A DNA stretch of 39,360 nt, taken from an uncultured bacterium. GTDB lineage: Bacteria > Patescibacteriota > Minisyncoccia > Phycocordibacterales > GWA1-40-21. Positions 1 to 39,360 of this stretch are shown in pieces. The position numbers and the translations under genes are program-made. The notes under the pieces are model-generated. The model did no database searches. It was not told where the DNA came from and saw only the letters and a program-made list of their open reading frames with translations. Each line of letters begins with the position of its first letter. Positions within the stretch are counted from its first letter, which is position 1. Location of the stretch: contig CAIKXE010000007.1 in NCBI GenBank assembly GCA_903831305.1, positions 1-39,360 on the forward strand, written 5' to 3'.

Positions 1-29
1 TCCAGGCTCATCAATCCCTAGAACCGCAG

Positions 30-893
30 ATGCAAGAGGTATTAGATGAAAAGCTGAAGGATTTTGGCCCCGAGGCCGACAAATACCGCAAGAAAAGCGC
101 TGATATGAAGCACTTAACCGAGATTGACAAAAAGACCCAAGTCAATGAAACTCTGACTCGAGATGACCTCCTCTTCCTGTATGAAGTAAATGACCCTATT
201 GAAGGTTTTGGTTATGACACCGATCCCCGGATTAAAGAAATCCGCAGTAAAAGGAGCTATAACAATGACGCCTGTATTATTTTTAATTGTGAACTCTCTC
301 AAATCGCTATTGCCCCGGAAGAAATCAAACCTGACACCGTCGCCTATATCGGTCCTTGGGATCCAAAAGTTTTGCAAAAACTTCCGCCAACCACCAAATA
401 TATTTATGAATCCTTTCCAGACAAGAAAGTTTTCCGCAAAGAAATCACCCCCGATCCGGAAATCACTTCCGCTGAGACTGCGATTACTAAATTAGAAGCT
501 GAAGGACATAAAGTTTATGACTATGCTAAAGATATGCTCACCAAAGTAAATTGGCAAGAGACACTAAAATCGGCTTACGACGTCGTCTCTTTCTCGGTCG
601 GTGATCTATTTAACAATAGCCAAATTCACACTTACGCCGATATCAAAGCTAAGGCTCAAGAGCTGGGACTGGACTTAATCCCTCAAGCCCTAGTTCCAAC
701 TATCCGTCTAAATTATCCTAAAACTGGCGACTGGACCGTCATGGCTTTGAAGGAATCTATACGTGACCGCGATGGCAGCCTCAGGCTATTCTACTGCTAC
801 AGGAATGGTGCTGAATCCTGGCTCCGCAGCCACTACGGCCACGAGGACAGCAAGTGGAACTCCGACCATCGGTTCTTCTTTGTCCGCAAGTAA
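30..893 (+). CDS. DGR target (variable) protein. The frame stays open back to the window start, so the true N-terminus may lie upstream.
   Basis: 287-aa ORF. Its last ~45 codons (..IRDRDGSLRLFYCYRNGAESWLRSHYGHEDSKWNSDHRFFFVRK) form the VR copy of a TR found 430 nt downstream. The C-terminal ..RFFFVRK tail resembles the GFRxxR-type ending of C-type-lectin/FGE-fold DGR targets. There is no in-frame stop between nt 3 and the ATG at 30. Confidence 0.85.
   Translation: MQEVLDEKLKDFGPEADKYRKKSADMKHLTEIDKKTQVNETLTRDDLLFLYEVNDPIEGFGYDTDPRIKEIRSKRSYNNDACIIFNCELSQIAIAPEEIKPDTVAYIGPWDPKVLQKLPPTTKYIYESFPDKKVFRKEITPDPEITSAETAITKLEAEGHKVYDYAKDMLTKVNWQETLKSAYDVVSFSVGDLFNNSQIHTYADIKAKAQELGLDLIPQALVPTIRLNYPKTGDWTVMALKESIRDRDGSLRLFYCYRNGAESWLRSHYGHEDSKWNSDHRFFFVRK
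755..890 (+). repeat. DGR variable region (VR)
   Basis: 136-nt match to 1185-1320 at a constant offset of 430. The 15 mismatches are at VR 756, 758, 778, 792, 798, 825, 826, 829, 831, 834, 850, 854, 864, 867 and 890. Each corresponds to an A in the TR copy, and every non-A position is identical. Confidence 0.9.
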
Positions 894-1184
894 CTTAATT
901 CTTATTTCTTAAATTTTAACTCTATCCCTTAATTTCTTTTTCCTTTATTCTTAATCCGTGCTAAAATAGCTTGGAAAGTAGGCGAATACGCTGGCGATTA
1001 CGGTTTCCAGCTGCCGAAATTAGTATCCATATATCCAGAATATCCGCGATTAAGGTTTCGGGTAGCGTGGTATATGCAGATCTTCAAAAAATGAAGTTAC
1101 TTGGTTCGAAATCTGGGGCATTATGATGCCAAATAATATTCAACCCTGCGAGTATTCTAGGGGTGGTGGTAAAGATGGATTTCG

Positions 1185-1320
1185 AACAATACGTGACCGC
1201 GATGGCAACCTCAGGCTATTCAACTGCAACAGGAATGGTGCTGAATCCTGGCTCAACAACAACAACGGCCACGAGGACAACAAATGGAACTCCAACAATC
1301 GGTTCTTCTTTGTCCGCAAA
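1185..1320 (+). repeat. DGR template region (TR)
   Basis: Invariant copy of the VR. Read in the VR frame it carries 12 Asn codons (AAC/AAT), 10 of which are replaced in the VR (N to S, Y, Y, R, S, H, Y, S, D, H). It has no credible translation context of its own. Homology breaks at non-A mismatches on both sides (1184 and 1322). Confidence 0.9.
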
Positions 1321-1324
1321 TCAC

Positions 1325-1750
1325 TCATTTCTCTCCTGTTTTGTCAGGGGAGTTTTGTTTTAAGGTTTGTCCCAGCCATCCACCGAGGATTTTGCCGATT
1401 TCGTCAGTTTTTTCCGACAAAGCAATATATTTTTTATTATCCAGCGATTTGTTTTCCCAAAGAATAAGCAGAAAAATATTCAGAGTATTTATTTTTCGGA
1501 TAGCTAGGCGTATATAGGGTGTTTTTTCTTCCCGAGACAGAAAAATGGCGATAGAAACGGTTTCAATTGCATCAGTAAACAGACTATCCACTTTTTGACC
1601 GATAGTATTTCTGTGACATTTAGGCAAAATTCGGTAATACTCATACCATTGTTGATAGACTGTCTTTATTTTCTGAATAACTGACGGTAATTTGTTAGCT
1701 ATGATTGTTGCGGGGGGGGGGTGACTTATAGTTTTCTTTATTATGTCCAA
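1325..1750 (-). CDS. avd: DGR accessory variability determinant (Avd; four-helix-bundle / 23S rRNA IVS protein family)
   Basis: 141-aa helical, basic protein between TR and RT. The LPKCHRNTIGQKVD and C-terminal EIGKILGGWLGQTLKQ segments resemble Avd proteins as I recall them (not verified). The only in-frame start is TTG at 1748-1750. It is encoded on the strand opposite to VR, TR and RT. Confidence 0.75.
   Translation of the reverse strand: MDIIKKTISHPPPATIIANKLPSVIQKIKTVYQQWYEYYRILPKCHRNTIGQKVDSLFTDAIETVSIAIFLSREEKTPYIRLAIRKINTLNIFLLILWENKSLDNKKYIALSEKTDEIGKILGGWLGQTLKQNSPDKTGEK
1331..1361 (+). terminator. Hairpin plus T-tract immediately 3' of TR (terminator-like, or DGR RNA spacer structure)
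   Basis: ctctcctg (1331-1338) pairs with caggggag (1345-1352): 8 bp including one G-U, with a 6-nt loop. It is followed by ttttgtttt (1353-1361). It lies inside the 3' end of the antisense avd ORF. Confidence 0.4.
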
Positions 1751-2744
1751 AATCCAATTTATTCATAAGTACGAGGATATCATATCTGTGGAAAATCTCC
1801 TAGAGGGATGGAAAGAATTTTTACATGGGAAGAAGAAAAAAGCAGATGTTTTGATTTTTCAAAATAATCTGATGCAAAATATTTTCTTACTTTATCAAGA
1901 TTTGGAAACAAAAAATTATAAACACTCGGAATATCAAGTGTTTAATATTTTGGACCCTAAACCAAGAGTAATTCATAAAGCTAAAGTCAGAGACAGATTA
2001 TTACATCATGCGTTATATAGATATTTATATCCATTTTTTAATAAGACTTTTATTGCCGATTCTTTTTCCTGTCGATTAACCAAAGGGACGCATCGGGCGA
2101 TAGAAAGATTTAATAGCTACTATCTTAAGGCTTCCAAAAATAATACCAGGCAAGTTTGGGTTCTGAAATGTGATATTAGAAAGTTCTTTGATTCCATAAA
2201 TCATAAAACATTACTAAAAATATTAGGTTCATATATTGAAGACAAAGAGATTATAGGACTTTTGCAAATAATAATTGGCAGTTTTTACAAAAGAGAAAGT
2301 GGCGTGGGTTTGCCTTTAGGTAACTTAACTTCCCAACTTTTTGTAAATATTTATATGAATGTTTTTGATCAGTTTGTAAAACATATTTTGAAAGTAAAGT
2401 GCTATATCAGATATTCTGATGATTTCGTTATTGTATCAGATAATAAAGTGTGGTTAGAAGAGATTTTAGTAAAAATTAGCGTTTTTCTGGATGAAAAATT
2501 GAAGTTATCTTTACACCCAAATAAGGTGTCCATAAATACTTTTTCATCAGGCATTGATTTTCTCGGTTGGGTAAACTTTTCTGACCATAAAGTGCTTAGA
2601 ACAAAGACAAAAAAGAGAATGTTTAAAAGATTAAGAAAAAGTTCGAAAGAAGAAACCGTCAATTCATATTTAGGGATGTTAAGTCATGGAAATACTGAAA
2701 AGTTGAAAACGAAAGTTTTAAATTTTCTACAAAATAAGGGTTAA
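1743..2744 (+). CDS. DGR-type reverse transcriptase
   Basis: 333 aa with RT motifs: LKCDIRKFFDSI (A), GLPLGNLTSQLFVNIY (B, with the SQ signature typical of DGR RTs), YIRYSDDFVIV (C, YxDD) and GIDFLGW (E). There is no maturase or endonuclease extension. It sits beside the VR/TR pair. Confidence 0.9.
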   Translation: MSKIQFIHKYEDIISVENLLEGWKEFLHGKKKKADVLIFQNNLMQNIFLLYQDLETKNYKHSEYQVFNILDPKPRVIHKAKVRDRLLHHALYRYLYPFFNKTFIADSFSCRLTKGTHRAIERFNSYYLKASKNNTRQVWVLKCDIRKFFDSINHKTLLKILGSYIEDKEIIGLLQIIIGSFYKRESGVGLPLGNLTSQLFVNIYMNVFDQFVKHILKVKCYIRYSDDFVIVSDNKVWLEEILVKISVFLDEKLKLSLHPNKVSINTFSSGIDFLGWVNFSDHKVLRTKTKKRMFKRLRKSSKEETVNSYLGMLSHGNTEKLKTKVLNFLQNKG

Positions 2745-2784
2745 TTTGAATTTTAATTGTAAAATTTAGGGTATGTGTTAATAT

Positions 2785-2985
2785 ATGAGTATGAGAAAAG
2801 ATTGGTCAAAATTATACAAGAAATATAAGGGGATGTGGGTGGCTTTGGCATCTGACGAAATGACCGTTCTTGGTGTAGGAAAAACGGTAAAAGAGGCCAT
2901 TTCCAAATCAACTAAAAAGAGTAAAGAAACCCCAATTCTTACAAGAATACCAGAAAATCTGGTTTCCTATGTAGGCTCACTATGA
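2785..2985 (+). CDS. Small hypothetical protein, DUF5678-like (possible antitoxin-like partner of the downstream protease)
   Basis: 66 aa. The pattern KYKGMWVALASDEMTVLGVGKTVKEAISKS resembles DUF5678-type small proteins (recalled, not verified). Its stop overlaps the next start (ATGA at 2982-2985). Confidence 0.5.
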   Translation: MSMRKDWSKLYKKYKGMWVALASDEMTVLGVGKTVKEAISKSTKKSKETPILTRIPENLVSYVGSL

Positions 2986-3380
2986 AATTTGATTACAAAC
3001 GATATGATACAAACACGCTCAGACCGGTGATACCGGTAAAATTGAAGAATAGTGAGACTAGTATTGGCTATGAGGTCTTGGTAGATTCCGGTGCTGATTT
3101 GTGTATCTTTGATGCTGAAATAGGCGAAGCACTTGGCCTTGACATAAGAAAAGGTAAGGTAAAAACAGTTTTTGGTGTTGGCGGAAAATCATCAGTTTAT
3201 TATTTGCATAATATAGAAATTGAGGTTGGTGGCTGGTCCTATAAAATTGAAGCTGGTTTTATGCTTGATGTCGCTGGAAGGGTTATGCCATTTGGACTCG
3301 TTGGACAAAAAGGTTTCTTTAATAATTTTATTGTAAAGTTTGATTTACTTAAAGAAGAAGTAGAATTAAAGAATAGATAA
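2982..3380 (+). CDS. Retropepsin-like (clan AA) single-domain aspartyl protease
   Basis: 132 aa. VLVDSGADLCIF contains the D-S/T-G-A catalytic motif. The size fits a homodimeric retropepsin-type fold. It is translationally coupled to 2785-2985. Confidence 0.7.
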   Translation: MKFDYKRYDTNTLRPVIPVKLKNSETSIGYEVLVDSGADLCIFDAEIGEALGLDIRKGKVKTVFGVGGKSSVYYLHNIEIEVGGWSYKIEAGFMLDVAGRVMPFGLVGQKGFFNNFIVKFDLLKEEVELKNR

Positions 3381-3390
3381 CATAATAATA

Positions 3391-3418
3391 TTGTCTCTAG
3401 GTTTTTTTGTGCTATAAT
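3391..3418 (+). promoter_or_regulatory. Sigma70-type promoter for the riboswitch-metK transcript
   Basis: TTGTCT (3391-3396), 16-nt spacer, TGcTATAAT extended -10 (TATAAT at 3413-3418). Confidence 0.5.
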
Positions 3419-3436
3419 AAAATCACAATTCCATAT

Positions 3437-3579
3437 TTATCAAGAGAACGGGGAGAGAATCAGCTCGATAATCCGTTCAGCAACCTGTCAGTTGATAAGG
3501 TGCTCCATCTGACCCGAAAGGGGAGATAAGAGCGGTCGAACCGCATAGCTTGAATCCCCCCACCCGGAGGGAATTTTTT
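3437..3579 (+). promoter_or_regulatory. SAM-I (S-box) riboswitch with intrinsic terminator
   Basis: TTATCAAGAG..GGGGAGAGA..AGCTCGATAAT..CAGCAACC..AAGGTGC..GAGATAAGAG matches the S-box core, including the P1 pairing TTATC/GATAA. The terminator hairpin tcccccc/ggaggga (3555-3572) is followed by T6. It lies directly upstream of metK. Confidence 0.85.
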
Positions 3580-3613
3580 ATTAGAGTTATTAGGAAAGAT
3601 AAATAAAAAATAT

Positions 3614-4603
3614 ATGATAAAAACTGCTGAAGCTGTCTCTATGTCTCACCCTGACAAAATTTGTGATCAGATCTCGGATGCCGTTTTAGATGCTTGTTTG
3701 AAACAAGATCCCTATTCTCGGGTAGCTATAGAATCCATGGGTGGGCACGGTCTCATAACGGTGTGTGGGGAGCTCACCACTAAAGCGCGGGTGGATATTG
3801 CCCGGATTGCTCTGGAAACATATCGTGATTGTGGCTATCTGGAGCCGGTGAAAATCAAGGTCAATGTCAAAACACAAAGTCCTGAGATTGCTCATGGAGT
3901 GGATCAGGAAGGAGCGGGTGATCAGGGGATTATGGTGGGTTATGCTACTAGTGAAACACGCGAATTATTACCACTGGAGGTGATATTGTCCCGAAAGCTC
4001 GCTCGCGCCATGGGGGCACGTGATGGTAAATCACAAGTGACCGTAAAGGATGGCAAGGTGCTCTCCTTTATTACTTCGGTCTGTGGTAATGAGAAGGATT
4101 ATCAGAAAATTTATAAGGAAATAAATAAAGTCGTAAAGAAAGAAATCGTACCACGGCTGGCTAAAGGTGTCACTTTAGAAAAAGCGTGGCTAAAGAATCC
4201 GAATGGTTCTTGGACTATCGGTGGCTTTGTGGCGGATACTGGACTCACTGGTCGGAAACTGGTGGTGGATAATTATGGGCCAAACATCCCCTTGGGCGGT
4301 GGTTGTTTTTCTGGTAAAGATGCCACCAAGGTGGACCGGAGTGCCGCTTATATGGCTAGGCGGATTGCGGTGGATTATTTAAAAAAGTATAAGGCGAAAG
4401 AGGTGTTTGTGCACTTGGCTTACGCTATCGGGGTGGCTGAACCGCAGATGGCGGTGGCCACGATCGATGGTCGGCAGGAGAAAATAACGGATTATGATTT
4501 GCGTCCACGGGCCATCATCAAGCAGTTAAACTTGTTCAAACCACAGTATCGCGAGACGGCTAAATACGGTCATTTTGGTAACGGTTTTACTTGGGATAAA
4601 TAA
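3614..4603 (+). CDS. metK: S-adenosylmethionine synthetase (compact, 329 aa)
   Basis: Motifs SHPDKICDQISDAVLD, GAGDQGIMVGYA, GLTGRKLVVDNYG and GGGCFSGKDATKVDRSAAYMAR. Confidence 0.95.
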   Translation: MIKTAEAVSMSHPDKICDQISDAVLDACLKQDPYSRVAIESMGGHGLITVCGELTTKARVDIARIALETYRDCGYLEPVKIKVNVKTQSPEIAHGVDQEGAGDQGIMVGYATSETRELLPLEVILSRKLARAMGARDGKSQVTVKDGKVLSFITSVCGNEKDYQKIYKEINKVVKKEIVPRLAKGVTLEKAWLKNPNGSWTIGGFVADTGLTGRKLVVDNYGPNIPLGGGCFSGKDATKVDRSAAYMARRIAVDYLKKYKAKEVFVHLAYAIGVAEPQMAVATIDGRQEKITDYDLRPRAIIKQLNLFKPQYRETAKYGHFGNGFTWDK

Positions 4604-4611
4604 AATTCCTA

Positions 4612-6228
4612 TTAAAGGCGGTCTGAGTTAATTTCTGGCGAGACTGCTAAGTCAAAATCAATCAAATATAGGCGGGGAAGGCGGGCAAAGTCAGGCTCGC
4701 CTTTTTCATTGCGGTAAAAGCGAAGGCAAAAGTTTCCGTCATGAATATGGCCATGATCAAATCCGAGATTCAGTATTGTTTCGGTTATCATATTTCTGGT
4801 TTCAATTAGCTGTTCCATAAATATGTATGTTTTGGCTAGCCAGTCTTTCAAACTTATGTCTAAAACTCCGGTATAAGCATCAACCATGCCGTCAGTCGCT
4901 AGTTTGTAAGATATTATAGGTTCGATGGGCACATAATCAAAATCTTGTTTTTGCCAAAGTGAATAATTTTCAAATAGTTTTTGCCAGGCCGAAAATGCTT
5001 GTGGCGTAATGTGGCGTATTATAGCTTGATCTTTTAATTCACCACCAAGTAGGGTAGTCTCCGAACCAGATTTACTAAAGCCTTGTCTAGAAAAAGTTTC
5101 AGCACTAATATTTTTTTTCCGATACAGTGGTGGTTTTATCAACTCACGCCCCAGGCCTTTCTCGAAGGCAAGAGTAAATAAGGCACGTTTTTTATCATAA
5201 GGGGCGTAGTCAATCATTTCAGCAGCCAGCCGTTGTATTTCTTGGCTTGGGTTGTCCAAGTTTGTCCTGATTAAGGAATCCTTTTCATCTAGATGGGCGT
5301 ACTGAACCATTTGCAGAGATATCATCTGTGTTTTTAAATCTGAGCTATTCAAACCAAGTTTAATTAATTTCCCGATTTCAGATAAGGAAGCATATTCAAT
5401 CATCCTAGCTGCGAGTCTCTGTATTTCAATATCGGGATTTGTAAGACCAAGCCGAATATAGCTGGAGCGTTCATCCTGTTTCAGATATTGGCAAAGACTC
5501 AACCCTAATTTTTGCTCGTTTTGATCCAAACTGTTTAAACAACCCATTATCTTTTCTCTAGCAATTTTACTAAAGATCTCTTTGTCTCGGTTTGATAAAT
5601 ATTTGAGAATTCCTGGAGTAATATTTTGTTTTTCCGTCTCAAAGTTTTCTAAATCCAGCTTTATTTTATTAGCGATATTTTCTCTTAGTCCCAGTCTGTC
5701 TTCCTCCGGGGTATAGGCTATCATTTCAGCATATTTTTCCCATTTCTCGCGGTCAGCTGTTTCGAGCCCGGTCTTTATTTTTTCAGCTACCAATTTTCTT
5801 AATTCCATTCGTTCATCATCTGAGGCTAAAACTACCATTTGTGCCGCTATTACTTGCGTTTCAACGTGAGTACTCTCTAGTCCTTGTCTAGTTTTTTCAC
5901 TGACTATCTTTCTAAGCCCATCTCCATCTTCCTCGGGAGCAAAGCAAATCATTCCTGCGGTGATTTTTTGTACTTCTATATCGGTATTATCAAGGCTTGT
6001 TCTTATAAGCTCCGCTCTTTTTTCTGATGGGGTATTTTTAATGGTATTTATCAGAGAATAGGGAGAGTTTGCGATAAAACCATCCAGGTCCTGTTTTTTG
6101 TCAGCTTGATAACGATCAAAAGAGTGCTTGTTAACTGGGTCCTGACCAGGGATTTCATACATTTTTAAATAGTCGGGGAGTTCACCTTCAATATCAGTAA
6201 ACTCTTTTTTTGTCTCGGTATTTTCCAT
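4612..6228 (-). CDS. HEAT-like repeat protein with C-terminal atypical kinase-like domain
   Basis: 538 aa with about 8 tandem 31-39-aa helical repeats (e.g. PDIEIQRLAARMIEYASLSEIGKLIKLGLNS and PSQEIQRLAAEMIDYAPYDKKRALF). The C-terminus has FDHGHIHDGNFCL (HxDxxxxN-type catalytic loop) and LYLIDFDLA (DFG-equivalent). Confidence 0.55.
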   Translation of the reverse strand: MENTETKKEFTDIEGELPDYLKMYEIPGQDPVNKHSFDRYQADKKQDLDGFIANSPYSLINTIKNTPSEKRAELIRTSLDNTDIEVQKITAGMICFAPEEDGDGLRKIVSEKTRQGLESTHVETQVIAAQMVVLASDDERMELRKLVAEKIKTGLETADREKWEKYAEMIAYTPEEDRLGLRENIANKIKLDLENFETEKQNITPGILKYLSNRDKEIFSKIAREKIMGCLNSLDQNEQKLGLSLCQYLKQDERSSYIRLGLTNPDIEIQRLAARMIEYASLSEIGKLIKLGLNSSDLKTQMISLQMVQYAHLDEKDSLIRTNLDNPSQEIQRLAAEMIDYAPYDKKRALFTLAFEKGLGRELIKPPLYRKKNISAETFSRQGFSKSGSETTLLGGELKDQAIIRHITPQAFSAWQKLFENYSLWQKQDFDYVPIEPIISYKLATDGMVDAYTGVLDISLKDWLAKTYIFMEQLIETRNMITETILNLGFDHGHIHDGNFCLRFYRNEKGEPDFARLPRLYLIDFDLAVSPEINSDRL

Positions 6229-6316
6229 GTTTCTACTATTATAGCGGAAATATAGATTTAGCCAAACTGTTCTTATCTTTAGTAGCTTAATTTTACTTGG
6301 AGTTATCCACAGGGAA

Positions 6317-6382
6317 GTGGAAATTTGGTTTGTATTGTGGGATGAAGTGTTATAAAATAGTATCTAAGTGGGAGATCGTGGG
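6317..6382 (+). promoter_or_regulatory. mraZ promoter with GTGGG direct repeats (MraZ-box-like operator)
   Basis: TTGTAT (6330-6335), 17-nt spacer, TAAAAT (6353-6358). GTGGA at 6317-6321. GTGGG at 6337-6341, 6368-6372 and 6378-6382; the last two are 10 nt apart and just downstream of the -10. Confidence 0.55.
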
Positions 6383-6418
6383 AAATGGTAAAACAATCAC
6401 TTACTACTAAAAAATATT

Positions 6419-6853
6419 ATGTTAATTGGTGAATACATCCACACATTAGATGACAAGAAGAGACTCTCACTCCCCGTGAAGTTTAGAAAAGAGATGGGCA
6501 AGAAAATCGTCCTGACTTCTGGTTTGGATAATTGTCTTTTTATTTTTACGATGAGTCAGTGGAAAAATATTTCCGCTAAATTATCTGAGGCTAATATGCT
6601 TCGGGCGGATAATCGTAGTTTTAATCGTTACATGTTTGGTAGTGCCACGGAAGTAGAGGTGGACAGTCTGGGGAGGATGCTTGTGCCAGACTTTTTGGTG
6701 GAGCGGGCCAGTCTGAAAGGTAAGGTGGCGCTCATCGGCGTGCAGGACCGGGTAGAAATCTGGAATGAAGACGCGTGGAAGGCTTACAAGGGAGTAGTAG
6801 AAAAGGAGGCGGATCAGTTGGCAGAAAAGCTCGGTAATGCGGGTATGCTCTAA
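6419..6853 (+). CDS. mraZ: Transcriptional regulator MraZ
   Basis: 144 aa with two SpoVT/AbrB-like halves (LDDKKRLSLP and VDSLGRMLVP). First gene of the dcw cluster. Confidence 0.95.
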   Translation: MLIGEYIHTLDDKKRLSLPVKFRKEMGKKIVLTSGLDNCLFIFTMSQWKNISAKLSEANMLRADNRSFNRYMFGSATEVEVDSLGRMLVPDFLVERASLKGKVALIGVQDRVEIWNEDAWKAYKGVVEKEADQLAEKLGNAGML

Positions 6854-6858
6854 AGAAA

Positions 6859-7779
6859 ATGATACACGAAACAGTTCTTTTAAAAGAAACAGTAGATGGT
6901 TTGAACCTTCACCCTGGGGATGTGGTCTTTGATGGCACACTCGGTGGTGGTGGGCACAGTGCTTATGTGGCCGAGCAGTTTGGCGAGCAGGTAAGAATAA
7001 TTGCTGTAGACCGAGACAGTGAAGCACTAAAGCGTGCCGAGGAAAGGTTAAAAAAACTATCAGCAAATTATTCCTTGATCTTGTCTGATTACCGACGGAT
7101 TGCTGATGTTTTGCTAAAAGCAAAGGTGAAAAATGTACAAGGCATAATTTTAGACTTGGGCCTCAGCTCAAATCAGCTCGATGAAAGTAACCGCGGGTTT
7201 TCTTTCAAGAATGATGAGCCGTTATTTATGACTTTTGCTTTACCAGCGGAGAAACCAGTCGTAACGGCGCAGACCGTGGTAAATGATTGGAAGGAGGAGA
7301 CCCTTGCGGACATCATCTACGCTTACGGTGATGAGCGCTATGCCAAACGGATTGCCAAGAAAATTGTGGAGGAGAGAGAGGTGAAGCCCATCCTGACCAC
7401 CACAGATTTGGTGGAGATAATACGCCAGGCAGTACCGGCTGGTTATCGGAAACCTGCCCGCCAAGGTTCGGCAGGCGGGGGGAAAATCCACTTTGCCACC
7501 AGGACCTTTCAAGCCCTGCGGATGGCGGTCAATGATGAGCTCGGAGCACTGAAGGAAGGGTTGGAAAAAGGTTTTGCTTGCTTGAGTGGTGGTGGCCGGA
7601 TGAGCGTGATTTCCTTTCATAGCGGTGAGGACAGAATCGTGAAGAATTACTTTCGGGATCAAGTCAAAGCCGGAAAAGCCATTTTGATAAATAAAAAACC
7701 TATGAGCGGAAGTGCGGAGGAGCTACAGAGAAATCCTCGGGCGCGCAGTGCCAAATTACGAATAGTAGAAAAAATTTAA
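6859..7779 (+). CDS. rsmH: 16S rRNA (cytosine1402-N4)-methyltransferase RsmH
   Basis: HETVLLKE, DGTLGGGGHS, SFHSGEDRIVK and NPRARSAKLR motifs. Follows mraZ. Confidence 0.95.
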   Translation: MIHETVLLKETVDGLNLHPGDVVFDGTLGGGGHSAYVAEQFGEQVRIIAVDRDSEALKRAEERLKKLSANYSLILSDYRRIADVLLKAKVKNVQGIILDLGLSSNQLDESNRGFSFKNDEPLFMTFALPAEKPVVTAQTVVNDWKEETLADIIYAYGDERYAKRIAKKIVEEREVKPILTTTDLVEIIRQAVPAGYRKPARQGSAGGGKIHFATRTFQALRMAVNDELGALKEGLEKGFACLSGGGRMSVISFHSGEDRIVKNYFRDQVKAGKAILINKKPMSGSAEELQRNPRARSAKLRIVEKI

Positions 7780-7786
7780 TTTAAAA

Positions 7787-8119
7787 ATGTTTTGCAAAAA
7801 GAACAAAAGAATATGTAATCGTGAGCCAAACAAGATTTGGTTTTGGGCATTGGTGGTGGCTCTGTTTTTTGGAGCGGTTTCATATGGTTATTTTGTTCGG
7901 GGCACTATTGTCAATGTAGTAGCTAGACAGAGTATGCAGACTGAAATCACTGCCTTGGACACCGCTGTTTTGGATTTGGAATCACAATATATCAAAGCTA
8001 AGAATAGTGTTACTTATGAGTTGGCAGAGCAGTTGGGCTTTGTCACCGTCACTAATCAGAAGTTTGTTACTAGAAATACTGCTAATCTTGGTCTTTCGCT
8101 GGTGACACCAGAGCGCTAA
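7787..8119 (+). CDS. ftsL: Cell division protein FtsL-like (single TM plus coiled coil)
   Basis: 110 aa with one TM helix (IWFWALVVALFFGAVSYGYFV) followed by a helical segment. Sits in the conserved slot between rsmH and ftsI. The call rests on position and architecture only. Confidence 0.6.
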   Translation: MFCKKNKRICNREPNKIWFWALVVALFFGAVSYGYFVRGTIVNVVARQSMQTEITALDTAVLDLESQYIKAKNSVTYELAEQLGFVTVTNQKFVTRNTANLGLSLVTPER

Positions 8120-8126
8120 GTAAAAT

Positions 8127-9839
8127 ATGAATAATAAAGGTGAAAAGAACAGAATCAGATTAATTTTATTTGGCTTTGTTTTTTTTGCTCTAATTTTAGG
8201 TGTCCGTTTATACTATATTCAGATTATTCACGGGTCAGAATATGTTGATAAAGCGGATAGACAATATGTCTCCTTGGCCAGCAATATATTTGATCGGGGC
8301 AATATTTTTTTTCAGGATAAAGACGGTATGCCTCTAGCCGCCGCTTCACTCTCTACTGGCTATAATATCTCTATTAACCCACAAAAAATGACTGACCTGG
8401 AAGTCGCCTATAACGGTCTTTCTGCTATCATTCCCCTGGATTTGGATACCTTTTATCTTAAGGCCAATCAGAAAAGTACCGTCTATCAAAAGATAGCTGA
8501 GCATTTATCACCAGAAATGATCAATCAGGTTGAGGAACTTAAAATCCCTGGTCTTAGTATAAACAAAGAGCGCTGGCGTACCTATCCGGGTGACAGTACC
8601 GCGGCTCGAGTTTTAGGCTTTGTTGGTTATGATGGAGACAGCCTGGTCGGGCGGTATGGCTTGGAAAAATATTATGAGGATGTGTTGGCTAGAAAAAATA
8701 ACCAGGCGTATGTGAACTTTTTTGCGGAGATTTTTTCTAATCTTAAGCAAACGATCGATTCTAACTATAAAAGCGAGGGAGAGATAATTACTTCACTTGA
8801 GCCAACGGTTGAAAATTATTTAGAAAAAAAGGTTACCGAGATACAGGCAAAATATAATTCAGCTGTAACCGGCGGAATAGTGATAGATCCGATGACTGGT
8901 GAAATCATTGCCTTGGCTGCCGCCCCGACATTTGATTTAAATAATTTTAGTCAAGAAAAGGATTTGAGTGTTTTTAATAATCCCTTGGTGGAAGGCTTGT
9001 ATGAGATGGGTTCTATCATCAAGCCTTTGACTATGGCAGCTGGTATTGATTCCGGCGCCGTAAATGCTGAGACTATTTATAATGATACGGGTTCAATCAC
9101 ACTGGATACCTACACTATTAGTAATTATGATAAGAAGGCCAGAGGGCAAGTAAATATGCAGGAAGTTCTAAATCAGTCATTAAACCTGGGCGTTTCATTT
9201 GTGGTAAGAAAAATGGGGAAAGAGAAATTTGCGGATTATATGCGCGCTTTCGGTTTGGACGAGGAGACCGGTATTGATTTGCCGAGTGAGAATCATGGAC
9301 GTATGCAAAATTTGGAAAGTCCGCGTGATATAGAATATGCCACGGCGTCCTTTGGGCAGGGTATTTCCATGACTCCAATAGAGACAGTCCGTGCGCTCTC
9401 GGCCTTGGCCAATGGTGGTAAATTAGTTACTCCCCATATTGTAAAAAGGATAAACTATACTTCCGGATTATTCAATAATATCTCATATGTGAACGAGGCC
9501 AAGCAAGTGATTAAAAAAGAGACCTCTGAAGAGATATCACGGATGCTTACCGTGGTGGTAGATAAAGCTCTAGCTGGGGGGAAGGTGAGTTTGCCAAACT
9601 ATAGTGTCGCCGCTAAGACCGGGACTGCCCAGATTGCCAAACCGGGCGGTGGGTATTATGATGATAGATGGCTGCACTCCTTTTTTGGTTATTTTCCGTC
9701 ATATAATCCAAAATTTCTAGTTTTTCTTTATACGGTAGAGCCCAAAGGAGTGGACTTTGCTTCTCAGACTCTTACGACCCCATTTATGGACACTGCCAAG
9801 TTTTTAATAAATTATTATAATATTGCGCCCGACCGCTAA
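8127..9839 (+). CDS. ftsI: Class B penicillin-binding protein / peptidoglycan D,D-transpeptidase FtsI
   Basis: 570 aa with an N-terminal TM. Motifs SxxK (GSIIKP), SxN (QSLN) and KTG (AKTGTA). dcw position. Confidence 0.85.
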   Translation: MNNKGEKNRIRLILFGFVFFALILGVRLYYIQIIHGSEYVDKADRQYVSLASNIFDRGNIFFQDKDGMPLAAASLSTGYNISINPQKMTDLEVAYNGLSAIIPLDLDTFYLKANQKSTVYQKIAEHLSPEMINQVEELKIPGLSINKERWRTYPGDSTAARVLGFVGYDGDSLVGRYGLEKYYEDVLARKNNQAYVNFFAEIFSNLKQTIDSNYKSEGEIITSLEPTVENYLEKKVTEIQAKYNSAVTGGIVIDPMTGEIIALAAAPTFDLNNFSQEKDLSVFNNPLVEGLYEMGSIIKPLTMAAGIDSGAVNAETIYNDTGSITLDTYTISNYDKKARGQVNMQEVLNQSLNLGVSFVVRKMGKEKFADYMRAFGLDEETGIDLPSENHGRMQNLESPRDIEYATASFGQGISMTPIETVRALSALANGGKLVTPHIVKRINYTSGLFNNISYVNEAKQVIKKETSEEISRMLTVVVDKALAGGKVSLPNYSVAAKTGTAQIAKPGGGYYDDRWLHSFFGYFPSYNPKFLVFLYTVEPKGVDFASQTLTTPFMDTAKFLINYYNIAPDR

Positions 9840-9843
9840 AAAA

Positions 9844-11142
9844 ATGATAAAAGAAATATTTAAAAAATGCATCGTTAAAATACTAGAACTTGAGGCTAAG
9901 GCAATTATTAAGAAATATCGGCCTCGGATTATTGCCGTGACTGGGAGCGTGGGTAAAACCTCTACCAAGGATGCCATCTATTCCGTCATGGCAAAAAACT
10001 TTTATGCTCGAAAGAGTGAAAAAAGTTTTAATAGTGACATCGGTGTACCACTGACGGTTTTGGGTTGTAATAACGCTTGGCTGAATCCCCTAAAATGGTC
10101 CAAAAACATTTGGCAGGGAGTGGATTTGATTGTTTTCAAAAAGGCTTATCCCGAGTGGCTGGTGCTTGAGGTGGGGGCGGATCGGCCTGGGGATATAAAG
10201 AAGATTACCAAATGGCTCAAGCCAGATATTGTGGTGGTGACCAAGTTTGCTTCTGTACCGGTGCATATTGAGTATTTTAAATCTAAGGATGAAGTGATAG
10301 CGGAAAAAGGCAATCTGGTGACCGCACTCAAGCACGATGGAGTTTTGATATTAAACAGTGATGATGCGGATGTCTTTGCTTTCAAAAATAAAACGACTAA
10401 TAAAATAATTACTTACGGTATGATGGGTGATGCGGAGGTTCGAGCCACAAATTACTCTGTCTATTATAAGGAGGATACAGGGGAACCTTTTGGCGTCCAT
10501 TTCAAAGTGGAGTATGCTAATAATTGTTTACCCGTAAAAATAATTGGCACCTTGGGTTATAACAATATTTATTCAGCACTTGCGGCCCTAACAGTGGGCA
10601 TTAGTTTGGGCTTGAACTTGGTGGAGGCCACGGAAAATTTGTCTCGGCATATTGCTCCGCGAGGAAGGATGAATTTAGTTAAAGGTATAAAGCGCTCCAC
10701 CATTATTGATGATACTTATAATTCCTCACCGGTGGCGCTAAATTCTGCCCTGGAGACCTTGCGTGATCTAAAAACTAAATATCGAAAGATAGCGGTGCTC
10801 GGTGATATGATGGAGCTTGGAAAACACACCAGTGATGAGCATAAACAAGCTGGTATTCTAGCGGCCACCGCTTGTGATATGCTTGTGACCGTAGGTCTGC
10901 GAGCTAGGACTATTGCTGAGAGTGCTATTGATGCCGGTTTGGATGAAGATAGTATCTTGCAGTTTGATACCTCAGTGGAGGCGGGAAAATACATTAAAGA
11001 TATTTTGCAAGAAGGGGATGTTATCCTGGTGAAAGGTTCACAGTCTGTCCGAACGGAAAAAGTGGTTAAAGAAATTATGTTTGAAACTGAACGCTCGGCA
11101 GAACTTCTGGTCCGCCAGGAGCCAGAGTGGCTGGCGAAGTAA
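9844..11142 (+). CDS. murF: UDP-N-acetylmuramoyl-tripeptide--D-alanyl-D-alanine ligase MurF
   Basis: Mur ligase P-loop VTGSVGKTSTKD, DDTYNSSP, and C-terminal ILVKGSQSVRTEKVV. I prefer the ATG at 9844 over the TTG at 9823, which overlaps ftsI. Confidence 0.85.
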   Translation: MIKEIFKKCIVKILELEAKAIIKKYRPRIIAVTGSVGKTSTKDAIYSVMAKNFYARKSEKSFNSDIGVPLTVLGCNNAWLNPLKWSKNIWQGVDLIVFKKAYPEWLVLEVGADRPGDIKKITKWLKPDIVVVTKFASVPVHIEYFKSKDEVIAEKGNLVTALKHDGVLILNSDDADVFAFKNKTTNKIITYGMMGDAEVRATNYSVYYKEDTGEPFGVHFKVEYANNCLPVKIIGTLGYNNIYSALAALTVGISLGLNLVEATENLSRHIAPRGRMNLVKGIKRSTIIDDTYNSSPVALNSALETLRDLKTKYRKIAVLGDMMELGKHTSDEHKQAGILAATACDMLVTVGLRARTIAESAIDAGLDEDSILQFDTSVEAGKYIKDILQEGDVILVKGSQSVRTEKVVKEIMFETERSAELLVRQEPEWLAK

Positions 11143-11146
11143 AAAT

Positions 11147-11680
11147 ATGAAAATAATAATTTGCACGGAAAATGGAGCCAAGGTCAAAGCCGTGAAAGAG
11201 GTTTTGGAAAAAGTCTGGATAGATTTTTCCTTAGTTACGGAAAAGTTTTCCTCAGATATTGCTGAGCAACCGTTGTCCGAGGAGGAGGGGATAAAGGGAG
11301 CCATAAACCGAGCAAATAACGCTAGGTTAAAATATCCAGGTGCGGATTATTTTATTGGGATGGAGGGGTATGTGGATACAAATAATTATGGGATGTTTCT
11401 GGCGGGGATTGTGGTGATAATAAATAAAGCGGGAAAGATGGGTATTGGCTCTAGTGCCAAGATGCCACTGCCAGATTTTATTCAAAAGAAGATTGAAGCT
11501 GGGTTTGAACTTGGACCGGTGATAAAAGAACTAATGAATGATGAGGAAAATAATATTCGTCAATATGATGGGACTAACGGTTTATTATCTAAAGGTTTAT
11601 ACAATCGGGTGGATGAATTCAAAGATGCCACTAAATGTGCCTTAGCCCCTTTTAAGTCTCCGGAGTTTTATGAAAAATAA
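11147..11680 (+). CDS. Inosine/xanthosine triphosphatase (YjjX-like non-canonical NTPase)
   Basis: 177 aa from the internal ATG at 11147, just after the murF stop. MKIIICTENGAKVKAV.., SDIAEQPLSEEEGIKGAINRANNAR and ALAPF resemble YjjX/DUF84. Confidence 0.75.
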   Translation: MKIIICTENGAKVKAVKEVLEKVWIDFSLVTEKFSSDIAEQPLSEEEGIKGAINRANNARLKYPGADYFIGMEGYVDTNNYGMFLAGIVVIINKAGKMGIGSSAKMPLPDFIQKKIEAGFELGPVIKELMNDEENNIRQYDGTNGLLSKGLYNRVDEFKDATKCALAPFKSPEFYEK

Positions 11681-11693
11681 GTTAAAATAAAAA

Positions 11694-11719
11694 GAGTCAC
11701 CCGAGGGGTCGGGTGACTC
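11694..11719 (-). terminator. Intrinsic terminator for the 11746-11997 gene
   Basis: gagtcacccg/cgggtgactc 10-bp stem with a 6-nt loop. The A-rich run on the + side gives a T-run on the minus strand. Confidence 0.6.
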
Positions 11720-11745
11720 CTCGGGTGGTATGTTGTCCCTCTTCT

Positions 11746-11997
11746 TCACGTCTGACTGGCCAGCATCTCACAGCGGTGGATCTGGATGGCCTGGACCGTT
11801 CGACCAAGCTTCTCCGCCAGTATGCGGTCGCAGGGGTGGTTTGGGCTGATGATGAGTTGTTCGTCACCTATTGTCCAGTGACTTCTGGCGTTTTTCTGGT
11901 GGACTGCTCCTTTGCGGTAGTTGCGGGCCGAGGAGATCTGCCTTTTTCGTGGGTTATTATGTCGCCACTTTTTTTCAAATAAATATCTTCCGGCCAT
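11746..11997 (-). CDS. Small basic protein with SANT/Myb-like helix-turn-helix segment (GC-rich mini-gene)
   Basis: 83 aa from ATG 11995-11997, preceded by AAGGGAG. The N-terminus is basic. HWTIGDEQLII..DRILAEKLGRTVQAIQIHR fits a W..E..L / LGRT..A...R Myb-like pattern. It has its own promoter and terminator. Confidence 0.55.
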   Translation of the reverse strand: MAGRYLFEKKWRHNNPRKRQISSARNYRKGAVHQKNARSHWTIGDEQLIISPNHPCDRILAEKLGRTVQAIQIHRCEMLASQT

Positions 11998-12052
11998 TTT
12001 GACTCCCTTTTCTTCCATGCATAGAGAACTGTCTTGTCTATTTTCTATCCAG

Positions 12053-12081
12053 ACTATATATGTGTTTGTGGATATTGGCAA
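12053..12081 (-). promoter_or_regulatory. Sigma70-type promoter for 11746-11997
   Basis: On the minus strand: TTGCCA (12076-12081), 17-nt spacer, TATAGT (12053-12058). Confidence 0.5.
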
Positions 12082-12105
12082 GTTAAATAAATAAATAAAT
12101 AAGTT

Positions 12106-12133
12106 TTGATTTTTCTGTAAAAAATGTTATATT
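12106..12133 (+). promoter_or_regulatory. Candidate promoter for tRNA-Glu
   Basis: TTGATT (12106-12111), 16-nt spacer, TATATT (12128-12133), about 18 nt upstream of the tRNA. Confidence 0.4.
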
Positions 12134-12151
12134 CATTTTGTCGGAAATACT

Positions 12152-12223
12152 GGCCCTATCGTCTATCGGTTAGGACGGAGCCTTCTCAAGGCTCAAAGCG
12201 CAGTTCGATTCTGCGTAGGGTCA
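12152..12223 (+). tRNA. tRNA-Glu(CUC)
   Basis: Manual cloverleaf. Acceptor ggcccta/tagggtc (one G-U), D stem gtc/gac, anticodon stem gagcc/ggctc with loop ttCTCaa, 4-nt variable loop, T arm cgcag-ttcgatt-ctgcg, discriminator a. No encoded CCA. Confidence 0.9.
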
Positions 12224-12405
12224 CAAAATGAGGTCACGAATTTTGTGACCCTAAGTAAGCAAATGACTTTGCTTACGTCCAGAATCGAACGGCGGAGTAA
12301 ATTTTTTTAGCAGAAAAAATAACGAGCCGGTGCCTAGGCAAATTTGAGCGACGGCGAGAATTTAGCCGAAGGAGAATGGGTATTCCCGTTTCTGCGTAGG
12401 GTCAC
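12210..12405 (+). repeat. 196-nt direct repeat unit, copy 1 (starts inside the tRNA 3' end and ends with a second copy of that 3' end)
   Basis: Near-identical to 13247-13440. Contains perfect hairpins tagggtcacaaaat/attttgtgacccta (12216-12253) and gtaagcaaa/tttgcttac (12255-12276). Ends with ttctgcgtagggtcac (12390-12405), the same 16 nt as tRNA positions 12209-12224. Confidence 0.9.
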
Positions 12406-12454
12406 CGCGTCAAACGCGGTGTAGCACGTCAGACGTGCTCACCAAACAAAAACG

Positions 12455-12712
12455 ATGCATTATGTATACCTATTATTAAGTCTAAAAGATAATGGATTGT
12501 ATATTGGTTATACGAATGATTTGAAGAGAAGATTTGAGCAACATAATAAAGGATTATCTCTATCAACTAAATATCGCCTACCCTTTAAATTAGTTTTCTA
12601 TGAATGTTTTTCAAATTCAACAGACGCTCGTAGTAGAGAAAAATATTTAAAAAGTGGGTACGGCCGGCAACAGCTTAAAGACATATTAAAGAACACTTTT
12701 AATAAAGTATAG
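12455..12712 (+). CDS. Stand-alone GIY-YIG (URI-type) nuclease domain protein
   Basis: 85 aa. YVYLLLSLKDNGLYIGYTNDLKRRFEQHN carries the GIY..YIG..R..H/N core, and REKYLKSGYGR is typical of the short UPF0213-like family. No obvious SD sequence. Confidence 0.8.
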   Translation: MHYVYLLLSLKDNGLYIGYTNDLKRRFEQHNKGLSLSTKYRLPFKLVFYECFSNSTDARSREKYLKSGYGRQQLKDILKNTFNKV

Positions 12713-12770
12713 ATAATATTGTGGTTCACGCTATTTTGTTTGCGAAGCAACCTTATAATTTTGATGAAAA

Positions 12771-12808
12771 AATTTAGCCGAAGGAGAATGGGTATTCCTG
12801 TTTCTGCG
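12771..12808 (+). repeat. Partial third copy of the repeat-unit 3' end
   Basis: aatttagccgaaggagaatgggtattcctgtttctgcg matches 12359-12396 with 1 mismatch. It diverges at cacaatcac (versus tagggtcac). Confidence 0.8.
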
Positions 12809-12817
12809 CACAATCAC

Positions 12818-12846
12818 TTGACAAAGTATGATGATACATATATGAT
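12818..12846 (+). promoter_or_regulatory. Near-consensus sigma70 promoter for 12891-13127
   Basis: TTGACA (12818-12823), 17-nt spacer, TATGAT (12841-12846), directly abutting the partial repeat. Confidence 0.55.
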
Positions 12847-12890
12847 AGTGAATAGAAAAAGCCTCAACAAAATATAGAAAGGGGGCCCTT

Positions 12891-13127
12891 GTGACAAAGC
12901 GCGGAAACAGAACTGCGTATGGTATACCATTTATTTGGGACAACCATTGCTGGTGCACTGTGCCATCAGAGACGATGCAGAAGGTTCGTATCACCCCGTC
13001 CAAGATGGAAGGTGGCGCCTGGGCAGTATTTGATGCTCGAGGAGAGATGCACGAATTGATTGGTGAGGATGTGGAAAAAAGAGCCTTCGCAATCGCGGTG
13101 GCATTCGCTGAACAAAAGGAGCACTAG
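12891..13127 (+). CDS. Hypothetical small protein (GC-rich mini-gene, 78 aa)
   Basis: GTG start preceded by AAAGGGGG (5-nt spacing). Promoter upstream and terminator downstream. No recognisable domain. Confidence 0.5.
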   Translation: MTKRGNRTAYGIPFIWDNHCWCTVPSETMQKVRITPSKMEGGAWAVFDARGEMHELIGEDVEKRAFAIAVAFAEQKEH

Positions 13128-13147
13128 GGCAAGAACCTAGAATCGCA

Positions 13148-13182
13148 AACCCTACGGTAGCCAACCAGCACCGTGGGGTTTT
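13148..13182 (+). terminator. Intrinsic terminator
   Basis: aaccctacgg/ccgtggggtt 10-bp stem (one G-U) with a 13-nt loop, followed by tt..ttt. Confidence 0.5.
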
Positions 13183-13246
13183 AAACTTTAACAAATAATT
13201 TTGTTCCACCCTTTTACCATTGTCTCTAAAGTGTTCCATTCCAGAC

Positions 13247-13440
13247 TCTGTAGGGTCACAAAATGAGGTCACGAATTTTGTGACCCTAAGTAAGCAAATG
13301 ATTTTGCTTACGTCCAGAATCGAACGGCGGAGTAAATTTTTTTAGCAGAAAAAATAACGAGCCGGTGCCTAGGCAAATTTGAGCGACGGCGAGAATTTAG
13401 CCGAAGGAGAATGGGTATTCCCGTTTCTGCGTAGGGTCAC
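13247..13440 (+). repeat. Direct repeat unit, copy 2 (194 nt)
   Basis: Identical to 12210-12405 except for a CG deletion in the leading tRNA-end segment (tctgtagggtcac) and one substitution (c12267 versus t13302, in a hairpin loop). Ends with ttctgcgtagggtcac (13425-13440). Confidence 0.9.
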
Positions 13441-13543
13441 AAAAGCGGGTTTTTAGGCTATTGACAAACTTATAGTAATTTGCCACTCTTTGAGTAGAGA
13501 AAGAGTCATTTTTCTGAATCACGCGCTCAACCAGGAGAAGGGT

Positions 13544-13744
13544 ATGAAGTACAAAGTGTGGGTATGCAAGATCGTAGTCGCAGAAGGTGAGAAAACACCT
13601 CCGGGATTTGACTCGGAATTGCGCACAGCAGCTGTCAGTGTGGTAGAGAGCCGTGGTGTTCAGGTTCTGTCATGTGCCAGTGGCTGGTATGAAGAGCCAG
13701 CCCAGACACTGGACGACATCACCCTCGGCTCTGAAGTATCGTAA
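13544..13744 (+). CDS. Hypothetical small protein (GC-rich mini-gene, 66 aa)
   Basis: ATG at 13544 preceded by AGGAGAAGGG. A strong terminator follows immediately. I prefer this ATG over the RBS-less start at 13490. No recognisable domain. Confidence 0.5.
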   Translation: MKYKVWVCKIVVAEGEKTPPGFDSELRTAAVSVVESRGVQVLSCASGWYEEPAQTLDDITLGSEVS

Positions 13745-13797
13745 ACCGCCTCACGTGGCAAGGAATTCCGCCTTGCATACGTGAGGCGGTTTTCTTT
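13743..13797 (+). terminator. Strong intrinsic terminator
   Basis: aaaccgcctcacgt/acgtgaggcggttt 14-bp stem with an inner ggcaagg/ccttgc helix, followed by a T-run. Confidence 0.7.
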
Positions 13798-13842
13798 AAT
13801 GTTTCATCTCAGATCTTGTAAACTCACAAAATGAGGTAATTG

Positions 13843-13876
13843 AAAAGACGCTCGAGCAGGGGCCCGAGCGTCTTTG
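13843..13876 (-). terminator. Intrinsic terminator for 13894-14163
   Basis: aaagacgctcg/cgagcgtcttt 11-bp stem. On the minus strand it is followed by TTTT. Confidence 0.5.
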
Positions 13877-13893
13877 TGGTGAGGGCGGCTTGC

Positions 13894-14163
13894 TCAGTCC
13901 TTGAAGGGACTGCGAGCCGCCGCGATTTGCTCCTCCGTGTAGCGGGGGAGCCGGGGCAGAGGGCGGGTCAGGTGGCGCTCTGTAGCTGCCACTCTGGCTC
14001 GTGCCGCTCCGTGTTGGCCGAGAGTTTGGCAGATGCCACGGTACTCGCCTTCTCCTCCGCCGAACTCCGTGCAGGCCACGGCAGCCGCATACGGAGCAGC
14101 TACGTGCCGCTCTCGCATCACGGCGGCAGCCCTCGCGGTCATTTTCTCAACTTGGGTTGGCAT
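13894..14163 (-). CDS. Hypothetical Ala/Arg-rich small protein (GC-rich mini-gene, 89 aa)
   Basis: ATG preceded by AAGGAG (9-nt spacing). Consensus promoter upstream and terminator downstream, all on the minus strand. Visibly above 60% GC. Confidence 0.55.
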   Translation of the reverse strand: MPTQVEKMTARAAAVMRERHVAAPYAAAVACTEFGGGEGEYRGICQTLGQHGAARARVAATERHLTRPLPRLPRYTEEQIAAARSPFKD

Positions 14164-14214
14164 GGGTCATTACTCCTTTAGTTTACCCCGCAACTCCAAT
14201 ACAATCTACATAGT

Positions 14215-14244
14215 ATTATAACGCACTTAATAGCCTTTTGTCAA
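14215..14244 (-). promoter_or_regulatory. Consensus sigma70 promoter for 13894-14163
   Basis: On the minus strand: TTGACA (14239-14244), 17/18-nt spacer, TATAAT (14215-14220). Confidence 0.55.
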
Positions 14245-14260
14245 GCTCTTAAAATACGGC

Positions 14261-14716
14261 TTATTTAAATAGTTCTTCTACCACCGCCTTCACATCATCA
14301 CCATTGGCCATTCCCTTAAATTCCTTCATCAAGGCTCCCATAAATTTACCCATACCGGCTTTGTCTGTGACATTTAGTTCCTCTTTTTTGGCCACTGCCA
14401 CTTTTTTGATTTCCTCCCGGCTCATCATCTGCGGTAAAAAAGACTCTAGGATTTTTAATTCGGCCGCTTCGTTTGCCACCAGGTCTAGTCTGTTACCTTT
14501 GGTGAATTGATCAATAGAATCTTTTCTTTGTTTGACCGCTCTTTTAATCACGGCAATGGCTTCATCATCTGTCAGTTCTTCTTGTGGCATCCGGCTGGTG
14601 GCCACTAACTCATTTGTAAAAGCAGATACTAACCCGCGAGTTACTAATAGCTTAAGGGCATCTCTTGCTAGCATAGCCTCTTTAACTTTATTTCGCATTT
14701 CTTGTTGTATGGACAT
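14261..14716 (-). CDS. yqeY: GatB/YqeY domain-containing protein
   Basis: 151 aa. Full-length resemblance to the YqeY family (..KEAMLARDALKL.., ..AVKQRKDSIDQF.., ..FLPQMMSREEI..). Confidence 0.85.
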   Translation of the reverse strand: MSIQQEMRNKVKEAMLARDALKLLVTRGLVSAFTNELVATSRMPQEELTDDEAIAVIKRAVKQRKDSIDQFTKGNRLDLVANEAAELKILESFLPQMMSREEIKKVAVAKKEELNVTDKAGMGKFMGALMKEFKGMANGDDVKAVVEELFK

Positions 14717-14774
14717 ATTTTTATGTTTAATTAATATATTTCTATTTTAGCACACAATATGGTAAAATGTCAGC

Positions 14775-15854
14775 ATGCAAATCATTTTAATAGTAATCTT
14801 GACTTTGGTTCTCGTCGCTCTCGTGGTTCTTATTTGGCTTAATATTAAAAACAAGAAACCTGAGGAAATCAAGAAGGATGATACCGGTTTGAATCTCATT
14901 TTACAGCAGATCAACGAGCTGAATCGCACGGTGGATAATAAGATGTCTGAGTCTTCCCGGAATATGAATGATTCTATTCGTAACCAGTTCAGTGAATCCG
15001 CCAAGTTGATCAAGGATGTGACCCAAGGCTTGACCAAGCTCGATGAGACGAACAAGCAAGTGGTTTCCTTTGCGGATCAGCTACAGTCCTTGCAAGATAT
15101 TTTGAAAAATCCTAAACAACGGGGGATACTCGGGGAGTATTATCTGGAGACTTTACTTAAAAACGTCTTGCCACCTGGCAGTTTTGAGATGCAATATAAG
15201 CTAGGGAAAGATGAAGAGGGTAATGACTTGATTCCGGATGCCGTAGTCTTTGTGAAAGAGAAAATCATCCCCGTGGACTCCAAGTTTTCTTTGGAAAATT
15301 ATAATAAAATAATTGAGCAAAAGGATCCGGTGGAAAAAGAAAAGCTGGAGAAACTGTTTGTAAATGATTTGAAGAATAGGATCGTGGAGACATCTAAATA
15401 TATTCAGCCGGGCAAAGGGACCATGGATTTTGCTTTTATGTTCATCCCGCATGAGGCTATTTATTATGATTTGTTGATTAACAAGATCGGGGCTTTGAAG
15501 GAGGAGACAGAAAGTTTGATCCAGCGTGCGGCCTCTAAATATAAAGTGATTATTGTCTCGCCAACTTCTTTCCTAGCTTATTTGCAGACGGTCTTGCAAG
15601 GGCTGAAAGCGATGCAGATTGAAGAATCAGCCAAGGATATAGTCAAGCGGGTGGGAGAACTCACGGTTCATTTGAAAAAGTATGCTGAGAAATATGACAA
15701 ACTGGGTAAGTCCTTAGTAACCGTGGTGAATCAATATTCAGAAGGATCTAAAGAATTTAAAAAGATTGATAAAGATATTGTGCGCATTACGGAAGGTGAA
15801 CAGGCCTTGGGCTATGAACCACTGGAGCTAGAAAAACCAGAAATGGAGGAATAG
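14775..15854 (+). CDS. rmuC: DNA recombination protein RmuC
   Basis: 359 aa with an N-terminal TM and a coiled coil. RGILGEYYLETLL, PDAVVF..IPVDSKF and FMFIPHEAIY are RmuC hallmarks. Confidence 0.9.
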   Translation: MQIILIVILTLVLVALVVLIWLNIKNKKPEEIKKDDTGLNLILQQINELNRTVDNKMSESSRNMNDSIRNQFSESAKLIKDVTQGLTKLDETNKQVVSFADQLQSLQDILKNPKQRGILGEYYLETLLKNVLPPGSFEMQYKLGKDEEGNDLIPDAVVFVKEKIIPVDSKFSLENYNKIIEQKDPVEKEKLEKLFVNDLKNRIVETSKYIQPGKGTMDFAFMFIPHEAIYYDLLINKIGALKEETESLIQRAASKYKVIIVSPTSFLAYLQTVLQGLKAMQIEESAKDIVKRVGELTVHLKKYAEKYDKLGKSLVTVVNQYSEGSKEFKKIDKDIVRITEGEQALGYEPLELEKPEMEE

Positions 15855-15898
15855 TTTTTTATAAGCGAGTAGAAATTGGCATGTTATACTGAACCAGT

Positions 15899-16570
15899 AT
15901 GAAGCAGATACGAGAAATATACAAAAGAACCGGGAAGCTACACCACGCTTATGGTATTTTAGGTCAGCGGGAAATGGTGCGGGATGAGATTTTTTCCTTT
16001 TTAATTAAGGATTTGAAATTTCCAGTAACTAATAATCCTGATTTTTGGCAAGGGGAGTTTAATGTTTTTAAAATTGATAACAGTCGGGATCTAAATGAAT
16101 CACATCTAAAATTACCTATAAAATATGACAAGAAGGTTTTTGTCATCTCGGCTAATTTTATAACTAAGGGAGCGCAGAATTCTTTATTAAAAATCTTTGA
16201 GGAACCACGGGCGGATACCATTTTCTTTTTACTTCTACCAGCTGACGCTGAATTATTGCCGACCTTAAAATCTCGTTTGATTTTTGGTAGTTATGGGGTA
16301 GAGGAGAAAAAACAAGGAGCAGAGGAGTTTTTGAGTGCTAAAATAGGGAAGAGAATGGATCTAGTTGCTAAAATCTTGAAGGATATAAAGGATGAAAAGC
16401 TAACTAAGGCCGATGCTATAAGTTTCGTAAAAAATATTGAAGTTGTCTTAAGTCAAGAAAAGAAAAAAGATTTATCAGTAATAAAAGAATTAGAAAGAGC
16501 TATCAGTTATTTAAATGATGAGGCCCCTTCCATCAAAGTGATTTTGGAACATCTGGCAATCACTGTATGA
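15899..16570 (+). CDS. holB: DNA polymerase III subunit delta' (compact)
   Basis: 223 aa. LHHAYGILG and GAQNSLLKIFEEPRADTIFFLL (clamp-loader sensor region). Confidence 0.75.
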   Translation: MKQIREIYKRTGKLHHAYGILGQREMVRDEIFSFLIKDLKFPVTNNPDFWQGEFNVFKIDNSRDLNESHLKLPIKYDKKVFVISANFITKGAQNSLLKIFEEPRADTIFFLLLPADAELLPTLKSRLIFGSYGVEEKKQGAEEFLSAKIGKRMDLVAKILKDIKDEKLTKADAISFVKNIEVVLSQEKKKDLSVIKELERAISYLNDEAPSIKVILEHLAITV

Positions 16571-16616
16571 AATTTAGCGCTGGTCGTGCTATAATGGAAG
16601 TATCGTTTAATAGTAC

Positions 16617-16709
16617 GGAGAAGGTAAATATTTAATTTTAAAAGTCCTCGGGTCGGCCGGATGGGACGGCCTCAACCAGACATTTTAAAATCAAACATTT
16701 ACCTTCTCC
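16617..16709 (+). other. 93-nt extended stem-loop in the frr leader (candidate cis-regulatory RNA, unknown class)
   Basis: ggagaaggtaaat (16617-16629) pairs with atttaccttctcc (16697-16709). ttttaaaa (16636-16643) pairs with ttttaaaa (16683-16690). The GC-rich apex is gtc..ggccg-gatggga-cggcc..gac. It is preceded by TGcTATAAT (16587-16595) and ends 15 nt before the frr ATG. Confidence 0.4.
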
Positions 16710-16724
16710 TAAAAGAGAAAAAAC

Positions 16725-17276
16725 ATGCAATACGATTTTACAAAACTTAAGAATAAAATAAAGGAAACTGAAGATTGGATCAAGAAAGAATACACCGGTA
16801 TCCGGACGGGTATGGCTTCCCCGCAGCTACTTGATGGTATTGTCGTGGAGAGTTATGGTCAGCGGATGCCCTTGAATCAAGTGGGTTCGGTTTCTATCTC
16901 AGATCCTAAATCTCTTTTGGTAACCCCATGGGATGCATCACAGGTAAAGGCTGTGGAGAAAGCTATCACGGTGGCCAACCTAGGCGTGTCACTGAAGACG
17001 GATGAAAAGAGCGTGCGGGTATTTTTCCCTGAGCTTACCTCTGAGCGCCGAGAGATGCTTATAAAGCTAGCTAAAGAAAAACTGGAGCATGGCAAGGTGA
17101 CCTTGCGAGCAGTCCGGGATGAAGTGGTCAAAGATATTGAGGCCAAGGAAAAAGAAGGTGGTATGGGGGAAGATGATAAGTTCCGTTTTAAGGCTGAGAT
17201 GCAAAAGCTGGTGGATGGTGGTAATGCCACTCTGGAAGGAATATTAGTAAAAAAAGAAAAGGAGATAACTGGATAG
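16725..17276 (+). CDS. frr: Ribosome recycling factor
   Basis: 183 aa with full-length RRF similarity (..RTGMASPQLLD.., ..PLNQVGSVS.., ..PELTSERREMLIKLAK..). Confidence 0.95.
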   Translation: MQYDFTKLKNKIKETEDWIKKEYTGIRTGMASPQLLDGIVVESYGQRMPLNQVGSVSISDPKSLLVTPWDASQVKAVEKAITVANLGVSLKTDEKSVRVFFPELTSERREMLIKLAKEKLEHGKVTLRAVRDEVVKDIEAKEKEGGMGEDDKFRFKAEMQKLVDGGNATLEGILVKKEKEITG

Positions 17277-17301
17277 TTCCATTTACGAAAGAAACATTAT
17301 T

Positions 17302-18393
17302 ATGACCATAATTTTATTTTTAGTGGTATTAGCGGTTTTGATTTTTGTCCACGAACTGGGACATTTCTTGATTGCTAAAAAGTCAGGCATCCGAGTGGAT
17401 GAGTTTGCCATTGGTTTCCCACCGAAGATTTTTAGTTGGGTTCGGGGAGAAACAAAATATGTTTTAAATCTCATTCCGTTTGGTGGCTATGTCAAGATAT
17501 TTGGTGAGAACCCTGATGATGAATCTATGACCGGAACAGATAGCGCTAGAAGCTTTGTTAATGCTAAAAAATGGAAGCAAACGGCTGTCCTTTTGTCCGG
17601 TATTTCATTCAATGTCATATTTGCTTGGCTTCTGATTTCAATTTCTTTTATGTTTGGTTCTCTGGTGCCGGTGGGTGAACAGTCCGCACAATATTCTAAA
17701 TATATTATTGACCAAAGGGTGATTGTGACCCAAATTATGCCAGAATCACCAGCCGCCCTAGCCGGGCTTGTGACTGGTGATGGTATTATAAAAATCACGG
17801 CGGATAACATAAGCTTTGACCAGCCAAGCGTACAGAAGATACAGGAAGTTATTACTGGTGCTCATGGTTCAATAGTGTTGAATTATAAAAGGAGTGGTGT
17901 AGAAAAGTCAGAGGTGATCATTCCCAAGGAAATTGATGGAAAAAAGGTGATTGGTATCTATATGGAAAATGTGGGTTTGGTCAGGCTGAATCCCTTTCTC
18001 GCTTTGTGGGAAGGAGGAAAGCTGACAGCTGTTACTTTTAAGCAAGTGATTGTCGGATTGGTGACCTTTTTGGGACAGGCCGTGAGAGGCCAGGGTGATT
18101 TTACTCAGGTATCAGGCCCGGTCGGCATGGTGAATATGGTGGGGGATGCCGCCGCTTTTGGCCCAGCTTACTTTTTGGGTTTTGTGGCTTTTATTTCCTT
18201 AAACCTAGCTGTTATAAATCTTATGCCCTTTCCTGCGCTTGATGGTGGGCGAGTTTTGTTTGTATTAATTGAGGCTATTATCAGACGGCCAATCAAGCCT
18301 AAGATTGCCAATACCGTAAATGCTGTTGGTTTCTTTATCCTTATTTCACTAATGATTATCATCACTTATCGTGATATTATGAAGTTTTTCTAG
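17302..18393 (+). CDS. rseP: RIP metalloprotease RseP (site-2 protease, M50)
   Basis: HELGHF zinc motif, an internal PDZ-like segment, and NLMPFPALDGG. Confidence 0.9.
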   Translation: MTIILFLVVLAVLIFVHELGHFLIAKKSGIRVDEFAIGFPPKIFSWVRGETKYVLNLIPFGGYVKIFGENPDDESMTGTDSARSFVNAKKWKQTAVLLSGISFNVIFAWLLISISFMFGSLVPVGEQSAQYSKYIIDQRVIVTQIMPESPAALAGLVTGDGIIKITADNISFDQPSVQKIQEVITGAHGSIVLNYKRSGVEKSEVIIPKEIDGKKVIGIYMENVGLVRLNPFLALWEGGKLTAVTFKQVIVGLVTFLGQAVRGQGDFTQVSGPVGMVNMVGDAAAFGPAYFLGFVAFISLNLAVINLMPFPALDGGRVLFVLIEAIIRRPIKPKIANTVNAVGFFILISLMIIITYRDIMKFF

Positions 18394-18433
18394 CTAGTTT
18401 GCGGTTTGGCGCTAAATACGCTATTATACTTTT

Positions 18434-19690
18434 ATGTATCAATCAAAGCTTTTTAGCAAAACGCGTAAAGAGGCCCCAAAAGATGAGGTGAGTAAAAACG
18501 CCGAACTCTTAATCAAGGCTGGTTTTATTAACAAGGAAATGGCCGGGGTCTACTCCTATTTACCACTTGGTCTTCGAGTATTAAATAATATTAATAAAAT
18601 TATCCGTGAGGAGATGAACCGCTTAGGTAGCCAAGAAGTTTTTTTGACCTCTCTTCAAGAAAAGGAAAATTGGGAAAAGACTAATCGGTGGAGTGATGAA
18701 GTGGTGGACAATTGGTTTAAAACAAAATTAAAAAATGAGACTGAGTTGGGGTTGGCCTTTACGCACGAGGAAGCCTTGACGAGTCTGATGAAAAACCATG
18801 TTCGTTCTTATAAGGATTTACCTTTTAGTGCTTATCAGATTCAAACAAAGTTTAGAAACGAGGCGCGCGCTAAAAGTGGTATCATGCGTTGTCGAGAATT
18901 TCTGATGAAGGATATGTATTCTTTTTCTCGTGATGAAAAAGAGCATTTGGTCTTTTATGAAAAGGCCAAACAAGCATATGTTACTGTTTTTAAGCGGGTG
19001 GGCCTGGGTGAGAAGACACATTTGACTTTTGCTTCGGGTGGTAGTTTTTGCAAATATTCTCATGAATTTCAGACCGCTGCTGATACCGGTGAAGATCTTA
19101 TTTATTACAGCGCCAAAAATAAAATTGCTATAAATAAAGAGGTTTTAAATGCTGAAGTTTTAGGTGATTTAAAATTAGAACAAAAGGATCTACAGGAGCT
19201 GAAAGCCGTGGAGGTGGGTAATATTTTTACCTTAGGTATAAAATTTTCTGAGCCGTTGGGTTTGGTTTACCTTGATGAAGCTGGAGAAAAAAAACCGGTC
19301 TTTATGGGTTCATATGGTATTGGTCCCGGGCGTGTGATGGGGGCGGTGGTGGAGTCTTTAGCTGATGATAAGGGGATTGTTTGGCCCGTGGAGATTGCCC
19401 CTTTTAAAGTGCATTTGATTGAAATCGGAACTAGTGAGGATGTAAAGAAGGCCGCTCAGGATCTGTATAGTGAATTACAAAAGGCCGAGGTGGAGGTATT
19501 GTATGATGATCGGGATTTGCGCCCAGGTGAAAAATTTGCTGATTCAGATCTCCTGGGTATTCCCCTTAGAATAATTGTTAGTGAAAAGACTTTGATCAGC
19601 GGAGAATATGAGATCAAGGAAAGAGCCCTCGGTCAGGTCAATATGGTTAAAGAGATTGAGGTGGTTAATTTTGTTAAAAAATATAAATAA
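18434..19690 (+). CDS. proS: Proline--tRNA ligase (short form, 418 aa)
   Basis: Bacterial-type N-terminus (SKLFSKTRKEAPKDEVSKNAELLIKAGFI..AGVYSYLPLG), class II motifs (FRNEARAKSGIMRCREF, GSYGIGPGR) and a C-terminal anticodon-binding domain. Confidence 0.9.
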   Translation: MYQSKLFSKTRKEAPKDEVSKNAELLIKAGFINKEMAGVYSYLPLGLRVLNNINKIIREEMNRLGSQEVFLTSLQEKENWEKTNRWSDEVVDNWFKTKLKNETELGLAFTHEEALTSLMKNHVRSYKDLPFSAYQIQTKFRNEARAKSGIMRCREFLMKDMYSFSRDEKEHLVFYEKAKQAYVTVFKRVGLGEKTHLTFASGGSFCKYSHEFQTAADTGEDLIYYSAKNKIAINKEVLNAEVLGDLKLEQKDLQELKAVEVGNIFTLGIKFSEPLGLVYLDEAGEKKPVFMGSYGIGPGRVMGAVVESLADDKGIVWPVEIAPFKVHLIEIGTSEDVKKAAQDLYSELQKAEVEVLYDDRDLRPGEKFADSDLLGIPLRIIVSEKTLISGEYEIKERALGQVNMVKEIEVVNFVKKYK

Positions 19691-19695
19691 ACTGT

Positions 19696-20793
19696 ATGAC
19701 TGGTCAGCCAAGAAATAATATGCCAAATTTTTTCCGTCGGATGAAAGAAAAAATGAACAGACGTTTTTCCAATGATATTGGAATTGATTTGGGGACGGCA
19801 AATACCTTAGTTTATCTTGCTGGTAAGGGGATAGTGGTAAACGAGCCTTCAGTGGTGGCTTTAAACCAGAAGACTGGTCAAGTCGTGGCGGTTGGCGCAC
19901 AAGCTAAAGCCATGCTTGGCCGGACACCACCGCACATTGTTGCTGTCCGTCCTTTGGTTGATGGAGTAATCTCAGATTTTGAGGTGACGGAGGAGATGAT
20001 TGCTTATCTGGTAAAAAAAGCCGAGGAACTTTCACCCAAGCCTTTTGGTCCTCGCGTTGTGGTAGGTGTGCCTTCTGGTGTAACTAATGTGGAGATTCGT
20101 GCTGTCCGTGATGCTACTAAAAATGCGGGGGCGAGAGAAGTATATATTGTGGAGGAGCCGATGGCCGGAGCGATCGGTATTCGTCTGCCTATTAAGAGTC
20201 CGGTGGGTAGCATGATAGTGGATATAGGTGGGGGAACATCAGATATCGCCGTTATTTCTCTTGGAGGTATTGTCAAATCTAAAAACCTCCGTATTGCTGG
20301 TGATAAATTGAATAATGACATTATTGCTTATTTACGTGGTGAATTTAAAATTTTGATCGGTGAAAAGACCGCGGAGGAGATTAAAATCAGTGTGGGTTCC
20401 GTGATGCCAGAGGAGGCTCGTGAGGTGAGCATTAAGGGGCGGGATTTGGTGACTGGTTTACCTAGAGAGGTGATTATTACTGATGGTGATGTCCGTGAGG
20501 CGATGGCCCAGTCCATTGCTAATTTGGTAGAGTCTGTAAAAGAGGTGTTGGAAACCACGCCACCAGAAGTGATTGCCGATGTGATGCAGCGCGGAATATA
20601 TCTAGTGGGAGGTGGAGCGTTGATTCGGGGCTTGGATGTCTTGTTAAATCAAGAACTAAAGATCCCCGTGTATATTGCTAGTGACCCCCTGACCGCCATT
20701 GCTAGAGGAACCGGAATTATTTTGGAAAACCTAGACGAGTATATTGAGGTTCTAATTGAAAATGAAGATGAATTACCCCCTAAAAAGCAGTAA
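19696..20793 (+). CDS. mreB: Rod shape-determining protein MreB
   Basis: DIGIDLGTANTLVY, VVGVPSG, DIGGGTSDIAV and GIYLVGGGALIRGL. The true start may be one of the downstream ATGs (MPNFF.. or MNRRF..). Confidence 0.9.
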   Translation: MTGQPRNNMPNFFRRMKEKMNRRFSNDIGIDLGTANTLVYLAGKGIVVNEPSVVALNQKTGQVVAVGAQAKAMLGRTPPHIVAVRPLVDGVISDFEVTEEMIAYLVKKAEELSPKPFGPRVVVGVPSGVTNVEIRAVRDATKNAGAREVYIVEEPMAGAIGIRLPIKSPVGSMIVDIGGGTSDIAVISLGGIVKSKNLRIAGDKLNNDIIAYLRGEFKILIGEKTAEEIKISVGSVMPEEAREVSIKGRDLVTGLPREVIITDGDVREAMAQSIANLVESVKEVLETTPPEVIADVMQRGIYLVGGGALIRGLDVLLNQELKIPVYIASDPLTAIARGTGIILENLDEYIEVLIENEDELPPKKQ

Positions 20794-20812
20794 TTTTGCT
20801 GAACGAAAAAAG

Positions 20813-21559
20813 ATGGCTCGCCAGAAAGTTTTTGTCATTTCCTTTATTTTTATATTAGCCTTAATCATAATGCTGACAAGGCCAGTCCGGCAAATATTTT
20901 TTGCAATTGTGGAACCAGTTTGGAAATTTGAAAATATTATTTTAAATTCTAGTTTCTTTGAGTATTTTAAATTCAAGCAGACCTTGATTGATGAGAGATT
21001 AGCGATGGAACAAAAACTTTTTTTAGCTGGTAACCTATTAGCCATAAATACTAATCTGCAAGCGGAGAACGAAAATCTGAAGGACCTGCTGGGACGAAAG
21101 GATGTTAAAGCTGAAACTGTTTTGGCGGCGGTCTTGGTCAAGCCACCGCAGACACCGTATGATATGCTGACAGTAGATATTGGTACTGATTACGGGGTAA
21201 AAGTCGGTGATAAAGTACTTGCCAGTGCTAATGTTTTCATGGGTGAAGTGACTGAAGTATTTCCTCATTCTTCCAAGGTAACCCTATATTCTACTCCTGG
21301 ACGCAAGATGGCTGTTGCTTTAGGTGAGAGTGCTATCAGTGTGGAAGCCGTAGGGATGGGAGCGGGGAATTTTAGTATTTTTATTCCACGTGAGGTGGAG
21401 GTCAAGGAGGGGGATGTGATTATTATTCCCTCTATTACGACCAATGTGTTTGGGATTGTGGAGAAGATAAACTATAAGGATAACGATTCCTCCCAAACCG
21501 TATTATTTAAAAGCCCAGTAAATATTTCTGAGCTTAGTTTTGTGGAAATCATCTTATGA
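20813..21559 (+). CDS. mreC: Rod shape-determining protein MreC
   Basis: N-terminal TM, coiled coil (LQAENENLKDLL) and a beta-rich C-terminus. Follows mreB. I prefer the ATG at 20813 over 20756, which overlaps mreB. Confidence 0.75.
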   Translation: MARQKVFVISFIFILALIIMLTRPVRQIFFAIVEPVWKFENIILNSSFFEYFKFKQTLIDERLAMEQKLFLAGNLLAINTNLQAENENLKDLLGRKDVKAETVLAAVLVKPPQTPYDMLTVDIGTDYGVKVGDKVLASANVFMGEVTEVFPHSSKVTLYSTPGRKMAVALGESAISVEAVGMGAGNFSIFIPREVEVKEGDVIIIPSITTNVFGIVEKINYKDNDSSQTVLFKSPVNISELSFVEIIL

Positions 21560-21819
21560 AAAGAGTAATTTTTAATGTTTTGCTTTTTTTATCCATTGTT
21601 GTGTGCCCGTGGTGGGTGAGTGTGGTCTTGGGTATATTTACTCTTTATTATTTTAAGTTTTTCAATGAGATTATCCTTTACGGTCTATTAATGGATATTT
21701 TGTATGGCAAATTATCAGTGGTTTTTAGCTTGTGGAACTACCGGTTCACCCTTTTCTTTGCAGTCCTTTTACTGTCATCTTTTTATCTCAAAAAAGGTCT
21801 GAAGTTTTATAGTAAATAG
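21556..21819 (+). CDS. mreD: MreD-like small membrane protein
   Basis: 87 aa with 3 hydrophobic segments. ATGA overlap with mreC. The call is by position only, and it is about half the usual MreD length. Confidence 0.5.
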   Translation: MKRVIFNVLLFLSIVVCPWWVSVVLGIFTLYYFKFFNEIILYGLLMDILYGKLSVVFSLWNYRFTLFFAVLLLSSFYLKKGLKFYSK

Positions 21820-21821
21820 CG

Positions 21822-21876
21822 AAATACCAAGGCTAGGCCTTGTGAATACCCAAGGCCTAGCCTTGGTATTTTCTGC
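21822..21876 (+). terminator. Strong intrinsic terminator after mreBCD
   Basis: Perfect 20-bp stem aaataccaaggctaggcctt/aaggcctagccttggtattt with a 10-nt loop, followed by a T-rich tail. Confidence 0.75.
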
Positions 21877-21905
21877 TTGACTTTTGAACCATAGTATGCT
21901 ATACT
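21877..21905 (+). promoter_or_regulatory. Near-consensus sigma70 promoter
   Basis: TTGACT (21877-21882), 17-nt spacer, TATACT (21900-21905). Confidence 0.55.
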
Positions 21906-21952
21906 TGTCAATGGATACGAAACCGTTGTTATTTCAGAGAAAGGGTTGAGCC

Positions 21953-22093
21953 ATGATGGACATTCTCACTCGTTGGAGTGACGGTGTGAGAGACACCGTG
22001 GATAGAATGGTGTGCCGATATCTGATGGCACGCGTGGTGGGGATTTTTATTCTCACCGGAATGTTTCTCCTCGGTTGCTGGTTGGGATGCTGA
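21953..22093 (+). CDS. Candidate 46-aa small membrane protein (below the ORF-track length cutoff)
   Basis: Manual translation: MMDILTRWSDGVRDTVDRMVCRYLMARVVGIFILTGMFLLGCWLGC. AAAGGG lies 7 nt upstream of the ATG, and a consensus promoter lies about 48 nt upstream. It has a C-terminal TM helix. Competing antisense ORFs exist. Confidence 0.4.
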   Translation: MMDILTRWSDGVRDTVDRMVCRYLMARVVGIFILTGMFLLGCWLGC

Positions 22094-22131
22094 GGCATCA
22101 CCAGACAACCCTCGTAACCCCCGTTTTGCAC

Positions 22132-22344
22132 TTAGTGCAGATCGGGGGTTAGCTTTGACCATTTTTCTTCCCCTTTCTCCGCCTTTTCTAAGGAGGTGAG
22201 CTTGGGCAAGGGACCCAAGCGCAAGACCTTGAACGTTTTGTATTCAAAAGGTGAAAGGTGTACAGCTTCTGTAAGAAGGGGCGAGTCTGCGAGGGGAGGT
22301 GGTGCAAGGTTGCCTTTTCCTAAAACTAGTGTAATATAATTCAC
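22132..22344 (-). CDS. Hypothetical 70-aa ORF (uncertain; a competing + strand TTG-start ORF exists)
   Basis: GTG start with AGGGG 6 nt upstream. On the + strand, AAGGAGG-5 nt-TTG opens a 45-aa basic ORF over the same DNA. The sequence alone cannot decide between them. Confidence 0.25.
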   Translation of the reverse strand: MNYITLVLGKGNLAPPPLADSPLLTEAVHLSPFEYKTFKVLRLGPLPKLTSLEKAEKGEEKWSKLTPDLH

Positions 22345-22385
22345 ATCAAACCCCTGGTGTTAATCACCGGGACATTTAATGTTAT

Positions 22386-24986
22386 ATGAAGAAAACAAAA
22401 GTACAATTTGATAACGGTGATGAAAAGATCATTATCCGTGGTGCCCGAACTCACAACTTGAAAAATGTGAGTGTGGAAATGCCGCGGAATAAAATGATCG
22501 CTTTTACGGGGCTATCTGGTTCCGGTAAAAGCTCTTTAGCTTTTGATACTATTTTTGCCGAGGGACAGAGGCGTTATATTGAATCCCTGTCATCTTACGC
22601 CCGTCAGTTTTTACGTCAGATGCAGAAGCCGGATGTGGATGAGATCTTGGGTTTGTCTCCAGCTATTTCTATTGATCAGAAATCTCGTTCTAACAATCCC
22701 CGTTCCACCGTGGCCACCATCACGGAAATTTATGATTACCTGCGTATTTTGTATGCGCGCATCGGCCGGCCACACTGCTTGGTCTGTGATCGGGAAATTA
22801 AAAAACTGTCTAATGAAGAAATTTTGGAGACTATTATCAAGACAGTCACCTCTACTAATTTGGATAAAAGCACCAAGCTCGTTTTGGGTGTGCCCTATAC
22901 GGATACTAAGGTAAAAATATTTTCACCGGTGGTAGTGGGGCGGAAGGGTGAGTATTATCAGTTGCTTTATGATTTACTGAGCAAGGGTTATGAGTGGGTC
23001 AAGATAGATGGTGAGATGAAAAAGCTCCGTGACCAGATTATCTTGTCTAAGACGAAAAAGCATAATATTGATGTCTTGGTGGATGAGTTTTATGTCAGTG
23101 AATTTAAGGAGAAGGATAAAAAAGGACCGACCAAGGAGAGGTTAAGCGAGGCGATTGAAAAAGCGATCGATGAGAGTAAGGGCTTGCTTAAAATTGAGAC
23201 GGATGGCCAGGAGAAAATGATGTCCGTAAAATTTATGTGTCCTTATGACGGTTATTCTTATCCGGAGATTGAACCCAGACTTTTTTCTTTCAACTCACCT
23301 TATGGGGCGTGCCCAGAGTGTAACGGCCTAGGGACCAAACATTTTTTTGGGGAGGAGAGGTGTGATATCTGTAACGGCGCAAGGCTACGTGAGGAAGCTT
23401 TGCACGTATTACTAAACGGTAAAAGTATTGTGGCTCTGACGGCGTTATCCATCACGGATGCCAAAGTCTTTTTTGATAGTTTGAAATTGACGGAGTTAGA
23501 AAAAGAGATTTCCAATGTGATTGTTAAAGAGATTGATGATCGGCTGAAATTTATGATGGACGTGGGGATTGAATATTTGTCCTTGGACCGCCGAGCTCAT
23601 ACGCTCTCTGGTGGTGAAGCACAGCGAATACGGCTTGCGTCACAGCTTGGCTCAGGCTTGGTGGGGGCGCTATACGTGCTGGATGAACCTACTATCGGTC
23701 TCCATTCACGAGACAATGACCGCTTGATTAAAACCTTGATTGAACTGCGGGATTTGGGTAACACTATCATTGTGGTGGAACATGATGAAGATACTATTTA
23801 TTCTTCAGATTATTTGGTGGATATTGGTCCGGGGGCAGGGGTACACGGCGGAGAAATAATAGTCTCTGGTTATTTGGATAAGTTACTGACGGAAAAGACA
23901 AATTCTTCTGGTTCAGTCACTTTGGACTATTTGCGCGGTGATAAAAAGATAGAGATTCCTGAGAAAAGGCGAGATTCTGATAAAGGGGCTTTAAAAATCC
24001 GAGGAGGCAATATTTTCAATATTAAAAATCTAAACGTGGATGTGCCACTTGGTAAAATAGTCTGTGTGACTGGGGTGTCTGGCTCGGGTAAATCTTCCTT
24101 TGTCTATGAGATTATAAATAAAAATCTAGAAGCCCGCTTTACTAAGCGTCACCGTACCAATGAAGTTTATAATTGTAAAAGCTTTACCGGGACAGAATAT
24201 GTCAGCCGAGTTATTCTGATAGACCAGTCACCGATCGGCCGGACACCACGCTCTAACCCCGCTACTTATACTGGGGCTTGGACGCATATTCGGGATATGT
24301 TTGCTATGAGTGTGGAGGCCAAAGCACGCGGGTGGAAGTCTAACCGCTTTTCCTTTAACGTAAAAGGTGGACGTTGTGAAGCTTGTGAAGGAAACGGGAT
24401 GATAGAAGTGGAGATGCATTTCTTGCCGACAGTTTATGTCCCCTGTGATGTCTGTAATGGTAAGCGTTTTACCAAAGAGACTTTGGAGGTAAAATATCAG
24501 AAGAAAAACATTCATGAAGTACTGGAGATGACGGTGGAAGAGGCCCTGAAATTTTTTGAAAATTTGCCGGCCATTTATGACCGGCTCAAAGCCTTACACG
24601 ATGTGGGTTTGGGTTACTTAAAGTTGGGTCAGAGCGCTACTACTCTGTCTGGTGGAGAAGCGCAACGGGTGAAGATTGCTTCTGAACTTTATAAACCGCA
24701 CTTACAAAAAACTGTTTATCTTTTAGACGAGCCGACTATTGGTCTGCATTATGAAGACGTGAAAAAGTTGATTGAAATCATGGAGAGACTGGTGGACTCT
24801 GGTAATACGGTTATCATCATTGAGCATAATATGGATATTATTAAAAGTGCGGATTATGTGATAGATATTGGTACTGAGGGCGGGGATAAAGGCGGGGAAG
24901 TGGTGGCCAAGGGAACGCCGGAGGACATTGCTAATAATATAAAAAGTTATACGGGCAAATATTTGAAGAGACATCTAAATAGGTAG
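22386..24986 (+). CDS. uvrA: Excinuclease ABC subunit UvrA
   Basis: 866 aa. GLSGSGKSSLAFDTIFAEGQRRY, two ABC modules (LSGGEAQR twice), and zinc modules CPECNGLG and CEACEGNG. Confidence 0.95.
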   Translation: MKKTKVQFDNGDEKIIIRGARTHNLKNVSVEMPRNKMIAFTGLSGSGKSSLAFDTIFAEGQRRYIESLSSYARQFLRQMQKPDVDEILGLSPAISIDQKSRSNNPRSTVATITEIYDYLRILYARIGRPHCLVCDREIKKLSNEEILETIIKTVTSTNLDKSTKLVLGVPYTDTKVKIFSPVVVGRKGEYYQLLYDLLSKGYEWVKIDGEMKKLRDQIILSKTKKHNIDVLVDEFYVSEFKEKDKKGPTKERLSEAIEKAIDESKGLLKIETDGQEKMMSVKFMCPYDGYSYPEIEPRLFSFNSPYGACPECNGLGTKHFFGEERCDICNGARLREEALHVLLNGKSIVALTALSITDAKVFFDSLKLTELEKEISNVIVKEIDDRLKFMMDVGIEYLSLDRRAHTLSGGEAQRIRLASQLGSGLVGALYVLDEPTIGLHSRDNDRLIKTLIELRDLGNTIIVVEHDEDTIYSSDYLVDIGPGAGVHGGEIIVSGYLDKLLTEKTNSSGSVTLDYLRGDKKIEIPEKRRDSDKGALKIRGGNIFNIKNLNVDVPLGKIVCVTGVSGSGKSSFVYEIINKNLEARFTKRHRTNEVYNCKSFTGTEYVSRVILIDQSPIGRTPRSNPATYTGAWTHIRDMFAMSVEAKARGWKSNRFSFNVKGGRCEACEGNGMIEVEMHFLPTVYVPCDVCNGKRFTKETLEVKYQKKNIHEVLEMTVEEALKFFENLPAIYDRLKALHDVGLGYLKLGQSATTLSGGEAQRVKIASELYKPHLQKTVYLLDEPTIGLHYEDVKKLIEIMERLVDSGNTVIIIEHNMDIIKSADYVIDIGTEGGDKGGEVVAKGTPEDIANNIKSYTGKYLKRHLNR

Positions 24987-24994
24987 AAACAATT

Positions 24995-25019
24995 CGCCGC
25001 CCATGTCCAATGGGCGGCG
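24995..25019. terminator. Shared hairpin terminator between convergent uvrA and 25042-25290
   Basis: cgccgccca/tgggcggcg 9-bp GC-rich stem with a 7-nt loop. Confidence 0.55.
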
Positions 25020-25041
25020 TGAGATTGTGGTGTGGTCTGAC

Positions 25042-25290
25042 CTAGTGCCAGGAGAGGTAGGCGAAGGCGGAGAAACAGAAGACCATCATGAGTCGGAACA
25101 GATATGGGCCAAGAAAGGCCCACCAGCTCTTGATCTTTCTCTGGCCTTCGGTCATGCTTGTGCCAAACGAGGTGATCACTTGCTCCATATCGCTTGCGGC
25201 TTCGTTGATGTCATTTCGGGCAAGCTTTGCCATGTCGCACAGAAGCCAAACGGCCAGTGACCCAAAGACCAACGACATTACATAACCCAT
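25042..25290 (-). CDS. Small two-TM membrane protein (GC-rich mini-gene, 82 aa)
   Basis: ATG preceded by GAAGGAAAA. Hydrophobic N-terminal (VMSLVFGSLAVWLLC) and C-terminal (WWAFLGPYLFRLMMVFCFSAFAYLSW) segments flank a polar helical core. Confidence 0.55.
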   Translation of the reverse strand: MGYVMSLVFGSLAVWLLCDMAKLARNDINEAASDMEQVITSFGTSMTEGQRKIKSWWAFLGPYLFRLMMVFCFSAFAYLSWH

Positions 25291-25322
25291 GTGCGTTTTC
25301 CTTCTCTCTACCTAATTCATCT

Positions 25323-25351
25323 TTGACTAGAACAAATTCTTCTTGTATAGT
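25323..25351 (+). promoter_or_regulatory. Sigma70 promoter for uvrC (predicts a near-leaderless mRNA)
   Basis: TTGACT (25323-25328), 17-nt spacer, TATAGT (25346-25351). The uvrC ATG at 25361 is only 9 nt past the -10, and there is no SD. Confidence 0.55.
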
Positions 25352-25360
25352 AACCAGACA

Positions 25361-26584
25361 ATGATAAAAAGTCAAGACTTAAAGAAGTATCATCTGCCCG
25401 ACGCACCAGGAGTGTATTTTTTTAAAGCTGGAAATCGGGTGTTGTATATTGGCAAAGCGACATCACTCAAGGATCGGGTGAAAAGCTATTTTTCAATTGA
25501 CTTGATCAGCACTCGGGGTCCCTTATTGGTGGATTTAATTTACAAAGCTAATAAGATTGACTTTATTAAAACAGATTCGGTTTTGGAAGCGGTTATATTG
25601 GAGGCTAATTTAATAAAAAAACATCAGCCTAAATATAATACTAAGGAAAAAGATAATAAAAGTTTTAATTATGTAGTAATCACAAAGGAAGACTTTCCCA
25701 GAGTTTTGATTGTGCGAGGAAGGGAAATTGATAAGGGTCTGCCCTATGTTATTAAAAATAAATTCGGGCCATTTACCAATGGTACCGCCTTGAAAAGTGC
25801 TTTAAAAATAGTTCGACACATATTTCCGTTTCGGGATCGCTGCGTACCTCATTCTAGCCATCCTTGTTTTAATTATCAAATTGGTCTTTGCCCTGGTATT
25901 TGTACTGATGCTATTAGTAAAAGGGATTATCAGAGAGTTATCAGAAATATCAAATTGTTTTTTGAAGGTAAAAAGAGTCAGGTGATTCGTACTTTAAAAG
26001 GAGAAATGAAAGCATTCGCCAAAAGAGGCGAATATGAAAATGCAGGGCAGACGAGAAATAAAATCTTCTCTCTCAATCATATTCAGGATGTGGCACTTCT
26101 TCCCTCATTGGATAAGGAGGGATTAAGGGAGGTGGGGGAATCTTTCCGTATTGAGGCTTATGATGCCGCTCATTTGTCTGGTACAAATAATGTGGGGGTG
26201 ATGGTGGTGATGGAGCGTGGAGAATATAAGAAATCAGATTATCGAAAATTTAAAATCCAAAACAGTAAAGGAAACGATACAGGGGCTTTAGCTGAGATGC
26301 TTAACCGCCGGTTGGGGCATGCAGAATGGCCGTATCCAAACTTGGTGGTGGTAGACGGTGGGCTGGCACAACTTAATATAGCAAGGAAAATTACCCGTCA
26401 ACATCGTATGTTGACGCCTATAGTGGCGGTGACCAAGGATGATCACCACAAGTCTAAGGCTATCATTGGTGATGAGGCGATAGTAAGTAAATATAAGAGT
26501 CAAATTTTGCAGATAAATAATGAGGCCCACCGTTTTGCTGTCAAATATCATCGGTCTAAGAGTCAGTTAAAATATATTGACTAG
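25361..26584 (+). CDS. uvrC: Excinuclease ABC subunit UvrC (short, 407 aa; no C-terminal HhH2 region)
   Basis: GIY-YIG domain (GVYFFKAGNRVLYIGKATSLKDRVKSYF), UVR motif region (..KGEMKAFAKRGEYENAGQTRNKI..) and the RNase H-like endonuclease domain (IEAYDAAHLSG.., VVVDGGLAQL, NEAHRFAVKYHR). The protein ends right after that domain. Confidence 0.9.
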   Translation: MIKSQDLKKYHLPDAPGVYFFKAGNRVLYIGKATSLKDRVKSYFSIDLISTRGPLLVDLIYKANKIDFIKTDSVLEAVILEANLIKKHQPKYNTKEKDNKSFNYVVITKEDFPRVLIVRGREIDKGLPYVIKNKFGPFTNGTALKSALKIVRHIFPFRDRCVPHSSHPCFNYQIGLCPGICTDAISKRDYQRVIRNIKLFFEGKKSQVIRTLKGEMKAFAKRGEYENAGQTRNKIFSLNHIQDVALLPSLDKEGLREVGESFRIEAYDAAHLSGTNNVGVMVVMERGEYKKSDYRKFKIQNSKGNDTGALAEMLNRRLGHAEWPYPNLVVVDGGLAQLNIARKITRQHRMLTPIVAVTKDDHHKSKAIIGDEAIVSKYKSQILQINNEAHRFAVKYHRSKSQLKYID

Positions 26585-26664
26585 TTACTTTGTTTTGTGC
26601 ATAATACCCACTAGAAATCATAGCATTTCGCTGTGGTAGAGATGAATAAAAAGGAGGGTACATT

Positions 26665-26826
26665 GTGAACAAGCATCATCGGGGTGGTCGTGAAGCCACG
26701 AGCCGGGAGTCAGGCTGGCTATGGGGGCTACTGCTGGTGGCCATCATTGTCGCGGTTTTTATTATGATCGCAGGACTTCAACCGTCGGCCGTCGCCAAGA
26801 CACCGGTTACGACGGGTAGTAGATGA
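26665..26826 (+). CDS. Candidate 53-aa single-TM protein (GC-rich mini-gene, below the ORF-track cutoff)
   Basis: Manual translation from GTG: (M)NKHHRGGREATSRESGWLWGLLLVAIIVAVFIMIAGLQPSAVAKTPVTTGSR. AAGGAGGG lies 7-8 nt upstream, and a terminator follows. Confidence 0.45.
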   Translation: MNKHHRGGREATSRESGWLWGLLLVAIIVAVFIMIAGLQPSAVAKTPVTTGSR

Positions 26827-26845
26827 TGTCAAAACAAGAAAGGGA

Positions 26846-26875
26846 AAAGGCTCACGGTGCACACCGTGAGCCTTT
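26846..26875 (+). terminator. Intrinsic terminator
   Basis: aaaggctcacggtg/caccgtgagccttt, a near-perfect palindromic 14-nt arm pair. Confidence 0.6.
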
Positions 26876-26923
26876 CAAGTTTAAATTTTGTAAATATGGA
26901 TAGGGGTATGATATAATATTTAC

Positions 26924-27889
26924 ATGACTAAGAAAAAAGTGGGAGTGCTCCGGGGTGGGCCATCTAGTGAATATGAAGTGTCACTTAAAACCGGTAAATC
27001 CGTGATTGATTCTTTAGCTGACCGGTATACGGTGTTGGATATTTTTATAGATAAAAGTGGTGTTTGGCATTATCTAGGAGCGCCCATAGCACCAGAGAAG
27101 ATATTTAAAAAGGTGGATGTTATTTTCAATGCTTTACACGGCGCTTACGGTGAAGATGGCACTGTCCAGAAACTTTTAGATAATTACAGTATTCCTTATA
27201 CCGGTTCTCGGGCTCTGGCCTCTGCAGTGGGGATGAATAAAGCACTATCTAAAAAGGTTTATAAAAATTATGATTTAAAAACCCCGCTCTCTGTGATAGT
27301 CACGGCTACGGATTGTTCCAGTGGAGAACTTTTAAACTTATTTAAGTCCTTTCCTATGCCAGCCGTGGTCAAGCCGGTTTCTGGCGGATCATCCGTCGGT
27401 ACCGCTATCGCTAAAACTTTGGCTGATTTGGAGCTAGCCGTGGCTGATGCCTTAAAATATTCTCGTCAGGCTCTGATAGAGGAATTTATTGCTGGTAAGG
27501 AGGCAACTTGTGGCGTGGTGGATGAGTTTCGGGATGAGGAAATATATTCATTATTACCAGTAGAGATTAGAAAACCTTTTGGTTCTGCTTTTTTTGATTA
27601 TCAGGCCAAGTATGGTGGACAGTCACAGGAAATTTGTCCTGGTAATTTTACGCCTAAGGAGAAAAAGGAGATTCAAGATATGGCTCGGCAAGCTCACAAA
27701 GCTTTAGGACTCCGTCACTATTCACGTTCAGATTTTATCATCCATCCTAAGCGGGGGATATACATTTTAGAGACCAATACTCTACCTGGTCTAACTAGCG
27801 AATCCATATTACCCAAGTCTCTTCAGGCCGTTGGCTGTTCACTCCCAGATTTCCTAGACCATCTGATTATCTTGGCCTTAAAAAAGTAG
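26924..27889 (+). CDS. ddl: D-alanine--D-alanine ligase
   Basis: 321 aa ATP-grasp protein. KVGVLRGGPSSEYEVSL, FNALHGAYGEDGTVQ, VVKPVSGGSSVG and LETNTLPGLT. Confidence 0.95.
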   Translation: MTKKKVGVLRGGPSSEYEVSLKTGKSVIDSLADRYTVLDIFIDKSGVWHYLGAPIAPEKIFKKVDVIFNALHGAYGEDGTVQKLLDNYSIPYTGSRALASAVGMNKALSKKVYKNYDLKTPLSVIVTATDCSSGELLNLFKSFPMPAVVKPVSGGSSVGTAIAKTLADLELAVADALKYSRQALIEEFIAGKEATCGVVDEFRDEEIYSLLPVEIRKPFGSAFFDYQAKYGGQSQEICPGNFTPKEKKEIQDMARQAHKALGLRHYSRSDFIIHPKRGIYILETNTLPGLTSESILPKSLQAVGCSLPDFLDHLIILALKK

Positions 27890-27895
27890 GATAAC

Positions 27896-27929
27896 AAAAA
27901 ACCCGGTTCCTGGCGGAAGCGGGTTTTTT
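27896..27929. terminator. Bidirectional intrinsic terminator between convergent ddl and csp
   Basis: aaaaaacccg/cgggtttttt outer stem with an inner ttcc/ggaa helix, flanked by an A-run and a T-run. A second hairpin, attact-t-gcgtc/gacgc-t-agtaat, lies at about 27938-27966. Confidence 0.75.
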
Positions 27930-27964
27930 GCTTACTATTACTTGCGTCACGAAGACGCTAGTAA

Positions 27965-28165
27965 TTAGGCTTTGGTCACGTTGACAGCTGCTGGGCCCTT
28001 TGGGGTCTCTTCAGTGTCAAATGATACAGCGTCTCCTTCTCTTAGGTCAGCGAAAGCAACACCAGAAAGGGAATTGCTATGGAAAAATAAATCCTTAGCT
28101 AAACCTTCAGCGGTGATGAAACCGAAACCTTTGTCAGAGACCAATTTCTTAATTGTACCGGTCAT
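27965..28165 (-). CDS. cspA: Cold-shock protein (CspA family)
   Basis: 66 aa. KGFGFI (RNP1) and DLFFHSN (RNP2-like); typical CSD length. Confidence 0.95.
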   Translation of the reverse strand: MTGTIKKLVSDKGFGFITAEGLAKDLFFHSNSLSGVAFADLREGDAVSFDTEETPKGPAAVNVTKA

Positions 28166-28253
28166 TGATTATTGTTTATTTGATAAAATACAAACGAACG
28201 TTATGCTCTAAAAATCGACTAATTTTTTGCGACACACCTCTATTTGTTATTCA

Positions 28254-28282
28254 AGTATAGCATATCTGATTTTTTCTGTCAA
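28254..28282 (-). promoter_or_regulatory. Consensus sigma70 promoter for csp
   Basis: On the minus strand: TTGACA (28277-28282), 17-nt spacer, TATACT (28254-28259). Predicts a 5' UTR of about 80 nt. Confidence 0.6.
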
Positions 28283-28620
28283 GCTGATTTTACAAATAGG
28301 CTGGGACAATCCTTTTTTTGGCTGTGGATAAAGTCCTTGACAATATATGTATATTAGTATAGGCTACTTTTACATTAGCAAGATTGAGTCACGGGGGAAA
28401 GAATTAGTAGCATAATTAATTTGACTTGCTTATCATAAGAAAAAGATAAATTTTATCAATTTGTAAGACGCCTTTGTCGGAGAGGTGTTTTTTGTGTCGT
28501 ATCAGTAATTTAACAAGAGAAAATAAAAACTATTTAAATTTTTTTGTCCAGACCCAACCAGACTAAAAAAATTCAAATATTTCTTATTTTCTATCAGTTT
28601 ATTAACAAGGAAGAAAAAAT

Positions 28621-31600
28621 ATGAAATCAGTCAAAAGAGAGAAAAAGTATTTTGGAAAGTTCAAGGCGCCACTTATCAGTACCCCAAATATGGTTTCTCA
28701 CCAGACCGAGTCTTTCAAGTGGCTTTTGGAGAAAGGTCTCGCTGAGGTGTTTAAGGAATTTTCACCGATCCGGGACTATGCGGAGAAAAAGTTTGAGCTT
28801 TCTTTCTCGGCTTTTGAAATCACCAAGCCCAAGTATGACGAGCATTATGCTAAGGACAATAAAATGTCCTATGAAGGCAAGCTCTCTGCTAAGGTAAAAT
28901 TAAAGAATAAAATCCTCTCCACGGAAAAGGAACAAGAAATCTTTTTGACTGATATTCCGCTAATGACTGATCACGGTACCTTTGTCATCAATGGTATTGA
29001 AAGAGTTATCGTGCCACAGCTGGCGCGCTCCTTTGGTATGTTCTTTACGACGAATGAAGTAAAAGGCAAAGCTTACTTTGGAGCTAAAATCATTCCTTCC
29101 CGTGGTGCTTGGATTGAGATCGAGTCTGATGCCGATGATTTGATTTATGTAAAGATTGATAAGAAGAGGAAATTTTCTATCATCTCTCTTTTGCGTGTGA
29201 TGGGGGCAACAGATAAAGAGATAGTAGAGTACTTTAAGACTGATGACATGTCCCAAAAGGCCATGGAGGTAAACCTAGCCAAAGATCATGCCAAGACTGC
29301 TGATGAATCATATGTAGAGATCTACAAGCGCTTGCGTGATGGTGATCTAGCCACGGCTGAGAATGCTAAAGAGTTTATCAATGGTATTTTCAGTGCTGAC
29401 CGCTATGATATTTCCAAGGTGGGACGTTTCCGCTTTAACAAGCGTTTTGGTAAAGTGATGGAAGGTAAGGAACTAGAGCGCAAGACAATAAACCTGGATG
29501 ACCTTTTTACTATCATCGCTAAGATCGTTTCTCTAAACCATGATGAGGATGCGGTGGAAGATGATATTGACCACCTTGGTTCTAGACGCGTGCGTTTTGT
29601 GGGAGAACTTTTCCAGTCCAAAATCCGCATCGGTATGTCTCAGATGAAGAGAAATATCCAGGACCGTATGTCTACTGTGGATCCAGACATCACCATGCCG
29701 GTAAACTTTATTTCCCCACGACCACTCCAAGCCCGAATCAAGGAATTTTTCACTACCAACCAGCTATCACAGTTTATGGCGCAGGAAAATATCTTGCAAG
29801 AAATCGAGCATCTCCGGACTTTGTCTGCGCTCGGACCCGGCGGACTCACTCGTGAGCGTGCCGGCTTTGAAGTGCGTGACGTGCACCCTAGTCACTATGG
29901 TCGCGTTTGCCCTATCCATACGCCTGAAGGACCAAACATTGGTTTGATTTTGCGTTTGTCCGTCTATGCTCGCGTGAACGACTTTGGTATGATTGAGACT
30001 CCTTATGCTAAAGTCAAACACGGTGTAGTCACAGATGAAGTAAAATATTTAAATGCTTTAGAAGAAGAGAACTTCAAGATTGCCCACTTTGCTACCAAAG
30101 TGGATGCCAAGAGTAAAATAATTGATGAAGAGGTGGAGGTCCGCGTGAACGGTATTCCGACCGTGGTAAAGAGTAATGAAGTGGACTTTATGGATGTGGC
30201 CACTAATCAGGCTTTCTCCATTGCTACTTCCATGATTCCTTTCTTAAACCATGATGATGCTAACCGCGCCTTGATGGGTTCGAACATGCAGAAGCAGGCG
30301 GTACCATGTCTTCGACCAGAAGCCCCACTCGTGGCTACTGGTATTGAAGAGGAAGCCGCTCGTTACACCGGTAGACTGATCTATGCGGAAGAGGCTGGTG
30401 AGGTCACCTATTTGGATTCCAAGAAAATTGTTATCACTAATGATAGCAAGAAAGAGAAAGAATATAATCTGATTCAATTCTCCCGAACCAACAGCTTTAC
30501 CGTTTTTCACCAGAGGCCAGTTGTATCTTTAGGTCAGAAAGTAAAGAAGGGTGAACTCTTGGCTGATACTTCATCTTCGGATAAGGGTCAGACCTCCATC
30601 GGTCAAAATATTTTGATTGCCTTTATGTCTTGGTCAGGAAGTAACTATGAGGATGCTATTATATTGTCTGAAAGATTAGTCAAGGATAGTAAATTTACCT
30701 CTATTCACATTGAAGAGTTTGTGGTAAACGTGCGTGATACCAAGCTTGGACCAGAGGTCACCACTCATGATATTCCAAACGTCGGTGAAGCTAAATTAAA
30801 GAACTTGGATGAAGACGGTGTGGTCCGGGTGGGAGCTGAGGTTCGCCCTGGGGACATCATCGTCGGTAAAATCACCCCTAAGGGTGAGACTCAGTTGACC
30901 CCAGAAGAGAGATTGCTCCGGTCTATCTTTGGTGAGAAGGCTCGTGATGTAAAGGATACTTCCAAGAGACTGGAAGGAGGTAAGAAAGGCAGAATTGTTT
31001 CCGTCAAAGTATTTTCTCGTGAAAAAGGAGACAAACTAGAAAGTGGAATTATCAAGAGAATCCATATTGAGGTGGCGGAACTCCGCAGTATTTCCGTGGG
31101 AGACAAGCTCTCCGGACGCCACGGTAACAAGGGAGTTATTTCCAAGATTTTGCCAGAAGAGGATATGCCATATATGCCAGACGGCCGACCTGTGGATATG
31201 ATCCTTACCCCACTCGGTGTGCCTTCTCGTATGAACTTGGGACAGATTTTGGAGCTTCACTTGGGACTCGCCGCTAACACTTTGAATTATCAAGCTATCG
31301 TGCCACCATTTGCTGGTGCTACCGATGCGGAGATCAAAGCCGAGTTAGTCAAAGCTGGTTTCCAAGAAAGCGGTAAAATGAAACTTTATGATGGCCGAAC
31401 GGGTGAAAAGTTTAACCAGGAAGTCGCCGTGGGTTATATGTATATCTTGAAACTGCACCATGAAGTGGAAGACAAGATCCACATGCGATCCATCGGTCCG
31501 TACTCTCTCATTACTCAACAGCCTTTGGGAGGACGGGCTCAAGGAGGAGGACAGCGCTTTGGAGAAATGGAAGTCTGGGCCTTGCTTGGTCACGGTGCCG

Positions 31601-31827
31601 CTTATACCTTGCGTGAAATGCTCACCATCAAATCCGATGATATCGTCGGTCGTTCTGCCGCCTTTGATTCTATTGTGAAGGGCGAGCGTATCAAGCAACC
31701 AAATATTCCCGCTTCGTTTAACGTGCTTCTCAATAACCTGAGAGGTCTAGGGCTCGACGTTGAACTCTTAAAAAATTCTCCTGGTAACGGTAAAAAACCC
31801 GTTTCCTTTGAGGAAGAGGAGAGATAA
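28621..31827 (+). CDS. rpoB: DNA-directed RNA polymerase subunit beta
   Basis: 1068 aa with conserved blocks, e.g. SALGPGGLTRERAGFEVRDVH, NMQKQAVP, GRHGNKGVISKI and GEMEVWAL. Confidence 0.97.
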   Translation: MKSVKREKKYFGKFKAPLISTPNMVSHQTESFKWLLEKGLAEVFKEFSPIRDYAEKKFELSFSAFEITKPKYDEHYAKDNKMSYEGKLSAKVKLKNKILSTEKEQEIFLTDIPLMTDHGTFVINGIERVIVPQLARSFGMFFTTNEVKGKAYFGAKIIPSRGAWIEIESDADDLIYVKIDKKRKFSIISLLRVMGATDKEIVEYFKTDDMSQKAMEVNLAKDHAKTADESYVEIYKRLRDGDLATAENAKEFINGIFSADRYDISKVGRFRFNKRFGKVMEGKELERKTINLDDLFTIIAKIVSLNHDEDAVEDDIDHLGSRRVRFVGELFQSKIRIGMSQMKRNIQDRMSTVDPDITMPVNFISPRPLQARIKEFFTTNQLSQFMAQENILQEIEHLRTLSALGPGGLTRERAGFEVRDVHPSHYGRVCPIHTPEGPNIGLILRLSVYARVNDFGMIETPYAKVKHGVVTDEVKYLNALEEENFKIAHFATKVDAKSKIIDEEVEVRVNGIPTVVKSNEVDFMDVATNQAFSIATSMIPFLNHDDANRALMGSNMQKQAVPCLRPEAPLVATGIEEEAARYTGRLIYAEEAGEVTYLDSKKIVITNDSKKEKEYNLIQFSRTNSFTVFHQRPVVSLGQKVKKGELLADTSSSDKGQTSIGQNILIAFMSWSGSNYEDAIILSERLVKDSKFTSIHIEEFVVNVRDTKLGPEVTTHDIPNVGEAKLKNLDEDGVVRVGAEVRPGDIIVGKITPKGETQLTPEERLLRSIFGEKARDVKDTSKRLEGGKKGRIVSVKVFSREKGDKLESGIIKRIHIEVAELRSISVGDKLSGRHGNKGVISKILPEEDMPYMPDGRPVDMILTPLGVPSRMNLGQILELHLGLAANTLNYQAIVPPFAGATDAEIKAELVKAGFQESGKMKLYDGRTGEKFNQEVAVGYMYILKLHHEVEDKIHMRSIGPYSLITQQPLGGRAQGGGQRFGEMEVWALLGHGAAYTLREMLTIKSDDIVGRSAAFDSIVKGERIKQPNIPASFNVLLNNLRGLGLDVELLKNSPGNGKKPVSFEEEER

Positions 31828-31859
31828 AAGCAAAATCATAATTAAACAAAAACAAAAAT

Positions 31860-34800
31860 ATGAATAATAAAAATAAAAATGTTGAGTTCAATGATTTTGA
31901 TGCCATCTCGCTGAAGGTGGCCTCCCCAGAGATCATTAAAGGCTGGTCCTACGGTGAAGTCACGAGACCAGAAACTATTAACTATCGTACCCAGCGTTCA
32001 GAAAAGAGCGGTCTCTTTGATGAGAAAATCTTTGGTCCCGATAAGGATTATGAATGTTACTGTGGTAAGTATAAAGGTATTCGTTATAAAGGAATTGTTT
32101 GTGAAAAATGTGGGGTAGAGATTACCCGCTCCATAGTGCGCCGTGAGCGCATGGGTCATATTGAGCTCGCTTCCCCGGTTTCTCATATTTGGTTCTTGCG
32201 TGGTATTCCATCTAAAATCGGAACTATGCTTGGCATGACCACGGCCGATCTGGAAAAAGTGATTTACTTTGCTGGTTATATTATCACTGTCACCCATGAA
32301 GCCGAGCGCGAGAGAATCCTCCATGATATTGATAATGAATTCAAGCAAAAAGTCAAAACCGTCCAAGATGAAAAGACTAAGGAGGCTTTGAAGGAACTTT
32401 TGCTCAATGCTAAGAAAGAAGTAGAAAGCATCCGTGAAGGCGTGGTGATTGATGAAGTCCTCTATCACAAGTATTCCATGAAATATGGTTCCTTGTTTGA
32501 GGCATCCATCGGCGCCGAGGCCATATATGATATTTTGAAAAATATTGATTTAGCAGATTTGGAGAAGAAGCTCGAGGTTGAATTAGAAAAAGTGAGTTCT
32601 TTGGAGAGAGAAAAACTAAACAAAAGAATCTCATTAGTTCGTTCTATGAAAGAGGCCGAAGTTAAACCCGAGTGGATGTTTCTTACTCGCGTGCCAGTGA
32701 TACCTCCAGCTTTGCGACCAATGGTGCCATTAGATGGAGGTCGCTATGCTACGTCCGATGTGAATGATCTGTACCGCCGAGTGATAAATAGAAATAATCG
32801 TCTGTTAAAGCTCAAGGAGATCAATGCCCCAGAAGTTATTTTGCGAAACGAAAAAAGAATTTTGCAAGAAGCCGTGGACTCCCTGATTGATAACTCTATC
32901 CGCAGTGGCAATGATACTTTTTCCGCGGTGGGAAATTCTCAGAAGCGCGCCTTAAAATCGCTGGCTGATAACTTGAAGGGTAAGCGCGGTCTCTTCCGTG
33001 CCAACCTCCTGGGAAAGCGCGTGGACTACTCTGGCCGTTCCGTGATTGTGGTGGGTCCAGAACTCAAACTGAACCAGTGTGGTTTGCCTAAGGCTATGGC
33101 CTTGGAGCTCTTCCGACCGTTTATTATTTCTGAACTTTTGAAAAAGGAATTAGCCTTTAATATCCGGGGGGCCGGCCGTTTGATTGATGACGGTATTCCT
33201 GAGGTATGGGCGATTCTTGAAGAAATTATTGAGAACAAATACGTGCTCCTAAACCGCGCACCGACTTTGCACCGCCTAGGTATTCAGGCTTTCAAGCCAG
33301 TGCTCATTGAGGGGAGTGCTATTCAGGTGCACCCACTCGTTTGTACGGCCTTTAACGCGGACTTTGATGGAGACCAGATGGCTGTCCACGTACCACTTGG
33401 TGAGGAAGCACAGATTGAGGCCCATGAAATAATGGCTGCTGACAAAAATATTCTAAAGCCTGGTAACGCCGAGCTCACCGTTTCCGCCAAACTTTTGGAT
33501 ATTGTGCTTGGTTGTTATTGGATGACTAAGGAAGTAAAAGGCGAGCCGGGTGAAGGAAAATATTTCTCCTCTCCAAACAGCGCTATTACTACTTTTGATT
33601 TTGGTGGTATTTCTATCCGTGCTAAAATCCACGTACTTGGAACTGATAAGCCTAAATACCATCATCTAGAGGGTAAAGCTTTTGAGACCACAGTTGGTCG
33701 GTTACTTTTTAACTCTACTTTGCCTGCGGACTATCCGTTTGTAAATAAGGAAATTACCAAGAAAACTATGTCTGCTATCCTAGATGATTTGATCAGCAAA
33801 TATGGTATTGCTAATATTCCGACTGTGCTGGATAAGATCAAGGCCTTTGGATTCAAATATGCTACTTATTCTGGTGTGACTTGGGGTATTGATGACCTGC
33901 AGATTCCATCAGAAAAGCCACAAGTGATTGCTGAGGCTAAGAGAAAATCCTTGGAGGTTCTAAACTTCTTTAATGAAGGACTTTTGACAGACGAGGAAAA
34001 ACTTCGCAAGAATATTGAGATCTGGCACGGTGCCAAGAATGAGTTGGAAAAACTTATTCCTAAGACTCTAGATCCCAATGGTTCTGTCTCTGATATGTGG
34101 GTCTCTGGTGCCCGAGGGTCCTTGGGGGCTATTACCCAGATGGCTGGTATGAAAGGTTTGATTCAGAATACCGCCGGTGAGACTATTGAGTTCCCGGTTA
34201 TCGGTTCTATGAAAGAAGGTCTGACTCCGATTGAATACTTTATTACCACTCACGGTTCACGTAAGGGTTTGACGGATACCGCGTTGAACACTGCCAAGGC
34301 TGGATACTTGACCCGACGTCTCTTTGATGTGGCTCAAGATATTGTCATTACGGAGGAGGATTGTAAAACTAAGGAAAGTATCTGTATTAAAAACGCTGGT
34401 GAGTTTGAGTCTGGTGTTTCTGTTTCCAAACATATTCGCGGTAGAATCCTTGCCTCCGACGTGTTAAATAAGGAGGGGGTAGTGATGTTTAAGAAAGGAC
34501 ATTTGTTAAAGAAAGATGAAGCTCTGAAAGTAGAGGCTGAGAGCGTGGGTGAAGTCTTTGTTCGCTCACCTTTGACCTGTAAAACTGTTCACGGTGTATG
34601 TGCAGAGTGTTATGGATCAGATCTCGGACGTGGTGAACTAGTGGGTCTAGGTGAAGCCGTGGGAACGGTGGCGGCTCAAGCTATCGGTGAACCGGGTACT
34701 CAGCTCACCATGCGTACTTTCCACTCTGGAGGTACAGCTTCTGTGGGTGGAGATATTACTCAAGGTTTGCCTCGCGTGGAAGAAGTCTTTGAAAAGAGAA

Positions 34801-35537
34801 AGCCAAAGAGTCCAGCCGTGGTAAACAAAGTTGACGGCGTGGTCACTGGTGTCAAAGATATGGGTAAGGAAAAAATCATTACTGTTCTTCCAGAGATTGA
34901 TGATAAGGCTAAAGGTAAAAAAGCGTCCGAGGTGGAATATGAATTTAGCTTCAAGAGAATTCCTTTGGTCAAGACTGGTGATAAGGTGAAGAAGGGTCAA
35001 TTATTGACTGATGGTTCGGCTGATATTGATGAGCTCTTCAAATATGGTGGCAAGGAGAAAACCATGAGCTATGTGATCACTGAAGTAAACAAGCTTTACG
35101 AATTACAAGGTGAAGCGGTATCCCGAAAGCATATTGAAATCATTGTGAAGCAGATGTTCTCCCGTATGAAAGTAAAAGATGTGGGTGATACTACGGTGTC
35201 AGAAGGTGACGTGATTGATGAATTAGATTATCGTTTGGAAAATGAAGAGGCCGAGGCCAAGAATGGTAAGGCGATGCGTGCGGAGGCGGTGGTGATGGGT
35301 ATCACTGAAGCATCTCTTGCTCGTCGTTCCTTCTTGTCAGCCGCTTCCTTCCAACACACTAACCGTGTCTTGATCAATAATGCTGTCCGTGGTTCTGTGG
35401 ATCGCCTCGTTGGTCTTAAGGAAAATGTCATTATCGGTAGACTGATCCCAGCTGGTACTGGTCATCCAGATTCTCCTAAGTTTAAAATGGTGAAGGACTT
35501 TATGGCAGAGCTTAACGCTGAAAGAGGGGAGGAATAA
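31860..35537 (+). CDS. rpoC: DNA-directed RNA polymerase subunit beta'
   Basis: 1225 aa. Zinc motif CYCGKY..CEKCGVE, catalytic [14 protein letters not shown], and a trigger loop/bridge helix region. Confidence 0.97.
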
Positions 35538-35575
35538 AATTATTTAGTCGGGCATTAAAACTAAAAGCATAATTA

Positions 35576-37246
35576 ATGTCTACCCCAGTTGAAAAAATAA
35601 AAGAAAGATTAAACATTGTGGATCTTTTGGGTACCTACTTGAAGCTCGAGAAGGCCGGGAAGAATATGAAAGCACGGTGCCCATTTCACAATGAGAAAAC
35701 CCCTAGCTTTTTTGTCTCGCCAGACCGTGATTCCTATTATTGTTTTGGTTGTGGCAAGAAAGGAGATATCTTTACCTTTGTGCAAGAATTTGAAGGAGTG
35801 GATTTCTTTGGGGCGCTGAAAATGCTCGCCGAGCGCACCGGGGTGGTTCTTGAACGCGGGAACTTTGATAAGAAGGATGATAAGGAAGCAATATTTAATG
35901 CCCTAGAGGCCGCCACTCAATTCTTTGAATCAAATCTACCTAAATCAAGTAGTGCGCAAAAATATCTGGAAAAAAGGGGACTGACTGAGAAGACCATCAA
36001 GGACTGGCGCATTGGCTTTGTTTCCGATGATTGGCGAACACTCTATGATTATCTGAGTGCTAGAAAGTTTACCGATAGTGAGATAGAACAAGCCGGACTT
36101 ATTAAGAGAAATGAAACCAGGCAGGATAGTTTTTATGATCGTTTCCGTGGCCGGATTATGTTTCCGATCCGGGACTCCGTCGGCCGAGTGGTGGGTTTTT
36201 CTGGGCGGATTTTGCCAGAAAATGATGATGGTAAGTCAGCTAAATATTTAAACTCTCCAGAAACCGCGGTCTTTAATAAATCCCGCTTGCTTTATGGTTT
36301 TGATCTGGCCAAATTAGCGATTAAGAAGTTTGATTATGCGGTGATTGTGGAGGGGCAGATGGATATTATCATGTGTCATCAAGCTGGATTTCAAAATGTG
36401 GTGGCGACTTCTGGTACGGCTCTGACCCCGGAGCACCTCACTCTTTTACGCCGAATATCAAACCGGGTGATTATGGCTTTTGATGCCGATAAAGCCGGTT
36501 TTAATGCCGCCACCAAGGCCTGGCAGTTAGCCTTGTCACTTGGTATGGAGGTGAAGATTGCGGAATTTAAGGAAGGTAAGGATCCAGCCGAGGTGATCCT
36601 GGGGACGGAGGGTAAAGAAAAATTTAAGGAAGCGCTTAAAGAGTCCATGCATATTATTGATTTTTATTTATCCAAGATTTTGTCAGAAGGGCTAGATGAG
36701 AGAAAGTTGGGTAAAGAAATTCAGGAAAAGTTATTACCATTTCTGGCTTTGATAGAAAGTAGTATTGAAAAGTCCCATTGGGTAAAAAAGATTGCGGACA
36801 AGTGCCATATCAGTGAAGTGGCTATCTGGGAAGATTTAAAAAAAGTGAAAGTAGAAGCTAGCCCAACCGGGGCGGAGACCAAGAGTCCCGCTTTTCGGGA
36901 GACGGCGACCGTGGGCAAGATTGACTCCATTGAAAAAAGGATTTTAGGAATAATAAATTGGCAAGAAAAGGATTCAGAAAAGATTATTGATATTAAAATG
37001 ACTAAAGAAAGGGTTAAAGAGATAATCGGAGAGGAAGATTTTAAGAAGTGGCAGAGAGTGACGGAGCAAGTTTTAAATGAAGCCACCTTTGAGGCCGAGC
37101 AGTATTATGAGAAGAAAAAGTTACAAGGGGTGCTAGATGAGCTTCTCATGGAGCTCGAAAAGGAGTATATTACTAAGGAGCTTGCGAAGGCCAAGACGCC
37201 TCAAGAGCAAAATGATTTGATTAAAAGATTAGCTAAACTTAAATAA
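35576..37246 (+). CDS. dnaG: DNA primase
   Basis: Zinc finger [33 protein letters not shown] polymerase core, and TOPRIM ([18 protein letters not shown]). Confidence 0.95.
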
Positions 37247-37247
37247 T

Positions 37248-38462
37248 ATGGCCAAAAAAACAAATAAAAAAGCAGTGAAAAAAGCCAAAAAAATAGTAAA
37301 GAAGGTAATTAAAAAGGCTGTTAAAAAAGTGTCTGCTAAAAAATCTAAAACTAAATCTCGATCCAGAAATAGTAGTGATAAGAAGAAGGAGTTTGAGCTA
37401 AAGACTCTGAAGCTTTTAAATAAAGGGCGTGAACGCGGTTTCGTCACCTATGATGAGATTCTGAAGGAATTCCCTAATATTGAGATGGATGTGCTGTTTT
37501 TGGATGAGCTTTATAATCGGCTTTCTACCACGGGGGTGGATGTGCTTGAGGGTGGCGGAATGCTCAATATTGAAAAGGAAGAAGAATTGATAAAGAAGTA
37601 TGCTTATGGTGGACGCGGTGGGGATTCCTCATATGATTCTATCCAAATGTATTTGAAGGAGATCGGTCAGTATCCACTTATTTCCGCTAGCTCAGAAAAG
37701 GATTTGGCCCGTAAAATTCAACTAGGTGATGAGGAGGCCAAGAATTTGCTCGCCCGGGCTAACTTGCGTCTGGTGGTGTCCATTGCTAAAAAATATGTTG
37801 GCCGTAGTGCAGACTTGACCCTACTGGATTTGATCCAAGAAGGAAACCTGGGTTTGTTTAAAGCGGTGGAAAAATTTGACTGGACCAAGGGTTATAAATT
37901 TTCTACCTATGCTACCTGGTGGATCAGACAAGCTATTACCCGCGCCTTAGCGGATCAGAGCCGAACCATCCGTGTACCCGTGCATATGGTGGAGACGATT
38001 GCTAAATACAAGCAGTGCGTGCGCCGGTTGTCACAGGATTTGGGTCGTGAACCATTACCAGAGGAGATCGCTACCGAGATGGGGATTGAAATTGAAAAAG
38101 TATTTAATATTGAAAAGATTGATCAGGATACCGTGTCTCTAGAAACCCCGGTGGGTGATGATGGCGATGATGGCAAGAGCACCTTGGGTGACTTTGTGGC
38201 GGATGATAAAATCCTCTCACCAGATCAGGAGTCTTCACGCCGAATATTAAGTGATCAGGTGAAAGAGATCCTAGATGATTTGTCACTGAAAGAAAGAAAA
38301 ATTCTAGAAATGCGTCATGGATTGACAGATGGTGTCACTCACACCTTGGAAGAGGTGGGTAAAGAGTTTGGAGTTACTCGTGAGCGTATTCGTCAGATTG
38401 AGGCCAAGGCCCATGAGAAAATCCGCGTGCATCTAAAAATCAATCGTCTGCAAAATTACTAA
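37248..38462 (+). CDS. rpoD: RNA polymerase sigma factor RpoD with Lys-rich N-terminal extension
   Basis: Region 2 ([40 protein letters not shown]), region 3, and region 4.2 ([23 protein letters not shown]). The N-terminal ~45 aa are a K/A/V low-complexity stretch. Confidence 0.95.
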
Positions 38463-38479
38463 ATTAATAATTAATTCAC

Positions 38480-39360
38480 ATGTCTAGAGAAATTGTTATA
38501 AAAAATCCCAAGGAGGCCGAACTGATTGCCAGTTTGGAAAAGAGAATGGACATCAAAGCGGAGAGAATCAAACGCTTATTAAAGCTCCCTGATCTGACGA
38601 AGAAAGCTAATTCTCCGGTCAAATTTTTATTTGATGAAATATTAAATGTTCCTAGGCTTAAGAATTTTGATATTGTGGATTTTCCTAAAATTGTTACCGT
38701 GGCGGAGAACTTTGACCTCTTAAACGCCCCCAAGGATCACCCTAGTCGCCGAGAAACAGACACTTATTATTTAGATGAAAATTATATTTTACGCACGCAG
38801 ATGACTGTGATGTGGTCATACTATTTGAAGGATAAAGAAGTGCTGGCGAGACTAGAAAAAGATGGTGAAGTAATGGCGTTGTCAAAAGGAATTGTTTTTC
38901 GTAAAGATGAAATAGACCGTCACCATTTTCCTGCTTTTCATCAAATTGATGGTCTATATCTTTGTAAAAAGTCTAAGAAAATTATTACCTTGGAGGACTT
39001 GGAAGCTGTGCAGATAGATATGGCTAAAAGTGTTTTGGGTGATAAGATCGAATATAAATTCCTGGTGGACTCGTTTCCTTTTACTACCCCGTCTGTTGAA
39101 ATGGATGTGATGTTTAACGGTGACTGGATGGAGGTCAATGGTGCTGGTCTGGTGCACCCACAAGTGCTTAAAAACTTTGGTTTGGATCCAGAAGTCTACA
39201 ATGGTTGGGCCTTTGGCTTTGGTGATAGACTTGCCATGATTAAGATGGAGATACCAGATATCCGTATCTTGTGGTCTGATGATCCGCGTATCACCAGTCA
39301 GTTTAAGGATATTAATTGTAAGTATAAAGATGTTAGTAAGTATCCGGAAACTACCAGAGA
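38480..39360 (+). CDS. pheS: Phenylalanine--tRNA ligase, alpha-type catalytic core; 3' end runs off the window; mitochondrial-like single-chain type suspected
   Basis: Not in the ORF track because there is no stop before the window end. Manual translation from ATG 38480 gives ..FDLLNAPKDHPSRRETDTYY.., ..FRKDEIDRHHFPAFHQIDG.., ..FPFTTPSVEMDVMF.. and ..GWAFGFGDRLAMIKMEIPDIRILW.., then continues ..KDVSKYPETTR. Confidence 0.85.
   Translation, partial: MSREIVIKNPKEAELIASLEKRMDIKAERIKRLLKLPDLTKKANSPVKFLFDEILNVPRLKNFDIVDFPKIVTVAENFDLLNAPKDHPSRRETDTYYLDENYILRTQMTVMWSYYLKDKEVLARLEKDGEVMALSKGIVFRKDEIDRHHFPAFHQIDGLYLCKKSKKIITLEDLEAVQIDMAKSVLGDKIEYKFLVDSFPFTTPSVEMDVMFNGDWMEVNGAGLVHPQVLKNFGLDPEVYNGWAFGFGDRLAMIKMEIPDIRILWSDDPRITSQFKDINCKYKDVSKYPETTR

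Follow-up and report, generated by a model that had tools for sequence, protein, structure and literature searches.

The 39,360-nt stretch of DNA analysed here (the window) contains a genuine diversity-generating retroelement (DGR), a reverse-transcriptase system by which the end of a single protein is recoded at positions templated by adenines. Its kind is known, its helper RNA has an unusual layout and its control region carries a G run of variable length. We read it as a chromosomal DGR of the type found in Patescibacteria (CPR), including the RNA mechanism proposed below and a G10 run that is probably a contingency tract, and we give this reading as a whole a probability of about 0.9. The components of the cassette are listed in Table 1.

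Table 1. Position of the cassette components in the window.
Feature	Position	Strand	Remarks
DGR target gene, 3' part	3–893	+	296 codons plus stop; frame open from base 3
VR	755–890	+	Final 45 codons of the target; ungapped match to TR, offset 430; secure core 759–889
VR 3' junction, IMH-like boundary	887–903	+	Last codon AAG, stop TAA, then CTTAA...; unlike the TR 3' flank
Putative extended -10 promoter-like box, TGcTAAAAT	958–966	+	For the TR-containing RNA
Putative DGR RNA	973–1361	+	Structured leader, TR, 3' flank, terminal hairpin, U run
Leader hairpin HP1	981–1015	+	Helices 1–2: 12 pairs, 6 changed on both sides, 100% paired
Leader hairpin HP2	1028–1076	+	Helices 3–4: 17 pairs, 7 changed on both sides
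Block A (AAAUGAAGUUACUUG)	1089–1103	+	Nearly invariant; proposed primer-strand analogue, partner 1317–1330
Helix P3, 11 bp	1104–1187	+	1104–1114 with 1177–1187; encloses HP3, A-rich single strand and P4
HP3	1117–1130	+	Within P3
P4	1143–1164	+	Within P3
TR	1185–1320	+	Ungapped match to VR; secure core 1189–1316
TR 3' end and flank, IMH*-like	1317–1330	+	Partner of block A
Terminal hairpin and U run	1331–1361	+	8-bp hairpin (1331–1352), then UUUUGUUUU; intrinsic-terminator-like (terminator scan)
avd homologue	1325–1750	-	141 codons if TTG 1750 is the start; PF22296, NF033474
G10 homopolymer	1712–1721		C10 on the avd coding strand, codons ~10–13; candidate phase-variation tract
DGR-type RT	1743–2744	+	333 aa; RVT_1 8.4e-24; best PDB relative 8ub7_A

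The relationship between VR and TR is the hallmark of the element. The original prediction had paired the two repeats without gaps and counted 15 mismatches, all of them at TR adenines, and re-alignment reproduced the pairing, the count and the coordinates: an A in TR is replaced in VR by a G at TR positions 1208, 1256, 1259, 1280, 1284, 1294 and 1320, by a T at 1186, 1188, 1222, 1228 and 1264, and by a C at 1255, 1261 and 1297, with no mismatch at a C, G or T of TR over the 136 nt. Given the composition of TR (45 A, 38 C, 28 G and 25 T), the probability that every mismatch would hit an A is, by the hypergeometric distribution, 1.0e-8 for 755–890 and 7.9e-8 for the 13 mismatches of the secure VR core (759–890). 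As also predicted, TR contains 12 AAC/AAT (Asn) codons when read in the frame of VR, and 10 of them are changed in VR. More specifically, 11 of the 13 core substitutions affect codon positions 1–2; since the differences at TR adenines lie mostly in positions 1–2 of AAY codons, about ten positions are recoded in the last 45 residues of the target. An independent repeat search recovered the pair as 759–902/1189–1332, and no additional TR-like copy was found on either strand of the window. Note that a spurious ORF (1123–1467) encloses TR, which falls within it only because TR is homologous to VR. The same bias characterizes the relatives: across eight related cassettes, VR and TR differ by 162 mismatches at A versus 2 elsewhere.

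Comparison with the related cassettes also helps to delineate the segment that is copied. TR positions 1186 and 1188 are located upstream of the point where the VR/TR homology starts in these cassettes, and the two corresponding mismatches may lie outside the copied segment. At 1320/890, TR has A and VR has G (Lys AAA versus AAG) in all ten cassettes, which thus represents a fixed boundary difference of the IMH*/IMH type and not a product of random mutagenesis. With these three boundary positions set aside, 12 of the 15 differences are, judging from the alignments, clearly mutagenic. The 3' flanks of the two repeats differ consistently in the ten cassettes (...CGCAAG TAA CTT for VR versus ...CGCAAA TCAC TCATTT for TR), a configuration that is IMH/IMH*-like by sequence, and the nearly invariant GCAAGTAACTT that follows VR is replaced by CGCAAATCAC after TR. 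No GC-rich inverted repeat was found downstream of VR (890–960); because this feature is not universal, being present in only 34% of DGRs, its absence is compatible with membership of the class.

The element had also been described as active or recently active, a statement that is not supported as written, as it relied solely on the absence of non-A differences. The DGR might instead be dormant or switched off, in which case the adenine signature would reflect past retrohoming and there would be no present diversification; we regard this as a serious possibility, albeit not the probable one. The VRs of two contigs of one related element that were recovered independently by homology (L005 and L019) are identical, which is in line with dormancy (retrieval by exact protein match, in contrast, favours contigs whose VRs are identical). 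Two relatives are decayed, one having kept the RNA but only fragments of avd and RT (L016), and the other displaying a truncated RT and non-A mismatches (L029). Furthermore, avd is out of frame with any start codon in three relatives, and in the window it relies on a TTG initiation codon overlapping the beginning of RT. Dormancy is, however, at odds with the integrity of the RT and avd ORFs and the presence of all the RT catalytic motifs, as well as with the fact that VR and TR show no non-A difference in 132 nt while the TRs of the relatives differ at many non-A sites, so that homogenisation by retrohoming must be evolutionarily recent.

The ~210 nt upstream of TR are best described as a structured RNA, a conclusion well supported by covariation. 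A profile built from ten cassettes matches 973–1363 as one unit (E 7e-131). In the RNA structure, which comprises 70 pairs, 97.6% of the cells are paired and 24 of the 70 pairs show a compensatory change, compared with 10.9 ± 1.9 in shuffles (0/500) and 1–7 in slid controls. Besides HP1 and HP2, compensatory changes are found in helices 7, 8 and 9 of the P3 assembly (3, 3 and 2 pairs, respectively) and in helix 11, i.e. the terminal hairpin (2 pairs, 100% paired). Folded as a single sequence, the RNA is no more stable than shuffles (z = -1.2). The interaction between block A and 1317–1330 comprises 11 pairs in RNAalifold, with 95–97% of the cells paired; it displays one compensatory change (U1097–A1323 to A–U in L032), the changes being G–U-compatible elsewhere, and one mismatch in L017. 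Because block A and its partner hardly vary, the duplex rests on that one compensatory pair. The apical part of HP2 resembles HP1. Note also that the terminal hairpin overlaps the 3' coding end of avd on the opposite strand, which is itself a constraint.

Upstream of this RNA, the TGnTAnnAT pattern of the putative promoter box, which a simple -35/-10 scan missed, is kept in the aligned cassettes, strong conservation begins ~7 nt downstream at GAAAGTAGG, and an RpoD-type sigma factor is encoded in the window. Neither the window nor any of 12 related loci gave an Rfam match at the gathering level. A weak partial match to RF03028 (RT-7) was observed at 1034–1086 (22.1 bits versus a gathering score of 116.8, E 0.003): the first hairpin of the RT-7 motif (CCAGA.U...AAGG...AG.GUG) resembles the HP2 region, but it is the only part to match, 142 model positions being skipped. 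Like the cassette RNA, the Rfam RT motifs, which include RT-7 and RT-10 (the Bordetella spacer), are structured RNAs lying beside bacterial RT genes.

The DGR of Bordetella phage BPP-1 (mtd-VR, avd, TR, Sp, brt) offers an instructive comparison. Both systems have RTs that are homologous over their full length and share the SQ and Y-x-DD motifs, an Avd homologue, a TR of ~130 nt with AAY-rich coding, adenine-only divergence, a C-terminal VR, TR and VR 3' flanks that differ (IMH*/IMH-like), a stem-loop right after TR and an 11-bp helix at the TR 5' edge. Unlike in BPP-1, (i) avd is found between TR and RT, in reversed orientation; (ii) a structured RNA of ~210 nt is found 5' of TR, as opposed to a 3' spacer of 140 nt in Bordetella; (iii) the cassette RNA has an apparent promoter and terminator of its own; (iv) VR is followed neither by a GC-rich inverted repeat nor by a GC-rich 14-bp element; (v) the target is something other than the tail protein of a phage, and the element resides in a chromosome and has no phage genes around it; (vi) a G run is present in the avd/RT control region.

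In the Bordetella DGR RNA, the Avd-binding stem-loop comes directly after TR, and the order of elements observed by cryo-EM is a primer strand, 2 nt, an 11-bp stop duplex, a short stem-loop, adenosines, a single strand and a stem-loop. The primer and stop strands, the short stem-loop, the A-rich strand and the stem-loop, which reside in the 3' spacer there, are found 5' of TR here, and the terminal hairpin occupies the position of the Bordetella Avd-binding stem-loop. By analogy, the succession of leader, TR and terminal hairpin can be read as the Bordetella DGR RNA with its elements circularly permuted, and such a permutation would explain why avd is able to sit inverted between TR and RT. 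Alternatively, the leader might not be the equivalent of the spacer: the functional spacer would then lie 3' of TR and extend through antisense avd, and the 5' structure would be a regulatory leader, a stability element or a protein-binding module. This alternative, which we deem unlikely, draws on the location of the Avd-binding stem-loop and the second stop-duplex strand downstream of TR, both in Bordetella and in a survey of 278 DGRs, on the low covariation of the block A pairing and on the possible leakiness of intrinsic terminators. It is countered by three observations: the region 3' of TR encodes avd on the opposite strand and comes after a hairpin and a U run; every described element of the Bordetella spacer is present in the leader, at a similar size and in unchanged order, among them an 11-bp helix (P3) that ends where the VR/TR homology begins; and L016 has kept the whole RNA unit although its avd and RT genes are reduced to fragments.

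If the RNA is indeed permuted, the mechanism could be as follows. A non-coding RNA of ~390 nt would be transcribed from the extended -10 promoter near 958–966, would end at the hairpin and U run (1331–1361) and would be bound by RT and Avd. Pairing of the leader segment 1089–1103 with the TR 3' end and flank (1317–1330) would generate a template:primer duplex, which would place the start of cDNA synthesis at ~G1316. TR would then be copied with misincorporation opposite A, until copying halts at P3 (1104–1114 with 1177–1187), whose 3' strand ends 1–2 nt before the VR/TR homology; we thus propose the whole P3 assembly (1104–1187) as the reverse-transcription stop. Finally, the cDNA would replace VR.

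The G10 tract, which precedes the start codon of RT by 21 nt, is the sole G or C run of at least 7 nt in the window, and each of the ten intact cassettes has a run of G7–G11 at the equivalent site between avd and RT. Its length differs between sequences that are otherwise identical: L005 (G11) and L019 (G10) show 0 mismatches over 1765 nt, and one related element, 100% identical elsewhere over ~3.4 kb, has a tract of G7 in four samples and of G8 in five. In three relatives (L007, L008 and L017, all G10), avd lacks a start codon in its frame and would regain one if the tract were G9; in the window, avd at G10 is in frame only with TTG 1750, which overlaps the RT start (1743). This pattern of sequence variation suggests that the G run is a phase-variable switch. 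It recalls the poly-G/C contingency loci of Neisseria, Campylobacter and Bordetella, where a G/C run likewise sits in a promoter region or at an ORF 5' end (7–11 nt here), where tract length also differs between otherwise identical sequences and where a change of frame removes or restores a start codon. Those loci control surface antigens, whereas the tract described here adjoins the genes of a mutagenesis machine, which, from its position in the sequence, it may control. Because it is located between two divergent genes, it could affect both. The run at the avd 5' end is thus probably a slipped-strand contingency tract that would switch or tune the expression of the mutagenesis machinery.

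The run could also be a fixed feature, such as a spacer within a promoter or the codons of a Pro-Pro-Pro stretch in Avd, its length differences being sequencing or assembly errors. Homopolymers are error-prone and differences in length between assemblies can be technical; besides, all five contigs of the P0001/L013 type display G9, and some upstream start codon is available in two of the three frames in the window, so the on/off effect of the tract is not clear-cut. We nevertheless find this explanation doubtful: G7 is the consensus of four independent sample assemblies and G8 that of five, the ~3.4 kb being otherwise identical, the tract is held within 7–11 nt in cassettes with diverged flanks, and it has no counterpart among the G/C runs of the 39 kb. 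Illumina chemistry reads runs of 7–8 reliably.

The proteins encoded by the cassette are those expected from the prediction of a DGR-type RT with an SQ-containing motif and YSDD, together with an Avd-like protein. Both RT motifs, of the DGR-lineage forms [I/L]GxxxSQ (motif 4) and YxDD, can be read in the translation, and the best solved relative of the RT is the Bordetella phage DGR RT (8ub7_A, E 8.8e-44, residues 11–311), with LGNLTSQLF and YSDD aligning to IGSLTSQLF and YMDD. Among the other solved RTs, those of group II introns score 6.8e-23 or worse, the 5hhl/5hhj chains, called 'retron-type' by their depositors, 2e-21, and the retron and Drt RTs 1e-4 or worse; in this ranking by similarity to solved structures, the RT stands closest to the DGR group. 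NCBIfam, which has no DGR RT model, returned group_II_RT_mat as the best match, at 134.7 bits and hence far under the cut-off of 300, and Rfam detected neither a group II intron RNA nor a retron RNA. The idea suggested by that NCBIfam match, namely an ordinary partial gene duplication beside an unrelated retron or group II intron RT, is vanishingly improbable, being refuted by the adenine-only divergence (P ~1e-8) that recurs in eight relatives, by the lead of the DGR RT over other solved RTs (21 orders of magnitude in E-value), by the Rfam result and by the presence of an Avd homologue.

The Avd homologue was found as a minus-strand gene. Its best and only meaningful family matches are bAvd (PF22296, 1.3e-8, 35.7 bits for a cut-off of 40) and DivGenRetAVD (NF033474, 1.3e-12, 47.9 bits for a cut-off of 80), both covering residues 23–126; as both scores are under the curated cut-offs, we consider the assignment as homology backed by context and not as a curated call. 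The avd orthologues of the related cassettes have precomputed matches to PF22296 and the same position and strand.

The cassette had been presented as complete, with a target ORF spanning 30–893. This has to be revised: the frame is open back to base 3 of the window and the closest homologue (P0001, 67% identity) is 497 aa long, indicating that the target gene is truncated by the window edge and that its 5' part lies outside. The 62 target homologues are all unannotated Patescibacteria proteins without a Pfam domain, and neither an FGE-sulfatase nor a DUF1566 Pfam signature was found in the target. The AF2 model of the target part has a pLDDT of 94, and that of the VR-bearing domain a pLDDT of 97.4. 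A Foldseek search of the PDB with the variable domain gave no match at E <= 0.001 (BFVD was similar) and no known DGR variable protein among the structural matches; the top five hits are weak (E 0.05–0.5, TM 0.30–0.42) and correspond to domains of C-type lectins or to a fibre tip domain from Bdellovibrio. As in the DGR variable proteins with a C-type lectin fold (Mtd, TvpA and archaeal AvpA), VR is C-terminal in the target and ends in an R-F-x-F-V-R-like strand, and the variable residues are predicted by the model to lie on a β-hairpin and a loop of a small α/β domain. The target differs from these proteins in that no solved structure resembles its variable domain significantly (best E 0.05).

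About ten related cassettes from Patescibacteria have the same layout as the present one, target(+) TR(+) avd(-) RT(+). The homologues come from MAGs of Paceibacterota, Moranbacteria, Parcubacteria and Saccharibacteria, with no viral contig among them, and the window contains core genes (metK, rsmH, PBP, Mur ligase, uvrA, rpoB, rpoC, dnaG and rpoD). The 5' leader RNA, its permuted logic and the G tract have no description in the DGR literature covered by our survey. As the original prediction acknowledged, the class itself is not new, such DGRs being already known as common in Patescibacteria. A DGR clade that is restricted to CPR and whose targets lack known domains has been reported (RT 'clade 2', Roux et al. 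2021), and architecture B3 is stated to account for 90% of CPR DGRs (Wu et al. 2018). Judging from its written description, the present layout looks like the B3 type. As far as these descriptions go, nothing contradicts the membership of the cassette in the CPR group, with which it shares a Patescibacteria host, a chromosomal location, a target devoid of transmembrane segments and known domains, and an order and orientation of avd and TR unlike those of Bordetella.

Re-alignment of the variable repeat (VR, 755–890), at the 3' end of the target gene, with the template repeat (TR, 1185–1320) at an offset of 430 yielded 15 mismatches and no gaps. All 15 lie on a TR adenine (A to G in seven cases, A to T in five and A to C in three), position by position as in the original prediction, and none affects another TR base in the window pair. 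With 45 A in the 136 nt of the TR stretch, the hypergeometric probability of 15 out of 15 is 1.0e-8; the core recovered independently by a repeat finder (759–890) contains 13 differences (P = 7.9e-8). The count of substituted Asn codons holds as well: read in the frame of the target ORF, the TR has 12 AAC/AAT codons, ten of which are changed in the VR. Across the eight scorable related cassettes, 162 VR/TR differences fall on A and two elsewhere. One refinement is that three of the 15 mismatches (1186, 1188 and 1320) are boundary positions. Positions 1186 and 1188, which are just 5' of the start of VR/TR homology in related cassettes, may lie outside the copied segment; one related locus, L001, has a non-A mismatch near this TR 5' boundary. 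The difference between A1320 and G890 (Lys AAA versus AAG) recurs in all ten aligned cassettes and, on that alignment, is therefore a fixed difference between TR flank and VR flank, of the kind that distinguishes the 3' boundary elements IMH* and IMH, and no mutagenesis event. Scanned on both strands with the non-A positions of the TR, the 39,360-nt window showed no TR-like copy beyond the VR and the TR, hence no second target. Note that a 114-codon ORF (1123–1467) spans the TR in the VR frame; its N-terminal part is structured leader and its C-terminal part antisense avd, and it most likely arises from the homology between TR and VR and is no gene.

The enzyme genes fit this picture, so that the interpretation as a diversity-generating retroelement (DGR) is supported by the adenine-only divergence, a DGR-type reverse transcriptase (RT) and an Avd homologue. 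The 333-aa RT (RVT_1, 8.4e-24) has as its best solved relative the Bordetella phage DGR reverse transcriptase (8ub7_A, E = 8.8e-44, residues 11–311), against 6.8e-23 for the best group II intron RT, about 1e-21 for the 5hhl and 5hhj chains (deposited as 'retron-type' RTs) and 1e-4 or worse for Retron-Kva2 and Drt3a. The SQ motif and the YSDD box, from which a DGR-type RT had been predicted, align with their counterparts in 8ub7_A (LGNLTSQLF with IGSLTSQLF, YSDD with YMDD); NCBIfam is without a DGR RT model, and the matches of the window RT to its RT models are all far under the cut-offs. The Avd-like protein (accessory variability determinant) also stands, with its strand corrected to minus: over residues 23–126 of its 141 codons, the avd ORF matches bAvd (PF22296, 1.3e-8) and DivGenRetAVD (NF033474, 1.3e-12), both under the curated thresholds yet the sole meaningful matches, and its orthologues in related cassettes receive the same Pfam assignment. 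The claim of completeness does not survive: the reading frame of the target, listed as 30–893, stays open as far as base 3 and the closest homologue measures 497 aa, so the gene is truncated by the window edge and its 5' part lies outside the window. A search with the exact sequence of the window's RT, aimed at recovering this 5' part, found no matching record.

The window carries metK, rsmH, PBP and Mur ligase genes, uvrA, rpoB, rpoC, dnaG and rpoD, and is ordinary bacterial chromosome. Related loci (designated L001, L005, etc.) from GTDB genomes belong to Saccharibacteria or Patescibacteria MAGs, JGI metagenomes contributed seventeen more, and a search for a viral origin found no target relative in IMG/VR contigs. 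Ten distinct cassettes share one layout: the window, L001, L005, L007, L008, L012, L013, L014, L017 and L032. A Patescibacteria-restricted DGR clade, with targets devoid of recognisable domains, was reported by Roux et al. (2021). The class, the host lineage and, as far as checked, the gene layout are already described, and the DGR itself, one more example in a class known to be enriched in CPR (Patescibacteria), is ordinary. The features that merit follow-up are the polymorphic G tract and the leader RNA, whose logic would be permuted.

Features of the DGR cassette and its surroundings (window coordinates unless a related locus is named)
Feature	Position	Strand	Remark
Target gene	3–893	+	
Extended -10 box, conserved	958–966		precedes the structured leader
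TR RNA	973–1361	+	
Two similar leader hairpins	981–1015 and 1028–1076		
Block A	1089–1103		nearly invariant
Helix P3	1104–1114 with 1177–1187		11 bp
Short hairpin	1117–1130		inside P3
A-rich single strand			inside P3
Small stem	1143–1164		inside P3
TR flank	1317–1330		includes the 3' end of the TR
Terminal hairpin	1331–1352		8 bp, then UUUUGUUUU; also picked up by terminator scan
avd	1325–1750	-	
G tract, window	1712–1721		G10
RT	1743–2744	+	
DUF5678 protein gene	2785–2985		66 aa
Retropepsin-like aspartyl protease gene	2982–3380		132 aa; Asp_protease_2, 1.5e-6
G tract, L005	3246–3256		
G tract, L019	1455–1464		
G tract, L032	7210–7216		
G tract, L033	7210–7217		
Cassette layout			target(+), ~300 nt, TR(+), avd(-), RT(+); same in ten distinct cassettes

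Between VR and TR lies, to judge from the alignment, a conserved structured RNA (leader, 973–1187) and no mere 'spacer'. From the VR to avd, the alignment of the ten cassettes displays high conservation from the TGnTAnnAT box onward, together with many compensatory changes. We counted a structure of 70 pairs on this alignment, with the decayed relative L029 left out: 97.6% of the cells are paired, and 24 pairs show changes on both sides, compared with 10.9 +/- 1.9 in column shuffles (none of 500 shuffles reached 24) and 1–7 in slid controls. Including L029, RNAalifold proposed different long-range pairs that were poorly supported. The single-sequence folding energy of the RNA is indistinguishable from that of shuffles, so the case for the structure rests on covariation, on which footing we regard it as established. 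Block A pairs with the TR 3' end and its flank according to RNAalifold, and the sole change in block A, U to A in L032, is matched by A to U in the TR flank. A profile search found exactly one full copy of the TR RNA unit in the window (973–1363). No Rfam family reached gathering level for the leader/TR RNA; the second hairpin (1034–1086) gave a partial match to the first hairpin of RT-7 (RF03028; 22 bits versus a gathering threshold of 116.8), one of the RT-associated motifs of Weinberg et al. (2017), which may be a related RT-associated RNA from another lineage. Among decayed relatives, L016 keeps a complete TR RNA unit (6005–6397, nhmmer score 400) beside mere fragments of avd and RT, and in L029 (6025–6452) the RT is truncated, the G tract is absent and the VR/TR mismatches affect all four bases.

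The leader block 1087–1103 is also complementary to the VR 3' junction (887–903) at 15 of 17 positions, and ten contiguous complementary bases (CAAGTAACTT) are found in eight of the ten cassettes. We considered block A as an RNA guide to the VR DNA and rejected this: in L032 it is the TR flank that carries the change compensating for that in the leader, and complementarity to the VR flank extends there over only ~5 nt. As the complementarity is lost in L032, we read it as a side effect of the pairing between block A and the homologous TR flank; it may still contribute to target recognition.

To our knowledge, what DGR reverse transcription requires of its RNA has been worked out in one system only, that of Bordetella. 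In the cryo-EM study of its RNP (preprint 10.1101/2023.10.23.563531), the RNA comprises, in this order, the upstream strand of a stop duplex, the TR (with the template strand TR117–129), an Avd-binding stem-loop, a linker, the primer strand (Sp47–56), 2 nt, the stop strand (11 bp), a short stem-loop, adenosines, a single-stranded 'thumb ring' and an RT-binding stem-loop; the stop duplex lies just beyond the end of the cDNA. The window RNA has the same neighbours in the same order, with the circle opened between the Avd stem-loop and the primer strand: an analogue of the primer strand (block A), directly followed (0 nt instead of 2) by the 11-bp P3, a short hairpin, an A-rich strand and a stem, and then the other strand of P3, the TR, the template strand and the terminal hairpin. 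P3 ends 1–2 nt 5' of the start of VR/TR homology, like the Bordetella stop duplex beyond the cDNA end. The first copied base would be G1316, adjoining the C1317:G1103 pair, and with that start the fixed difference at 1320 (AAA/AAG) would not be copied. Such a permuted arrangement would free the interval from TR to RT, occupied by the inverted avd, of any need for RNA elements; the RNA would be a self-contained non-coding molecule of ~390 nt with primer strand, stop helix and RT-binding elements 5' of the template. By analogy with Bordetella, we lean slightly towards this permuted reading and towards the priming and stop roles that it assigns to block A and P3. If confirmed, a natural permutation would reveal which relations are essential, namely a primer strand by the stop helix and a stop helix at the 5' edge of the template, and would offer a compact, self-terminated RNA for engineering.

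The G tract is the sole run of at least seven G or C in the window; it lies inside the first avd codons (Pro, on the minus strand) and precedes the RT start codon by 21 nt. A run of G7–G11 stands at the same place in each of the intact related cassettes, although their flanks differ. The length itself varies: L005 (a GTDB MAG) and L019 (a JGI contig) differ over 1765 nt solely by G11 versus G10, and the element encoding P0011 (P numbers denoting homologues of the target) has G7 in four and G8 in five of nine sample assemblies that are otherwise identical over ~3.4 kb. Technical errors would be a rival explanation for such length differences. Reading-frame analysis of avd was equivocal: in L001, L012 and L013 (G9) an in-frame avd ATG stands 7–9 nt before the tract, while in L007, L008 and L017 (G10) avd is without any in-frame start, which a G9 tract would restore (in L007 as an ATG located 3 nt before the run). 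In the window, at G10, avd is in frame only with a TTG at 1750, overlapping the RT start. The tract could also set the spacing of an RT promoter, since a TATAGT-like box follows it in most cassettes. From these sequences, a slipped-strand switch is the most likely meaning of the tract, ahead of a fixed structural role and of technical errors, and we give it somewhat better than even odds. A hypermutable poly-G common to the divergent avd and RT genes would then be a stochastic on/off contingency locus for a targeted hypermutator, and a tract toggling Avd and/or RT, if confirmed, a simple and testable answer to the problem of limiting the cost of hypermutation. A full-text literature search found no paper linking DGRs with homopolymer phase variation. 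Note that L037 and L038, two contigs of the P0011 element, end ~120 nt past the G tract; breaks of this kind would be consistent with a bubble in the assembly graph, produced by a sample containing tracts of mixed length. Altogether, we put at roughly 0.4 the probability that this lineage runs on a circularly permuted DGR RNA and an avd/RT machine under a stochastic poly-G switch.

As regards the presumed present activity, the TRs of relatives differ at many non-A positions, and the window VR shows no non-A difference from its TR; in evolutionary terms, this shows that VR and TR were homogenised recently. No pairs of contigs from the same element with different VRs, which would be direct evidence of activity, were found, near-identical pairs either sharing the VR or leaving it uncovered, in a retrieval by exact protein match that is biased against such pairs. 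The VR is identical in L005 and L019, which are independent contigs of a single related element.

The target fragment belongs to no Pfam or NCBIfam family. A search of a large protein collection returned 62 homologues, all unannotated; where a source is named, it is a MAG of Paceibacterota, Moranbacteria, Parcubacteria or the 'Patescibacteria group'. Common to them is a C-terminal module of ~150 aa, with ...W....RFFFVRK at its end, whose AAY-templated positions are hypervariable between homologues. Their N-terminal parts differ: the 250-aa forms have a segment rich in Lys and Glu that resembles a coiled coil, and the window's type has a larger region. The sequence of the full-length relative P0001 shows no evident signal peptide or transmembrane segment. 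AlphaFold models are very confident (pLDDT 94 with the 296-aa fragment, 97.4 with only the last 155 aa) and place the VR on a beta-hairpin, a loop and the last strand of the variable domain. Foldseek gave no match for this model at E <= 0.001 in PDB and BFVD; the weak top matches (E 0.05–0.5, TM 0.30–0.42) are C-type lectin domains (MCL, BDCA2, DEC205 CTLD3) and a Bdellovibrio fibre tip domain, and the DGR variable proteins already known are absent among the matches. Pfam and NCBIfam searches on six family members and a profile search against PDB brought nothing meaningful for the fold. The predicted domain would be either a very divergent member of the C-type lectin fold or a different small alpha/beta scaffold. 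The family supplies a confidently modelled scaffold for a variable binding site in minimal-genome organisms.

Several family members are orphans or form tandem arrays without an adjacent RT (L006, L009, L018, L021, L024, L027 and L034). The arrays comprise two to four paralogues of the variable C-terminal module, with neither RT nor avd adjacent (L009, 6001–7727; L021, 1249–2524; L024, 1–2897), and many family members (L006, L018, L027, L034 and L044) are solitary; both kinds could be targets served in trans, or relics. The loci of P0005, P0002, P0030, P0042, P0013 and P0018 showed no adjacent RT or avd and yielded no extra RNA sequences; an RT gene is listed at the P0028 locus, which likewise contributed no RNA sequence.

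Base composition changes between 1400 and 3400: G+C is 28–31% over avd and RT and 31–38% over the two small genes after them, compared with 42–46% in the target, the TR RNA and the flanking core genes, and RT is the most AT-rich part in most related cassettes checked. The low G+C of avd and RT could reflect a peculiarity of codon usage or a foreign origin of the enzyme genes. The two small genes, directly 3' of RT, overlap; L001 and L032 have a PemK-family toxin gene at this position, which suggests that addiction-type modules travel with the cassette. Further downstream, a 538-aa ORF on the minus strand (4612–6228) has no Pfam match; by eye, it contains repeated '...D.EIQRLAA.MI.YA...' units, HEAT-like in appearance, and a C-terminal HGHIHDGN...IDFD motif reminiscent of kinase-like folds.

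Follow-up and report, generated by a model that had tools for sequence, protein, structure and literature searches.

A 2.6-kb spacer between core genes of a tiny-genome, Parcubacteria-type (CPR) bacterium holds four small ORFs, o1 to o4, all of them most likely real accessory genes for small proteins. Two of these, o2 and o3, are most likely carried by a cassette array for which the 3' end of tRNA-Glu(CUC) serves as anchor. On balance, we favour the view that all four are lineage-restricted accessory genes, self-contained and mutually unrelated, which came to this place by different routes. CPR/Patescibacteria genomes are regarded as streamlined, with few mobile elements; in this one, a single spacer gives the appearance of active gene turnover, both through cassettes that share a pseudo-tRNA end and through slots that differing or rapidly evolving genes come to refill. 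Additionally, the data suggest two expression styles in one cell, with leaderless core genes that lack Shine-Dalgarno (SD) motifs and leadered, GC-rich accessory genes that carry conserved SD-like motifs. The conserved cassette tail and the fixed tRNA site provide a handle on accessory-gene flow in uncultivated episymbionts.

Composition and layout of the islet

The islet (positions 11681-14260 of the window, the whole 39,360-nt stretch that was analysed) has murF, a DUF84 NTPase gene, tRNA-Glu, yqeY and rmuC as its flanks. The first-pass annotation had placed four ORFs here, at coordinates that proved exact (Table 1), and had judged by eye that they were unusually rich in GC. This contrast holds when computed, at 50.6-65.9% in the ORFs against 40.4% for the ~760-kb host genome. 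Genome-wide, 200-nt windows have a mean of 40.4% GC (s.d. 6.6, 95th percentile 51%, 99.9th percentile 62.9%); thus, o4 is extreme and o1-o3 lie only near the 95th percentile. A 70% GC peak over o4 (13573-14228) is the maximum of all 760 kb scanned. Opposite o4 runs a 113-codon ORF, and an 89-codon ORF at 66% GC is not improbable.

What structures the islet are three features absent from the earlier description: the tRNA-Glu(CUC), a GIY-YIG gene of 29% GC and a 202-nt repeat. Given these, the islet is a mosaic, and its GC-richness is not uniform. The GIY-YIG gene scored 63.6 bits against PF01541, where the curated cut-off is 22.6, which places it in that superfamily. No Pfam domain was found in o1-o4 at E <= 1, save a meaningless Cass2 match (0.039); the earlier description had recognised no domain in them beyond one Myb-like segment.

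Table 1. Features of the islet in window coordinates
Feature	Position	Strand	Details
Terminator common to NTPase gene (+) and o1 (-)	11691-11722		GC hairpin; terminator scan, 14-pair stem
o1	11746-11997	-	52.8% GC
o1 SD-like motif			AAGGGAG, 5 nt upstream of ATG
o1 promoter	12053-12081	-	TTGCCA-17-TATAGT, 10/12
tRNA-Glu promoter	12106-12133		own, TG-extended
tRNA-Glu(CUC), array anchor	12152-12224	+	Rfam 52.5 bits and ARAGORN
Repeat unit, copy 1	12225-12405	+	hairpins, inverted copy of tRNA 3' half, direct copy of tRNA 3' end (12390-12405)
GIY-YIG nuclease-domain gene	12455-12712	+	85 aa; 29% GC; PF01541 2e-17
Partial repeat tail behind GIY-YIG gene	12771-12817		ends in degenerate tRNA 3' end; repeat family D3
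o2 cassette	12818-13262	+	promoter, leader, SD-like motif, CDS, terminator, tail
o2 promoter	12818-12846	+	TTGACA-17-TATGAT, 11/12
o2 SD-like motif			AAAGGGGG, between leader and CDS
o2	12891-13127	+	50.6% GC
o2 terminator	13149-13190	+	GC hairpin with T-tail, read from sequence
Repeat unit, copy 2	13250-13440	+	99% identical to copy 1; perfect copy of tRNA 3' end (13425-13440)
o3 cassette	13441-13837	+	TTGACA, SD-like motif, CDS, terminator, tail
o3 SD-like motif			AGGAGAAGG, upstream of CDS
o3	13544-13744	+	52.2% GC
o3 terminator	13745-13795	+	terminator scan
o3 cassette tail	13793-13837		shortened, degenerate pseudo-tRNA; repeat family D4
o4 terminator hairpin	13838-13872	-	GC hairpin with T-tail in sequence; 13-pair stem in fold
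o4	13894-14163	-	65.9% GC
o4 SD-like motif			AAAGGAG, 9 nt upstream of ATG
o4 promoter	14215-14244	-	TTGACA-18-TATAAT, 12/12

Self-contained transcription units

The description of these ORFs as autonomous micro-genes is apt for the class, whose units combine a promoter, a leader of ~40-60 nt, an SD-like motif and a terminator. The promoters of o1, o2 and o4 match the sigma-70 consensus at 10-12 of 12 positions, and those claimed as near-consensus are so; o3, which had been said to lack a convincing -10, has no promoter of at least 9/12 and only a TTGACA at 13461-13466. Promoter-like sites number 9, against 4.5 +/- 1.9 in shuffles. GC-rich hairpin terminators are present for all four ORFs, those of o1 and o3 being picked up by the terminator scan and those of o2 and o4 being plain in the sequence. 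Similar units do recur at 21.9, 25.0 and 26.7 kb (promoters 9-10/12; terminators in two), and the identical architecture is seen in the small genes of relatives at the same locus. We found no description of this gene class in the literature.

A cassette array at the 3' end of tRNA-Glu

The 202-nt direct repeat occurs at 12204-12405 and 13239-13440, with a partial third copy at 12771-12817, and the islet holds five copies of the tRNA end (12390-405, 12802-17, 13247-60, 13425-40 and ~13812-27). Related repeat units follow tRNA-Trp, -Arg, -Pro, -Lys and tmRNA in the same genome, and are found in many relatives too. The o2 promoter begins directly after a degenerate tRNA end, and its cassette closes with a conserved tail (13204-13262) whose final part is a pseudo-tRNA-Glu 3' half. 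The same ~95-nt tail stands at six cassette ends, taken from five species and following cargo that is unrelated (alignment A4), and its last ~35 nt mimic the tRNA-Glu 3' half; this tail is distributed over the genus and two or three other genera, with three copies in one relative (G012). At four of the junctions seen (two in G012, one in G013 and one in the window), the cassette's -35 box, TTGACA, lies 0-4 nt after the tRNA-end copy; for o3 it lies 20 nt past it.

The earlier proposal that such genes were seeded between core operons is therefore retained in part, for o2 and o3, which belong to the array at the tRNA-Glu 3' end. The position of o1 is upstream of the tRNA and outside the array; in one relative, o1 is itself array cargo. 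We suggest that cassettes enter at the tRNA end by site-specific recombination, that the recombinase acting on them may be encoded elsewhere, and that each newcomer would shift older cassettes and their pseudo-tRNA ends outward. No recombinase ORF was found in or near the array (11681-14260). The genome encodes one tyrosine and three large serine recombinases, all outside the islet. The former, the sole PF00589 match in the genome (C4:54948-55472, on another contig), lies in a core-gene neighbourhood between the exonuclease III gene and rpsO, and its N-terminus is Xer-like by eye. Neither an excised circle nor an empty site was observed, and cassette mobility is proposed from the anatomy.

SD-like motifs in a host with relatives that lack the anti-SD

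Upstream of long core ORFs, SD motifs occur at 6-7% against a background of 8.7%, and a TATAAT-like logo stands at -12..-7; these core genes look leaderless. SD pentamers at -16..-9 precede 10.3% of ORFs with GC of at least 0.46 (background 3.8%) and 2.2-2.7% of the remaining ORFs (background 2.8-3.7%). Position-specific SD enrichment is, genome-wide, limited to the region upstream of GC-rich ORFs.

The host's own 16S is not in the assembly, and the evidence on its anti-SD comes from relatives: CCTCC is absent from the 16S end and up to 400 nt beyond it in G009 (same genus), G035 and G026. This agrees with the description of a Parcubacteria subgroup without the anti-SD (Tsurumaki et al. 2022, RNA 28:1041, PMC9297842). 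As far as the passages drawn on here go, the likeness to that subgroup lies in the 16S without CCUCC of relatives from the same genus and family and in the core genes without SD motifs; those passages mention no GC-rich gene class retaining SD-like motifs, whereas such a class is present here. If functional, these motifs would be read by something other than the 16S tail, with consequences for our view of the evolution of translation initiation once the anti-SD has been lost.

Coding status of the four ORFs

For o1 and o2, purifying selection on homologues and confident folds indicate that both are most likely real genes. The 83-aa basic o1 protein is modelled as an N-terminal helical hairpin followed by a C-terminal three-helix HTH (AF2 pLDDT 87; helices 43-50, 57-64 and 68-82). 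Its homologues include P0003 (69% identity), a syntenic gene in G012 (57%; pN 0.34, pS 0.88) and genes in three other genera (31-37%), as well as relatives on five IMG/VR contigs (35-45%); its PHROG match is weak, and the islet has no other. We take o1 to be a probable Myb/homeodomain-like HTH DNA-binding protein, and probably a regulator. The best Foldseek matches were CDC5L Myb, homeodomains and NarL (E 0.7-3, probability <=0.85), none of them significant; no Pfam family, including Myb_DNA-binding and related models, matched o1 at E <= 1, and one of 11 family members matches HTH_38 at 0.008. The 78-aa o2 protein has a beta+alpha fold without a match (AF2 pLDDT 85) and three homologues (68, 66 and 43% identity), of which that in G005, at 68%, gives pN 0.16, pS 0.63 and dN/dS 0.13. 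Conserved motifs are visible in alignments A1-A3.

The other two are ORFans: o3 encodes 66 aa, and o4 an Ala/Arg/Gly-rich protein of 89 aa in a conserved slot downstream of yqeY. Searches of 5.8 billion proteins, 1.8 billion representatives, IMG/VR and JGI contigs returned zero homologues for either, and their coding status is therefore judged solely from signals and periodicity. Codon periodicity is of the coding type: in o2, o3 and o4, the annotated frame exceeds the other five in both G1-G2 and purine-1 periodicity and comes close to yqeY and the NTPase gene. Most of the 30 relatives examined have a fast-evolving small gene in the slot after yqeY; at 23 of the 29 loci examined, this was a small ORF in the orientation of yqeY, preceded by an SD-like motif, and these ORFs form two similarity clusters spanning genera. 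The proposed orthology of o4 to the slot gene is based on one pairwise similarity, to that of G003 (Smith-Waterman z 6.5-6.7; none of 300 shuffles as high); when o4 was left out of the slot-cluster profile, that profile did not recover it. Probably, o4 is this genome's form of a small, very rapidly evolving gene that lies behind yqeY, with strand and promoter layout unchanged, across most of the family.

Compared with shuffles, the transcripts of o2, o3 and o4 all fold much more strongly (z -3.5 to -6.1), which raises the unlikely alternative that the o3 unit, the o4 unit or both are structured GC-rich small RNAs, their ORFs being by-products of stop-poor GC-rich sequence. The o3 transcript has fold z scores of -4.4 to -6.1 and the o4 transcript of -4.2 to -5.05, and the o4 CDS alone scores -3.5, where core CDS segments score ~0; the o4 region also has open frames on both strands, and the lack of homologues for o3 and o4 fits as well. 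Against this, both have an SD-like motif 6-9 nt from the ATG and an ORF that spans the transcript to its terminator, and the annotated frame is the most periodic of the six. ESM Atlas models of the two proteins are moderately confident (pLDDT 0.65 and 0.71), the o4 protein resembles the G003 slot protein in its amino acids, and an Rfam search with o3 and o4 gave no match.

Origin of the islet

The units had been seen as a family-like class of foreign or strongly biased composition; neither the family-like nor the foreign character is supported. No similarity is detectable among o1-o4 or between them and the rest of the genome. A search of 5.8 billion proteins turned up neither a donor nor any homologue from outside: o2-o4 have no homologue outside the family in any of the collections listed above, and relatives are confined to the same bacterial family (o1, o2) or to viral contigs (o1). 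Most homologues are likewise GC-elevated relative to the genomes in which they reside: among those compared as DNA, this applies to three of four for o1 and to the single one for o2.

Recent horizontal import, as yet unameliorated, beside the tRNA from high-GC, SD-using donors (a host bacterium or its phages) is quite improbable in our estimate. It would account for a composition far off the backbone, with o4 at the genome maximum of 70%, for SD motifs suited to a donor with a normal ribosome, for a site that is a tRNA integration hot spot, and for o1 relatives on viral contigs of 37-65% GC. However, every collection searched lacks a donor or outside homologue for o2, o3 and o4, the promoters match those of the host in type, and most relatives examined have the o4 slot occupied. 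The in-family homologues of o1 and o2 have diverged (31-69% identity) yet are still mostly GC-elevated and SD-bearing, and this state is therefore old. An assembly artefact, in which GC-rich pieces of another organism were joined at repeats, has a negligible chance of being correct. The genome is a 13-contig metagenome-type assembly, the islet contains the 202-nt repeat and relatives' contigs frequently break at tRNA-Glu; but the exact same proteins are on record from 17-23 contigs, the longest of 72 kb, in four independent sources. Moreover, the promoters, leaders and cassette tails resemble those of the host and run without a break into the flanks, and relatives have the same architecture. 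With lineage-restricted accessory genes as the preferred reading, GC richness and the SD-like motif would be traits of an accessory gene class and not marks of recent import.

Comparison with known systems

Integrase-less cis-mobilisable elements (CIMEs) and ssrA/tRNA-linked islets are mobilised in trans. The array is like them in being att-flanked, integrase-less and tandemly accreted at a gene for tRNA or tmRNA; in this genome, however, no partner integrative element with a matching att site was identified. Phage morons, in the concept of Juhala and Hendrix, are autonomous promoter-ORF-terminator units of deviating composition between genes. Shared with them are the lone small ORF under a promoter and terminator of its own, deviating composition, presence or absence between close relatives, and orphan products. 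However, morons lie within prophages, and the units here have core chromosomal genes (murF, yqeY) on either side, show high GC in all lineages seen and bear SD motifs in a host with relatives devoid of the anti-SD.

Tycheposons of Prochlorococcus integrate at tRNA 3' ends and have partial-tRNA flanks, with newcomers pushing older elements outward and degenerate partial tRNAs marking old events (Hackl et al., bioRxiv 10.1101/2020.12.28.424599). The window has the same anatomy, a full tRNA on one side and stacked partial copies on the other. Unlike tycheposons, the cassettes are 0.4-0.45 kb, hold one gene and lack integrase, replication and packaging genes.

Integrons consist of IntI, attI and attC, with promoterless cassettes that end in the imperfect palindrome of attC. 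They resemble the present array in their single-ORF cassettes, in a common end element on unrelated cargo and in one fixed site. In contrast to integrons, where IntI adjoins the array, none lies beside this one; a pseudo-tRNA half takes the place of the attC hairpin as cassette end, with a tRNA 3' end as the fixed site, and the cassettes have their own promoters (11/12 for o2) and terminators. A further-reaching reading, which we regard as doubtful, is that of an exchangeable, integron-like pool of single-gene cassettes, with a tRNA 3' end as dock, pseudo-tRNA ends and a remote recombinase, coupled to a second, SD-dependent initiation channel for this pool and other GC-rich accessory genes that leaves the 16S tail unused. 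If true, accessory genes would have a separately controllable channel of translation initiation beside the leaderless core genes.

A cassette array anchored on tRNA-Glu

The islet between the DUF84 NTPase gene and yqeY (11681-14260) is organised around a tRNA-Glu(CUC) gene, which the first-pass annotation did not mention in its entry. A 202-nt direct repeat starts and finishes with the tRNA-Glu 3' end, accompanied by a partial third copy and by further degenerate copies of the tRNA 3' end. One 59-nt junction was found again 3' of tRNA-Glu in the genomes of four relatives (G003, G010, G013 and G023) and three times in a fifth (G012). An alignment of six cassette ends from five species, whose preceding ORFs are unrelated, has a common tail of ~95 nt that begins at the terminator T-run and finishes ...GTGTTCCATTCCAGnCTCTGTAGGsTCAC, its 3' end reading ...GTAGGGTCAC; the 3' half of tRNA-Glu aligns with its final ~35 nt. 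The TTGACA of the next unit lies 0-4 nt past the tail in G012 (twice) and G013, and in the window it stands immediately past the degenerate tRNA end at 12817. Thus, from the tail and this spacing, the units carrying o2 and o3, two of the small GC-rich ORFs (o1-o4), are single-ORF cassettes in a tRNA-anchored array, that of o3 with a shortened tail.

Features of the islet and related features elsewhere in the same genome (unprefixed coordinates are those of the window; prefixes C2 to C11 denote other contigs)
Feature	Coordinates	Strand	Details
DUF84 NTPase gene	11081-11680		PF01931 2.5e-42; 40.7% GC
o1	11746-11997	-	52.8% GC
tRNA-Glu(CUC)	12152-12224
202-nt direct repeat	12204-12405 and 13239-13440		97-99% identical
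Partial third repeat copy	12771-12817
Degenerate tRNA 3'-end copies	12802-12817, 13247-13260, about 13812-13827
59-nt junction	13204-13262
Cassette of o2	12818-13262
o2	12891-13127	+	50.6% GC
Cassette of o3	13441-13837
o3	13544-13744	+	52.2% GC
o4	13894-14163	-	65.9% GC
GIY-YIG gene	12455-12712		85 aa; only 29% GC
Second GIY-YIG gene	C4:145826-146097
~180-nt structured unit, window	12225-12405, 13250-13440
~180-nt structured unit, other contigs	C8:39505-39633, C4:48457-48570, C4:46280-46500, C5:98400-98530, C4:145100-145315
Large serine recombinase genes	C11:6238-6708, C5:88284-88718, C8:31274-31708		531-604-aa frames
Other GC-rich mini-genes	21953-22093, 25042-25290, 26665-26826	+, -, +	46-82-aa peptides
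tmRNA gene	C4:145315-145731	-	Rfam match, 98 bits; missed by ARAGORN
Apparent split tRNA	C2:~36990-37330 (locus L043, ~290-630)
Second extreme GC peak	C4:52162-52629		69.5% per 200 nt; 127-aa ORF, 64% GC

The anatomy of the array agrees with what serial site-specific integration would yield (attL / P'-cargo-P / attR products); a recombinase encoded elsewhere would act on the cassettes in trans. The genome has one tyrosine recombinase, on another contig among core genes and with an Xer-like N-terminal sequence, and three large serine recombinases, all outside the array locus; these three are candidates for the trans-acting enzyme. For two of the three genes, a tRNA gene (tRNA-Tyr or tRNA-Asn) is no more than about 1.5 kb away.

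Additionally, a ~180-nt structured unit occurs 3' of tRNA-Glu, -Trp, -Arg, -Pro and -Lys and of the tmRNA gene, each time containing the 3' end of the preceding RNA gene twice, first inverted and then in direct orientation. Among the motifs conserved inside the unit are GCAAGCAAATGAnTTTGCTTGC, CGGCGGAG and GAGCCGGTG as well as an A/T hairpin, and related copies, partly in tandem, are found in many genomes of the family. Both stand-alone GIY-YIG genes (85-90 aa, 40% identical) adjoin such a unit, one behind tRNA-Glu and the other between smpB and the tmRNA gene. Behind tRNA-Met on contig C2 we observed an apparent second tRNA whose halves, GCGGGCGTAGCTCAACGG... and ...CCATCGCCCGCGCCA, are ~300 nt apart, with a spacer containing AGATATAGTCC that recalls the core of a group I intron; at this site Rfam had no match at the gathering threshold. 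Proximity to tRNAs as a general trait of GC-rich genes was unsupported genome-wide (16-24% versus 12-19% within 1 kb).

Composition and control signals of the small genes

ORF analysis of the window recovered all four small ORFs previously described in the islet, and their proposed GC contrast with the backbone was borne out by a sliding-window check. GC in 200-nt windows has a genome-wide mean of 40.4% (sd 6.6, 95th percentile 51%, 99.9th percentile 62.9%); the genome reaches its maximum, 70%, over o4, so that o4 is extreme and o1-o3 are moderately high. A second extreme peak adjoins a TrmB-like regulator gene.

All results given here are computational, and promoters and terminators were called as consensus matches. 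The near-consensus promoters reported at first pass scored 12/12 for o4, 11/12 for o2 and 10/12 for o1, the scan yielded no usable site for o3, for which the first pass had already noted the lack of a convincing -10, and terminators are present 3' of all four ORFs. The scan found 9 promoter-like sites versus 4.5 +/- 1.9 in shuffles. The units at 21.9, 25.0 and 26.7 kb, where the same design was said to recur, do look alike. Their peptides have hydrophobic stretches and are likely small membrane proteins, unlike the four soluble-looking islet products.

Two parts of the initial description are not supported. The genes do not look family-like, as tblastn, blastp and Smith-Waterman z-scores gave no paralogy among o1-o4 or with the other GC-rich mini-ORFs of the genome. 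Nor do they look foreign in the sense of recent import, given that no donor was found, homologues in the family are mostly GC-elevated in their own genomes, and the promoters are host-type. Candidates for what maintains the GC bias are selection for structured, stable mRNAs, or residence in a pool of mobile genes whose composition is distinct.

Coding evidence and the possibility of RNA function

Homologues of o1 occur in 4 of 52 other family genomes, across four genera, with one further NCBI/JGI protein at 69% and relatives on five IMG/VR contigs (37-65% GC) bearing phage replication-type genes. Nonsynonymous change is far under synonymous change, which is saturated. The o1 model (pLDDT 87) combines a helical hairpin with a three-helix HTH. 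Structurally closest, all short of significance, are CDC5L Myb domains, homeodomains and NarL-type HTHs, and o1 matches phrog_323 'transcriptional regulator' weakly. The earlier 'Myb-like' label is thus reasonable at fold level and does not extend to sequence-level membership, which has no Pfam support.

A full-length homologue of o2 is present in a genome of the same genus (G005, 68% amino-acid identity), and two metagenome proteins match at 66% and 43%. Between o2 and the G005 homologue, pN is 0.16, pS 0.63 and dN/dS about 0.13, close to that of yqeY for the same genome pair (0.08). AlphaFold with four sequences gave six strands and a C-terminal helix (pLDDT 85, pTM 0.73); no structural neighbour was convincing, with nothing at E < 0.9 in Foldseek and a best Z of 6.4 in a VIA wide search, under the meaningful level of that tool. 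The G005 homologue sits behind the rpsO-NYN gene pair, where the genome studied here has a different GC-rich mini-ORF, a comparison indicating that cargo moves between slots.

Pfam, PHROGs and PDB sequence searches and IMG/VR scans gave no match for o2, o3 or o4, and the only known RNA family in the islet was tRNA, the remaining Rfam matches being far under gathering scores. We found no homologue of o3 or o4 in 5.8 billion proteins, 52 family genomes and IMG/VR, and of 600 pattern matches to o4 in JGI metagenome contigs none was confirmed. Proteins identical to o3 and o4 are recorded on 20-23 contigs from four sources, and they are therefore no one-off assembly product.

For both o3 and o4, the annotated frame has the top G-position-1 and purine-position-1 periodicity among the six frames (G1-G2 0.24 for o3 and 0.19 for o4, 0.30 for yqeY), a Shine-Dalgarno-like (SD) motif lies 6-9 nt 5' of ATG, and the ORF fills the transcript; ESM Atlas models have middling pLDDT (0.71 and 0.65). 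That o3, o4 or both act as RNAs is improbable in our judgement, and we retain this reading because the transcripts fold unusually well (z -4.2 to -6.1) and because 66%-GC sequence carries few stop codons.

Locus order and the slot after yqeY

Gene order is kept in relatives (ftsI-murF ... tRNA-Glu ... yqeY-rmuC), with spacers that differ in each species. The DUF84 NTPase gene, which overlaps the murF end, was found at the locus in none of 12 relatives examined and may thus be a local addition too, though its GC is ordinary. Within the genus (loci L013-L026), species differ in how tRNA-Glu is oriented with respect to yqeY and murF: it faces yqeY in G000, G004 and G011, and in G003, G008, G010 and G001 it faces away, which suggests that this segment has been inverted repeatedly. 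The array of G012 finishes with the o1 homologue, whose promoter abuts a junction; in the window, o1 is on the opposite side of tRNA-Glu from the array. Since the orientation varies, we conjecture that inversion could have stranded o1, with the inverted tRNA-end copy in the repeat as substrate.

Of 29 loci examined in relatives, 23 have an ORF 3' of yqeY that is co-oriented, encodes about 53-190 aa (mostly < 110) and bears an SD-like motif; where inspected, its TTGACA-17-TATAAT promoter is right behind the yqeY stop. By Smith-Waterman z against shuffles, these slot ORFs form two clusters, one of 10 genomes that includes o4 and one of 7, both crossing genera. The window's occupant, o4, is joined to its cluster via the G003 gene (z 6.5-6.7, attained by 0 of 300 shuffles). 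Its orthology to the slot gene is only suggestive, because a profile built from the cluster without o4 fails to recover it.

Two modes of expression

The genome has 760,696 bp in 13 contigs, 40.4% GC and an estimated completeness of 98.7%; the window makes up all of contig C7, and genomes of relatives measure 0.5-1 Mb. The long core ORFs have no excess of SD motifs (6-7% versus 8.7% background), and the logo upstream of them shows TAtAAT at -12 to -7 from the start codon, which suggests that core mRNAs are mostly leaderless. Using the first start codon of all ORFs of at least 50 codons, we found SD pentamers at -16 to -9 before 10.3% of ORFs with GC >= 0.46, versus 3.8% at control positions; the remaining ORFs have 2.2-2.7%, at or under their background. 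A cruder gene set gave the same direction. The motif persists in o1 and o2 homologues that have diverged, as well as in relatives' small genes at the locus, which suggests that it is maintained.

The 16S rRNA gene is absent from the assembly. In one same-genus genome and two of the same family, the gene finishes ...GTGGA(T/A)(A/T)TTTTCAAAT, and CCTCC does not occur within 400 nt of these three ends. Loss of the anti-SD (CCUCC of the 16S 3' end) is described for a Parcubacteria subgroup in PMC9297842, and gene content, together with a match to that description, points to a Parcubacteria-type CPR host. In two relatives (G009, locus L048; G026, locus L050), the first unit 3' of the 16S gene consists of a TTGACA-TATAAT promoter, AAGGAG or AAAGGAGG, and ATG, so that an SD-type gene directly adjoins an anti-SD-less 16S.

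Relation to known systems

Our literature search found anti-SD loss and no description of the present class of GC-rich small genes. Phage morons are alike in unit design, whereas the islet units are chromosomal. The array resembles integrons in its logic, but has neither IntI nor attC, and its cassettes carry promoters. It is also like tycheposons, which are tRNA-anchored islands formed by serial integration, except that here the cassettes are single-gene and integrase-less.

Follow-up and report, generated by a model that had tools for sequence, protein, structure and literature searches.

A widespread folded element that matches its neighbouring tRNA gene lies within a cassette array in Patescibacteria

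The 196-nt unit that recurs behind a tRNA-Glu gene of a Patescibacteria (CPR) chromosome is one copy of an element, here called X-L, that is widespread, folds strongly, is uncatalogued and lies 3′ of many Patescibacteria tRNA genes. The array was analysed in a 39,360-nt stretch of this chromosome (the window), in which two units, a unit fragment, a GIY-YIG nuclease gene and small gene cassettes follow tRNA-Glu(CTC) (Table 1). We favour a reading in which a structured insertion element behind tRNAs re-creates the tRNA-end site where small cassettes accrete, with a probability of about 0.55. The array is compatible with more than one order of events.

A preliminary description of the window had reported reiterated tRNA ends, and its repeats were recovered throughout. 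The last 16 nt of tRNA-Glu (TTCTGCGTAGGGTCAC, the core) occur exactly three times, at 12209, 12390 and 13425, where chance would give 0.14 even with three mismatches tolerated. The 38-nt junction is also present three times, at 12359, 12771 (one mismatch) and 13394, against an expectation of 0.00. The 14-mer TCACAAAATGAGGT lies at 12221, 13256 and 13824, the last at the far edge of the final cargo, and both the CG-deleted copy of the tRNA end (13247–13259) and the half copy (12801–12808) are as claimed. The duplication of the 196-nt unit extends over 12204–12405 and 13239–13440 at 97% without gaps. BLAST of the unit copies gives 191 nt at 99.5%, with a sole substitution in the loop of hairpin 2 (C at 12263, T in copy B). 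The junctions at all cassette boundaries are copies of the tRNA end, three as exact 16-mers and four in degenerate form. One of the degenerate copies, after the GIY-YIG gene at 12720–12729, had not been described before. The cassette ends R1 and R2 are homologous (73% identical), and R1 is 93–96% identical to cassette-end sequences in L005 and L032, whose own tRNA ends differ. At the far side, the native tRNA trailer and terminator in L004 find their homologue in the segment 13824–13880; upstream of tRNA-Glu, a promoter scan places a promoter-like site at 12106–12133.

Table 1 Features of the array, numbered from the first nucleotide of the window
Feature	Position	Strand	Details
Upstream GC-rich cassette	11691–12081	−	Promoter 12081–12053, ORF 11746–12015, terminator 11722–11691
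tRNA-Glu(CTC)	12152–12224	+	ARAGORN; Rfam tRNA 52.5 bits; last 16 nt (12209–12224) are the core reiterated along the array
Unit A (X-L element)	12225–12405	+	Covariance model 148 bits, E = 3e-41
Unit A, inverted copy of trailer and acceptor 3′ strand	12240–12253		Inverted-repeat search
Unit A, hairpin 2	12255–12276		
Unit A, inverted copy of T-stem 3′ strand and T-loop	12280–12294		Inverted-repeat search
Unit A, conserved multi-helix domain	about 12290–12375		
Unit A, hairpin 5, then direct core copy	core 12390–12405		
Two hairpins, CGCGTCAAACGCGG and TGTAGCACGTCAGACGTGCTCAC	12406–12442	+	Conserved linker from the tRNA-Glu 3′ end to the GIY-YIG gene
GIY-YIG nuclease gene, 85 aa	12455–12712	+	Pfam PF01541, 2.1e-17, residues 1–71
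Right end of GIY-YIG segment	12720–12752	+	Degenerate core TGTGGTTCAC, then conserved hairpin GCTATTTTGTTTGCGAAGCAACC
Unit fragment, 5′-truncated	12771–12808	+	Last 38 nt of unit, ends in half core; repeat comparison
Cassette 2	12809–13224	+	TTGACA/TATGAT promoter, 78-aa orphan ORF (12891–13127), terminator-like hairpin (about 13150–13183)
R1, right end of cassette 2	13225–13259	+	Pseudo-T-arm and tRNA-end copy (…GTTCCATTCCAGACTCTG TAGGGTCAC)
Unit B (second X-L element)	13260–13440	+	Covariance model 148 bits; 1 substitution relative to unit A
Cassette 3	13441–13792	+	TTGACA (13461), 66-aa orphan ORF (13544–13744), terminator (13743–13792)
R2	13793–13837	+	Decayed tRNA-end copy and 14-mer TCACAAAATGAGGT; marks junction with native tRNA trailer
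Cassette 4	13844–14255	−	12/12 promoter (14244–14215), 89-aa GC-rich orphan ORF (13894–14163), bidirectional terminator (13844–13875)

The preliminary description had allowed for an assembly artefact. Contigs that were assembled independently from further samples (L001, L002, L116, L118, L119, L123 and L124) reproduce the whole array at 100% identity over 4 kb, so it is no artefact. Several assemblies do break within the repeat (L003, L116 and L117), as collapsed or chimeric reads might lead one to expect, but at least seven contigs, which come from different samples and assemblers, agree on the long array, the short form discussed below was cleanly assembled in L115, and the same architecture recurs in dozens of unrelated contigs. 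An artefact is thus effectively refuted.

The unit is more than a junction or attP scar. It is a member of a conserved, covarying family found behind many tRNAs, with ends matched to the local tRNA. Of the 76 loci obtained from a pattern scan of metagenomes, about a dozen were false positives. Homologues of X-L lie directly 3′ of at least 14 tRNA species in more than 60 metagenome and MAG loci, and about 52 units sit 30–190 nt downstream of a same-strand tRNA, with 14 isoacceptors represented. The element is non-coding and about 165–180 nt long. It combines an inverted copy of part of the adjacent tRNA (T-loop, 3′ strand of the T-stem and 3′ strand of the acceptor, usually interrupted by a hairpin) with a conserved domain of several helices and a direct copy of that tRNA's 3′ end. 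The direct copy has a median length of 15 nt (maximum 22 nt), and the inverted copy is 91.7% complementary to the tRNA over 21 nt (55 units). This complementarity tracks variants of the T-loop, with TTCGAAT of tRNA-Ser matched by ATTCGAA, TTCGACT of tRNA-Arg-CCG by AGTCGAA, and TTCAAGT of tRNA-Val and tRNA-Leu by ACTTGAA. In most copies the tRNA and the inverted copy are separated by a hairpin that resembles a bidirectional terminator. Truncated copies and tandem arrays exist, including two identical copies in L089.

The central domains of units beside at least five different tRNA species are 2–7% divergent, and hairpin 2 and the flanks diverge between copies whose central domains are near-identical. 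Units at orthologous tRNAs group in part according to the tRNA that they adjoin, as the Arg-CCT and Arg-TCT groups show. At the orthologous tRNA-Glu locus the presence of the unit is patchy, and relatives carry differing subtypes there. The exact junction motif has no match in GTDB at one genome per species, so either the window's species has no representative genome or the variant is missing from its representative. The element is absent from viral contigs, with motif scans over 2.9 million of them giving no hit. Neither tRNAs nor units follow within 10 kb past the window's right end; on the left, contigs stop about 285 nt past the window's end. A full-text literature search found no description of such an element.

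Unit A has a minimum free energy of −59 kcal/mol (z = −4.0) and is closed by the stem GUGACCCUA/UAGGGUCAC. RNAalifold on a plain MAFFT alignment finds compensatory (double) changes in 32 of 39 pairs. Across 86 model-aligned hits all 39 pairs covary, and 95.5% of cells are paired, compared with 40–45% in slid controls. An alignment of 25 sequences contains 36 invariant positions, most of which fall outside the predicted helices. G:U pairs are commoner than A:C pairs (85 versus 30), which favours the tRNA-sense strand as the folded strand; this strand asymmetry is also the only, and indirect, sign of transcription. Rfam searches of the window and four typical loci, in gathering and E-value modes, returned only tRNAs and a sub-threshold freshwater-2 (RF02980), which scores 25.3 bits (E = 0.32) and 19.1 bits on the window, far under the gathering threshold of 49.9. 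This weak likeness runs across hairpin 1, hairpin 2 and the ATCGAAC stretch and spans the first half of the unit only; L045, L086, L089 and L099 have no freshwater-2 match at E ≤ 1. By its conserved, covarying predicted secondary structure, the X-L unit is a candidate new structured RNA family. Other classes of element were considered and rejected on the basis of their anatomy: a tmRNA or permuted tmRNA (ARAGORN negative, tag ORF absent), a group I or group II intron (no Rfam match, too small), an IS200/IS605 PATE (15–22-nt duplications do not fit) and a retron. The reverse transcriptase encoded in the window is not adjacent to the unit and belongs to a DGR.

Ends that match the target on a folded scaffold could also describe a nucleic-acid-guided mobile element, a reading that we regard as unlikely. 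The 5′ inverted segments would then be a putative guide that pairs with the 3′ half of the tRNA gene, the 3′ direct copy would pair with the other strand or prime synthesis, and the conserved domain would be the scaffold for a trans-encoded enzyme of the bridge-RNA, omega-RNA or target-primed reverse-transcription type. A new tRNA would be targeted by changing or re-templating the guide. This would suit an inverted copy that follows the local tRNA through its T-loop variants and even into the trailer, central domains that are almost identical at different tRNAs beside target-matching flanks that differ, the strong structure and 36 invariant positions of the scaffold, and the many adjoining tRNA identities, which would be hard for protein-only site recognition. 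A reverse transcriptase is present in the same window, though it is that of a DGR. However, when all ORFs of 60 aa or longer that lie no further than 3.2 kb from about 60 units were clustered, no conserved protein partner emerged, only housekeeping families and spurious ORFs across the unit, and no associated enzyme gene lies within this distance at any locus. No Rfam guide-RNA family matches, and mismatches between inverted copy and tRNA have no clear wobble bias (17 wobble-compatible versus 10 incompatible transitions). The difference in hairpin 2 between near-identical copies would be unexpected after recent movement of a whole unit. It is likewise doubtful that X-L is a new class of programmable, protein-less (non-autonomous) mobile element whose folded RNA or single-stranded DNA reads the tRNA 3′ half by pairing of the inverted copy over about 21 nt, and which inserts beside the tRNA and regenerates the tRNA end.

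Comparison with related loci places the unit as an insertion. The GIY-YIG gene and its two hairpins had been described as cargo; they are not foreign but the conserved downstream partner of tRNA-Glu in L127, L125 and L126, where the hairpin pair (12406–12442) lies directly 3′ of the tRNA. In L128 this pair shows compensatory changes. The gene is AT-rich, like the host genome, and its product has 423 homologues; the few source-named matches are Patescibacteria MAGs in all cases but one. The right end of the segment (12720–12752) is homologous to L005 (TGTGGCTCAC GCTATTCTGAATGCAAAGCATACC), L127 and L125. Aligned to L127 and L125, unit A is a clean 181-nt insertion between tRNA-Glu(CTC) and the hairpins with the GIY-YIG gene, and this insertion duplicated the 16-nt tRNA end. 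Homology between related contigs stops exactly at the terminal core in three pairs (L111/L009, L043/L100 and L087/L099).

These data also bear on the nuclease itself, which might drive the array as a free-standing homing endonuclease, cutting the tRNA-Glu 3′ end so that repair drags in DNA. In relatives the gene and the same hairpins do lie directly after the tRNA-Glu of two isoacceptors, and in L128 next to a decayed tRNA end; repeats that resemble tRNA ends flank the segment. With 85 aa, however, the protein comprises just the catalytic domain and lacks one for DNA binding; its score with the group I intron endonuclease model is 20.5 bits, where the cut-off is 56. The other unit-bearing loci (L004–L114) contain no GIY-YIG gene, the gene is syntenic in relatives, and the short haplotype lacks it yet keeps unit and cassette. 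We consider this explanation very improbable.

Another reading holds the unit to be a resident cis-acting RNA or DNA structure that serves its tRNA, with the array arising from duplication and unrelated small insertions. Its roles could include transcription termination or insulation, 3′-end processing, or control of the tRNA's 3′ half, and it could have originated by local duplication and inversion of that half, the match being kept by gene conversion. The terminator-like hairpin between tRNA and inverted copy, the tRNA-sense folded strand, the partial clustering by tRNA identity and the housekeeping genes that flank units are all consistent with such a structure, and repair can homogenise palindromic arms and direct repeats without mobility. 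The clean insertion and the 16-nt duplication seen against L127 and L125 are not, nor are patchy occurrence, different subtypes at the same orthologous tRNA-Glu, tandem identical and truncated copies, and synteny that breaks exactly at the terminal core. A helper role is hard to reconcile with an inverted copy that would sequester the tRNA's own acceptor strand. We think it improbable that the unit is only a resident of this kind.

Presence/absence variation, a mark of the insertion that the preliminary description had proposed, does occur. Exactly one period of 1,035 bp is missing from L115, which has thus lost the GIY-YIG gene, the cassette of the 78-aa ORF and a unit but retains the tRNA, one unit and the ORF66 cassette; long and short haplotypes occur in different samples. 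The breakpoint lies inside the 191-nt repeat, so homologous recombination is equally compatible. Since the GIY-YIG gene is syntenic with tRNA-Glu in relatives, the long haplotype is probably the older one. We infer that the short haplotype arose by recombination between units, with the direction of change taken from synteny. The same synteny led us to reject the short haplotype as an empty site awaiting Campbell integration. No circular or excised unit junction was observed.

The cassettes are small predicted transcription units. For the 78-aa ORF the proposed promoter is present as TTGACA-17-TATGAT at 12818–12846. For the 66-aa ORF the claim holds in part, with TTGACA at 13461 and a terminator at 13768–13789, but a canonical −10 was not found in the scan. 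Cassette 3 opens with 15 nt that resemble a 'type-2' unit start (AAAAGCGGGTTTTTA; compare L017 and L111). Cassette 4 and the upstream GC-rich cassette are both additions to the preliminary description. In L004, the promoter of cassette 4 is kept next to yqeY with an unrelated 81-aa ORF, and a different GC-rich ORF stands in place of the upstream cassette. The upstream ORF encodes an 89-aa, Myb/SANT-like protein with a weak PHROG match to a transcription regulator. The small cassette ORFs fall into species-specific clusters and could be assigned to no family of Pfam, NCBIfam or PHROG; among 5.8 billion proteins, the 78-aa ORF has no homologue except a truncated version of itself. The cassettes (with the 78-aa, 66-aa and two 89-aa ORFs) have a GC content of about 0.50 versus about 0.42 for the host. 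Relatives L005, L032 and L073 share the design with other cargo. A phage or prophage origin was rejected: megablast of 11000–15000 against 50,697 phage records gave no hits, and PHROGs gave only weak GIY-YIG matches.

In line with the preliminary description, no integrase or transposase domain occurs in the window ORFs scanned, a set made up of the array's ORFs and most larger ORFs. In L073, a large serine recombinase abuts tRNA-Glu, and the contig also has an 8-kb island and five R-type cassette ends; the clade thus possesses such a recombinase that acts in trans. Its element is inserted between the tRNA and the unit, not at the unit's own core, and among the loci examined L073 alone has such a recombinase, so a role as general partner was rejected. 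Serial insertion at a tRNA att site, or Campbell integration, as first proposed, therefore stands in part: the tRNA 3′ end is indeed copied at the junctions, relatives share the design and L073 supplies a recombinase, but the unit is more than a scar and the GIY-YIG gene is native.

Under the favoured reading of a structured insertion element, the unit would insert 3′ of a tRNA and leave a fresh copy of the tRNA end, so that each insertion would restore the attachment site for tRNA-targeting integrative elements. Here the unit entered between tRNA-Glu(CTC) and the hairpins with the GIY-YIG gene, duplicating the 16-nt tRNA end, a step seen in the comparison with relatives. Cassettes with decayed tRNA ends and a second unit would then have accreted, presumably by site-specific recombination at the tRNA-end copies, catalysed in trans. 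The units now form direct repeats of 191–202 nt, and homologous recombination between them would remove 1,035 bp. Several observations weigh against this scheme. No enzyme is tied to the unit, with no conserved gene within 3.2 kb, and the serine recombinase is found in a single locus, between tRNA and unit. Site-specific recombination accounts for the direct repeats, but leaves the inverted copy and the need for a folded domain that covaries unaccounted for. That central domains are nearly the same while hairpin 2 and the flanks diverge may be due to gene conversion between copies already in place and not to recent transposition.

The array has partial counterparts in known systems. Tycheposons and similar tRNA-targeting elements of Prochlorococcus are described as flanked by partial tRNA copies and arranged in tandem arrays, with successive integrations at one tRNA pushing older elements outward, islands littered with remnants and extra partial tRNAs, and integrases that are tyrosine or large serine recombinases (bioRxiv 10.1101/2020.12.28.424599). 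The window resembles them in its reiterated tRNA ends, and L073 in the large serine recombinase at the same tRNA-Glu end. In contrast, the cassettes here are about 0.2–0.6 kb, each with its own promoter and terminator, and no integrase lies in or near the window's array. The commonest 'cassette' here is a non-coding structured element with an inverted tRNA half, which is not mentioned in the portion of that preprint drawn on here (bioRxiv 10.1101/2020.12.28.424599). With integrons the array shares small single-gene cassettes separated by structured, imperfectly palindromic sites that fold single-stranded, and a plastic order. However, no IntI gene, attI or Pc lies next to the window's array among the ORFs scanned, the junctions, judged by their match to the tRNA, are tRNA 3′-end copies and the X-L unit, and the cassettes carry their own promoters and terminators.

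IMEX (for example the CTX/TLC/RS1 arrays) have no recombinase of their own and exploit host Xer at dif, where the target is regenerated and tandem stacks build up; single-stranded DNA folded into a hairpin can stand in for the duplex target. The array is similar in being recombinase-less and stacked, with a regenerated target and a foldable site, but its target is a tRNA 3′ end and not dif, and no Xer-type site was recognised. Bridge RNA or seekRNA (IS110/IS1111) and omega RNA or reRNA (IscB/TnpB) are structured RNAs of about 150–200 nt at the end of an element, with target-matching segments, and the IS110/IS1111 bridge RNA has two internal loops that pair with target and donor. In the unit, likewise, segments that apparently match the target lie on either side of hairpin 2, and a direct copy lies at the 3′ end. 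It differs in that no DEDD/RuvC-like recombinase, TnpB or IscB was found within 3.2 kb or among the window ORFs scanned, and in that its matches are long (about 21 nt inverted and about 15 nt direct) and address both strands of one target. Phage morons are promoter–ORF–terminator units. The window's cassettes resemble them as predicted autonomous transcription units with a base composition unlike that of the host, but they lie in a bacterial chromosome by a tRNA, not in a prophage, and resemble neither phage DNA nor PHROGs.

The genomes of Patescibacteria are tiny and contain few mobile elements that can be recognised, yet they vary in gene content, and this locus shows one route by which they may do so, with tRNA 3′ ends acting as accretion points for minimal promoter–gene–terminator cassettes. 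The covariation support for X-L is as strong as that of curated RNA families, yet X-L is absent from Rfam 15, which makes it a concrete candidate for description as a new RNA family. If the tRNA-matching arms act as guides, they would indicate a new target-programmable insertion mechanism with an undescribed enzyme; a programmable X-L would be a tRNA-homing analogue of bridge RNA and omega RNA, served by an undescribed enzyme of Patescibacteria. Even without a guide role, X-L explains recurrent assembly breaks and strain-level indels beside CPR tRNA genes.

The window is part of a bacterial chromosome and not of a phage, and carries a dcw cluster (MraZ, RsmH, FtsL, PBP and MurE) together with genes for MetK, YqeY, RmuC, RRF, MreB, UvrA/C, Ddl, RpoB/C, DnaG and sigma-70. 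In one-genome-per-species data, the closest relatives of its MurE (80% identity and below) come from Patescibacteria (CPR) metagenome-assembled genomes (MAGs). tRNA-Glu(CTC) lies 3′ of MurE and is syntenic throughout the clade, with an orientation that differs between genomes; among relatives L004–L033 it occupies the MurE strand in some and the opposite strand in others. These flips suggest repeated inversions here, possibly between inverted copies of the tRNA end. Elsewhere, a complete diversity-generating retroelement (DGR) spans 30–2744. Downstream of its reverse transcriptase, an unusually AT-rich stretch (2785–3380, GC 0.30) holds two small ORFs, encoding a 66-aa DUF5678-like protein and a 132-aa retropepsin-like aspartyl protease (Asp_protease_2, 1.5e-6). 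The minus strand of the metK–mraZ interval carries a 538-aa ORF (4612–6228) that has no Pfam match and is present in every contig of the species. About 4 kb past the right end of the window, a PemK-family toxin gene lies directly 3′ of gyrB (14572–14964 of locus L120); beyond it lie two very large ORFs (735 aa and >1,800 aa), neither of which matches Pfam.

The last 16 nt of tRNA-Glu are present in exactly three places (12209, 12390 and 13425, with 0.14 occurrences expected even when three mismatches are allowed), a 38-nt junction motif occurs three times (0.00 expected), and the 14-mer TCACAAAATGAGGT is found at 12221, 13256 and 13824. The large repeat (12204–12405 and 13239–13440) is 97% identical without gaps at a spacing of 1,035 nt, and BLAST aligns 191 nt of it at 99.5% identity. 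ARAGORN and Rfam, pattern counts and BLAST thus bear out every coordinate of the preliminary description, which had read these repeats as junctions of a cassette-like array. That description had named an assembly artefact as one finding that would overturn it. The 4 kb containing the array are 100% identical in at least seven contigs assembled independently from other samples, so the array is real and an artefact is ruled out; some other assemblies break within the large repeat.

Features of the retroelement and of the tRNA-Glu array in the window
Feature	Position	Strand	Remarks
DGR target gene	30–893		VR 759–902
DGR TR	1189–1332		TR/VR mismatches at TR adenines, 13/13
DGR bAvd gene	~1325–1750	minus	
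DGR reverse transcriptase	1743–2744		RVT_1, 8e-24
tRNA-Glu(CTC)	12152–12224	plus	ARAGORN and Rfam
Unit A	12225–12405		
Degenerate core TGTGGTTCAC	12720–12729		After GIY-YIG gene; then conserved small hairpin
3′ fragment of unit, 38 nt	12771–12808		After degenerate core and hairpin
78-aa cassette, closing in R1	R1 13225–13259		Between 38-nt unit fragment and unit B
Unit B	13260–13440		Between 78-aa and 66-aa cassettes
66-aa cassette, closing in R2	R2 13793–13837		After unit B
Native trailer and bidirectional terminator			After R2; homologous to relative L004
89-aa cassette		minus	Beyond native trailer, next to yqeY; perfect consensus promoter

The array includes promoter–ORF–terminator cassettes and a structured unit that ends in a copy of the tRNA 3′ end (the core). 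R1, the right end of the 78-aa cassette, is 93–96% identical to cassette ends in relatives L005 and L032 although the tRNA ends of these genomes differ, which makes R a part of the cassettes rather than of the host. The ORFs within the cassettes are orphans of high GC content that gave no match in family and homologue searches. The promoter of the 89-aa cassette recurs identically beside yqeY in L004, with an unrelated ORF. This minus-strand cassette (13844–14255) has a counterpart on the other side of the tRNA (11691–12081), which encodes a Myb/SANT-like 89-aa protein; both are GC-rich (~0.50, genome ~0.42) and have terminators and promoters close to consensus. In several relatives (L018, L021 and L022), a consensus TTGACA promoter lies 2–8 nt past the end of tRNA-Glu and is followed, within about the first 100 nt, by a short ORF whose product is a small, hydrophobic peptide, so that mini-genes led by a promoter seem to be common at tRNA ends in this clade.

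The GIY-YIG gene had been taken for cargo of the array, a view corrected by comparison with relatives, where it is the native partner of tRNA-Glu. Close homologues of the 85-aa protein (71–83% identity) are encoded directly 3′ of tRNA-Glu(CTC) in the same MurE...RmuC locus (L127) and of tRNA-Glu(TTC) in two other loci (L125 and L126). In all three, the tRNA end directly abuts the hairpins CGCGTCAAACGCGG and TGTAGCACGTCTGACGTGCTCAC, with the gene after them, and a fourth locus (L128) keeps both hairpins with compensatory changes beside a decayed tRNA end. In the window, the two hairpins (12406–12442) follow the terminal core of the unit and not the tRNA. Unit A therefore separates tRNA-Glu from its conserved partner as a clean insertion of 181 nt, which came with a duplication of the 16-nt tRNA end. 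The degenerate core and small hairpin behind the gene are common to the window, L005, L127 and L125. The arrangement of tRNA-Glu end, hairpins and GIY-YIG gene (window 12406–12712, L127 2953–3264, L125 1532–1865, L128 2949–3252) is kept behind two tRNA-Glu isoacceptors with no promoter evident between tRNA and gene, which suggests either a tRNA–mRNA co-transcript or a GIY-YIG gene that may itself be a cassette.

Presence/absence variation, which the preliminary description had proposed as a check, does exist. Gene tables revealed one contig with the 66-aa ORF 1,035 nt nearer to the upstream gene, and its DNA (L115) reads tRNA-Glu, a single unit with the diagnostic base of copy A and then directly the 66-aa ORF cassette, exactly the window minus 12406–13440. 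Since relatives keep the GIY-YIG gene as the partner of tRNA-Glu, the long form is probably the older one. Its short counterpart, which lacks 1,035 bp, is best read from these sequences as a probable deletion through homologous recombination between the two 191–202-nt unit copies, a further correction to the model of serial insertion.

The unit itself is more than a junction. We aligned 25 units with MAFFT, giving 36 invariant columns and an RNAalifold consensus of 39 pairs, 32 of which show compensatory double changes. A covariance model built from this alignment matched 86 units among the loci examined; pairing holds in 95.5% of the cells of the model alignment, compared with 40–45% when partners are slid, and double changes occur in 39 of 39 pairs. 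As the model alignment is fitted to the covariance model, the MAFFT result is the independent evidence for the structure. G:U outnumbers A:C among pairs (85 versus 30), which points to the tRNA-sense strand as the one that folds. With the model, the window yields two full units and no more (12241–12405 and 13276–13440, 148 bits each), and the unit of the window folds at -59 kcal/mol (z = -4.0) with a closing stem formed by the inverted and direct tRNA-end copies. More distant subtypes, among them type 2 (L005, L017, L041 and L111) and type 3 (L014, L049 and L092), are weaker members of the same superfamily and often stand in tandem with type 1.

More distant relatives (L009, L032, L025, L014 and L031; MurE identity 50–60%) have their own tRNA-Glu followed by a homologous unit of ~170–190 nt. 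Its last part copies the end of that resident tRNA, which differs in sequence from the tRNA end of the window. A single pattern scan of JGI metagenome contigs returned 76 loci, about a dozen of them GC-rich coding false positives; in ~52 true matches, the unit lies 30–190 nt 3′ of a tRNA on the same strand. These tRNAs comprise 14 isoacceptors, most commonly Glu-TTC, Arg-TCT, Trp, Lys-TTT, Arg-CCT, Glu-CTC and Arg-GCG, with Leu, His, Gly, two Gln species, Ser and Val in addition. No unit was found in the viral contigs scanned, and no protein partner gene within 3.2 kb of units. Central domains are just 2–7% divergent beside Glu, Lys, Gly, Arg and Gln tRNAs, and the matching arms differ. Homology between related contigs ends exactly at the terminal core (L111/L009, L043/L100 and L087/L099), the orthologous tRNA-Glu locus of relatives has a unit of type 1 or type 3, a fragment or no unit at all, and tandem units occur, as in the two identical copies after tRNA-Ser in L089. 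Together, these comparisons support insertion and turnover as the probable history of the units. The L089 tandem (5838–6197) consists of 176-nt units 3′ of tRNA-Ser(TGA), their inverted arm ATTCGAAC fitting the T-loop TTCGAAT, and two more units lie on the opposite strand of the same 2-kb stretch.

Read on the tRNA strand from 5′ to 3′, the unit opens with a hairpin that is often a bidirectional terminator and has an outer stem beginning inside the acceptor 3′ strand of the tRNA. The reverse complement of this acceptor strand follows, then hairpin 2, an inverted copy of the T-loop and T-stem 3′ strand, a conserved multi-helix domain, an optional hairpin 5 and finally a direct copy of the T-stem and acceptor 3′ strands. 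The direct copy matches exactly for a median of 15 nt (maximum 22 nt) and often extends into the trailer, and the complementarity of the inverted copy to the local tRNA is 91.7% across 21 nt (55 units). AATCGAAC looks invariant but is in fact the complement of the local T-loop, since it changes along with it: ATTCGAA accompanies TTCGAAT of tRNA-Ser, AGTCGAA accompanies TTCGACT of tRNA-Arg-CCG, and ACTTGAA accompanies TTCAAGT of tRNA-Val and tRNA-Leu. In L025, L094 and L099, whose direct copy and tRNA have diverged, the inverted copy tracks the tRNA. The mismatch spectrum between inverted copy and tRNA has no clear wobble bias.

A recombinase for the tRNA-Glu end exists in the clade. At L073, the only locus with a large serine recombinase among those examined, a 513-aa protein with Resolvase, Recombinase and Zn-ribbon domains abuts tRNA-Glu(TTC), and its C-terminus (the last ~13 codons) is read from the antisense of the tRNA. 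Next come an island of 8 kb, then a degenerate tRNA end and a hairpin. An X-L unit whose 17-nt core is exact stands after these, ahead of a TTGACA-promoter cassette and five 84-nt R-type ends, and native downstream sequence as in L052, a relative with the unit only, closes the series. In these stretches of L073 (10759–12335 and 100–4400), the recombinase gene heads the island, which encodes PIN, HATPase, hydrolase and Ogr/Delta-like proteins, and each of the five 84-nt repeats terminates in the tRNA end. The tycheposon preprint describes elements that are bordered by partial tRNAs, integrate serially beside remnants of others and use tyrosine or large serine recombinases (bioRxiv 10.1101/2020.12.28.424599), and L073 shows this pattern. 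As its recombinase is inserted between the tRNA and the unit, L073 is no proof that units are moved by it.

Serial insertion at a tRNA att site by a recombinase acting in trans, as first proposed, therefore stands in part: the serial pattern of tRNA ends and the L073 recombinase favor it, and the unit, the GIY-YIG gene and the short haplotype each call for correction. Site-specific recombination accounts for the direct repeats and their stacking, and leaves over both the faithful inverted copy of the tRNA 3′ half, down to T-loop variants, and the conservation of a ~100-nt domain with 36 invariant positions. The arms might guide insertion, making the unit a tRNA-homing counterpart of bridge-RNA or omega-RNA elements with a putative enzyme acting in trans, or the unit might be a resident cis-acting structure that gene conversion keeps matched to its tRNA; we regard both readings as unlikely, neither more so than the other. 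Rfam 15 contains no family matching the unit (the best, freshwater-2, scores 25 bits, below its threshold of 49.9), and a literature search found no description of such an element. The array varies the theme of tRNA-anchored islands in a new way, and the structured element behind it, a conserved, covarying family that adjoins many tRNAs and appears to be undescribed, is the part of the finding worth following.
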